From Enterobacter phage NJ2, in sequence record OR822025.1: 39,605 nucleotides of DNA; one strand, 5' to 3'. The position numbers were made by a program, and so were the translations under genes. The notes beneath the pieces are model-generated. The model worked only from the letters and a program-made list of their open reading frames with translations. It was not told the origin of the DNA and did not search any database. Of the stretch, positions 1-39,605 are shown one piece after another. Position 1 is the first letter of the stretch, and each line of letters begins with the position of its first letter.

Positions 1-26
1 TTTTTTGCTTAAAGGAGATTATCATC

Positions 27-617
27 ATGCGCTCATTCGAAATGAACGTTGAGTCAGCCGCTGAGCTATCAGCAGTGAATGACATCCTGGCTGCAATCGG
101 TGAACCGCCAGTGTCTACCCTAGAGGGAGACGCTAACGCAGACGTATCGAACGCACGTAGGATTCTCAACAAGATTAACCGACAGGTTCAATCCAAAGGA
201 TGGACATTCAACATTGAGCAGGGCGTACAGCTACTGCCTGACGTGTTCTCCCAGATGATTGACTACTCGTCCGACTACCTGTCCATGCTGAGCACTGGCG
301 GACAGTCTCAGTACATAAACCGTGGTGGATACGTCTATGACCGTACAGCGCTGACTGACCGCTTCCCTAACGGAATCACAGTTAACCTCATCCGTCTCCG
401 AGAGTTCGATGAGATGCCTGAATGTTTCCGCAACCTGATTGTCACTAAGGCCAGCCGTCAGTTCAACTCACGGTTCTTTGGTGCGCCAGAGGTAGACGGT
501 GTGTTGCAGGAGGAGGAAGCTGAGGCACAGCGTGCGTGCTTCGAGTACGAGCTGGACTACGGTAACTTCAACATGCTAGACGGCGATGCCTTCGTGGGCG
601 GTCTACTGTCACGCTAA
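27..617 (+). CDS. gp11: tail tubular protein A (T7 gene 11 homolog), 196 aa
   Basis: The ORF is 196 aa, the same length as T7 gp11. It sits immediately downstream of the Tphi terminator and upstream of gene 12. The RBS is AAAGGAG 8 nt before the ATG. Confidence 0.9.
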
Positions 618-633
618 TCATAAGGAGGCCCTC

Positions 634-3024
634 ATGGGACTTATTAGTCAAAGTATCAAAAACCTTAAGGGTGGTATTAGCCAGCAACCGGATATCCTGA
701 GGTTCCCGGAGCAGGGAGCCGCTCAGATAAACGGGTGGTCCTCAGAGACCGAGGGCCTTCAGAAGCGTCCACCTTTACTGTTCAACCGGACAATCGACAC
801 AGCGGCCTCTGTAGGTGCAGCTCCGTATGTCCACCTTATCAACCGTGATGAGTTCGAACAGTACCACGTAGTATTCACAGGGACCAGCATCAGGGTCTTC
901 GACCTAGACGGTGTTGAGTACCCGGTGGACTACGAGAACAACTCACAGGCTTACATCCAGACTGCCAACCCAAGGGATGACCTGAGGATGGTCACGGTGG
1001 CAGACTATACGTTTGTCGTGAACCGTAAGCGGGTGGTGCAGGTCAACCCGAACAGTAAGAATGACGGTGGCGCATTCAACCCGAAGCAGGACGCACTGAT
1101 TAACGTCCGTGGCGGTCAGTATGGTCGAACCTTGAGTGTAAGCATCAATGGGGGCACACAGGCTTCCTACAAGATTCCTGATGGTGATAAGCCCACTGAT
1201 GTTGGTAATACCGATGCTCAGTGGTTAGCCGAGGAGTTAGCGCGTCAGCTCCGAGCGAATACCCCAGGGTGGGCCTTCCACGTAGGACAAGGGTATATCT
1301 GGATTGTTGCCCCGGCTGGTCAGGAGATTAACTCCCTGGTCACAAAGGATGGCTATGCAGACCAGCTTATCAGTCCCGTAACGCACTACGCTCAGTCGTT
1401 CGCGAAGTTGCCTATCAATGCCCCTGATGGGTACCGTGTGAAAATCGTTGGGGATACCTCTAAGACTGCCGACCAGTATTACGTTCGGTACGATGCGACC
1501 CGCAAGGTCTGGTCAGAGTGTCCAGCCTGGAACATCACCACTCAGTTCTACCTTGAGACCATGCCTCATGCGCTGGTCCGTAAGGCAGACGGACGGTTCG
1601 CTTTCCGTTGGAACTCGTGGAATGCTCGTAGTGCTGGTGACGACGATACCAACCCGTATCCGTCCTTTGTGGACAACACCATCAACGATGTGTTCTTCTT
1701 CAGGAACCGCTTAGGCTTCCTCTCTGGTGAGAATATCATCCTGTCCAGGACCGCTAAGTATTTCAACTTCTTCCCACCTTCAGTGGCGAACCTGAGCGAC
1801 GATGACCCTATCGACGTTGCAGTCAGTCACAACCGTGTGTCGACCTTGAAGTACGCCGTACCGTTCACTGAGGAGCTTCTCCTGTGGTCGGACGAGGCGC
1901 AGTTCGTGTTGGGTGCTTCTGGCATCCTGTCCAGTAAGACCGTTGAGCTTAACCTGACGACTCAGTTCGATGTCCAGGATAAGTCCCGACCTTACGGGAT
2001 TGGACGTAACGTGTACTTTGCGTCACCTCGTGCTACCTACACGTCCATGAGCCGATACTATGCAGTCCAGGATGTATCAAGCGTGAAGTCCGCTGAGGAC
2101 ATTACGGCCCACGTACCGAACTACATTCCGAATGGTGTGTTCAGTATCTCCGGGACATCCTCTGAGAACTTCGCCACGGTGCTGACCAGTGGGGCCAAAG
2201 GTAAGGTGTTCATCTACAAGTTCCTCTACCTGGATGAAGAACTCCGCCAGCAGTCCTGGTCTCATTGGGACTTCGGGGATAACGTTGAGGTACTCGCAGC
2301 GAACTGTATCGGGTCCCGGATGTATATCCTGATGCGTAACCAGTTCAACCTGTGGTCCTGTGAGGTGAACTTCACGAAGGAGTCAATCGACTACGATATC
2401 GAGCCATACCGTGTCCACCTGGACATGAAGAAGGCTTACACGATTCCTAGTGACGCCTTTAACGAAGATACCTTCCAGACCAGTCTCAGCATCTCTGCGG
2501 TGTACCAGTCGAACTTCCAGAGAGGGTCTGTCACTATTGTGGAGGCCGATGGTAAGACTACGACCATCCCTGCGCCTGAGGGAGGCTGGAACAGTAGCCC
2601 TTGGATATCCCTTGATGGTAACCTTGCTGGTAAGACCGTTATCATCGGGTTCAACTACGAGTTCCGTTACGAGTTCTCTAAGTTCCTCATTAAGAAGGCG
2701 GCTGATGATGGCTCAACGGCTACCGAGGACATTGGACGCTTACAGCTCCGCCGTGCCTGGCTGAACTACGAGCGCTCTGGGGCATTCACCATTCAGGTGC
2801 AGAACCTCAGCAGGGTCTTTGAGTACGACATGGCTGGTGGACGCTTAGGCTCCGACAACCTGCGAATCGGTAGGCTGAACCTGGGTACCGGGCAGTATCG
2901 TTTCCCTGTGGCAGGTAACGCATCGTACAACACAGTTATCCTTATCAGCGACAATACAACTCCACTCAACGTGATTGGTTGTGGCTGGGAAGGTAACTAC
3001 ATTCGCCGCTCAAGCGGTATCTAA
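634..3024 (+). CDS. gp12: tail tubular protein B (T7 gene 12 homolog), about 797 aa
   Basis: The long ORF is in frame with the 586 start. I chose ATG 634 because TAAGGAGG lies 7 nt upstream, so the N-terminus is MGLISQSIKNLKGG, typical of gp12. Size and position match T7 gp12 (794 aa). Confidence 0.9.
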   Translation: MGLISQSIKNLKGGISQQPDILRFPEQGAAQINGWSSETEGLQKRPPLLFNRTIDTAASVGAAPYVHLINRDEFEQYHVVFTGTSIRVFDLDGVEYPVDYENNSQAYIQTANPRDDLRMVTVADYTFVVNRKRVVQVNPNSKNDGGAFNPKQDALINVRGGQYGRTLSVSINGGTQASYKIPDGDKPTDVGNTDAQWLAEELARQLRANTPGWAFHVGQGYIWIVAPAGQEINSLVTKDGYADQLISPVTHYAQSFAKLPINAPDGYRVKIVGDTSKTADQYYVRYDATRKVWSECPAWNITTQFYLETMPHALVRKADGRFAFRWNSWNARSAGDDDTNPYPSFVDNTINDVFFFRNRLGFLSGENIILSRTAKYFNFFPPSVANLSDDDPIDVAVSHNRVSTLKYAVPFTEELLLWSDEAQFVLGASGILSSKTVELNLTTQFDVQDKSRPYGIGRNVYFASPRATYTSMSRYYAVQDVSSVKSAEDITAHVPNYIPNGVFSISGTSSENFATVLTSGAKGKVFIYKFLYLDEELRQQSWSHWDFGDNVEVLAANCIGSRMYILMRNQFNLWSCEVNFTKESIDYDIEPYRVHLDMKKAYTIPSDAFNEDTFQTSLSISAVYQSNFQRGSVTIVEADGKTTTIPAPEGGWNSSPWISLDGNLAGKTVIIGFNYEFRYEFSKFLIKKAADDGSTATEDIGRLQLRRAWLNYERSGAFTIQVQNLSRVFEYDMAGGRLGSDNLRIGRLNLGTGQYRFPVAGNASYNTVILISDNTTPLNVIGCGWEGNYIRRSSGI

Positions 3025-3045
3025 CAGCTCTCCCTGTGGTGGGTC

Positions 3046-3068
3046 AATAACGACTCACTATAGGGAGA
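3046..3068 (+). promoter_or_regulatory. phage RNAP class III promoter (phi13 equivalent), AATAACGACTCACTATAGGGAGA
   Basis: A 23-mer identical to the T7 consensus from -12 to +6. The +1 G is at 3063, upstream of gene 13. Confidence 0.9.
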
Positions 3069-3096
3069 CATTAACGACTACGGGAGGTGTTTCATT

Positions 3097-3504
3097 ATGT
3101 TCATCCGTAAAGCTAAACCTACAGATTTTGAAGTATTCACCCCGGCCTACCATGACATACTTGAGGCTCAGGCTCTGGGTATCACGCCAAGTTTCCCTGA
3201 TGCGTCCGAGTGTGTCACGTTAGACCTGGATGGCTACCCTCTGGCTATCGGTGGGAATCAAGGCGACCAGGTGTGGTTCGTTACGTCTGACCAAGTGTGG
3301 AGACTCGACAGGGCCTCCAAGCTGGAGTTCAGGGAGCGTATCATGGAGTACCGTGATATGATGTTGGATGTCTATCCTTCCCTCTGGAACTTCGTATGGA
3401 CAGGCAATGGTCCCCACATCAGGTTCCTTAAGTCCATCGGTGCGGTATTCCATGAGGAGTACACACAAGGTGGGAAATTCCAACTGTTTACCATTAGGAG
3501 GTAA
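3097..3504 (+). CDS. gp13: internal virion protein A (gene 13 homolog), 135 aa
   Basis: Position and size (T7 gp13 is 138 aa). The RBS is GGGAGGTG. It is followed directly by gene 14. Confidence 0.85.
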   Translation: MFIRKAKPTDFEVFTPAYHDILEAQALGITPSFPDASECVTLDLDGYPLAIGGNQGDQVWFVTSDQVWRLDRASKLEFRERIMEYRDMMLDVYPSLWNFVWTGNGPHIRFLKSIGAVFHEEYTQGGKFQLFTIRR

Positions 3505-3506
3505 CT

Positions 3507-4121
3507 ATGTGCTGGATGGCTGCAATCCCTATTGCTATGCAAGGCGCACAGATGATGATGGGTAACGCTCAAGGCGAACAAGCCAAAGCTGCCACCATCG
3601 ACCAGCAGCGACGTCAGGCCATTGAGATGGTCCGGGAGATGAACTACAAGGATGCAGACCTTCGTTTACAAGAGCGAGGGACCCTTGAGGCCGCCTCTCA
3701 GGAACTCACCGGGATGAGTATGAATAAGGTCCGCAATATGGGAACCATTCGTGCTGCAATCGGTGAGGGTAACCTGGAGGGTAACTCTATGGACCGCGTG
3801 GCCCGTGTTACTGAAGGTGACATGATTCGTGCTGCCAATGGTGTGACCGAGAACTATAAGCGTGACTATGCGTCTATCTTCGCAGAGCGCCTTGGTCAGC
3901 ATAGCAACACCATTCGTCAGATTGAGCAGATGCAGAAGTCTGAGCCTCGCCTGAAAGGTAAGCTTGAGACTATCATCGACCCTCTGGGTCTGGGTGTTAC
4001 CAAGCTGGTAGACGTGTTCACCGTAGGTGGTGCGTTTGAACGTAAGCTGGGCCGTAAGTGGGCCGCAAAGGCCAAAGCGTCTGACGCTAAGAGCACAGGC
4101 CAGAACAATACAATGAGGTGA
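3507..4121 (+). CDS. gp14: internal virion/ejection protein B (gene 14 homolog), 204 aa
   Basis: Synteny. The start is MCWMAAIPIAMQGAQ, the hydrophobic N-terminus typical of gp14. T7 gp14 is 196 aa. Confidence 0.85.
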   Translation: MCWMAAIPIAMQGAQMMMGNAQGEQAKAATIDQQRRQAIEMVREMNYKDADLRLQERGTLEAASQELTGMSMNKVRNMGTIRAAIGEGNLEGNSMDRVARVTEGDMIRAANGVTENYKRDYASIFAERLGQHSNTIRQIEQMQKSEPRLKGKLETIIDPLGLGVTKLVDVFTVGGAFERKLGRKWAAKAKASDAKSTGQNNTMR

Positions 4122-4125
4122 TAAT

Positions 4126-6387
4126 ATGGCAAGTAAACTTGGTAGTGTGTTAGACGGTATGACTGCGCCTGGTATGAGTAGACTACGCGTCTCTACCGGG
4201 ATGAACGTCAGGGCCGCACAAACGTATGAGGACCCATCGTACCAGCGTAAGTCAGCCCTTATCGGGACTGTAGGTAAACTCGCTGAGATGGGTGCCGATG
4301 CGTACATGAAGTATGACGCTGTGAAGAAGCAGAAGGCTGACGAACGGTCCAACGAGATTATCCGTAGCCTTACTCCTCAGCAGCGCCGAGAAGCCATCAA
4401 GAATGGGACGTTACTGTACCAGGATGATGAGTACGCTATGCAAGCGCTCAAGGAGAAGACCGGGCGTAACGCTGCATTCCTTATCGACGATGAGGTACAG
4501 CAAGCAATCCAAGAGGGCCGCTTCAGGTCACGTACAGAGATGGAGGAGTTTCGACACTCCCGTATGCAGGAAGCCTCCAAGAAGTATGCCGATGAGTTCG
4601 GTATAGACTTCGGGGATGAGCACTACCAGCGCGGACTGAACTCCAACATCACTGACCGAAACATTGCCCTCTATGGGTCACACGATAAGTTCCTCAGTGA
4701 CCAGTTCCAGAAGGGTTCGGTGGTCAACGCCAAGGTGGAGCTAGGCTCTGCCCTGACTGACCCTGACGTTCTCCGCTCTAAGAACGCTGGCGAGTTCTTC
4801 CAAGGGTACATCGACAACGGGTTAATCACCGGGTCAATCCCTTCGGACGACCAAGCGTACCAGCTCATCACGTCCTCCCTTAATGATGTCATTCAGCGCC
4901 CAGGTGGTGCCGACTTCTTACAGTCCATCCAGGACCGCAAGGTGACACTTAACGGGACCACATCAACCTATAAGGAGCTTATGGGTGACGAGATGTGGAA
5001 CAATATGATGGTCAAGGCTCAAGCCTCTCAGTTCCAGAATGACGCTAAGCTGAACGAAACGTTCCGCCTCAATGTCTCCTCTGCGCTCAACCAGGCCGAT
5101 ACGGCTACAGGATGGGAACAGTTGCAGACCATTAAGGCAGAGCTGGACAAGCGTCAACCTGGTGAAGAGATGACTCCAGAGCGTGAGCGTCTGATTGCGG
5201 CCCAGGAGCATATGCAAGCGCGTATCAACCAGGAGTCCGCCGCAGTGGCCAAGGAGATGGACAAGCAGCAGAAGTCACTCAATAAGTACGATGTGATTGA
5301 TGCTCAGTTCAATAAGCGTCTCAGTGGCGACTACGTGTCCACCAGCTATAAGGACATGCCGACCAACGAGAATACCGGGGAGTTCACCCACAGTGACATG
5401 GTAAACTTTGCCAACAAGAAGCTGGCACAGATTGAGGCTATGGAACTGACGGATGAACAGAAGGATAAGCTCAAGTTGGACTACCTCCGGGCAGACTCTA
5501 AGGACGGTGCTTTCCGTACTGCCGTTGGTGAGCTGGTGACTGATGCTGGTCAGGAATGGTCTGCCGCTGTGATTAACGGTAAGATGCCTGAGAGCACAGC
5601 CGCTATGGATTCCCTGCGTAGACTGCGTAACACCGACCCTAACTTGGTGGCTGCGCTGTACCCGGACCAGGCTGACTTGTTCCTCACGATGGACATGATG
5701 GATAAGCAAGGTATCGACCCTCAGGTCCTTATTGATGCTGACCGTGCTCGCCGTAATCAGACCAAGGAGATGCAGTTCGAAGATGACAAGGCTTGGGCTT
5801 CCCTGAAGAACAACTCACAGTCTCCAGAGCTGTCTCGAATCCCTGCGTCACTGGATGGTATGGCCCGTAAGATTTACGATTCGGTCAAGTACCGCTCCGG
5901 TAACAGCGATATGGCAATGCAGCAGGTCGATAAGTTCCTCAAGGAGTCCACCACTACGTTCACCGTGGATGATGTGGATGGAGACACCATTGGTGTTGTC
6001 CCTAAGAATATCCTACAGGTAACTGACGACCCACGTTCCTGGGAGCAAGGTAAGGACATCCTGGACAAGGCACGCCAGGGCATCATTGCGGCGAACCCTT
6101 GGGTGACCAATAAGCAGCTTAGCGTGTACCAGCAGGGAGACTCCATCTACCTCATGGACACCACAGGCCAGATTCGCATTCGGTATGACCGTGAGCTTCT
6201 CGCTCGTGAGTACCAGGCGACTGCCGCTAAGCAAGCTGAGGCTGCCAAAGAGAAGGCCCTTAAGGAAGCTCAGAAGCGTGCTCCTATCACTCAGGCTACC
6301 AAGGCCCGAGCTGAAGCAGGTAAGCGTGTCCGAGCGAAACAGAAGGCTACACCAAAGTACATCTACGGTGGTAAACCAAACGAATAA
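4126..6387 (+). CDS. gp15: internal virion/ejection protein C (gene 15 homolog), 753 aa
   Basis: Size (T7 gp15 is 747 aa), synteny, and a charged/coiled composition. Confidence 0.9.
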   Translation: MASKLGSVLDGMTAPGMSRLRVSTGMNVRAAQTYEDPSYQRKSALIGTVGKLAEMGADAYMKYDAVKKQKADERSNEIIRSLTPQQRREAIKNGTLLYQDDEYAMQALKEKTGRNAAFLIDDEVQQAIQEGRFRSRTEMEEFRHSRMQEASKKYADEFGIDFGDEHYQRGLNSNITDRNIALYGSHDKFLSDQFQKGSVVNAKVELGSALTDPDVLRSKNAGEFFQGYIDNGLITGSIPSDDQAYQLITSSLNDVIQRPGGADFLQSIQDRKVTLNGTTSTYKELMGDEMWNNMMVKAQASQFQNDAKLNETFRLNVSSALNQADTATGWEQLQTIKAELDKRQPGEEMTPERERLIAAQEHMQARINQESAAVAKEMDKQQKSLNKYDVIDAQFNKRLSGDYVSTSYKDMPTNENTGEFTHSDMVNFANKKLAQIEAMELTDEQKDKLKLDYLRADSKDGAFRTAVGELVTDAGQEWSAAVINGKMPESTAAMDSLRRLRNTDPNLVAALYPDQADLFLTMDMMDKQGIDPQVLIDADRARRNQTKEMQFEDDKAWASLKNNSQSPELSRIPASLDGMARKIYDSVKYRSGNSDMAMQQVDKFLKESTTTFTVDDVDGDTIGVVPKNILQVTDDPRSWEQGKDILDKARQGIIAANPWVTNKQLSVYQQGDSIYLMDTTGQIRIRYDRELLAREYQATAAKQAEAAKEKALKEAQKRAPITQATKARAEAGKRVRAKQKATPKYIYGGKPNE

Positions 6388-6404
6388 CATAAGGAGTAAA
6401 CCTC

Positions 6405-9400
6405 ATGAGTTACGATAAGTCTAAGCCTAGCGAATACGATGGGCTGTTCCAAAAAGCAGCAGATACTCATGGGGTCTCCTATGACCTTCTGCGCAAGTTA
6501 GCTTTCAATGAGTCAAGCTTCAACCCGAACGCCAAGTCTAAGACCGGGCCTAAGGGCATGATGCAGTTCACCACCGGGACCGCTCGTGGTCTCGGACTTA
6601 AGGTGGCCGATGTTGGTGTGGATGACCCTACCGATGAGCGCTACAACCCAGAGCTGTCAATCGACGCTGCGGCTCGCCACCTGAGCGACCTGGTACGTAA
6701 ATACAACGGGGATGAGCTTAAAGCCGCCCTGGCGTACAACCAAGGGGAAGGCCAAGATGGTGCCCCTCAGATTCAGGCATACGACAAGGGTGACTTTGCG
6801 TCAATCTCCGAGGAAGGCCGTAACTACATGCGTAAGCTTATGGATGTGGCTAACAGTCCACGCAAGGCTGAGCTGGAAGCGTTCGGTGGTATCACCCCAA
6901 AGGGTAAGGGCATTCCGGCTTCTGACGCCTTCGCTGGTCTGTCTGAAAAGGGTAAGGTGACAACTGACCTCCCACAGTCCACAGGGTTCAGCGTGAAGGG
7001 TAAGGAGCAAGCCGCTCCGAATAAACCATTCGCTCAGGACTTCTGGGAGAAGACCGGGACGACAATCGACGAGTTCGAGTCTCGCAGTACCTTCTTCGGG
7101 TTCAAGGATGCCACAGCGGCAGAACTCCATAACTCAACAATGGGTGTAGCCTTCAGGGCTGCCCGTGCTGACAATGGGTTCGACATCTTCAAGGATGTCA
7201 TCACGCCTACCAAGTGGAACTCCTACCAGCCTACCGCTGAGGACTTGGACAAACTGCGTAACAGTGGTCTGCCTCCGAGTTATTACTCAGTGGTGACAGG
7301 TGGTGACGGTGAGAATTGGGACGACCTGATTAAGATGGCTAAGAGCAACTACGAGATGGACCAGAAGGCTTCTGAAGCTGGCCTGGGAGCTAAGCTCTCT
7401 GCTGGTATCATTGGCGCTGGTGCTGACCCGCTGAGCTACGTCCCTCTTGTGGGAGTCGCTGGGAAGGGCATCAAGGTAGTTAATAAGGCGCTGGTGGTCG
7501 GTACCCAGGCGGCTGGACTAGGTGTGGCCTCTGAGGCTATCCGCACGTCTATCGCTGGTGGTGACGCTCACTATGCTGACGCTGCCCTTGGTGGCCTCAT
7601 CTTCGGTGCTGGTATGTCCGCAATTAGTGATGCAGTAGCTCGTGGTATCCGTAAGTCTAGCGGCCCGGACACTCTTAATGAGTTCGCTGGTCCAGCAATG
7701 CGACTGGAGGCCCGTGAGTCTGCTCTCAACGCTGGTGGCACCGACATGACCAGGATGCCTAGCGAGACCCAAGTGTTCTCCGGTGAGCATCTCGGAGTGA
7801 AGTACGCTGAGGCTCCTAACGAACCTGGTGCAGTGGTTCTGGAGAATGGTTCCATCCTTATGGACACCAACCCGGCTAACCCTAAGACCCTCAAGGAGTT
7901 CCAGGAGATTGACCCTGAGCGTGCAGCTCGCGGTGCGTCCCTTGGTGGCTTCACTGAGATTGGACTGAAGGTTCTCCGCTCGGAGTCACCTGAAGTGCGC
8001 AGCCTTGCGTCAGACCTGGTGCGTAGCCCTACTGGTATGGAGTCTGGTACCTCAGGTAAGTTCGGTGCGACTGCATCCGATATCCATGAGCGCCTCCACG
8101 CTACCGACCAACGGTCTTACAACCAGCTCTATGATGCAGTGCGTGAAGCTATGAAGGACCCTGAGTTCTCTGTGGGTGAAGCCAAGATGTCCCGTGAAGG
8201 TGTACGTCAGGAAATCTACAAGCGAGCTGCCCTAGCGATTGAACGTCCTGAACTCCAGGCCGGACTGACCAAGGGTGAACGTAAAGTAATGGACCTGATG
8301 AAGCAGCACTTCGACACGAAGCGTGAGCTTATGGAGAACCCAGCGATGTTCGGTAACTTCAATGCCACAAGCATCTTCCCTAACAGTCGACACAAAGGGA
8401 CCTACGTTCCTAACGTGTATGACCGAGCAGCTAAGCAGTTGTACGCTCAGCGCTTAGGTGGTGCAGAAGGTCTCCAGGAGGCAATCGCTAAGTCCTGGCT
8501 GACAAGTTACCACTCGCGCCCTGAGGTGAAAGCCCGTGTGGACGAGGGGCTGGCCGAGGCGGCTGGACTCAAGTCTCCTAACGAGGTAACACCAGAGATG
8601 GTCCAAAAGTACGCTATGGATAAGGCATACGGTATCTCTCACACAGAGGACTTCAGTGCTTCGTCCGTAATCGACGAGAACATCACAGGTCTGGTAGGTA
8701 TTGAGAATAACTCCTTCCTTGAGGCCCGTAACTTGTTCGACTCCGATATGGCTACGACACTGCCTGACGGTACGAGCTTCTCCGTAAATGACCTGCGTGA
8801 CTTCGACATGTTCCGAGTCATGCCAGCTTATGACCGCCGTGTTAATGGTGATATTGCCATCATGGGCGGAACCGGGAAGACCACTGAGATGCTGAAGGAC
8901 GAGATTATGGCCCTGTCCAAGAAGGCTGAGAAGAACGGCTCCATGAAGGGTGAAGTAGAGGCCCTGAAGGATACCGTTAAGATTCTCACTGGACGCGCTC
9001 GTCGTAACCAGGATGGTGCCTTTGAGACTCTCGTTCGTGGGCTGAATGACCTGACGTTCTTCGCTAAGAACTTCTATATGGGTCCTCAGAACGTCACCGA
9101 GATTGCTGGCATGCTGGCCAAGGGTAACGTTAAGGCGATGCTCCACGGTATCCCAACAATGCGTGACCTGGCGTTCAAGCAGTCCCCCCTGTCCGGTAAG
9201 GAACTGAAGGATGTACACGGTGCTCTCTTTGGGCGTGAACTGGACCAGCTCATTCGTCCTGGACGTGAGGACATCGTGCAGCGTCTCCGTGAGTCAACCG
9301 ATACGAACGCACTCGTGGCTCAGGCCGTGGGTACCTTTAAGTACGGGACTCAGGAACTCTCTGCGCGTTCTCCGTGGACCAAGATGCTGAACGGTACAGC

Positions 9401-10382
9401 TAACTACCTCCTGGATGCAGCCCGTCAGGGTGTGCTGGGTGATGTTGCTGGTGCTGCCCTCGGCGGTAAAGGCTCCAAGTTCGGTACTGACAGCTTCCTG
9501 AAGTCTGCGAGTATCTCTAAGGAACAGTGGAACGGTATCAAGCAGTTGTTCCGTGACCATGCTGTACGTGATGAATCCGGTAAGTTCACCATCAAGGACA
9601 AGAAGGCATTCTCAATGGACCCACGAGCGATGGACCTGTGGCGACTGGCTGACAAGGTAGCAGATGAGACTATGCTGCGACCTCATAAGGTTTCCTCTCA
9701 GGACTCCAAGGCGTATGGTGCTGGAGTGAAGATGTTCATGCAGTTCAAGAACTTCACCATCAAGTCACTGAACTCTAAGTTCGTCCGGTCTTATTATGAG
9801 GCCACGAAGAACAGCCGAGGGATTGATATGGCGCTGACTCATGCCCTGTCTCTGGGTATCGCTGGGACTTACTTCGCGATGCAAGCCCACGTCAAGGCCC
9901 TGGGTCTCCCAGAGCATCAACAGAAGGACTACCTCAAGAAAGCGCTTAACCCGACCATGTTGGGCTACGCTGCACTGACCCGTAGTTCACACCTGGGTGC
10001 TCCGTTCTCCATTCCGTCCATGATTGCTGGTGCTGCTGGCTTCAATGAGGCGAACATGCTGCGCTCTACCATCCTTCCTAAGGAGGAGCCAAAGCGTGAC
10101 AAGAACAAACCGTTGACCTCTCGTGAGGCTGCGGCAAACTTCGCGGGGAACCTTGGGTCTCAGGTCCCGGCCTTAGGGTTCGTAGGTTCTACAATTGCGG
10201 CTGGCTACAACGCTGCTGGTGTACTCTCTGCTCCCAACAAGCCGACTGAGCGTGACTTCATGACTGGCCTGATGAACTCCACGAGAGAGCTGGTGCCTAA
10301 CGACCCACTGACTCAGCAGCTCATCATGAAGATTTACGAAGCGAATGGTGTTCACATCAAGGAGGCTCCTAAGCCGAATTAA
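6405..10382 (+). CDS. gp16: internal virion protein D with N-terminal lytic transglycosylase domain (gene 16 homolog), 1325 aa
   Basis: Size (T7 gp16 is 1318 aa). An N-terminal SLT-like motif (LAFNESSFNPNAKSKTGPKGMMQF) contains the catalytic E-S. The RBS is AAGGAG. Confidence 0.92.
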   Translation: MSYDKSKPSEYDGLFQKAADTHGVSYDLLRKLAFNESSFNPNAKSKTGPKGMMQFTTGTARGLGLKVADVGVDDPTDERYNPELSIDAAARHLSDLVRKYNGDELKAALAYNQGEGQDGAPQIQAYDKGDFASISEEGRNYMRKLMDVANSPRKAELEAFGGITPKGKGIPASDAFAGLSEKGKVTTDLPQSTGFSVKGKEQAAPNKPFAQDFWEKTGTTIDEFESRSTFFGFKDATAAELHNSTMGVAFRAARADNGFDIFKDVITPTKWNSYQPTAEDLDKLRNSGLPPSYYSVVTGGDGENWDDLIKMAKSNYEMDQKASEAGLGAKLSAGIIGAGADPLSYVPLVGVAGKGIKVVNKALVVGTQAAGLGVASEAIRTSIAGGDAHYADAALGGLIFGAGMSAISDAVARGIRKSSGPDTLNEFAGPAMRLEARESALNAGGTDMTRMPSETQVFSGEHLGVKYAEAPNEPGAVVLENGSILMDTNPANPKTLKEFQEIDPERAARGASLGGFTEIGLKVLRSESPEVRSLASDLVRSPTGMESGTSGKFGATASDIHERLHATDQRSYNQLYDAVREAMKDPEFSVGEAKMSREGVRQEIYKRAALAIERPELQAGLTKGERKVMDLMKQHFDTKRELMENPAMFGNFNATSIFPNSRHKGTYVPNVYDRAAKQLYAQRLGGAEGLQEAIAKSWLTSYHSRPEVKARVDEGLAEAAGLKSPNEVTPEMVQKYAMDKAYGISHTEDFSASSVIDENITGLVGIENNSFLEARNLFDSDMATTLPDGTSFSVNDLRDFDMFRVMPAYDRRVNGDIAIMGGTGKTTEMLKDEIMALSKKAEKNGSMKGEVEALKDTVKILTGRARRNQDGAFETLVRGLNDLTFFAKNFYMGPQNVTEIAGMLAKGNVKAMLHGIPTMRDLAFKQSPLSGKELKDVHGALFGRELDQLIRPGREDIVQRLRESTDTNALVAQAVGTFKYGTQELSARSPWTKMLNGTANYLLDAARQGVLGDVAGAALGGKGSKFGTDSFLKSASISKEQWNGIKQLFRDHAVRDESGKFTIKDKKAFSMDPRAMDLWRLADKVADETMLRPHKVSSQDSKAYGAGVKMFMQFKNFTIKSLNSKFVRSYYEATKNSRGIDMALTHALSLGIAGTYFAMQAHVKALGLPEHQQKDYLKKALNPTMLGYAALTRSSHLGAPFSIPSMIAGAAGFNEANMLRSTILPKEEPKRDKNKPLTSREAAANFAGNLGSQVPALGFVGSTIAAGYNAAGVLSAPNKPTERDFMTGLMNSTRELVPNDPLTQQLIMKIYEANGVHIKEAPKPN

Positions 10383-10400
10383 CGACTCACTATAGGGAGA
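10378..10400 (+). promoter_or_regulatory. phage RNAP class III promoter (phi17 equivalent), ATTAACGACTCACTATAGGGAGA
   Basis: A consensus 23-mer overlapping the gene 16 stop codon. The +1 G is at 10395, 47 nt upstream of gene 17. Confidence 0.9.
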
Positions 10401-10441
10401 GACACAACGTCCTCCCTTCTAACTTTAACAGGAGGTCTGTA

Positions 10442-12292
10442 ATGGCTACTAATATTAAGACCGTCAAGACGTACCCACTTAATGGGAGCACTACGGAGTT
10501 TGCGGTACCCTTTGAGTACCTGGCCCGTAAGTTCGTCCAGGTGACGCTGATTGGTCAGGACCGTAAAGTCCTCGTACTGAACCAGGACTACAGGTTCTCC
10601 ACTAAGGCAATCATCTCTACCACTAAGGCTTGGGGTTCGGCTGACGGCTACGACACTATCGAGATTCGACGCTACACGTCCGCCACTGAGCGACTGGTAG
10701 ACTTCACCGATGGTTCTATCCTACGAGCTTATGACCTGAACGTGTCCCAGCTCCAGACCATCCACGTAGCCGAGGAAGCACGAGACCTGACTGCTGACAC
10801 TATCGGTGTTAACAATGATGGTAACCTGGATGCCCGTGGTCGACGCATCGTCAACGTAGCTGACCCGGTAGAGGATGGGGATGCAATCAACCTGCGCTCC
10901 ATGAAGAAGTGGAATGACTCTGCCCTCGTGTCTGCCAATAAGGCAAAGGTATCAGAGGAGAACGCTAAGGCTTCTGAGGTGAGCGCTGGGCAGTCTGCCA
11001 CCACGGCGACCCAACAGGCAACCAACGCCGCTAACTCAGCATCTCAGGCCAACACGTCACGCATCGCGTCAGAGGCTGCAAGAGACCGTTCGGAGGCTGC
11101 AAGAGACCGTTCGGAGACTGCACGTACTGCCTCAGAGTCTGCGCGTGATTCCGCTAAGGATTGGGCCGAGAAAGCCGTAGACTCCGCAGTTGAGCCTGGT
11201 ATGTACTCGTCTAAACATTGGGCCGTAAAAAGCTCACAATCAGCTACTTCGGCAAAGTCAGAGGCGGACAGGGCCAAGACTGAAGCGGATAAGCTCGCTA
11301 ATACCAACGCGCTGGCATCTGAACTTGAGGGTGTTGATACCACCAACCACATTATAATCTTTAAAGGTTCAGTGGTTACTCGTGACGGTCTTACTTCTGC
11401 TAAGAACATCAAGGGTACATGGCCAACAGGCGGGTGGTCGTCCCCTCAGCTAACATCATCTATCGAGCAAGATGGATACACGAGGGCACGAGGTAGTCTA
11501 TATGTGGAAGGCTCCCAGGGTGCTGGGACAGGAGACACAAGGTCCACCTGGGCTTCACACCACTATGACACATCAGGTGCCCTTCGTGGGTCGACTTATG
11601 CGTCCCTCTACCCCCCTCAGTCAGGCCGAGCAGGTCGCTTGTGGACCCAGCGTCTTAACCTTGATGGGTTCCAGACTGGATGGGATGGACCTCAGAATGC
11701 CTATGAGTCTCCAATTTGGATAAACAACTTGTCATCTCCGAATAATGACGGCTGGGTTCCTTCTATTTCATTCCAGACATACTCGTCTGGCGGTTATCCA
11801 ATAAGGGCGACTAACGGTTTAATTGCCAGAGGTCCAACAACTTGGCCAGATTACGGAATCAGGCTTAGAGGGGACGGTCAGTTTTCGGCGACGTACTTCT
11901 TCACAATGGGTGGTGGCATCTCAGCGTGGTTATCCAACTTCTCGGGACAGCAGTCTTTCATTGAGTTCCAGAAGACACCTGTGTCGGATGCTCGATTGAA
12001 AGACGTAAAGGGTGCGGTGGATAAAGAGGATGTCCTGCGTAAGGTTAATTCCCTTGAGTTTGTAAACTTCACATTCAAAGGGGACGATAAGGGGGAGGTT
12101 CGTCGGGGCGTTATCGCCCAGCAAGCAAAGGAAGTTGATGACCAGTACGTTAAGCATCACGTAATGCCTGAGAGAATGGGTTACGATGCGGTGGATGTAT
12201 ACTCGCTTGATACCGTACCAATGCTTCTAGACGCTCTTGCGGCTATTCAGGTACTAACAAAACGGATTGAACAACTGGAGGGACTTAAATAA
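10442..12292 (+). CDS. gp17: tail fibre protein (gene 17 homolog), 616 aa, with C-terminal intramolecular chaperone (S74 peptidase-like) module
   Basis: The N-terminal ~150 aa (MATNIKTVKTYPLNGSTTEFAVPFEYLARKFV ... GSILRAYDLNVSQLQT) match the conserved gp17 tail-attachment domain. The C-terminal ~100 aa contain the autoproteolysis motif S-DARLKDVKG (SD at 11984..11989) typical of intramolecular-chaperone domains. Confidence 0.9.
   Translation: MATNIKTVKTYPLNGSTTEFAVPFEYLARKFVQVTLIGQDRKVLVLNQDYRFSTKAIISTTKAWGSADGYDTIEIRRYTSATERLVDFTDGSILRAYDLNVSQLQTIHVAEEARDLTADTIGVNNDGNLDARGRRIVNVADPVEDGDAINLRSMKKWNDSALVSANKAKVSEENAKASEVSAGQSATTATQQATNAANSASQANTSRIASEAARDRSEAARDRSETARTASESARDSAKDWAEKAVDSAVEPGMYSSKHWAVKSSQSATSAKSEADRAKTEADKLANTNALASELEGVDTTNHIIIFKGSVVTRDGLTSAKNIKGTWPTGGWSSPQLTSSIEQDGYTRARGSLYVEGSQGAGTGDTRSTWASHHYDTSGALRGSTYASLYPPQSGRAGRLWTQRLNLDGFQTGWDGPQNAYESPIWINNLSSPNNDGWVPSISFQTYSSGGYPIRATNGLIARGPTTWPDYGIRLRGDGQFSATYFFTMGGGISAWLSNFSGQQSFIEFQKTPVSDARLKDVKGAVDKEDVLRKVNSLEFVNFTFKGDDKGEVRRGVIAQQAKEVDDQYVKHHVMPERMGYDAVDVYSLDTVPMLLDALAAIQVLTKRIEQLEGLK
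11072..11113 (+). repeat. perfect 21-bp tandem duplication (GAGGCTGCAAGAGACCGTTCG x2) inside the gene 17 shaft region, encoding EAARDRS x2, followed by a degenerate third copy
   Basis: Exact repeats at 11072..11092 and 11093..11113. A degenerate third unit follows. Confidence 0.9.
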
Positions 12293-12495
12293 TGTTATCA
12301 CTAGACTTCAACAACGAGGTCATTAAGGCTGCCCCGATTGCCGGGGTGGCTGGTGCTGATGGAGTGGCTCGCCTGTTCTGGGGCCTCTCCCTCAACGAAT
12401 GGTTCTACGTTGCAGCTATCGCCTACACAGTGGTTCAGATTGGTGCCAAGGTAGTCGACAAGATTATTGACTGGAAGAAAGCAAACAAGGAGTAA
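12292..12495 (+). CDS. gp17.5: class II holin (gene 17.5 homolog), 67 aa
   Basis: 67 aa, near-identical in length and sequence pattern to T7 gp17.5 (MLSLDFNNE...WFYVAAIAYTVVQIGAKVVDK...DWKKANKE). The start overlaps the gene 17 stop (TAATG). Confidence 0.92.
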   Translation: MLSLDFNNEVIKAAPIAGVAGADGVARLFWGLSLNEWFYVAAIAYTVVQIGAKVVDKIIDWKKANKE

Positions 12496-12499
12496 CACT

Positions 12500-12763
12500 A
12501 TGAGTGATAAATCCCTGATTCACTTCCTTGAGATGTTGGACACTGAGATGGCCCAGCGCATGCTGAAAGACCTTCAGGATGGCGAGAAGCGAACCCCTCA
12601 GTTATACAACGCCATTGGTAAACTACTGGAGCGCCACAAGTTCCAGATTGGTAAGCTTACCCCAGACGAGAACATCCTCGGTGGACTGGCAGATGGACTC
12701 AAGGACTACAACAAGACAGTCGGTAATGACGGTCTGGAGGAAGACGACCTGTATCGTCACTAA
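12500..12763 (+). CDS. gp18: terminase small subunit (gene 18 homolog), 87 aa
   Basis: I chose the internal ATG at 12500 (MSDKSLIHFLEMLDT, matching the T7 gp18 N-terminus as I recall it) with GGAG upstream, rather than the 12467 ATG. Confidence 0.85.
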   Translation: MSDKSLIHFLEMLDTEMAQRMLKDLQDGEKRTPQLYNAIGKLLERHKFQIGKLTPDENILGGLADGLKDYNKTVGNDGLEEDDLYRH

Positions 12764-12769
12764 GATAGG

Positions 12770-12808
12770 CATACTCAAGGTTACTACATCTAGTAGCCTT
12801 TATGAATG
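12770..12808 (+). promoter_or_regulatory. RNase III-type processing hairpin (R18.5 equivalent)
   Basis: CATACTCAAGGT-TACTAC-atc-TAGTAGCC-TTTATGAATG shares its flanks (ACTCAAGGT ... CCTTYATGAWT) with the elements at 22384 and 29494. It lies between gene 18 and gene 18.5, where T7 has R18.5. Confidence 0.55.
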
Positions 12809-12863
12809 CTTAACACAACGCTAGGCGTTCCTACGTGAATTCTTTTAATCTACGGGAGGCATT

Positions 12864-13307
12864 ATGCTGGAACTTTTAAAGAAGGCGCTCCCATTCCTGC
12901 TTGCGGTCTGCCTGTTCGCCTCCGGGTGGTACATTGGGTCAGACCGTAAGGACTCTGAATGGAAGGAGGTAATACACAATGAGTACGTCACTAAAGCAGA
13001 AGCTCGTAAGGACAAGCAAGCGAGTATCGACAAAGTTAGCGCTAAGTATCAAGACGACCTCGCGGCTCTTGAAGGGAGCACTGATAGGATTATTAATGAC
13101 CTTAGTCGTGATAACAAGCGGCTGCGCGTCAACGTCTGTGCCCCAGGTACCGCAAGAGGACTTAACGGTCGATGCGAGTCTTATGTCTCCGTCGAACTAC
13201 ACGAGTCAACTGTTAGAAGCCTTGTCGAAATAACCCAGAAGGCTGACCTCAAGGAGAGGGCGCTTCAGGATACAATCCGTAAGCTTCAAAACAAGAAGGA
13301 GAAATAG
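12864..13307 (+). CDS. gp18.5: i-spanin / Rz-like (gene 18.5 homolog), 147 aa
   Basis: An N-terminal TM segment ([19 protein letters not shown]) followed by a periplasmic coiled region. Position after gene 18. Similar to T7 gp18.5. Confidence 0.88.
12979..13233 (+). CDS. gp18.7: o-spanin / Rz1-like lipoprotein (gene 18.7 homolog), 84 aa, embedded in +1 frame of gene 18.5
   Basis: Fully embedded in gene 18.5. It has a lipobox ([11 protein letters not shown]) and a proline-rich C-terminal part. It is the same size as T7 gp18.7 (83 aa). Confidence 0.85.
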   Translation: MSTSLKQKLVRTSKRVSTKLALSIKTTSRLLKGALIGLLMTLVVITSGCASTSVPQVPQEDLTVDASLMSPSNYTSQLLEALSK

Positions 13308-13308
13308 G

Positions 13309-15063
13309 ATGTCGCAAGAAGCTCGTAATGCGGTAATCATCGCACAACTCAAAAGCGACTTCGTGGCGTTCCTGTTCGTTCTCTGGAAGGCGCTGAATCT
13401 ACCAGCTCCGACCAAGTGTCAGATTGACATGGCTAAGTGCCTGGCGAATGGGGACAACAAGAAGTTTATCTTACAGGCTTTCCGAGGTATCGGGAAGTCG
13501 TTCATCACCTGTGCGTTCGTTGTGTGGTCCCTATGGAGAGACCCTCAGCTCAAGATTCTGATTGTGTCAGCATCAAAGGAACGTGCGGACGCTAACTCCA
13601 TCTTCATCAAGAACATCATTGATTTGTTGCCTTTCCTTAGTGAGCTTAAGCCTCGCCCTGGTCAGCGTGACTCTGTGATTAGTTTCGATGTAGGCCCAGC
13701 TAAGCCCGACCACTCCCCGTCAGTTAAGTCTGTGGGTATCACTGGTCAGCTTACGGGTTCTCGTGCGGATATCATTATCGCAGATGACGTGGAGATTCCG
13801 TCTAACAGTGCCACTCAAGGTGCCCGTGAGAAACTGTGGACGCTGGTGCAAGAGTTTGCCGCTCTGCTCAAGCCTCTGCCAACTTCACGCGTAATCTACC
13901 TGGGGACTCCTCAGACCGAGATGACACTCTATAAGGAACTGGAAGATAACCGTGGGTACACCACCATAATCTGGCCAGCCCTGTATCCTCGCAGTAAAGA
14001 GGAGGACATGTACTACGGTGAGCGCTTAGCGCCTATGCTCCGTACTGAGTACATCGAGTTCCCTGAGGGACTCATGGGTCAACCAACAGACCCTGTTCGA
14101 TTCGACATGGACGACCTGCGGGAACGTGAGCTGGAATACGGTAAGGCTGGCTTTACCTTACAGTTCATGCTTAACCCGAACCTGTCTGATGCCGAGAAGT
14201 ACCCTCTGAGGCTCCGTGACGCTATCGTAGCGGCCCTGGACCTTGAGAAGGCACCGATGCACTACCAATGGCTGCCGAACCGTCAGAACCTCATTGAGGA
14301 GCTTCCCAACGTGGGACTCAAGGGTGATGACCTTCACAGCTTCCATTCGTGCTCCCAGAACACCGGACAGTATCAGCAACGCATCCTCGTGATTGACCCA
14401 AGTGGCCGTGGTAAGGATGAGACAGGTTACGCGGTGTTGTTCACCCTGAACGGCTACATCTACCTGATGGAAGCTGGCGGGTTCCGCGATGGTTACTCCG
14501 ACAAGACCCTTGAGGCCCTCGCTAAGAAGGCCAAGCAATGGAAAGTGCAGACTGTGGTCTTTGAGAGTAACTTCGGGGATGGTATGTTTGGTAAGGTGTT
14601 CAGTCCTGTTCTCCTTAAGTATCACCCAGCGTCTATGGAGGAAATCCGAGCGCGAGGTATGAAGGAGCTGCGAATCTGCGACACACTGGAACCTGTCCTG
14701 TCTACTCACCGCCTTGTCATCCGTGATGAAGTGGTCAGAGAGGATTACCAGACTGCCCGTGACTCCGATGGGAAACACGATGTGAAGTACAGCCTGTTCT
14801 ACCAGCTCACCCGTATGACCCGTGAGAAGGGCGCTGTGGCCCACGATGACCGACTTGATGCTCTGGCATTGGGTATCGAATGGCTACGCTCTACGATGGA
14901 GCTGGATGCCGTCAAAGTGGAACACGAGCAACTCCAGGCGTTCCTTGAGGACCATATGGCGAAACCTCTGGTGGGCGGTGAGGCTGCACGGCAGATGACC
15001 TATGGTGGCATCGACATCTACTACGAGGACGAAGGGTCTGGTACCCAATTCATCCAGTGGTAG
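13309..15063 (+). CDS. gp19: terminase large subunit (gene 19 homolog), 584 aa
   Basis: Size (T7 gp19 is 586 aa). A Walker A-like motif (FRGIGKSF) and conserved ATPase/nuclease layout. Synteny. Confidence 0.93.
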
Positions 15064-15143
15064 TTATGCAAGTAATCTGCATGGATAAGCAGTTAATCCC
15101 AAGGACGGGATGAGGGCAGTTTCCTTACTAATCATGCACTTAG

Positions 15144-15166
15144 GTTAACGACTCACTATAGGGAGA
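15144..15166 (+). promoter_or_regulatory. phage RNAP class III promoter (phiOR equivalent)
   Basis: GTTAACGACTCACTATAGGGAGA. The +1 G is at 15161. It lies downstream of gene 19 and upstream of 19.5. Confidence 0.88.
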
Positions 15167-15212
15167 GAGAACCCAAAGACTTACTATAAGATACTATTCA
15201 CATGAGTATTCA

Positions 15213-15249
15213 CTTAAGGTGTTCCCTACGGTCAGTAGGGTTCCTTAAG
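15213..15249 (+). other. imperfect palindrome/hairpin CTTAAGG-TGTT-CCCTAC-ggtca-GTAGGG-TT-CCTTAAG in the phiOR leader
   Basis: Inverted repeat read directly from the sequence. An RNA structure is possible in the phiOR transcript, which in T7 is implicated in concatemer processing. Confidence 0.4.
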
Positions 15250-15335
15250 CCAATGCTTATAGCAGACCGTTAAGTGTGATGGTGATTATATCATCACTAC
15301 CATCAAACCATAAGAGCAAACCTAAGGAGGACGTT

Positions 15336-15485
15336 ATGACTACCTTGCTCATGAAGCTGGCCCGTAGTCGTACCTTCTGGCGGTTTCTTGTTTTACTTGC
15401 TGGTGCCCTCGGTGCTACAGCTATCACTCAAGACCTCAGTGGACTGGAGACTCTCGTCTGCTCTGTACTTACTTGTAGCGATTAA
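15336..15485 (+). CDS. gp19.5: gene 19.5 homolog, 49 aa small membrane protein
   Basis: ATG 15336 with an AAGGAGG RBS gives 49 aa, the same length as T7 gp19.5. It has a hydrophobic core (FWRFLVLLAGALGATAI). It is the last gene before the right end. Confidence 0.7.
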   Translation: MTTLLMKLARSRTFWRFLVLLAGALGATAITQDLSGLETLVCSVLTCSD

Positions 15486-15562
15486 GCTATTGCTCACCCG
15501 ATAGTGCGCCCAGAGGATTCACTTCGGTATGATAAACACCATACCTCGTTCATCCTCTATGT

Positions 15563-15662
15563 CAATCAGTAGGCCCTAAGGTTAACTCCTCAGGGTCTCT
15601 ATTGGTCTACCTAAGGTACAGCGTGCCTAGGGTATTACCTAAGGTGGTTTCCTAAGGAGACC
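15563..15662 (+). repeat. array of CCTAAGG/CCTAGGG short repeats (right-end unique region preceding terminal repeat)
   Basis: CCTAAGG recurs four times (ccctaaggtt, tacctaaggt, tacctaaggtg, tcctaaggag) plus one CCTAGGG variant (cctagggt). This is analogous to the ACCTAAAG repeat arrays flanking the T7 terminal repeats. Confidence 0.6.
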
Positions 15663-15696
15663 CTTTAAGAATATACCACAAAAATCTCTGTAGGTA

Positions 15697-15904
15697 TCTC
15701 ATAGAGTAACGAACCCAAAGTACCCCCCGTAGGCCCTCCATTAGTTCCACCTACGGCACCACTCCCCTGTGGATAACTTTGTGGATAACCTAAGGAGTTC
15801 CTGTGGATAACTCTAGGTGATACCTAAGGGCTGTGGGTAACTCTTAGGGAGACTGTGGGTAACTTTGGGTGAACCTGTGGGTAACTTTGGGTCTGTCTGT
15901 CCCT
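15697..15904 (+). repeat. inferred (collapsed) direct terminal repeat; genome physical ends expected near 15697
   Basis: TCTCATAGAGTAACGAACCCAAAGTACCCCCCGTAGG resembles the T7 left end TCTCACAGTGTACGGACCTAAAGTTCCCCCATAGG. GTCCCTATCTGTTA near 15900 resembles the end of the T7 terminal repeat. The boundaries are approximate and rest on memory of T7. Confidence 0.35.
15768..15884 (+). repeat. six same-orientation DnaA-box-like nonamers: TGTGGATAA at 15768, 15780, 15802 and TGTGGGTAA at 15832, 15854, 15876
   Basis: Read directly from the sequence. The reverse complement TTATCCACA is the perfect DnaA box, and TTACCCACA is one mismatch from it. They sit in 22-nt periodic units CTGTGGRTAACTYTDGG. 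Confidence 0.6.
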
Positions 15905-15909
15905 ATCTG

Positions 15910-16050
15910 TTAGTCACTCCTAAGGTCACCACTTAAGGTCATCACCTAAGGGAGACATCAAGCCATCACTACCTAAGGTTAGCCACCTAAGGGACAGCTC
16001 CTAAGGTGAGACATCCAGTTATCACTGAGACACTCACTCCTAAGGTTCAC
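15910..16050 (+). repeat. second array of CCTAAGG-containing repeats (left-end side, after terminal repeat)
   Basis: cactcctaaggtcacc, cacttaaggtcatcacctaaggg, ctacctaaggttagccacctaaggg, ctcctaaggtg and cactcctaaggttcacc are spaced at ~12-25 nt. T7 has ACCTAAAG repeats at the equivalent place. Confidence 0.6.
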
Positions 16051-16199
16051 CGTTAGCCCTCGTTTAGCAGAGTCTCAGAGCTTAGACTCACAGGTTATCA
16101 CTACTGGCTATCTTTTAGCAGTCTCATTAGCCTTAGAGACGATTCTATCCGGTGAGCCATTAAGATAGCCTCATATCATGGTCATTGTCAACACTCACC

Positions 16200-16222
16200 A
16201 TTAACGACTCACTATAGGGATA
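16200..16222 (+). promoter_or_regulatory. phage RNAP promoter phiOL equivalent (ATTAACGACTCACTATAGGGATA)
   Basis: Consensus from -17 to +3, with GGGATA instead of GGGAGA. It lies left of the early region, as phiOL does in T7. Confidence 0.8.
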
Positions 16223-16330
16223 CTTAAAGGTCTTACTTATAGCCTTACTATTAAGATAATCATTAACCTTAAGTATCACTTTAAGTCTCTCTATAGGAAA
16301 CCCTGAGGTATACTGGATGAATTAACAGTG

Positions 16331-16360
16331 TTGACATTGGGTCTGCCCTATGGCTTAATA
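16331..16360 (+). promoter_or_regulatory. candidate host sigma70 early promoter (A-type): AGTGTTGACA -35 at 16331..16336, weak -10 CTTAAT/TTAATA
   Basis: A perfect TTGACA is embedded in the AGTGTTGACA context, which is shared with the 16463 element. The -10 is poor, so confidence is low. Confidence 0.35.
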
Positions 16361-16462
16361 GCTCTCGTCGACAGGACACAGCGACACCGGGGAGAATACC
16401 TAGAGTTATCCTAGCGGTAGTGACCTGAAGACCAAGTAGCTAGTCAACGGCATACGAAAGTG

Positions 16463-16491
16463 TTGACAAACAGATTTACCAGTAGTAACCT
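16463..16491 (+). promoter_or_regulatory. candidate host sigma70 early promoter (A-type): TTGACA 16463..16468, 17-nt spacer, TAACCT 16486..16491
   Basis: The -35 consensus plus a TAnnnT -10 at the correct spacing. The architecture resembles T7 A2/A3 (TTGACAACATGAAGTAA...). Confidence 0.45.
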
Positions 16492-16516
16492 GTAGTCCAA
16501 GCAGTACGAAACACCT

Positions 16517-16558
16517 AGAGGCAACGCCTCGCCGCTCTTTAACAATCTGGACTGTGAA
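16517..16558 (+). promoter_or_regulatory. R0.3-like element: hairpin GAGGC-aac-GCCTC followed by CGCTCTTTAACAATCTGG
   Basis: CGCTCTTTAACAATCTGG matches the sequence at the T7 R0.3 RNase III site before gene 0.3, as I recall it. A perfect 5-bp hairpin sits immediately upstream. Confidence 0.4.
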
Positions 16559-16723
16559 TGAACATCCTGAGCCACAACTGGCCCTAGTCGAAAGGTGGAT
16601 GTGACGTGACCGCACAAGCGGTAGCCAATACGAGACTAAGCACACGCAATAGCGATTAACGACAGGTCATCTCAATAGGTGGCCTGAAAGATAATCACTA
16701 ACTACCGCAAGGAATCACATACC

Positions 16724-17176
16724 ATGATTTACACTAATGAACCTGCAAACGTCTTCTATGTACTGGTCTCTGCTGCACGAGCTAACCTTCCAGACGTGTC
16801 CAACATGAAGCGACAGCTCGCACTTGGGGATGCCCTCAAGTTTGACCCTGAGTATTACGGCGTGCTTGAATGCACTGGCCTCACTGGCTGGTACCGCGAG
16901 GAAGGGCAAGAGGTAGCAACGCAAGAGCGAACCTATCGTGTACGTTGTGCGAACCGCGCTCAGGCAATCAACGTGGCCCGTCTGGCTTGCAATACGTTCG
17001 ACCAAGATTGTGTGTTAGTCTACAAGTCGCAGACTCACACGGCTGGCCTGATGTTCTGCAAGGGTCTGGATGGTTATAAGACCACTCGTCTCAATGGGTC
17101 GTTCCAGCAGGTAGACAAGCCAACTGGTGAGAACTACACCACTGACGCTGAAGGGCGCTTCTGGGAGGTGGTCTAA
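16724..17176 (+). CDS. 0.3: S-adenosyl-L-methionine hydrolase/lyase (T3-type gene 0.3, SAMase), 150 aa
   Basis: Strong similarity to T3 SAMase as I recall it (MIFTKEPAHVFYVLVSA ... VRVRC.DKAQALNVARLACN...QDCVLVYKSQTHTAGL). It is the first early gene after the host promoters. It is not Ocr. Confidence 0.8.
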   Translation: MIYTNEPANVFYVLVSAARANLPDVSNMKRQLALGDALKFDPEYYGVLECTGLTGWYREEGQEVATQERTYRVRCANRAQAINVARLACNTFDQDCVLVYKSQTHTAGLMFCKGLDGYKTTRLNGSFQQVDKPTGENYTTDAEGRFWEVV

Positions 17177-17178
17177 TC

Positions 17179-17304
17179 GTGGTCATCGTGGTAGACGGCT
17201 TAGGCCGCACTGAGGAAGAGATTGAGGCACTCATAGCGGAGCAGATAGCCGCACACAAAGCGCGACAAGAAGAGCAGGAGAGGCAGAATGATAGCTTATA
17301 AGAT
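17179..17304 (+). CDS. possible small early ORF (GTG start, ~41 aa, acidic/charged: VVIVVDGLGRTEEEIEALIAEQIAAHKARQEEQERQNDSL)
   Basis: Open frame directly after the SAMase stop. No strong RBS, and it overlaps the next ORF start. Speculative. Confidence 0.2.
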
Positions 17305-17602
17305 ATTCCGAATTCGCAAGGACGGGACGCTCGGTCCACTATTTATCAACCGCAAGCAAGTTATACCTGAAGGGGTATGGCTTGAGGCTGAGAGCCACCC
17401 AACGAAAGGGTTTGCCTTCAGGCCGGGTTGGCATTGTACATTCACGCAGAACGCTCCTCATCTAAAGTTAGACCTGAAGTCCGGGGAGGAGCGAGCATGG
17501 TTTAAGGTGGAAGTAGAGGACGTGACGACATATGACAGACCGGAGTCACAAGGTGGAGCCTGGGTACTGGCTGGCAGATTGAAGGTCTTAGAGAGGGTAT
17601 GA
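17288..17602 (+). CDS. hypothetical early protein, 104 aa (no T7 counterpart recognised)
   Basis: ATG preceded by GGAGAGG. It occupies the 0.4-0.6 slot between the SAMase and the kinase. Its stop overlaps the next start (ATGA). Confidence 0.6.
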   Translation: MIAYKIFRIRKDGTLGPLFINRKQVIPEGVWLEAESHPTKGFAFRPGWHCTFTQNAPHLKLDLKSGEERAWFKVEVEDVTTYDRPESQGGAWVLAGRLKVLERV

Positions 17603-17805
17603 TGCTCACACTCTTTGTCATCACTGTGTACGCTCTCATAGGGGCGTACTTCATGCGAGACTTTAAACGTGGCTTGGAGGTACATAAGGCTACGCTCAGC
17701 TACTTCAAGTGGGGCTTCGTGCCTCGCTTCACGGTCCGGGAACGCAACGGACGCTTTAAGGCTAACAAGGTTGGCATCTTCTACGTTGCCACACATCAAA
17801 ATTAA
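17599..17805 (+). CDS. hypothetical small membrane protein, 68 aa (one TM: LTLFVITVYALIGAYF)
   Basis: Translationally coupled (ATGA) to the upstream ORF. Hydrophobic N-terminus followed by a basic tail. Early-region position. Confidence 0.55.
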   Translation: MMLTLFVITVYALIGAYFMRDFKRGLEVHKATLSYFKWGFVPRFTVRERNGRFKANKVGIFYVATHQN

Positions 17806-17825
17806 TCTACGTAAGGAACCACACT

Positions 17826-18962
17826 ATGTACGCTGCAATGCAAGAGACACTGCAAGCCATTCGTAACTTGCCTATCTGTGAGCTGCACAAGCGCCAGCCT
17901 ATGCTGGTTGACCTGCTGGTCTCGCTAGTCGACTCTGAGACTACCCAAGGTGAAGGCACTGATTCGAGCTACGGCCTTGAGTGTCAGGACTGGTGGCACA
18001 CCCTGAGCAGCCTGACGAAAGATGCAGGTTTCAAACGCTTAGGTAATGGATACTTCAGTGCGGCGTACAGTCACGAGATGTTACCGGGCAAGGTCATCAA
18101 AGTGGGCTTCAAGAAGGAGGACTCTGGGGCCGCTTACGTAGCTTTCTGCCGCATGCATCAAGGCCGCGCAGGTATCCCGACCATTCACGATGTGCAGCGT
18201 CACGCCAGTTGCTACACGGTGGTCATGGACAAGCTGGACCCACTCGGAGATGGTGACGACCGAGAGGAGGATGGTACGGACACTCTCTGGAATTTCATAC
18301 CGCGAGCCGTATACGGTAATGATGGGACTTGGGAGGACTGCAAGCGTAATGAGGAGTCTCTCTACGCTCAACTGACAGAGCACGAGCTGGAGACCCTTGA
18401 GACGTGCCGCATGATTCATAAATTCTTCACCGGGATTGCATCATTCGACATACACTCAGGTAACGCTATGATTGACCCGATGGGGCGCATCGTCATCACT
18501 GACCCTGTTAGCTACTCCCAACCACTCGGGCCGATTGAGCGCTGTGAGAACGCGATAGACCCTGAGGCCCTGCTCGCTGAGATTGAGCGGGAGGTGGCTA
18601 AACAGGCAATCGAGAAGGCTAAACGTCGCAAGGCTTTACGTGACCCTAACGGTCCTGAGCGTGCCCTGAAGCGCGAGAAAGGGAAGCGCTGGAAGCGTAC
18701 CCTCAAGCGTAGAGCGAGAATCCAGAAGGCGGAACGCTTGCGTAAAGCTGAGGAGATGCAGCGGGACAGGGAGATGGAAGCTTTCCACGACCGCCACGGG
18801 TCAGAAGTGTGGATAGGCATAGTGGAGAACAACGATGTTCAGCAGATGCGCAAGATTTTCCACGAGGATAACATCAAGCATCTTGCGGTGGACAGATTAG
18901 CGATAGCCCAGGGTCTCCCTCTGGGAATCGACAAAGAGCTTCAGGCTGGACTTATGGGCTAA
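17826..18962 (+). CDS. 0.7: serine/threonine protein kinase / host transcription shutoff protein (gene 0.7 homolog), 378 aa
   Basis: Clear similarity to T7 gp0.7 (LPICEL.KRQ.ML.DLLV ... DWW.TL..LT.DAGFK.LGNG.FSAAYSH ... KVGFKKEDSGAAY.AFCRM.QGR.GIP). RBS AAGGAA. Confidence 0.9.
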   Translation: MYAAMQETLQAIRNLPICELHKRQPMLVDLLVSLVDSETTQGEGTDSSYGLECQDWWHTLSSLTKDAGFKRLGNGYFSAAYSHEMLPGKVIKVGFKKEDSGAAYVAFCRMHQGRAGIPTIHDVQRHASCYTVVMDKLDPLGDGDDREEDGTDTLWNFIPRAVYGNDGTWEDCKRNEESLYAQLTEHELETLETCRMIHKFFTGIASFDIHSGNAMIDPMGRIVITDPVSYSQPLGPIERCENAIDPEALLAEIEREVAKQAIEKAKRRKALRDPNGPERALKREKGKRWKRTLKRRARIQKAERLRKAEEMQRDREMEAFHDRHGSEVWIGIVENNDVQQMRKIFHEDNIKHLAVDRLAIAQGLPLGIDKELQAGLMG

Positions 18963-19031
18963 CGAGGTGTATCTTAGGTGTCTCCTGCGGGAGGCATCAG
19001 TAGATAAACTTTATTCACAAAGAGGTAACTA

Positions 19032-21722
19032 ATGAACATTCTGAATCAAGTAGCACGTAATGACTTCTCCGAGATTGAGCTGGCAGCAATCCCGTACAAC
19101 ACCCTGAGCGAACATTACGGAGACCGTTTAGCACGCGAGCAGTTAGCACTTGAGCATGAATCCTATGAGCTGGGCGAGAAGCGTTTCCTGAAGATGCTAG
19201 ACCGTCAGGCACAGGCTGGTGAGCTGGCAGATAACGCTGCCGCTAAGCCTCTGGTAGCTACCCTGTTACCACGACTCACGGACCGCATCGCAACGTGGGT
19301 TGATGAGTCCTTCTACACCACAGACCCGGAGACGGGCGAGAAGAAAGGACGCAAGGGCAAGCGTAGCGTGTCACAGCGCATCCTCAAAGAGTGTAAGCCT
19401 GAGGTGGTAGCGTTCATCACCATAAAGACCGCTCTGGGTATGCTGGCAAGCACACAAGGTGATTCCGTAGTGCAGTCCGTAGCGGCCTCCGTTGGTCGTC
19501 ACCTTGAGGAGGAAATGCGTTTCGGGCGCATCCGTGACCTCGAACAGAAGCACTTCAAGAAGAACGTTAAGGAGCAGTTAGAGAAGCGAGTAGGTCACGT
19601 CTACAAGAAAGCTTTCATGCAAGTAGTTGAGGCCGATATGCTCAGCAAGGGTCTGATGGGCGGCGATGCGTGGCACTCATGGTCATCCGAGGAGACCATT
19701 CAGGTTGGCGTGAAGTGCCTTGAGCTTCTCATTGAGGCGACTGGCTTGATTACCCTTGAGCGTGAAGGCAAGGGCATTGCAGGGGCTGACTCTGAGAAGG
19801 TTCGACTCGCTGATGAGTATGTGGAAATCATCGCTAAGCGTGCAGGTGCGCTCGCAGGTATCAGCCCAGCGTATCAGCCTTGTGTTGTGCCACCTAAGCC
19901 GTGGACTGGTGTTATCGGTGGTGGTTATTGGGCCAACGGTCGCAAGCCTCTCGCTCTGGTACGCACACACAGCAAGAAGGCTCTCATGCGATACGAGGAC
20001 GTTTACATGCCTGAGGTGTACAAGGCGGTCAACATCGCACAGGCGACTCCTTGGAAGGTGAATAAGAAGGTTCTGGCAGTGGTCAATCAGGTCACTCGCT
20101 GGAAGCATTGCCCGGTTGAGGACATCCCGGCTCTTGAGCGCGAGGAGCTGCCTCAGCGTCCAGACGATATGGATACCAACCCTGAAGCGCTCAAAGCGTG
20201 GAAGAAAGCGGCCTCAGCGGTCTACCGCAAGGACAAGGCGCGAGTCTCTCGTCGTCTCTCCCTTGAGTTTATGATGGAGCAAGCCAATAAGTTTGCGAAC
20301 CACAAGGCGATATGGTTCCCGTACAACATGGACTGGCGCGGACGTGTATACGCTGTGAGCATGTTCAACCCACAGGGCAACGACATGACCAAAGGTCTCC
20401 TGACGCTGGCTAAAGGTAAACCAATTGGTCAAGAGGGCTTCTACTGGCTGAAGATTCACGGGGCGAACTGTGCGGGAGTCGATAAGGTTCCATTCCCAGA
20501 GCGCATCAAGTTCATTGAGGACAACGCTGAGAATATCGTAGCGTGCGCGAAAGACCCTCTAGGTAACACTTGGTGGGCGGAGCAGGACTCTCCATTCTGT
20601 TTCCTTGCGTTCTGCTTTGAGTACGCTGGGGTGATGGCTCACGGTCTCTCTTACACTTGCTCTCTCCCACTGGCTTTCGATGGTTCTTGCTCAGGCATCC
20701 AGCACTTCTCTGCAATGCTTCGCGATGAAGTAGGCGGGGCGGCGGTTAACCTGCTACCTTCGAAGACCGTGCAGGACATCTACGGGATTGTAGCGGCAAA
20801 GGTTAACGAGATTCTACGTCAGCACGCTATCAACGGTGAAGCGGACGAGATGGAGACCATCGTGAACAAGGAGACCGGAGAGATTACCGAGCGCCTCAAG
20901 CTGGGTACCTCCACGCTGGCTGGACAATGGCTGGCCTACGGTGTAACCCGCAAGGTCACCAAGCGCTCAGTTATGACGCTGGCCTACGGTTCCAAGGAAT
21001 TCGGTTTCCGCCAGCAGGTACTTGAAGATACCATTCAACCCGCGATTGACAACGGGTCTGGCCTGATGTTCACCCAGCCGAACCAAGCCGCTGGCTATAT
21101 GGCGAAACTAATCTGGGAAGCTGTGAGCGTGACAGTAGTCGCAGCAGTGGAAGCGATGAACTGGCTCAAGTCTGCCGCTAAGCTGCTGGCCGCTGAGGTG
21201 AAGGACAAGAAGACGAATGAGGTTCTCCGCGCACGCTGTGCAGTCCATTGGGTAACTCCTGATGGTTTCCCGGTGTGGCAAGAATACCGCAAGCCTATCC
21301 AGACGCGTCTGAACCTGATGTTCCTGGGTCAGTTCCGTTTGCAGCCTACGGTAAACACCATGAAGGACTCTGGGATTGACGCGCACAAGCAGGAGTCAGG
21401 TATTGCGCCTAACTTCGTCCACTCTCAGGATGGTAACCACCTCCGCATGACTGTGGTACACGCCCACGAGAAGTACGGGATTGAATCCTTTGCGCTCATT
21501 CATGACTCATTCGGTACCATCCCGGCTGACGCTGCTAACCTGTTCAAAGCGGTACGTGAGACGATGGTGAATACCTACGAGTCAAACGATGTGTTAGCTG
21601 ACTTTGCTGAGCAGTTCATGGACCAGCTACACGAGACCCAACTGGAGCAGATGCCAGCGCTGCCTAAGCACGGTAATTTGAACCTTCAGGACATCCTTAA
21701 GAGCGACTTCGCGTTCGCTTAA
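19032..21722 (+). CDS. 1: single-subunit phage DNA-dependent RNA polymerase (gene 1), 896 aa
   Basis: Near-collinear with T7 RNAP (NDFSEIELAAIPYNTL ... RLAREQLALEHESYE ... catalytic region ... LNLQDILKSDFAFA C-terminus). It has a ~12-aa insertion near residue 100 relative to T7. Confidence 0.97.
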   Translation: MNILNQVARNDFSEIELAAIPYNTLSEHYGDRLAREQLALEHESYELGEKRFLKMLDRQAQAGELADNAAAKPLVATLLPRLTDRIATWVDESFYTTDPETGEKKGRKGKRSVSQRILKECKPEVVAFITIKTALGMLASTQGDSVVQSVAASVGRHLEEEMRFGRIRDLEQKHFKKNVKEQLEKRVGHVYKKAFMQVVEADMLSKGLMGGDAWHSWSSEETIQVGVKCLELLIEATGLITLEREGKGIAGADSEKVRLADEYVEIIAKRAGALAGISPAYQPCVVPPKPWTGVIGGGYWANGRKPLALVRTHSKKALMRYEDVYMPEVYKAVNIAQATPWKVNKKVLAVVNQVTRWKHCPVEDIPALEREELPQRPDDMDTNPEALKAWKKAASAVYRKDKARVSRRLSLEFMMEQANKFANHKAIWFPYNMDWRGRVYAVSMFNPQGNDMTKGLLTLAKGKPIGQEGFYWLKIHGANCAGVDKVPFPERIKFIEDNAENIVACAKDPLGNTWWAEQDSPFCFLAFCFEYAGVMAHGLSYTCSLPLAFDGSCSGIQHFSAMLRDEVGGAAVNLLPSKTVQDIYGIVAAKVNEILRQHAINGEADEMETIVNKETGEITERLKLGTSTLAGQWLAYGVTRKVTKRSVMTLAYGSKEFGFRQQVLEDTIQPAIDNGSGLMFTQPNQAAGYMAKLIWEAVSVTVVAAVEAMNWLKSAAKLLAAEVKDKKTNEVLRARCAVHWVTPDGFPVWQEYRKPIQTRLNLMFLGQFRLQPTVNTMKDSGIDAHKQESGIAPNFVHSQDGNHLRMTVVHAHEKYGIESFALIHDSFGTIPADAANLFKAVRETMVNTYESNDVLADFAEQFMDQLHETQLEQMPALPKHGNLNLQDILKSDFAFA

Positions 21723-21736
21723 GGCCACCTGCAAGC

Positions 21737-21759
21737 ATTAACGACTCACTATCAGGAAG
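21737..21759 (+). promoter_or_regulatory. phage RNAP class II promoter (phi1.1A equivalent), ATTAACGACTCACTATCAGGAAG
   Basis: Consensus from -17 to -2, with the variant initiation region TATCAGGA. Confidence 0.75.
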
Positions 21760-21829
21760 ACCCTTCGAACAACACTTAGGGTCTTAAACTTAAAGTCTTA
21801 CTTAAAGTCAACTTAAAGAGGCAATCATC

Positions 21830-22366
21830 ATGTTCACCACCATCTACCCTATCGCCATCACTGTGCTGCTTATCGCTTTCGTCCTGCTGTTCATCTTCGC
21901 CACCAGGAAACACCTGAAGGAGATAGACTACCTAGAGCATCGACTCAAGGAGGCACGCTCCACACTGAGCACGCTCGGCAAGGAGAACCGTGAGACGACT
22001 GAGAGCCTCCACCGACTCAAGATGGAATACCGGATAAAAGTGAAGGACTGTGAGGGTCTTCGTGAGACTGTAGAGCGACTCCGTGAGGACTTAAAGGAGC
22101 TTCGGGTCTTACTACGTGACCGCCGTTCGCTCACAAGCATCAAGTTCACCGCCAACGTCCCACACTTAGGGTGGACAAAGACGGAGTTTTCCTTAGGCTT
22201 AGGGCCTTGCGGTAAGACCGTTGAGAGTCTGGAGTTCACTGAGCAGGATGACCGCTACGTCATCACCCAGCGCTGCACAGACGGCGAGCGTAAAACCTTC
22301 GAGTACATGAAGGTAGACGTCGCTGGCCGCATAGAGAAAGCCTACCGCGCACCAGACGCTGAATAA
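21830..22366 (+). CDS. hypothetical membrane-anchored coiled-coil protein, 178 aa (no T7 counterpart; 1.05-like position)
   Basis: RBS AAAGAGG. An N-terminal TM helix (IYPIAITVLLIAFVLLFIFA) is followed by ~80 aa of charged heptad-like sequence (LKEARSTLSTLGKENRETTESLHRLKMEYRIKVKDCEGLRETVERLREDLKELRVLLRD) and a Cys-containing C-terminal domain. It sits between phi1.1A and phi1.1B. Confidence 0.7.
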   Translation: MFTTIYPIAITVLLIAFVLLFIFATRKHLKEIDYLEHRLKEARSTLSTLGKENRETTESLHRLKMEYRIKVKDCEGLRETVERLREDLKELRVLLRDRRSLTSIKFTANVPHLGWTKTEFSLGLGPCGKTVESLEFTEQDDRYVITQRCTDGERKTFEYMKVDVAGRIEKAYRAPDAE

Positions 22367-22384
22367 CGACTCACTATCAGGAAC
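22362..22384 (+). promoter_or_regulatory. phage RNAP class II promoter (phi1.1B equivalent), AATAACGACTCACTATCAGGAAC
   Basis: Same variant family as phi1.1A. It overlaps the stop of the 178-aa ORF. Confidence 0.75.
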
Positions 22385-22422
22385 ATACTCAAGGTCATCC
22401 CAACGGGTGGCCTTCATGAATG
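22384..22422 (+). promoter_or_regulatory. RNase III-type processing hairpin (R1.1 equivalent)
   Basis: CATACTCAAGGT-CATCC-caacg-GGTGGCC-TTCATGAATG, with a 9-bp stem containing G-U wobbles. It is immediately downstream of phi1.1B and upstream of gene 1.1, as in T7. Confidence 0.6.
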
Positions 22423-22453
22423 TCCCTAACAATACTCAATCAGGAGCTACACC

Positions 22454-22675
22454 ATGAATCGCAACGAAGCAATGACCTCCACCTTCTCTAACTTCTACGG
22501 CTCACAGAGCGTTAACTTTGAGCGCACACGTGAACGCAAGCAGACCGAGGGTTACATCCCTAAGGGCCGCAAGCTGAACAAGACGAAGCGCGGAGGTGGC
22601 GTTAAGGGTGCTTTCCGTAACGCTAACGGTAAAGATTCACTGGTCAACCAAGAGAAATATTTCGCAGGAGTATAA
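22454..22675 (+). CDS. 1.1: gene 1.1 homolog (73 aa, basic)
   Basis: Contains KGRKLNKTKRGGG, resembling T7 gp1.1 (KGRKLNKTKR). RBS AGGAG. Confidence 0.7.
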   Translation: MNRNEAMTSTFSNFYGSQSVNFERTRERKQTEGYIPKGRKLNKTKRGGGVKGAFRNANGKDSLVNQEKYFAGV

Positions 22676-22679
22676 TACC

Positions 22680-22940
22680 ATGAGTCACTACGAACTTATC
22701 GAAATGGCCAAGGGTCTCGGACTTGAGGTCAACTCACTGAGCTTCTATAGCGATTTTCTTCGCAGTAAGTGTCAGGTATTCCGCTTCACAACAAAGGGCC
22801 GATTCGTCCCAGGCAGAGGCTACAGACTTGGGGATGAAATCGCTAAGTTCTCCTATCATCCCGACATGGAACCGATGGAGTACCAAGACGCTTGCGGTAC
22901 CCTTTACAATACCCTTAAACAATTTGAATCCTGGAGATAA
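22680..22940 (+). CDS. gene 1.2-position protein, 86 aa (possible dGTPase inhibitor analogue)
   Basis: ATG 22680 (MSHYELIEMAKGLGLEV...). Position between 1.1 and ligase, and size ~ T7 gp1.2 (85 aa). I do not recognise sequence identity. Confidence 0.6.
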   Translation: MSHYELIEMAKGLGLEVNSLSFYSDFLRSKCQVFRFTTKGRFVPGRGYRLGDEIAKFSYHPDMEPMEYQDACGTLYNTLKQFESWR

Positions 22941-22944
22941 GACC

Positions 22945-23970
22945 ATGAAAACCAACCCATTTAAAGCTGTGTCGTTCGTTGAATCTGCCGTCAAGAAGGC
23001 GCTGGAGAACTGTGGTTACCTCATCGCTGACGTTAAGTATGATGGCGTGCGCGGTAACATCTGCGTAGACAACACAGCAAACGCTAAATGGTTAAGCCGG
23101 GTCTCTAAGACCATCCCTGCGCTGGAGCATTTGAACCACTTCGATAGCCGCTGGCAGAAACTGCTGGCAGATGACCGCTGGATTTTCCCTGATGGCTTCA
23201 TGCTCGATGGTGAACTCATGGTCAAGGGCGTGGACTTCAACACAGGGTCTGGCCTACTGCGGACTAAGTGGCTCAAGAAGACCAACATGCAGTTTGACGT
23301 TGGTGGCCCATACGCTCAGTGGGAGCCGGAGATGAAGCACGATGTGTTTGCCCTACACCCTAACCTACTGCGCGTGGTTCTGTACGATATCATCCCTCTG
23401 GACATCATTGAGTCGGGTGAAGAGTACGACACGATGACCCTGCTGCGCCAGGAGCACGTTAAGAACGCTCTGCCTGTCCTGCGCGACCACTTCCCGGAAA
23501 TCTCTTGGGAACTCGCTGAGACCTACGAGGTTTACGATATGGTAGAGCTGGCGGCCCTGTACGAGAAGGCCAGAGCGTCTGGTCACGAAGGGTTAATCGT
23601 TAAGGACCCTCAAGGCACCTACAAGCGTGGCAAGAAGTCAGGCTGGTGGAAGATGAAGCCTGAGAATGAGGCTGACGGTACCGTGTGCGGTCTCGTGTGG
23701 GGTACTGAAGGCAAGGCCAACGAGGGCAAAGTGATTGGCTTCGAGGTACTCCTTGAGTCAGGCCGAGTGGTCTCCGCTACGAACATCACCCAGGCACTTA
23801 TGGATGAGTTCACGGCTGAGGTTAAGCGACAAGAAGACGAGGAGGTCAATCCGTACCACGGCTGGCAGTGTCAAATCAGCTACATGGAGGAGACTCCTGA
23901 TGGCTCCCTACGTCACCCTTCGTGGACGATGTGGCGAGGCACTGAGGCTGACCCTACCGTCAAGATGTAA
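22945..23970 (+). CDS. 1.3: ATP-dependent DNA ligase (gene 1.3), 341 aa
   Basis: MKTNPFKAVSFVESAVKKALENCGYLIADVKYDGVRGNICVD carries the KxDG adenylation motif. Strongly T7 ligase-like throughout. Start chosen at ATG 22945, with GGAG upstream. Confidence 0.93.
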   Translation: MKTNPFKAVSFVESAVKKALENCGYLIADVKYDGVRGNICVDNTANAKWLSRVSKTIPALEHLNHFDSRWQKLLADDRWIFPDGFMLDGELMVKGVDFNTGSGLLRTKWLKKTNMQFDVGGPYAQWEPEMKHDVFALHPNLLRVVLYDIIPLDIIESGEEYDTMTLLRQEHVKNALPVLRDHFPEISWELAETYEVYDMVELAALYEKARASGHEGLIVKDPQGTYKRGKKSGWWKMKPENEADGTVCGLVWGTEGKANEGKVIGFEVLLESGRVVSATNITQALMDEFTAEVKRQEDEEVNPYHGWQCQISYMEETPDGSLRHPSWTMWRGTEADPTVKM

Positions 23971-23977
23971 ACTACAC

Positions 23978-24003
23978 GGCTCACCTACGGGTGGGCCTTT
24001 TTT
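23978..24003 (+). terminator. early transcription terminator TE (host RNAP, rho-independent)
   Basis: GGCTCACC-tacg-GGTGGGCC hairpin followed by TTTTTT, located right after ligase, as T7 TE is. Confidence 0.85.
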
Positions 24004-24015
24004 CGTTTCTGGACT

Positions 24016-24038
24016 ATTAACGACTCACTATCAGGAGA
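24016..24038 (+). promoter_or_regulatory. phage RNAP class II promoter (phi1.5 equivalent), ATTAACGACTCACTATCAGGAGA
   Basis: Consensus -17..-2 plus the TATCAGGA variant. Confidence 0.75.
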
Positions 24039-24045
24039 CACCCTA

Positions 24046-24129
24046 ATGAACCTCATTATGTCCATCCTACTTGCCATCTTCCTGCTGATTGTATTCGTTC
24101 ACCATGACGACAATTGGCCCGACTGTTAA
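24046..24129 (+). CDS. small hydrophobic peptide, 27 aa (gene 1.5-position; MNLIMSILLAIFLLIVFVHHDDNWPDC)
   Basis: Lies between phi1.5 and phi1.6, as the 29-aa T7 gene 1.5 does. Single TM helix. No strong RBS. Confidence 0.35.
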   Translation: MNLIMSILLAIFLLIVFVHHDDNWPDC

Positions 24130-24148
24130 CGACTCACTAGAGGAGATT
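24126..24148 (+). promoter_or_regulatory. degenerate phage RNAP class II promoter (phi1.6 equivalent), TTAACGACTCACTAGAGGAGATT
   Basis: Consensus -16..-4. Its initiation region doubles as the RBS for gene 1.6. Confidence 0.55.
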
Positions 24149-24152
24149 CATC

Positions 24153-24419
24153 ATGCGTCTACACTTCAATAAATCAAATGGCATCTTCAGCGTTCGCCGG
24201 GATGACCGCTCCACTGTGGTAGCCTCTGAGCGCCACGGGAAGATTCCACGTTTCTTCGGTGACACCGTTGAGCTGTCTCCGAGTGTCCACATCCTGATTA
24301 CCAAAGGTTCTTTCATCGCCGCTACTGAAAAGAAGCGTCCGGTGCTCCCTGTGGTTGTCACCAAGTGGCCTCGTCTTCGTCTGGCTATCCTGCGCCTGAA
24401 GGAGATTACCAATGACTAA
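24153..24419 (+). CDS. 1.6: gene 1.6 homolog, 88 aa
   Basis: Same size as T7 gp1.6 (88 aa). Position after phi1.6. RBS GGAG. Confidence 0.65.
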   Translation: MRLHFNKSNGIFSVRRDDRSTVVASERHGKIPRFFGDTVELSPSVHILITKGSFIAATEKKRPVLPVVVTKWPRLRLAILRLKEITND

Positions 24420-24951
24420 GCAATTCAGAGATGATGTGATTATCCAGCTTGTCGATACAAACATGGGTAAGTCAGATTCTAGCCAGTGTGGTTCCGGCAT
24501 TACATGCTACGGCGTGTCATGTACGGATTGTCCACTTAATTCGCGCAACGGTCACAACACCATCGGTCAAGTACGCAAGCTGGACCCTCGTGGTAAACCT
24601 GAAGTAGACGAAGCTGAAGCCGAGCCTTATGGTTTCGCTAGTGAGTCACCCGAAGCGAAGGGGACGTACACTGGTGGTTCGGTAGACTACTACCAAGTGA
24701 CCATCACCAACCCGACCACCGAGGGCCGCCCTGGGTACATCGCTGAGTGCAACGACATCATTGAGGCACTCGGTATGAACTTCGCTGAAGGTAATGCCTT
24801 TAAGGCCCTGTGGCGTAGAGCAGCACAGCGAACCTTGGGTCTGCGTAAAGCTGGCGCTAAAGACGATGGCCTGTATGATGCTGAGAAGGTTAAGTTCTTC
24901 GGTGAACGCCTTGTGGCCCAGAGTAAGGGACTGAGCGATGAGTCCGAGTGA
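24412..24951 (+). CDS. 1.7: gene 1.7 homolog (nucleotide kinase-like), 179 aa
   Basis: Overlaps the 1.6 stop (ATGA). Size ~ T7 gp1.7 (196 aa). Synteny. Confidence 0.65.
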   Translation: MTKQFRDDVIIQLVDTNMGKSDSSQCGSGITCYGVSCTDCPLNSRNGHNTIGQVRKLDPRGKPEVDEAEAEPYGFASESPEAKGTYTGGSVDYYQVTITNPTTEGRPGYIAECNDIIEALGMNFAEGNAFKALWRRAAQRTLGLRKAGAKDDGLYDAEKVKFFGERLVAQSKGLSDESE

Positions 24952-25034
24952 ATGGTGCGAGATGATGTTCGAACGGACTGGCAACGTTGACTATCTCGCT
25001 ATGTACAACTTATGGAAGGAGCGAGGCCAATGAG
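24939..25034 (+). CDS. possible small ORF, 31 aa (gene 1.8-position: [31 protein letters not shown])
   Basis: Overlaps the end of 1.7 and is coupled (ATGA) to the gene 2 start. Speculative. Confidence 0.3.
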
Positions 25035-25218
25035 CACGGAATCCAAAGGGTCCTTAGTGACCACTGAGAAGAAGTATCTGGTCACCGTAGAGTCCGCCAC
25101 TATGTCCCATGAGGTCCCGGTGTACGCTACGAGTCTCGAAGAAGCGACTGAACTAGCTGAGTGGCAGTATGTCCCGGCTGGCTTCGCGGTCATTCGGGTG
25201 AGACCAGAAGTGAAGTGA
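25030..25218 (+). CDS. 2: host RNA polymerase inhibitor (gene 2 homolog), 62 aa
   Basis: [42 protein letters not shown] matches the T7 Gp2 core ([42 protein letters not shown]). Start at ATG 25030 with a GGAAGGAG RBS. Confidence 0.85.
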
Positions 25219-25221
25219 GGT

Positions 25222-25244
25222 ATTAACGACTCACTATCAGGAGG
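25222..25244 (+). promoter_or_regulatory. phage RNAP class II promoter (phi2.5 equivalent), ATTAACGACTCACTATCAGGAGG
   Basis: Variant family TATCAGGA. It is upstream of the SSB gene, as in T7. Confidence 0.75.
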
Positions 25245-25293
25245 ACCCAGCGTTCTCCTATTAACCACAACCTGTAACTTAAGGAGCAACACT

Positions 25294-25992
25294 ATGGCAT
25301 TCGCTAAGAAGAAAATCTTTACTACCCCTCTGGGTGTTTGTGAACCGTATGCGTACATCAACAAGCCGGACTACGGTGGTGTAGGCTTTGAGAACCCTCG
25401 TGGTACCTTCAAGGTATCTCTGACGTTGCCGAACGATGAACGCACTCAGGCTATGATTGACGCTATCGTTAAGTGTCACGAAGAAGACTACGCTCAGCGC
25501 CTGGAAGCGCACGAAGCGAACCCACCTAAGGTGCAGAAGGGCAAGAAACCGCTGCTGCCTTACGTTGGTGACATGCCGTTCTTCGATAATGGCGATGGTA
25601 CGACCACGTTCAACTTCAAGTGCTACGGCTCGTTCGAAGACCGTAAGACTGGCGAGACCAAGAAAATCAACCTGGCTGTGGTAGACTCCAAAGGCAAGCG
25701 CATCAACGATGTGCCTCTGATTGCTGGTGGCTCCGAGATTAAGGTGAAGTTCTCTATGGTCCCGTATGGCTGGTCTGCGGTAGCTGGTGCATCCGTCAAG
25801 CTGCAACTGGAAGGCGTTATGCTGGTCAAACTGGCATCCTTCGGCGGTGGCTCTGAAGACGATTGGGCCGATGAGGTAGAAGAAGGTGGCTTCGAAGCTT
25901 CCAACTCTAGCCGTCAGTCAGAAGGAACTCAGGGCCAGGACTTTGGTGAAGAACCAGAGGACGAAGGCGAAGATGAGTCTGGCGACTTCTAA
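25294..25992 (+). CDS. 2.5: single-stranded DNA-binding protein (gene 2.5), 232 aa
   Basis: Same length as T7 gp2.5. Conserved blocks (EPYAYI.KPDYG, GDMPFFDNGDGTTTF.FKCY, acidic C-terminal tail ending DF). Confidence 0.95.
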   Translation: MAFAKKKIFTTPLGVCEPYAYINKPDYGGVGFENPRGTFKVSLTLPNDERTQAMIDAIVKCHEEDYAQRLEAHEANPPKVQKGKKPLLPYVGDMPFFDNGDGTTTFNFKCYGSFEDRKTGETKKINLAVVDSKGKRINDVPLIAGGSEIKVKFSMVPYGWSAVAGASVKLQLEGVMLVKLASFGGGSEDDWADEVEEGGFEASNSSRQSEGTQGQDFGEEPEDEGEDESGDF

Positions 25993-26000
25993 GGTCTGGC

Positions 26001-26456
26001 GTGGCTAATCCATACGCTGCGAAAGGTATCCGAAAGGTCGGGGCATTCCGCTCCGGCCTGGAAGATAAAGTCTCAAAGCAGCTTGAGAGTAAGGGCGTGA
26101 AGTTTGACTACGAGCTGTGGTCTATCCCTTACGTCATCCCTGCGAGTGACCATAAGTACACTCCAGACTTCCTGTTACCTAACGGAATCTTCATTGAAAC
26201 CAAAGGGTTATGGGATAGTGATGACCGAAAGAAACACCTGTTAATTCGAGAGCAATACCCAGAGCTGGATATCCGCCTGGTGTTCTCATCAAGTCGCTCC
26301 AAGCTGTACAAGGGGTCACCCACCAGCTACGCGGAGTGGTGCGAGAAACACAACATTCTGTTTGCCGATAAGTTAATCCCTGCTGACTGGCTCAAAGAGC
26401 CTAAGCGTGAGGTACCTTTCGACAAATTCAAAGCTAAGAAAGGAGGCAAGAAGTAA
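26001..26456 (+). CDS. 3: endonuclease I / Holliday junction resolvase (gene 3), ~151 aa, GTG start
   Basis: AKGIRKVGAFRSGLEDKVSKQLESKGVKF...YTPDFLLPNGIFIETKGLW.SDDRKKHLLIREQ is near-identical to T7 gp3 as I recall it. The start is the GTG at 26001 given in the ORF track (T7 begins MAGYGAKG). Confidence 0.9.
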   Translation: MANPYAAKGIRKVGAFRSGLEDKVSKQLESKGVKFDYELWSIPYVIPASDHKYTPDFLLPNGIFIETKGLWDSDDRKKHLLIREQYPELDIRLVFSSSRSKLYKGSPTSYAEWCEKHNILFADKLIPADWLKEPKREVPFDKFKAKKGGKK

Positions 26457-26912
26457 ATGGCTAAAGTTCAATTCACACCACGAAAGGAGACCAACGCTAT
26501 CTTCGTACACTGTGCGGCAACAAAGCCATCTCAGGACATCGGCGTGCGTGAAATCCGTCAGTGGCACAAAGAGAAAGGCTGGCTGGACATCGGGTACCAC
26601 TTCGTGATTCGCCGTGATGGCACAGTGGAAGCTGGCCGTGACCAGAACGCCATTGGTTCACACGTAGCGAACTACAACGCAGACTCAGTGGGCGTATGCC
26701 TGGTGGGCGGTATCGACGATAAGGGTAAGTTCTCAGCGAACTTCACGCCAGTCCAGATGAGCGCTCTGCGTTCCCTGCTGGTCTCGCTCCAGGCGGAGTA
26801 CCCACACGCTGTGCTTCGTGCTCACCATGACGTTGCACCTAAGGCGTGTCCATCGTTCGACCTGTCTCGCTGGTGGAAGACCAATGAGCTGGTAACGAGT
26901 GACCGAGGGTAA
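26457..26912 (+). CDS. 3.5: N-acetylmuramoyl-L-alanine amidase / lysozyme, RNAP inhibitor (gene 3.5), 151 aa
   Basis: Same length as T7 lysozyme. Conserved HC.AT..SQ..GVREIRQWHKE.GW.D.GYHF ... AHH.VAPKACPSFDL.RWW. Confidence 0.95.
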   Translation: MAKVQFTPRKETNAIFVHCAATKPSQDIGVREIRQWHKEKGWLDIGYHFVIRRDGTVEAGRDQNAIGSHVANYNADSVGVCLVGGIDDKGKFSANFTPVQMSALRSLLVSLQAEYPHAVLRAHHDVAPKACPSFDLSRWWKTNELVTSDRG

Positions 26913-26933
26913 TAACAACTCACTACAGGGAGA
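26911..26933 (+). promoter_or_regulatory. phage RNAP class II promoter (phi3.8 equivalent), AATAACAACTCACTACAGGGAGA
   Basis: Two mismatches to consensus (-11 A, -2 C). It lies ahead of gene 4. Confidence 0.65.
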
Positions 26934-26937
26934 CTGA

Positions 26938-28786
<1,849 letters not shown>

Positions 28787-28788
<2 letters not shown>

Positions 28789-28809
28789 TAACGACTCACT
28801 ATCAGCAGA
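28787..28809 (+). promoter_or_regulatory. phage RNAP class II promoter (phi4.3 equivalent), AATAACGACTCACTATCAGCAGA
   Basis: Consensus -17..-2. It overlaps the gene 4 stop. Confidence 0.65.
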
Positions 28810-28895
28810 CTACTCAGAGGACCACGGACTGTGGTGTGATGGTTTCTGCTGTATGCATAACCCAAAGAATCTTTACTATCGAAAGGAGAATCACC

Positions 28896-29105
28896 ATGTT
28901 TAAGTTCATCAAATCTTTAGGTAAACTCGTAGTCCGTCTGTACAACGCTGAAGCCCGTAAGCTGAACGCAAAGGCTAAAGGTGAAGCCAAGCTGGCCCAG
29001 GAGTTAGCGCTCCGTTCCCGCAAGCTGTCCGAGAGTTCCATTGAGAACACCAACGAAGCAGCACGCGTAGCAGCACAGGCTCAGCAACTGTCCAAATTCT
29101 TCTAA
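28896..29105 (+). CDS. gene 4.3-position protein, 69 aa, lysine/alanine-rich helical
   Basis: ATG 28896 with a GAAAGGAGAA RBS. Size ~ T7 gp4.3 (70 aa). Confidence 0.6.
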   Translation: MFKFIKSLGKLVVRLYNAEARKLNAKAKGEAKLAQELALRSRKLSESSIENTNEAARVAAQAQQLSKFF

Positions 29106-29182
29106 GCTTATGGACGTCTACATCCTGGCCGGGTTCATTCTCGGCATAATCTTCGCACTCAATCACTCGTAAGGAGCACACA

Positions 29183-29488
29183 ATGGCTAAGTTCCCAGGT
29201 AACACAATTGCGCTTTCCGATACCGCTGACCAGTGGGGCCGTAAGGTTCACATCAACGTCCGCAATGGCAAGGTAACTCTGGTCTATCGCTGGAAGTCCC
29301 GCTCAGATAACCGTGCGCACACTCAGCGTATGACCCTGGACGACACTCAGGCTTCCCGTCTGCTGGCCTCTGTGGCTGTAGCCGCTGCCGTGGCAATCGG
29401 TGAAGACAAAGCCCGTGAGCTGGTGCTAGGTAAGGTGATAGGCGAGGAGTCAATTCGTCTCGCTGCACTGTCTGAAGCAATTCACTAA
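29183..29488 (+). CDS. gene 4.5-position protein, 101 aa
   Basis: RBS TAAGGAG. Synteny (T7 gp4.5 is 89 aa). Confidence 0.6.
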   Translation: MAKFPGNTIALSDTADQWGRKVHINVRNGKVTLVYRWKSRSDNRAHTQRMTLDDTQASRLLASVAVAAAVAIGEDKARELVLGKVIGEESIRLAALSEAIH

Positions 29489-29493
29489 GTGGT

Positions 29494-29530
29494 AAACTCA
29501 AGGTCATCCGTCTGGGTGGCCTTCATGATT
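29494..29530 (+). promoter_or_regulatory. RNase III-type processing hairpin (R4.7 equivalent)
   Basis: AAACTCAAGGT-CATCC-gtctg-GGTGGCC-TTCATGATT is a near-copy of the 22384 element. It lies between 4.5 and 4.7, as in T7. Confidence 0.55.
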
Positions 29531-29533
29531 ATC

Positions 29534-29556
29534 ATTAACGACTCACCAAAGGAGAC
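29534..29556 (+). promoter_or_regulatory. degenerate phage-promoter-like sequence ATTAACGACTCACCAAAGGAGAC (phi4.7-position)
   Basis: Matches consensus only from -17 to -6. The -5..+1 region is replaced. It may be a weak or defunct promoter and doubles as the RBS for the next gene. Confidence 0.3.
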
Positions 29557-29560
29557 CATC

Positions 29561-29953
29561 ATGCGTCCTTCAAAAGAGATTCAAGCAGAGATTGACAAAC
29601 TGAACGAGGAACTCAAGGCGTCCTCTCAGCACGAACTAAAGGTATCCTCGGCGGTACACGTCCTGGAGAACCTGGGGTGGACCCACAATGGCCGCACCTG
29701 GGTTAAACCTGCGGTACCAGTAAAGTCTCGTGACTATCAGGCTCCAGTATCCGCTGGAGGGCTGGCATCCTGGGACGGCGGTGCTGTAGGTGGACATGTG
29801 TACGTTCGAAGCGTGACTGGCCAGTGGGCCGTTGTGTCGCACCTACAGAGCGTAGGCATCGCTGGGTTCAATGCCCACAGTGCCCTGTTCACCGTTCCTG
29901 TGAGTCAGCTCACTATGCGTCCTAAAGAATACTTCCTGGGCCGCAAACTGTAA
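29561..29953 (+). CDS. gene 4.7-position protein, 130 aa
   Basis: ATG 29561 with AAAGGAGACCATC upstream, the identical 18-nt leader to gene 5. T7 gp4.7 is 135 aa. Confidence 0.65.
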   Translation: MRPSKEIQAEIDKLNEELKASSQHELKVSSAVHVLENLGWTHNGRTWVKPAVPVKSRDYQAPVSAGGLASWDGGAVGGHVYVRSVTGQWAVVSHLQSVGIAGFNAHSALFTVPVSQLTMRPKEYFLGRKL

Positions 29954-29971
29954 CAACCAAAGGAGACCATC

Positions 29972-32125
29972 ATGTTAGTAACTGACATCGAGGCCAACAA
30001 CCTCTTAGAGAACGTCACGCAGTTCCATTGTGGGGTCATCTATGATTACTCTACAGGCGAGTACGTATCGTACCGACCTTGGGACTTCGCCGCTTATCTG
30101 GATGCACTGGAAGCTGAAGTTGCGCGTGGTGGTCTCATCGTGTTCCATAACGGACACAAGTACGATGCCCCTGTGTTGACCAAGCTGGCGAAGCTCCAGT
30201 TAGACCGCGAGTTCCACCTGCCGCGTGAGAACGTGGTGGACACGTTGGTACTCTCTCGTCTCATCTACGCGAACATCAAAGATACCGATATGGGTCTGCT
30301 GCGCTCCGGGAAACTCCCAGGTAAACGCTTCGGTTCGCACGCTCTGGAAGCCTGGGGCTACCGTTTAGGCGAGATGAAGGGTGAGTACAAGGATGACTTC
30401 AAGAAGCTCCTGGAGGAGCAGGGAGAGGCGTACACTGATGGCCTGGAATGGGTCAGCTTCAACGAGCCAATGATGGACTATAACGTTCAAGACGTTGTGG
30501 TGACCAAGGCGCTCTTAGAGAAGCTCATCAGTAACGTAGCGTATTTCCCGGCTGGCATCGACTGGACTGACGTAGGGTCAACCTTCTGGACGGAATCGTG
30601 TGAGGCCATATGGCTTGAACACCGGGCCGCTTGGTTATTAGCTAAGCAGGAACGTAACGGATTCCCGTTTGATGAGAAGTCAATTGAGGAACTTTACGTT
30701 GAACTGGCTGGTCGACGCTCTGAGTTACTCCAGCAGTTAACCGATACGTTCGGCACCTGGTACCAACCTAAGGGTGGCACTGAAGTATTCATTGCTCCAA
30801 AATCTGGGAGACCACTGTATGATTACCCACGCGTCAAATACCCGAAACAAGGTGGCGTCTACAAGAAGCCGAAGAACAAGGCCCAACGAGAAGGTCGGGA
30901 ACCTTGTGAGCTGGACACCCGTGATTACATGGAAGGTGCTCCGTACACTCCTGTAGAGCACGTTGTGTTTAACCCGTCATCACGCGACCACATCGCCCTC
31001 AAGCTGAAAGAGGCTGGGTGGATTCCTACGGAGTTCACCGATAAAGGCGCTCCTAAGGTTGACGATGAGGTCCTTGAGCACGTTCGTGTTGATGACCCAC
31101 AGAAGCAAGCCAGCATCGACCTCATTAAAGAGTACCTGATGATTCAGAAGCGAATCGGTCAGGCTGCTGAGGGAGACAAGGCGTGGCTTCGTTACGTCGC
31201 AGAGGATGGAAAGATTCATGGTAGCGTTAATCCTAATGGTGCGGTCACTGGCCGCGCTACTCACAGCTTCCCCAACCTGGGCCAAGTTCCTGGGACTCGT
31301 GCGCCGTATGGTGAACAGTGCCGAGCTGCTTTTGGGGCTGAGCATCACCTTGATGGCATTACTGGCCTTCCTTGGATTCAAGCTGGTATTGATGCTAGTG
31401 GCCTTGAACTCCGTTGTCTCGCTCATTTCATGGCTCCTTATGACGACGGTCAGTACGCTGATGTCATTCTTAACGGTGATATCCACTGGACTAACGCTGT
31501 AGCTGCTGACTTGGCACCGGACGTTCCTCGTGATAAGAGTAGTCATGAGCACGATATGATGCGTGACAACGCGAAGACGTTCATCTATGGGTTCCTCTAT
31601 GGCGCAGGTGACGCGAAGACAGGGCAGATTGTAGGCGGTGATAAGGCTGAGGGTAAGCGACTCAAGACAAAATTCCTTGAGAACACCCCAGCGATTGCAG
31701 CCCTACGTGAGGCCATCCAACAGTCCCTCGTGTCTGACTCTAAGTGGGTCGGTGGGGAACAGAAGGTGACCTGGAAGCGTCGTTGGATTCGTGGCCTTGA
31801 TGGTCGAAGGGTTCACGTCCGTAGTCCACATGCAGCTCTGAACACGTTGCTCCAGTCCGCTGGTGCTCTTATTTGTAAGCTGTGGATTGTCAGGACCGAG
31901 GAGATGCTCCTTGAGGCTGGCCTGAAGCATGGCTGGGATGGGGACTTTGCGTACATGGCCTGGGTTCATGACGAAATCCAAGTAGCGTGCCGCACCCCAG
32001 AGATTGCTCAGCAGGTCGTTGACATCGCTCAACAGGCTATGCGCTGGGTAGGTGAACACTGGAACTTCAGGTGCCGATTGGACACTGAAGGTAAGATTGG
32101 TCCTAATTGGGCGGTCTGTCACTAA
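29972..32125 (+). CDS. 5: DNA polymerase (gene 5), 717 aa, with 3'-5' exonuclease and thioredoxin-binding-type family A polymerase domains
   Basis: Near-collinear with T7 gp5 (MLVTDIEANNLLENVTQFHCGVIYDYSTGEYVSYRP ... KTFIYGFLYGAG ... HDEIQV ... GPNWAVCH). Confidence 0.97.
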   Translation: MLVTDIEANNLLENVTQFHCGVIYDYSTGEYVSYRPWDFAAYLDALEAEVARGGLIVFHNGHKYDAPVLTKLAKLQLDREFHLPRENVVDTLVLSRLIYANIKDTDMGLLRSGKLPGKRFGSHALEAWGYRLGEMKGEYKDDFKKLLEEQGEAYTDGLEWVSFNEPMMDYNVQDVVVTKALLEKLISNVAYFPAGIDWTDVGSTFWTESCEAIWLEHRAAWLLAKQERNGFPFDEKSIEELYVELAGRRSELLQQLTDTFGTWYQPKGGTEVFIAPKSGRPLYDYPRVKYPKQGGVYKKPKNKAQREGREPCELDTRDYMEGAPYTPVEHVVFNPSSRDHIALKLKEAGWIPTEFTDKGAPKVDDEVLEHVRVDDPQKQASIDLIKEYLMIQKRIGQAAEGDKAWLRYVAEDGKIHGSVNPNGAVTGRATHSFPNLGQVPGTRAPYGEQCRAAFGAEHHLDGITGLPWIQAGIDASGLELRCLAHFMAPYDDGQYADVILNGDIHWTNAVAADLAPDVPRDKSSHEHDMMRDNAKTFIYGFLYGAGDAKTGQIVGGDKAEGKRLKTKFLENTPAIAALREAIQQSLVSDSKWVGGEQKVTWKRRWIRGLDGRRVHVRSPHAALNTLLQSAGALICKLWIVRTEEMLLEAGLKHGWDGDFAYMAWVHDEIQVACRTPEIAQQVVDIAQQAMRWVGEHWNFRCRLDTEGKIGPNWAVCH

Positions 32126-32146
32126 TTAACAGAGGAGTAACACACA

Positions 32147-32431
32147 ATGGGTATGAACAAAAAGTTTCGCGTATCGTTTGACGTTACGGCAACCATGAGT
32201 CACGACCAGGAGGCAGAGTTCCAAGCCGCTCTGGTAGAACTCGCTAAGGGTCCTCGTACTTCACGTCAGGACTACATCTTGATTCAGGCTCTGACGCATG
32301 GACCTGAGGGTGCCTTTGCGGCTGTCCTCAAAGACGGGCTTCGTGAGGCTGTGCGGGAGCTGGCTGATGAAGTCAACTGTGACGCTATCGCTGTGCGCTT
32401 CGGACCCGCTGAAGTGAGGGCCAAGTCATGA
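32147..32431 (+). CDS. gene 5.3/5.5-position protein, 94 aa
   Basis: RBS AGAGGAG. Begins MGMNKKFRVSFDVTATMSHDQEAEF. The T7 5.5 region is 99 aa. The homology assignment is tentative. Confidence 0.65.
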   Translation: MGMNKKFRVSFDVTATMSHDQEAEFQAALVELAKGPRTSRQDYILIQALTHGPEGAFAAVLKDGLREAVRELADEVNCDAIAVRFGPAEVRAKS

Positions 32432-32637
32432 GTGAGTACCTGAAAGTTCTGGCGGCTATCAAAGGCTGTCCTAAGACTTTCCAGTCGAACTACGTGCGCA
32501 ACAATGCAGCACTGGTAGCGGAGGCGGCCTCTCGGGGTCACCTCTCGTGCCTGACTGTGAACGGTCGAAACGGTGGCGCTTGGGAAATCACTGCGTCTGG
32601 CGTTAAGTTCTTGAAAACAAACGGAGGCTGTGTATGA
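32428..32637 (+). CDS. 5.7: gene 5.7 homolog, 69 aa
   Basis: Same length as T7 gp5.7. ATGA coupling to the upstream gene. Confidence 0.65.
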   Translation: MSEYLKVLAAIKGCPKTFQSNYVRNNAALVAEAASRGHLSCLTVNGRNGGAWEITASGVKFLKTNGGCV

Positions 32638-32756
32638 GTCTGCGAGGACTGATAGCAAGCAAGCCGTGCAAGAAGTGCGGCGAATGTCCAACTCTCTGTG
32701 GGTACTCTGGGGCATCCTATTGGTGGTGCCACAAATGTGATAAGGAGGTGGTATGA
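32634..32756 (+). CDS. micro-ORF, 40 aa, Cys-rich zinc-ribbon-like (MSLRGLIASKPCKKCGECPTLCGYSGASYWWCHKCDKEVV)
   Basis: Coupled at both ends (ATGA overlaps with 5.7 and with the downstream ORF). CxxCxxC...C...CxxC pattern. Confidence 0.45.
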   Translation: MSLRGLIASKPCKKCGECPTLCGYSGASYWWCHKCDKEVV

Positions 32757-33088
32757 ACACTCTGAATGAACTGAAGGAGTTCCTCGCTGAGAACCCTTGG
32801 ACCGATGAGCTTCCTAGCGATACCTGGGAAGTGGTGGAAGTAGGCGATTGGAAGGACTGCCACAAGGCGGAGTCCCGTGAGGACATCGTGAAGCATTTGC
32901 CTACCGGGAAGTTCTTCGAAGTCCAACTGTACAGAACGGGCGACCACTGGCAGGGCTACGAGACAGAGCTGTCCGATGTCGTTGAGGTGGAACCTTACGA
33001 GGAGCTGGTCACCCTGTACCGTCCAGTTAAACTGCTGGCTGCGACTGTCCCTGCGATGAGTAAGGCTAAGGCGGTGAGTGATGAGTAA
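32753..33088 (+). CDS. hypothetical strongly acidic protein, 111 aa, at the gp5.9 (RecBCD inhibitor) position
   Basis: RBS TAAGGAGGTG. About 26 D/E versus ~13 K/R (my rough count). No resemblance to the 52-aa T7 gp5.9. Its stop overlaps the gene 6 start. Confidence 0.7.
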   Translation: MNTLNELKEFLAENPWTDELPSDTWEVVEVGDWKDCHKAESREDIVKHLPTGKFFEVQLYRTGDHWQGYETELSDVVEVEPYEELVTLYRPVKLLAATVPAMSKAKAVSDE

Positions 33089-33995
33089 GAAACCACACAC
33101 ACTGCTGTCACTCAGTGACCACCTGGCTAAGCTTGCGCCGACCAAGGGCATCTTAGTGATGGACGGTGACTGGCTTGTGTTCCAGTCTATGTCTGCCGCT
33201 GAGTATGATGCAAGCTGGGAGGAAGAAGTCTGGATGCGCTGCTGCGACCACGCTAAGGCTCGTGAGATTCTCTTCGATACCATCAAGTCCTACGCTAGCC
33301 GTAAGAAGGCTTGGTCTGGTGCCCCGATTATCCTTGCGTTCACTGACCGTGTTAACTGGCGTAAAGAGCTGGTCGACCCGACCTACAAGGAGAACCGAGC
33401 GGTCACCAAGAAGCCTGTGGGATACTTCGAGTTCCTGGATACCCTCTTTGCGAACGAAGACTACCTGTGCGTCCGTGAGGACACTCTGGAAGGTGACGAC
33501 ATCATGGGTATCATCGGGTCAAACCCTAGACAGTTCAACTCCCGTAAGGCCGTTCTGGTCTCCTGTGACAAGGACTTTAAGACGGTTCCCGACTGTGACT
33601 TCCTGTGGTGTACCACTGGCAACATCCTGACTCAGACAATGGAGTCCGCTGACTACTGGCATATGTATCAGACCGTCAAAGGTGACATCACCGATGGCTA
33701 TGCAGGTATCCCAGGGTGCGGCGAGAAGTTCGTTGAGGAGTTCCTGGCGAATCCTGTGATGTTCTTCGAGGAGACTAGCATCCTCAAGTCCGGTAAGAAC
33801 AAGGGCCAGGAAGTAACCAAGTGGAAATCCCGTGAGCTGGCTGAGGGTGAGACCCTGTGGGACGCTATCGTGTCCGTGGGTGCCAAGGCTGGTGTGGACG
33901 AGGAGTACATCATCAAGCAAGCGCAGATGGCCCGTATCCTGCGAGACACCGACTACAACATCGAGACCGGGGAGATTACCTTATGGAAGCCCTGA
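33078..33995 (+). CDS. 6: 5'-3' exonuclease (gene 6), 305 aa
   Basis: KGILVMDGDWLVFQSMSAAEYDASWEEEVWMRCCDHAKAREIL matches T7 gp6 almost residue for residue, as I recall it. FEN-family motifs. Confidence 0.95.
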   Translation: MMSKKPHTLLSLSDHLAKLAPTKGILVMDGDWLVFQSMSAAEYDASWEEEVWMRCCDHAKAREILFDTIKSYASRKKAWSGAPIILAFTDRVNWRKELVDPTYKENRAVTKKPVGYFEFLDTLFANEDYLCVREDTLEGDDIMGIIGSNPRQFNSRKAVLVSCDKDFKTVPDCDFLWCTTGNILTQTMESADYWHMYQTVKGDITDGYAGIPGCGEKFVEEFLANPVMFFEETSILKSGKNKGQEVTKWKSRELAEGETLWDAIVSVGAKAGVDEEYIIKQAQMARILRDTDYNIETGEITLWKP

Positions 33996-34111
33996 AGTTC
34001 GTGCTGATAGCTGGTATGGTCGGCATGGTTGCGAGAGCACTCTGGATGCTGGCACTGATTGGTAAAACTGTGTGGGAACATCGTGACCCACCAGAAGGTC
34101 CTAAGCAGTAG
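33983..34111 (+). CDS. gene 6.3-like small membrane protein, 42 aa (MEALKFVLIAGMVGMVARALWMLALIGKTVWEHRDPPEGPKQ)
   Basis: ATG overlapping the last codons of gene 6, as 6.3 does in T7. Hydrophobic. Confidence 0.45.
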   Translation: MEALKFVLIAGMVGMVARALWMLALIGKTVWEHRDPPEGPKQ

Positions 34112-34127
34112 TAAACTCAAGTAGATT

Positions 34128-34150
34128 AATAACGACTCACTATAGGGAGA
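34128..34150 (+). promoter_or_regulatory. phage RNAP class III promoter (phi6.5 equivalent), AATAACGACTCACTATAGGGAGA
   Basis: Consensus 23-mer. The +1 G is at 34145. Confidence 0.9.
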
Positions 34151-34195
34151 GATTAGTCTACTTTATGATTACTATTATACTTAAGGAGTTACTTA

Positions 34196-34438
34196 ATGTT
34201 AAAACCTGTAGAGCATATCCTAAAGAATCCTAACGATATTCCTGATGTGCCTCGCACAGTCAAAGAGTATCTTCAATCCCGATACAACGCCTCGTTTCTC
34301 TATGAGGCCGTAGTGCCTAACCTGAGGGCCAAGGGTCACACTGAGGAGTTTATCTCCGGTGTACTTCATGGTTTCAACGAGGCTGCTAAGGTCATTGATG
34401 AGATGGAGGCCCGTAAGTCTAACCTGATGGAGGAGTAA
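34196..34438 (+). CDS. 6.5: gene 6.5 homolog, 80 aa
   Basis: RBS TAAGGAG. Size ~ T7 gp6.5 (84 aa). Synteny. Confidence 0.7.
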   Translation: MLKPVEHILKNPNDIPDVPRTVKEYLQSRYNASFLYEAVVPNLRAKGHTEEFISGVLHGFNEAAKVIDEMEARKSNLMEE

Positions 34439-34442
34439 GCGT

Positions 34443-34712
34443 ATGTGTTTCTCACCAAAGATTAAGACGCCTAAGGTTGACACGAAGCAGATTAAAGCTG
34501 TGGAACCTGCACCACTGACGGATGAACCTAAGGGTGTACTGTTCGGTGGGGAGGATGACTCCAACCCAACTGGAGGTTCCTCTGAGGTTGCTTCTGGTAC
34601 TTCCCGAAAGGACGCTAAGATTGAACTCGACGCTCCAGCCAAGGAGAAGACCAGTAAGAAGTCCAACGGCGGAGTCCGTAAGTCAATCAACAACAAGGCG
34701 TTCGGTAAATGA
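34443..34712 (+). CDS. 6.7: gene 6.7 homolog (small virion protein), 89 aa
   Basis: MCFSPKIKTPK start as in T7 gp6.7. 88 vs 89 aa. Confidence 0.8.
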   Translation: MCFSPKIKTPKVDTKQIKAVEPAPLTDEPKGVLFGGEDDSNPTGGSSEVASGTSRKDAKIELDAPAKEKTSKKSNGGVRKSINNKAFGK

Positions 34713-35095
34713 TTGGGCCACTCCCGGTCGTAGACAGAGCGGCTGCCATAGTGTGGACCGTTGAGTACCTTGGGATTCCTTATGGATTCTCTACGTTCTC
34801 GGAGTATGCCGATTGGGTCGATGACCTGATGGACAGCTCTGGTGACGAGGAGTATTACTTCAAGGGTCCCGATGGGTCACTCATGGCCTACGTGGCAGTT
34901 TGCGTAAGTAATGACATCCACCACAAGGGTGATATCTTTGATGTGACCAGCATCGTATTCAAGCCGAGAGCCTCCGCTGCACCTCAAGTGTGGCGATGGG
35001 CCTACGAGGAAGCGAAGCGTAGAGGATGTCAGTGGGTCTCCCGTTGTGAGCACAATCACGATGGGTCCATAACCAATATATTCAAGAGGGTATAA
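34709..35095 (+). CDS. 7: gene 7 homolog (virion/host-range protein), 128 aa
   Basis: Synteny. ATGA coupling. T7 gp7 is 133 aa. Confidence 0.7.
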   Translation: MIGPLPVVDRAAAIVWTVEYLGIPYGFSTFSEYADWVDDLMDSSGDEEYYFKGPDGSLMAYVAVCVSNDIHHKGDIFDVTSIVFKPRASAAPQVWRWAYEEAKRRGCQWVSRCEHNHDGSITNIFKRV

Positions 35096-35097
35096 TC

Positions 35098-35430
35098 ATG
35101 GGTAAGAAAATCAAGAAGGTAGTCAGGAAAGTGACCAAGCCTGTAGAGAAGGCTGTAAAGCAGGTTGGTAAAGCTGGTGAAGATGTCGTTAAAGGCGCGG
35201 CTGGTGTTGCTCTGGGTAAAGGCGGTGGTGGTGAGACTGTAGTGGTCAATCAGCCAGCTCCAGCAGCACAGGCGGCTCCACCTCCAGCAGCACTCGTAGA
35301 GCCTCCAAAGCCTGACGAAGTGGACACTGAAGATGATGCACAGACCGAAGCTGGTCGTAAGAAGGCACGAGCTGGCGGTAAGAAGTCTCTGAGTGTCGCT
35401 CGTAGTTCCGGCGGTGGTATCAACATTTAA
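35098..35430 (+). CDS. 7.3: tail assembly protein gene 7.3 homolog, 110 aa
   Basis: MGKKIKKVVRKVTKPVEKAVKQVGKA, a lysine-rich repetitive N-terminus typical of gp7.3. Confidence 0.8.
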   Translation: MGKKIKKVVRKVTKPVEKAVKQVGKAGEDVVKGAAGVALGKGGGGETVVVNQPAPAAQAAPPPAALVEPPKPDEVDTEDDAQTEAGRKKARAGGKKSLSVARSSGGGINI

Positions 35431-35447
35431 GTCCCAGGAGGTGAACC

Positions 35448-37064
35448 GTGGCACAAGAACGCACAGGGTTCGCGGAGGAAGGCGCTAAGGCAGTCTATGA
35501 CCGCTTGAAGAACGACCGTCAACCGTATGAAACCCGCGCTGAGAACTGCGCACAGTACACGATTCCCTCTTTGTTCCCTAAGGACTCAGACAACTCCTCA
35601 ACTGACTATACCACTCCGTGGCAAGCGGTCGGGGCCAGAGGTCTGAACAACTTGGCATCGAAGCTGATGTTGGCTCTCTTCCCAATGCAAACTTGGATGA
35701 AGCTGACCATTAGTGAGTTCGAGGCTAAGAGCCTTGTGGGAGACGCTGAGGGTCTCGCTAAGGTCGATGAGGGTCTCTCAATGGTAGAGCGAATCATCAT
35801 GAACTACATCGAGTCTAACAGCTACCGAGTGACTCTCTTTGAGTGCCTCAAGCAGTTAGTCGTAGCAGGGAACGCCTTGCTATACATCCCGGAGCCTGAA
35901 GGTTCTGACTCGTCGTACAACCCAATGAAACTATATCGTCTGTCTTCTTATGTGGTCCAACGAGACGCATACGGCAACGTTCTTCAATTGGTGACACGCG
36001 ACCAGATTGCTTTCGGTGCGCTCCCTGAGGATGTCCGGCAGTCCATCACTAAGAGTGGTGGTGAGATGAAACCTGATGAGAACATTGATGTCTACACTCA
36101 CGTCTACCTCGACGAAGAAACAGGTGGATACCTGAAGTACGAGGAAGCCGCAGAGACCGAGATTGAAGGTTCTGATGCGCAGTATCCTATTGATGGGTGC
36201 CCTTGGATTCCTGTTCGTATGGTCCGCATCGACGGTGAATCTTATGGCCGTTCCTACGCTGAGGAATACTTGGGTGACCTGCGGTCCCTTGAGAACCTCC
36301 AGGAGGCCATCGTCAAGATGTCCATGATTAGCGCCAAGGTTATCGGCCTGGTCAACCCTGCTGGCATCACTCAGCCTCGTCGACTCACTGCTGCACAGAC
36401 TGGCGACTTTGTTCCCGGTAAGCGTGAAGATATTGACTTCCTCCAACTGGAGAAGCAAGCGGACTTCACAGTAGCGAAAGCTGTGAGTGACCAGATTGAG
36501 TCCAGACTGTCCTATGCCTTCATGCTTAACTCTGCGGTACAACGCACAGGTGAGCGTGTGACTGCCGAAGAGATTCGGTACGTAGCGTCCGAACTTGAGG
36601 ATACCCTCGGTGGTGTTTACTCAATCCTTAGCCAGGAACTCCAGTTGCCTCTGGTCCGCGTACTGCTCAAGCAGCTACAGGCCACGCAGCAGATTCCTGA
36701 TTTACCTAAGGAGGCCGTAGAGCCAACCATCAGCACGGGCCTTGAGGCTATCGGTCGTGGTCAGGACCTAGACAAGCTGGAACGCTGCATCGCCGCATGG
36801 TCTTCACTGAAGGTCATGGAAGGTGATAAGGACATCAACCTGTCTGTCATTAAGCTGCGCATTGCGAACGCTATCGGTATTGACACTTCGGGTATCCTCC
36901 TTACCGAGGAACAGAAGGCTCAGGCTCTCGGTGCTGGTGCTGCTGAACAAGCTGCGCTGTCCGGTGGTGCTGCCTTGGGTGCTGGTGTTGCTCAACAGGC
37001 GACCGCTAGTCCAGAGGCTATGGCCGCTGCTGCGGACACTGTAGGCATGCAGCCTGGGGTGTAA
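35448..37064 (+). CDS. 8: head-tail connector (portal) protein (gene 8), 538 aa, GTG start
   Basis: Near-identical to T7 gp8 over its whole length (AQERTGFAEEGAKAVYDRLKNDRQPYETRAENCAQYTIPSLFPKDSDN...). GTG start with a GGAGGTGAACC RBS. Confidence 0.97.
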   Translation: MAQERTGFAEEGAKAVYDRLKNDRQPYETRAENCAQYTIPSLFPKDSDNSSTDYTTPWQAVGARGLNNLASKLMLALFPMQTWMKLTISEFEAKSLVGDAEGLAKVDEGLSMVERIIMNYIESNSYRVTLFECLKQLVVAGNALLYIPEPEGSDSSYNPMKLYRLSSYVVQRDAYGNVLQLVTRDQIAFGALPEDVRQSITKSGGEMKPDENIDVYTHVYLDEETGGYLKYEEAAETEIEGSDAQYPIDGCPWIPVRMVRIDGESYGRSYAEEYLGDLRSLENLQEAIVKMSMISAKVIGLVNPAGITQPRRLTAAQTGDFVPGKREDIDFLQLEKQADFTVAKAVSDQIESRLSYAFMLNSAVQRTGERVTAEEIRYVASELEDTLGGVYSILSQELQLPLVRVLLKQLQATQQIPDLPKEAVEPTISTGLEAIGRGQDLDKLERCIAAWSSLKVMEGDKDINLSVIKLRIANAIGIDTSGILLTEEQKAQALGAGAAEQAALSGGAALGAGVAQQATASPEAMAAAADTVGMQPGV

Positions 37065-37066
37065 CC

Positions 37067-37089
37067 ATTAACGACTCACTATAGGGATA
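37067..37089 (+). promoter_or_regulatory. phage RNAP class III promoter (phi9 equivalent), ATTAACGACTCACTATAGGGATA
   Basis: Consensus -17..+3. Confidence 0.88.
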
Positions 37090-37169
37090 CATCCAGATTG
37101 AATGAGGTCTGGTCAGATGGTTCGAGTCCATCGTGTCCCTTTAGTTTAAACTTATTGAGGAGATTGACA

Positions 37170-38102
37170 ATGGCTGGCGAATCTAACGCTGACGTATATG
37201 CATCCTTTGGAGTTAGCTCCGCTGTGATGACTGGTGGTTCTATCACTGAGCATGAACAAAACATGCTGTCCCTGGATGTTGCTGCCCGTGATGGCGATGA
37301 TGCAATCCTGCTGGACTCTGGTGAAGACACCAACCCAGAAGTAGACCTGTACGGTAACCCGGACAAGTTTGCTGACCCTAATGAGACTGACGGTTTCGTC
37401 CAGGTCCGCATTGGGGAAGACGGTAACACCGCTGAGTTCGACCAAGGCGAGGAGTTCCAAGATGACGTTCCTGAGGAAGCCGCTGAGTTCACCCCATTGG
37501 GTGAGACTCCAGAGGAACTGACCTCTACGTCTGAGCAACTCTCTCAGCATGCCGAAGGCTTCCAGGAAATGGTTGACCAGGCGTTCGAACGCGGTGTGTC
37601 CCAAGAGTCCATCGAACGTATTCAAGCAGAGTACGAAGGTGATGGTATCTCCGAGAAGTCTTACGCTGAGCTGGCTGCTGCTGGTTATAGCCGTGCATTC
37701 ATCGACTCATATATCGCGGGTCAGGAATCACTGGTCGAACAATACGTGAACCAGGTGATTGCCTACGCTGGTGGTCAGGAGCGCTTCTCGGCACTTCATG
37801 CACACCTTGAGGCGAACAACCCGGACGCTGCGGCTACCTTTGAGGCTGCCCTGGAGAACCGTGACATCGGGACTCTGCGAGCAATCATCAATCTGGCTGG
37901 TCAAAGCTACACCGCTAAGTTCGGTCGCCCATCGGCCCGTAGTGTCACCAAGCGTGCTACTCCGGCTAAACCTGTGGCCCGTAAGGCTGAAGGCTTTACG
38001 TCTCGTGATGAGATGATTAAGGCGATGTCTGACAGTCGTTACCGCACTGATGCAGCGTATCGCCGCGCAGTGGAACAGAAAGTCATCGACTCTACGTTCT
38101 AA
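37170..38102 (+). CDS. 9: scaffolding protein (gene 9), 310 aa
   Basis: ATG 37170 (MAGESNADVYASFGVSSAVMTGGS, matching the T7 gp9 N-terminus MAESNADVYASFGVNSAVMSGGS). The ORF-track start at 37098 was rejected. Confidence 0.93.
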   Translation: MAGESNADVYASFGVSSAVMTGGSITEHEQNMLSLDVAARDGDDAILLDSGEDTNPEVDLYGNPDKFADPNETDGFVQVRIGEDGNTAEFDQGEEFQDDVPEEAAEFTPLGETPEELTSTSEQLSQHAEGFQEMVDQAFERGVSQESIERIQAEYEGDGISEKSYAELAAAGYSRAFIDSYIAGQESLVEQYVNQVIAYAGGQERFSALHAHLEANNPDAAATFEAALENRDIGTLRAIINLAGQSYTAKFGRPSARSVTKRATPAKPVARKAEGFTSRDEMIKAMSDSRYRTDAAYRRAVEQKVIDSTF

Positions 38103-38105
38103 GGT

Positions 38106-38128
38106 ATTAACGACTCACTATAGGGAGA
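38106..38128 (+). promoter_or_regulatory. phage RNAP class III promoter (phi10 equivalent), ATTAACGACTCACTATAGGGAGA
   Basis: Consensus 23-mer. The +1 G is at 38123. The leader contains a strong AAGGAG RBS before the capsid gene. Confidence 0.92.
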
Positions 38129-38262
38129 CTAAGTGATGATGAGCATAGCCAGCCGTTACTGGAGGGCAGGTATCGTCTCCCTTTGAGTTACACAATGAGT
38201 ATCAGCTCGTTTCAAGTAGTAAACTCGTACATTCCAAATTAATTTACAGAAGGAGATTCAAC

Positions 38263-39306
38263 ATGGCTAACATGCAAGGTGGACAGCAGATTGGTACTAA
38301 CCAGGGTAAAGGTCAGAGCGCAGCAGATAAACTGGCGCTGTTCCTGAAGGTATTCGGCGGTGAAGTTCTGACTGCATTCGCACGTACCTCTGTGACCGCT
38401 AACCGTCACATGACCCGCTCCATCGCTAACGGTAAGTCCGCGCAGTTCCCTGTGCTGGGTCGTACCAAGGCGGCATACCTGCAACCTGGTGAGAACCTTG
38501 ATGATAAGCGTAAGGACATCAAGCACACCGAGAAGACGATTCATATCGACGGCCTCCTGACTGCTGACGTTCTGATTTACGACATCGAAGATGCAATGAA
38601 TCACTACGATGTTCGTGCAGAATACACCTCTCAGCTCGGTGAGTCTCTCGCTATGGCTGCTGATGGTGCGGTGCTGGCTGAGCTGGCTGGCCTGGTTAAC
38701 CTGCCGGATTCCTCTAACGAGAACATCGCTGGTCTGGGTAAGGCCAAGCTGTATGAGTCCCAGAAGACCAAAGCTGAGCTGACCGACCAGGTTGAGCTGG
38801 GTAAAGAAATCATCGCGATTCTGACCAAGGCTCGTGCAGGTCTGACCAAGGATTATGTCCCAGCGTCTGACCGTGTGTTCTACACCACGCCTGACCACTA
38901 CTCCGCTATCCTGGCGGCTCTGATGCCTAACGCTGCAAACTACGCTGCGCTGATTGACCCTGAGAAAGGTTCTATCCGTAACGTAATGGGCTTCGAAGTG
39001 GTTGAAGTTCCACACCTGACCGCTGGTGGTGCTGGTGACGACCGTCCTGATGAGGGTACCGCTCCGTCTAACCAGAAGCACGCCTTCCCGGCGACTGGTG
39101 GTAAAGTCAACATGGAGAACGTGATTGGCCTGTTCCAGCATCGTTCTGCTGTGGGTACCGTTAAGCTGAAGGACCTGGCTCTGGAGCGTGCTCGTCGTGC
39201 TAACTTCCAGGCTGACCAGATTATCGCTAAGTACGCGATGGGCCACGGCGGTCTGCGTCCAGAAGCAGCAGGTGCAGCGGTTTTCAAAGCGGCGTCAGCG
39301 GGTTAA
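38263..39306 (+). CDS. 10A: major capsid protein 10A, 347 aa
   Basis: Near-identical to T7 gp10A (GGQQ.GTNQGKG...KLALFLKVFGGEVLTAFARTSVT...). Confidence 0.97.
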   Translation: MANMQGGQQIGTNQGKGQSAADKLALFLKVFGGEVLTAFARTSVTANRHMTRSIANGKSAQFPVLGRTKAAYLQPGENLDDKRKDIKHTEKTIHIDGLLTADVLIYDIEDAMNHYDVRAEYTSQLGESLAMAADGAVLAELAGLVNLPDSSNENIAGLGKAKLYESQKTKAELTDQVELGKEIIAILTKARAGLTKDYVPASDRVFYTTPDHYSAILAALMPNAANYAALIDPEKGSIRNVMGFEVVEVPHLTAGGAGDDRPDEGTAPSNQKHAFPATGGKVNMENVIGLFQHRSAVGTVKLKDLALERARRANFQADQIIAKYAMGHGGLRPEAAGAAVFKAASAG

Positions 39307-39569
39307 CGACCTTTAAGGCCCTCTCTACAGAGGGTCCTACCTTAGAGACATACAGTTCTACGGTGGGAACCAGCTTGAAGGTTGACTTCCCTGAGCTTTC
39401 AGATGTGACCGATTGGTCGCTTCTTGGGGTGACTACGCCTGATGGCGTTAGCTACTCCCGTAGAACCAACAGTCTCTACTTCAAGGCCACCTCTGGCGTG
39501 GAAGGTCTGGTGATTGTTGTGTATGATGGTTCGCCTGTGCGTTCCTTCAACGTATCTTTCACAAACTAA
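38263..39569 (+). CDS. 10B: minor capsid protein 10B produced by programmed -1 frameshift at G GTT TTC (39279..39285) into the frame-0 ORF ending 39569
   Basis: Slippery heptamer GGTTTTC near the 10A C-terminus. The -1 frame is open from there to the TAA at 39567..39569, which explains the apparently separate 68-aa ORF at 39363..39569. Same mechanism as T7. Confidence 0.8.
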
Positions 39570-39572
39570 TTG

Positions 39573-39605
39573 AAACCCCTTGGGTGCCTTCGGGTGCTTG
39601 AGGGG
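39573..39605 (+). terminator. late terminator Tphi stem-loop (U-tract continues at window positions 1..7 across the permutation point)
   Basis: AACCCCTTGGGTGCC-TTCG-GGTGCTTGAGGGG stem with G-U pairs. The window begins TTTTTTG. T7 Tphi is ...CCCCTTGGGGCCTCTAAACGGGTCTTGAGGGGTTTTTTG. Confidence 0.85.

Follow-up and report, generated by a model that had tools for sequence, protein, structure and literature searches.

The terminal repeat of a T7-like Enterobacter phage carries an array of six same-orientation 9-mers that resemble binding sites (boxes) of the host initiator protein DnaA. Judging from the sequence, we give even weight to the reading that this array is a cis-acting cluster of host-DnaA binding sites within the direct terminal repeat (TR). 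DnaA-box arrays are not unique to this phage. They recur in several unrelated lineages of terminal-repeat phages, T7 and T3 not being among them, which suggests that phages use a host protein at their genome ends in a way not described so far. In the following, the window denotes the whole 39,605-bp stretch of phage DNA that was analysed.

DnaA-box-like sites in the window

The first-pass annotation had reported six same-strand DnaA-box-like nonamers within 117 bp, three of them canonical and three with one mismatch. A pattern search over the window confirmed both statements. All six sites are found on the + strand, i.e., TGTGGATAA at 15768, 15780 and 15802 and TGTGGGTAA at 15832, 15854 and 15876:

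15768..15776, + strand: box 1, TGTGGATAA, consensus DnaA box with flank CACTCCCCTGTGGATAAC
15780..15788, + strand: box 2, TGTGGATAA, separated from box 1 by a 3-bp spacer
15802..15810, + strand: box 3, TGTGGATAA, with flank identity to oriC R4
15832..15840, + strand: box 4, TGTGGGTAA (TTACCCACA), one-mismatch box
15854..15862, + strand: box 5, TGTGGGTAA, in 22-bp period
15876..15884, + strand: box 6, TGTGGGTAA, ending 20 bp short of the right TR boundary

On the reverse complement, the first three boxes read TTATCCACA, which is a perfect DnaA box with respect to TTATNCACA as well as TTWTNCACA. The other three read TTACCCACA and deviate at position 4, i.e., outside the tolerated position of TTWTNCACA, such that 3/6 boxes are affected. 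Spacings of 12, 22, 30, 22 and 22 bp place the consensus and one-mismatch boxes on roughly one helical face (12, 22, 30 bp). Tandem Repeats Finder reports a 22-bp period for 15831-15892, while a repeat search returned the family CCTGTGGRTAACTYTD with spacings 34, 30, 22 and 22. Each 22-bp unit combines a box with a CCTAAGG-like half.

A similar density of the motif elsewhere in the genome, which the first-pass annotation had named as a point against the array, was not observed. That is, TGTGGRTAA has 6 sites on both strands of the window and the array comprises all of them, with an expectation of 0.51 per window based on dinucleotide-preserving shuffles (n=100) of the whole window. None of the 100 shuffles reaches 6 sites (maximum 3). 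Four window sites fit the stricter consensus TTWTNCACA, where 3/4 are the TGTGGATAA boxes of the array and one lies in the remaining genome.

Several other assignments for the region were rejected. Neither a promoter nor a terminator was found inside the array. The Rfam match is a chance miRNA hit outside the array, and the inverted repeats are short and imperfect, which leaves no structured RNA. A coding role was discarded given that no ORF of at least 40 aa is present across 15486-16405. To look for a phage-encoded DnaA-like binder, we searched the window via tblastn with a DnaA C-terminal domain, which is a rough probe (the query is approximate and was validated by matches to metagenomic dnaA genes) and yielded nothing. 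Direct-repeat sites of IHF, PhoB and ArcA match poorly by eye.

Position within the terminal repeat

The first-pass annotation had placed the array inside the terminal repeat. Homology with the T3 and T7 ends supports this placement. The TR is present as a single collapsed copy (concatemer junction) of a circularly permuted assembly, its ends being assigned by homology, and is found at the position expected for the T7 group, i.e., with gene 19 (13309-15063) on its left and the early region on its right. It is surrounded by the following elements:

15144..15166, + strand: phiOR-like phage-polymerase promoter upstream of the TR (ACGACTCACTATAGG at 15148)
15575..15657, + strand: left CCTAAGG heptamer array, counterpart of the CCTAAAG arrays that border the T7 TR
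15697..15904, + strand: direct terminal repeat, 208 bp, by homology with the T7 and T3 ends
15905..15911, + strand: ATCTGTT directly right of the TR, the class II signal at which T7 RNA polymerase pauses at the concatemer junction
15919..16045, + strand: right CCTAAGG heptamer array flanking the TR
16200..16222, + strand: phiOL-like phage-polymerase promoter ATTAACGACTCACTATAGGGATA, followed by an AT-rich stretch

The left boundary TCTCATAG at 15697 corresponds to position 1 of both T3 and T7. At the right boundary, ...CTGTCCCT is followed by ATCTGTT at 15904/15905, and the same transition is found at 160/161 in T7 and 231/232 in T3. The conserved boundary motifs (TCTCAYAG left; TGTCCCT + ATCTGTT right) are also recovered in the comparison with about 70 related loci, most of which keep the ATCTGTT region as CCCTATCTGT. 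The array lies entirely within the TR and occupies its right two-thirds (nucleotides 72-188 from the left end). Since the array is inside the TR, a mature genome would have 12 boxes and each concatemer junction 6, which makes the earlier figure of up to twelve boxes a fair one.

As in T7, heptamer arrays flank the TR, here as CCTAAGG (T7: CCTAAAG), and the 22-bp units keep a heptamer-like half. In total, 27 CCTAAGG sites were counted vs. 4.5 expected, with 12 of the 27 located at 15575-16045, all on the + strand. By analogy to T7, transcripts from the phiOR-like promoter would run rightward across the array to the pause site. Downstream of the TR, GC content is 0.28-0.30 at 16200-16290.

Resemblance to chromosomal DnaA-box arrays

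Next to the 9-mers themselves, their flanks resemble those of E. coli oriC. The box 1 flank CACTCCCCTGTGGATAAC matches oriC R1 (CACTGCCCTGTGGATAAC) at 17/18 positions, and box 3 (CTGTGGATAACTCT) is identical to oriC R4 over 14/14 nt when read on the same strand. These flank matches support the DnaA reading.

Chromosomal arrays (oriC R1/R4 with phased low-affinity arrays as well as clusters flanking dnaA) have the 9-mer and its immediate flanks in common with the phage array, and both show same-orientation runs with spacings of 11-12 and 21-22 bp. Helically phased runs of this kind are known from arrays on which DnaA oligomers assemble. Metagenomic bacterial arrays directly downstream of dnaA genes consist of units CTGTGGATAACT with the 12/21-22 bp spacing of the phage array (spacings 12/21/21/12). 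Pooled over the phage lineages described below, box spacings of 11-12 bp occur 7 times and of 20-22 bp 15 times. Opposed boxes are found both in the dnaA-adjacent metagenomic arrays and in the phages of the cp31 group.

In contrast to chromosomal arrays, the phage array is set in a phage terminal repeat and has no adjacent AT-rich unwinding element, no GATC and neither dnaA nor dnaN nearby. GC content is 0.47-0.58 on either side of the array. The nearest low-GC 40-mer (27.5% GC; 15664-15703) lies for the most part outside the TR, at a distance of 65 bp to the left of box 1. GATC has zero sites in 15400-16400. T7-group phages rely on replication machinery of their own.

The first-pass annotation had also considered that the array is left over from recombination with an origin of the host or of a plasmid. 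This idea did not hold up: blastn with the array returned no similarity among 72,556 plasmids or 5,426 E. coli genomes, and neither an unwinding element nor GATC sites accompany the boxes. In addition, several phage lineages carry the array at this position of the TR, with boxes kept and spacers diverged, which is unlike a one-off recombination remnant. We thus rejected a captured origin.

Recurrence among terminal-repeat phages

Arrays at the equivalent place and in the equivalent orientation of the TR were found in P483/A7/nasanit, in phiEap-1, in the Klebsiella cp31 group, in a metagenomic T7-like IMG/VR contig (L216) and in the Molineuxvirinae ZK1/K22PH164C1/VLCpiA2a. The 177-bp terminal repeat of A7 is known from run-off sequencing in its genome paper, which never mentions DnaA (PMC8427288); we count 8 boxes in this repeat. 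In ZK1, identical 292-bp sequences are found at the two ends of the record, again with 8 boxes inside.

In 9/9 box-bearing phages examined, 18-21 bp separate the last box from the right TR end, which holds for all lineages; that the right end is cut and packaged first is an assumption taken from T7. The distance from the left TR end to the first box varies between lineages from 31 to 95 bp. Only two 9-mers are common to the TRs of all six lineages, namely TGTGGATAA and CTGTGGATA, while the TGTGGGTAA variant is also present in P483, A7, the cp31 group, ZK1 and L216. Boxes show fewer variable columns than spacers (14/180 vs. 36/193, Fisher p=0.002), where the test is modest and subject to some ascertainment bias, since boxes were defined on one reference row.

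The cp31 group has 2-4 forward units, i.e., a variable copy number, as well as two extra boxes in opposite orientation (TTATCCACAgggTTATCCACA) that form an inverted pair with a 3-bp spacer. The latter argue that the 9-mer itself is kept rather than a longer directional repeat unit. Three identical spacers are found in ZK1.

Among the loci compared, boxes are absent from T7, T3, KP32-like and most Berlin-like TRs. For the T7 and T3 terminal repeats, this answers a comparison that the first-pass annotation had proposed. Any role of the boxes is therefore dispensable. The phage collection holds no close relative of the window phage (best gp19 match about 83% nucleotide identity), such that conservation could be assessed in other lineages only and not within the lineage. 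A scan of IMG/VR for any two boxes was unspecific and returned 120 mixed contigs; among its clustered hits, the sole T7-like one is A7 itself. Our literature search, which covered sources other than subscription-only older papers (T7/T3 pac-site work, SP6/K1-5 genomes), found no earlier description of DnaA boxes in T7-like phages or Autographiviridae.

The closest phage counterpart outside these groups is found in T5-like phages. Window positions 15767-15793 (CTGTGGATAACTTTGTGGATAACCTAA, boxes 1-2) are 26-27/27 identical to a box pair in about 126 T5-like records; where the listed hits are annotated, the pair is part of the left terminal repeat. For the injection-stop region of this repeat, DnaA boxes and a link to DnaA have been described (Heusterspreute et al. 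1987 via Davison 2020, bioRxiv 10.1101/866236). There, four pairs are located 5.6-9.4 kb from the end within the large inverted repeats IRC/IRD, and their function is a hypothesis only (bioRxiv 10.1101/866236).

In both systems, a virulent enterobacterial phage thus has consensus or near-consensus DnaA boxes inside its direct terminal repeat, and the boxes are not tied to a replication origin in either. They differ in phage family, in packaging and entry machinery and in layout. T5 boxes come in pairs with 3-bp separation, whereas only boxes 1-2 do so in the window; the others are single, with boxes 4-6 spaced by 22 bp. Unlike T5, the window has its boxes in one same-orientation array, which spans nucleotides 72-188 of the 208-bp repeat and leaves 20 bp to its right end. 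No inverted repeats comparable to the large ones of T5 (IRC/IRD, IRD'/IRC') were found in the window, the best having 17-nt arms at 88%. Variant boxes are mostly TTATCAACA in T5 and TTACCCACA in the window, while the cp31 group has TTATCAACA.

It is possible, if on the doubtful side, that unrelated virulent terminal-repeat phages each placed phased DnaA-box arrays and that DnaA is a recurrent, unrecognised host cofactor at their genome ends. This sequence-based reading would span at least 5 Studiervirinae lineages, one Molineuxvirinae group and the T5-like Demerecviridae. The step served might be concatemer-junction processing, initiation of right-end packaging, end protection, end-to-end bridging or genome entry.

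Terminases and the periodic slot of T7-group repeats

We studied whether or not the boxes follow the terminase. No co-variation of the motif with the small or large terminase subunit was observed. Nasanit (with boxes) is 100% identical in gp18 and 98.5-99.0% identical in gp19 to L199/L200 (without boxes). Similarly, box-bearing A7 and box-less L196 agree by 98.8% in gp18 and 99.5% in gp19. Terminase recognition repeats that act as specificity determinant were thus rejected, given near-identical gp18/gp19 in box-bearing and box-less Berlin phages. As close relatives with near-identical terminases do without boxes, we infer that the array is a module which can be exchanged or left out, and not an essential packaging signal.

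The slot itself is general. Short direct repeats with a phasing of about 11 or 22 bp are found at the corresponding place of every T7-group TR examined, with motifs CCTTGGGT/CTTTGGGT/CCTTGAGT in T7, CCTAAAG in T3, CTTATGG in Berlin and CCTTAGGTG in KP32. Unit by unit, the box array of A7 can be aligned to the Berlin-type array (CTTATGGTAAC...). The short repeats at the T7 concatemer junction thus have slot and periodicity in common with the window array, while T7 and T3, unlike the window, show no DnaA-box-like 9-mer. To our knowledge, no function has been assigned to the T7 TR and its flanking short repeats since the genome was sequenced.

Possible roles of the array

The distance of 18-21 bp to the right TR boundary is the only positional constant across lineages, which is why a host-factor accessory function at the concatemer junction or right end would be the most likely role of the array. 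The right TR boundary would later form the right genome end, be packaged ahead of all other DNA and be the site of both phage RNA polymerase pausing and terminase action. DnaA could bind the three strong boxes and extend cooperatively rightward over the weaker TTACCCACA boxes, which would result in a phased nucleoprotein block. Such a block may shape or mark the DNA beside the processing site or cap the end.

The accessory would be comparable to IHF at lambda cosB. There, IHF site I1 places a host DNA-binding protein next to where terminase processes the DNA, on the side that is packaged first, and the likeness to the window array is one of inferred layout. The window array would likewise be of help without being strictly needed. 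The two differ in host protein, terminase and end type (cohesive ends vs. direct terminal repeat). We know of no need for DnaA in T7-group replication and packaging. Furthermore, the constant offset of 18-21 bp may merely reflect a conserved terminal core that is abutted by repeats.

The boxes could also represent one variant, in sequence, of a generic periodic element that works without DnaA. Here, the array would be a lineage-specific form of an element bound by gp18 or another phage factor or acting via DNA shape, with an incidental likeness to DnaA boxes. We consider this rather unlikely. It would account for the phased direct repeats (about 11/22 bp) in the slot of every T7-group TR examined, for the 22-bp unit of box and CCTAAGG-like half and for a slot beside the right-end cut, i.e., on the first-packaged side where a cosB/pacB-like site would be expected. 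However, box-bearing and box-less Berlin phages are 98.8-100% identical in gp18 and 98.5-99.5% in gp19, and the 9-mer recurs with its immediate flanks in the ZK1 group (another subfamily) and in T5-like phages, where packaging proteins differ. The inverted copies of the cp31 group, the flank matches to oriC R1 and R4 and the outcome of the rough probe for a DnaA-like DNA-binding domain in the window point in the same direction. A functionless array, i.e., one that arose neutrally through slippage or unequal recombination in non-coding repeats or that remains from a captured host or plasmid origin, is the least probable reading. Variable unit copy number (2-4 forward units in the cp31 group), the identical spacers of ZK1 and the dispensability of the array in relatives fit this reading, whereas constant position and orientation in six or more lineages and conserved boxes between diverged spacers do not; nor do the missing similarity to plasmid or E. 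coli genomes and the lack of both unwinding element and GATC.

Other explanations keep DnaA as the ligand and move its effect elsewhere. In a genome-entry role, which is unlikely in our estimation, membrane-associated DnaA would hold, ratchet or protect the leading left TR as a counterpart of the T5 injection stop. In the left TR copy, the boxes take up nucleotides 72-188 of the DNA that enters the cell, the 26-27/27 identity with the T5-like pair (in the left terminal repeat for annotated listed hits) is in line with this, and a corresponding hypothesis is published for T5 (bioRxiv 10.1101/866236). Against it stand the variable distance to the left end (31-95 bp) compared to the constant one to the right boundary (18-21 bp) and the differing T5 geometry (5.6-9.4 kb from the end, large inverted repeats). 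It is also general knowledge that T7/T3 entry stops and resumes without boxes. Alternatively, in line with the sequestration suggested in the first-pass annotation, replicating phage DNA might titrate DnaA as datA does and thereby block host initiation or derepress genes under DnaA control, e.g., nrdAB. Multiple high-affinity consensus boxes on rapidly amplified DNA (6 per junction, 12 per genome, hundreds of copies per cell) would suit such a sink. A fixed position and orientation in the TR would not be needed for it, though, and the single further consensus box in the rest of the genome indicates that box number is not maximised. T7-group phages are also generally known to shut off and degrade the host chromosome anyway. 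We regard a sink as very unlikely.

Implications

T7 is the textbook case of a phage whose replication and packaging do without the host initiator. With T7-like lineages that fill the slot with perfect oriC-grade boxes, the accessory role at the junction becomes a concrete hypothesis, namely that the junction recruits an array of DNA-binding proteins beside the processing site. The natural box-bearing phages (A7, P483, nasanit) and their box-less Berlin-type siblings, with terminases 99-100% identical, provide a ready and cheap test system, and these siblings can be grown on E. coli and Shigella, for which full dnaA genetics is available. Should DnaA play no part, it would still have to be explained why an exact host-factor motif recurs. 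If DnaA is used, this would be a new host dependency in a phage group common in therapy and biotechnology and could bear on T7-type phagemid packaging signals as well as on the injection-stop signal of T5.

Array and terminal repeat

A search of the 39,605-bp window for the pattern TGTGGRTAA recovered six sites, each of them on the + strand and within the array, i.e., the same six tandem DnaA-box-like nonamers (boxes 1-6, left to right) that the first-pass annotation had described. This confirms that observation: 0.51 sites are expected genome-wide, and a count of six was reached in 0/100 dinucleotide-preserving shuffles. The strict DnaA consensus TTWTNCACA has four sites in the whole window, three of them in the array. 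The sequence of 15760-15890 is ccccTGTGGATAActtTGTGGATAAcctaaggagttccTGTGGATAActctaggtgatacctaagggcTGTGGGTAActcttagggagacTGTGGGTAActttgggtgaaccTGTGGGTAActttggg; a repeat search gives the unit CCTGTGGRTAACTYTD and TRF a 22-bp period. The array overlaps none of the features searched for (ORFs of at least 40 aa, sigma-70 promoters, terminators, Rfam families).

The genome in the window is T7-like (Studiervirinae) and circularly permuted; its closest relatives in the phage collection by large terminase subunit (gp19) reach only about 83% DNA identity. For placing the direct terminal repeat (TR), the physical ends of T3 (repeat annotated at 1-231) and T7 (1-160) served as reference. The conserved left boundary TCTCATAG is found at 15697 and the right boundary ...CTGTCCCT, followed by ATCTGTT, at 15904. 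Since both match the physical ends of T3 and T7, the TR is predicted to span 15697-15904 (208 bp), in single copy because its two copies were collapsed in the assembly. The array thus lies at TR positions 72-188, leaving 20 bp between its end and the right boundary, and this boundary homology supports its earlier assignment to the terminal repeat.

Features around the array
about 12497-12763, gp18 (small terminase subunit), upstream of the array
Rz/Rz1, upstream of the array
13309-15063, gp19, upstream of the array
15144-15166, phage-polymerase promoter
15575-15657, + strand, CCTAAGG array
15768, 15780, 15802, 15832, 15854 and 15876, + strand, starts of boxes 1-6 (TGTGGRTAA, pattern search)
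15905-15911, ATCTGTT, directly right of the TR
15919-16045, + strand, CCTAAGG array
16200-16222, phiOL-like phage-polymerase promoter ATTAACGACTCACTATAGGGATA

ATCTGTT, the signal for class II pausing by T7 RNA polymerase, lies exactly at the TR right boundary and is conserved across Studiervirinae loci (as CCCTATCTGT in most of the compared loci L125-L204). The repeat boundary of the ZK1 group (Molineuxvirinae) has TATCTGTCC. In total, the window contains 27 copies of the heptamer CCTAAGG (4.5 expected); 12/27 copies lie within 470 bp around the TR, all on the + strand, and two sit inside array spacers (15789, 15823). The T7 TR is flanked by CCTAAAG arrays, the counterpart of these CCTAAGG arrays, and related lineages have other heptamers (CCTTATG in Berlin). 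A low-GC segment directly left of the TR (15664-15703, 27.5% GC, tttaagaatataccacaaaaatct...) is conserved at the same place in P483, phiEap-1 and the cp31 group. About 315 bp right of the array, the phiOL-like promoter is followed by the region's most AT-rich stretch (16200-16290, GC 0.28-0.30), the same layout as in T7 replication origins, i.e., promoter plus AT-rich stretch. A 17-nt inverted repeat (88% complementary, arms 15691-15707 and 15810-15826) relates the TR left boundary (TAGGTATCTCATAGAGT) to the spacer after box 3 (ACTCTAGGTGATACCTA); it is probably due to chance and by eye not conserved in P483.

Recurrence in other phages

Other phages carry TGTGGATAA/TGTGGGTAA arrays that share the orientation of the window's array and lie in the same part of the TR.

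Phages with the array
E. coli/Shigella Berlinvirus: P483, A7, nasanit (6-8 boxes with at most one mismatch, many of them spaced 11-12 bp apart), SEqdws-315
Enterobacter phage phiEap-1: 5 perfect boxes
Klebsiella Przondovirus subgroup: cp31, cp32, 5OI88, 140f, phi1_146030, VLCpiA3a, TVB03, K10PH82C1, cmc355D, 175002 (inverted pair TTATCCACAgggTTATC(C/A)ACA, then 2-4 forward units)
IMG/VR T7-like contig L216: array present
Klebsiella phages of another subfamily, Molineuxvirinae: ZK1, K22PH164C1, VLCpiA2a (5-8 boxes within one mismatch); K61PH164C1 (BLAST match only)

The 177-bp terminal repeat of A7 was mapped experimentally by run-off sequencing (PMC8427288) and contains 8/8 of its boxes; the ZK1 record begins and ends with an exact 292-bp repeat, which contains the array. 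Among nine phages, the distance from the TR left end to the start of the first box ranges from 31 to 95 bp, while the last box ends 18-21 bp from the right boundary in all nine. The TRs of all six lineages have no 9-mers in common other than TGTGGATAA and CTGTGGATA. The first-pass annotation had proposed T7 and T3 for comparison: their TRs, like those of KP32-like and most Berlin-like phages, have no box within one mismatch and carry other short motifs in the array slot, phased at about 11 or 22 bp.

Within the cp31 group (L205-L207, L222-L227), otherwise very similar repeats differ in having 2, 3 or 4 forward 22-bp units, and the second inverted box is TTATCCACA or TTATCAACA, the latter being the variant box that T5-like phages have most often. 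Box-less relatives (KP32-like, Berlin-like, AP10, Erwinia L1; L146-L203, L192-L200, L125, L184) share ACTATATGT(T/A)G, faintly similar to the phage-promoter core CACTATA, about 13-24 bp before the repeat end, i.e., in the slot of the last DnaA box of box-bearing phages. Clusters of 6-7 boxes within 250 bp are also seen in non-T7-like IMG/VR viral contigs (L040, L056, L065, L072, L082, L093, L115), some at contig ends (L065 at 61-174, L115 at 104-351); these may represent origins of phage replication or additional terminal arrays.

The closest known case is the DnaA-box cluster in the terminal repeat of T5-like phages. Boxes 1-2 with their 3-bp spacer (15767-15793, CTGTGGATAACTTTGTGGATAACCTAA) match about 126 T5-like records at 26-27/27 positions, several of the listed matches being annotated in the left terminal repeat. 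DnaA-box pairs with 3-bp separation were described in the injection-stop region of 25 T5-like phages, where the first report dates to 1987 and binding to membrane DnaA was proposed (Davison, bioRxiv 10.1101/866236); a 2026 PNAS paper gives the same description. Motif, terminal-repeat position and, for boxes 1-2, pair spacing are common to both, whereas layout, distance from the ends and phage family differ, and the function of the T5-like cluster is itself hypothetical.

Box architecture

The same-strand sequence of E. coli oriC box R4, CTGTGGATAACTCT, is identical to box 3 over 14 nt; R1 with its flank reads CACTGCCCTGTGGATAAC, compared with CACTCCCCTGTGGATAAC for box 1. A metagenome scan for three CTGTGGRTAAC(T) units with 20-24 bp period matched at least 120 contigs. 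Among the matches listed, only three show protein similarity to the window, and in 13 or 14 the end of a dnaA gene lies a few hundred bp from the array. These dnaA-adjacent arrays have the window's unit, 12/21/21/12 spacing and then an opposed array. Given the match to the oriC boxes and the unit and spacing of the dnaA-adjacent arrays, the phage arrays reproduce the architecture of genuine DnaA-box clusters; they look like chromosomal DnaA-box arrays and would, by analogy, work like them.

Environmental metagenomes abound in same-orientation CTGTGGATAAC arrays spaced at 10-12 or 20-23 bp (at least 120, L231-L350; e.g., L264 2114-2300, L333 3664-4080, L241, L250, L233). Some directly follow dnaA, accompanied by an opposed array and an AT-rich stretch, and are probably chromosomal origins. 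Short contigs carry many of the rest. Five perfect 22-bp units are found on L250, and ten boxes on L233, the last ending 19 bp from the contig end.

Possible roles of the array

The first-pass annotation had also considered a remnant of a host or plasmid origin, which finds no support: a blastn comparison of the array with plasmids and E. coli genomes gave no similarity, no AT-rich element adjoins it (GC 0.47-0.58; a low-GC 40-mer comes no closer than 65 bp on its left, mostly outside the TR) and there is no GATC within 1 kb around it. The array fails the tests for a replication origin. No DnaA-like DNA-binding domain was found encoded in the window.

A role of the motif in setting terminase specificity was rejected, since gp18 and gp19 are near-identical across box-bearing and box-less Berlinvirus. 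Nasanit (boxes) and L199 and L200 (no boxes) share 100% identity in gp18 and 98.5-99.0% in gp19; for A7 (boxes) and L196, the values are 98.8% and 99.5%. The boxes therefore do not co-vary with the packaging enzymes, and their recurrence in several lineages is independent of terminase identity. With its left and right boundaries conserved, the TR has a middle part that behaves as a swappable cassette. Unit copy number varies, and in alignments within three groups substitution-variable columns are rarer in boxes (14/180) than in spacers (36/193; Fisher p=0.002), with some ascertainment bias as boxes were defined on one reference row.

The array consists of phased DnaA boxes of consensus quality, clustered at a fixed distance from the TR right boundary, and we put the chances about even that it functions by binding DnaA at the genome end or junction. 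DnaA would bind boxes 1-3 with high affinity and spread over the weaker TTACCCACA boxes 4-6 towards the right boundary, i.e., the presumed future right genome end and polymerase pause site. This boundary is where terminase is thought to act. Since the offset from it is the constant feature, we favour a host-factor accessory role in concatemer-junction processing or right-end handling, analogous to that of IHF at lambda cosB; if the array is a functional DnaA-binding one, we consider such a role on the packaging side more likely than one in entry or titration. The constant 18-21 bp offset may, on the other hand, be due to a conserved terminal core about 20 bp long. Likewise, the boxes may be one variant of a generic periodic TR element, because the box-less Berlin-type array aligns unit for unit with that of A7; some periodic motif occupies this slot in all T7-group TRs. 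Also for a DnaA-binding array, the existence of sibling phages without it makes it optional.

We found no description of DnaA boxes in T7-like phages in the literature searched. The TR array therefore appears new to this phage group, with DnaA-box clusters already known in T5-like phages, and the natural box-bearing and box-less siblings on E. coli/Shigella make its role directly testable.
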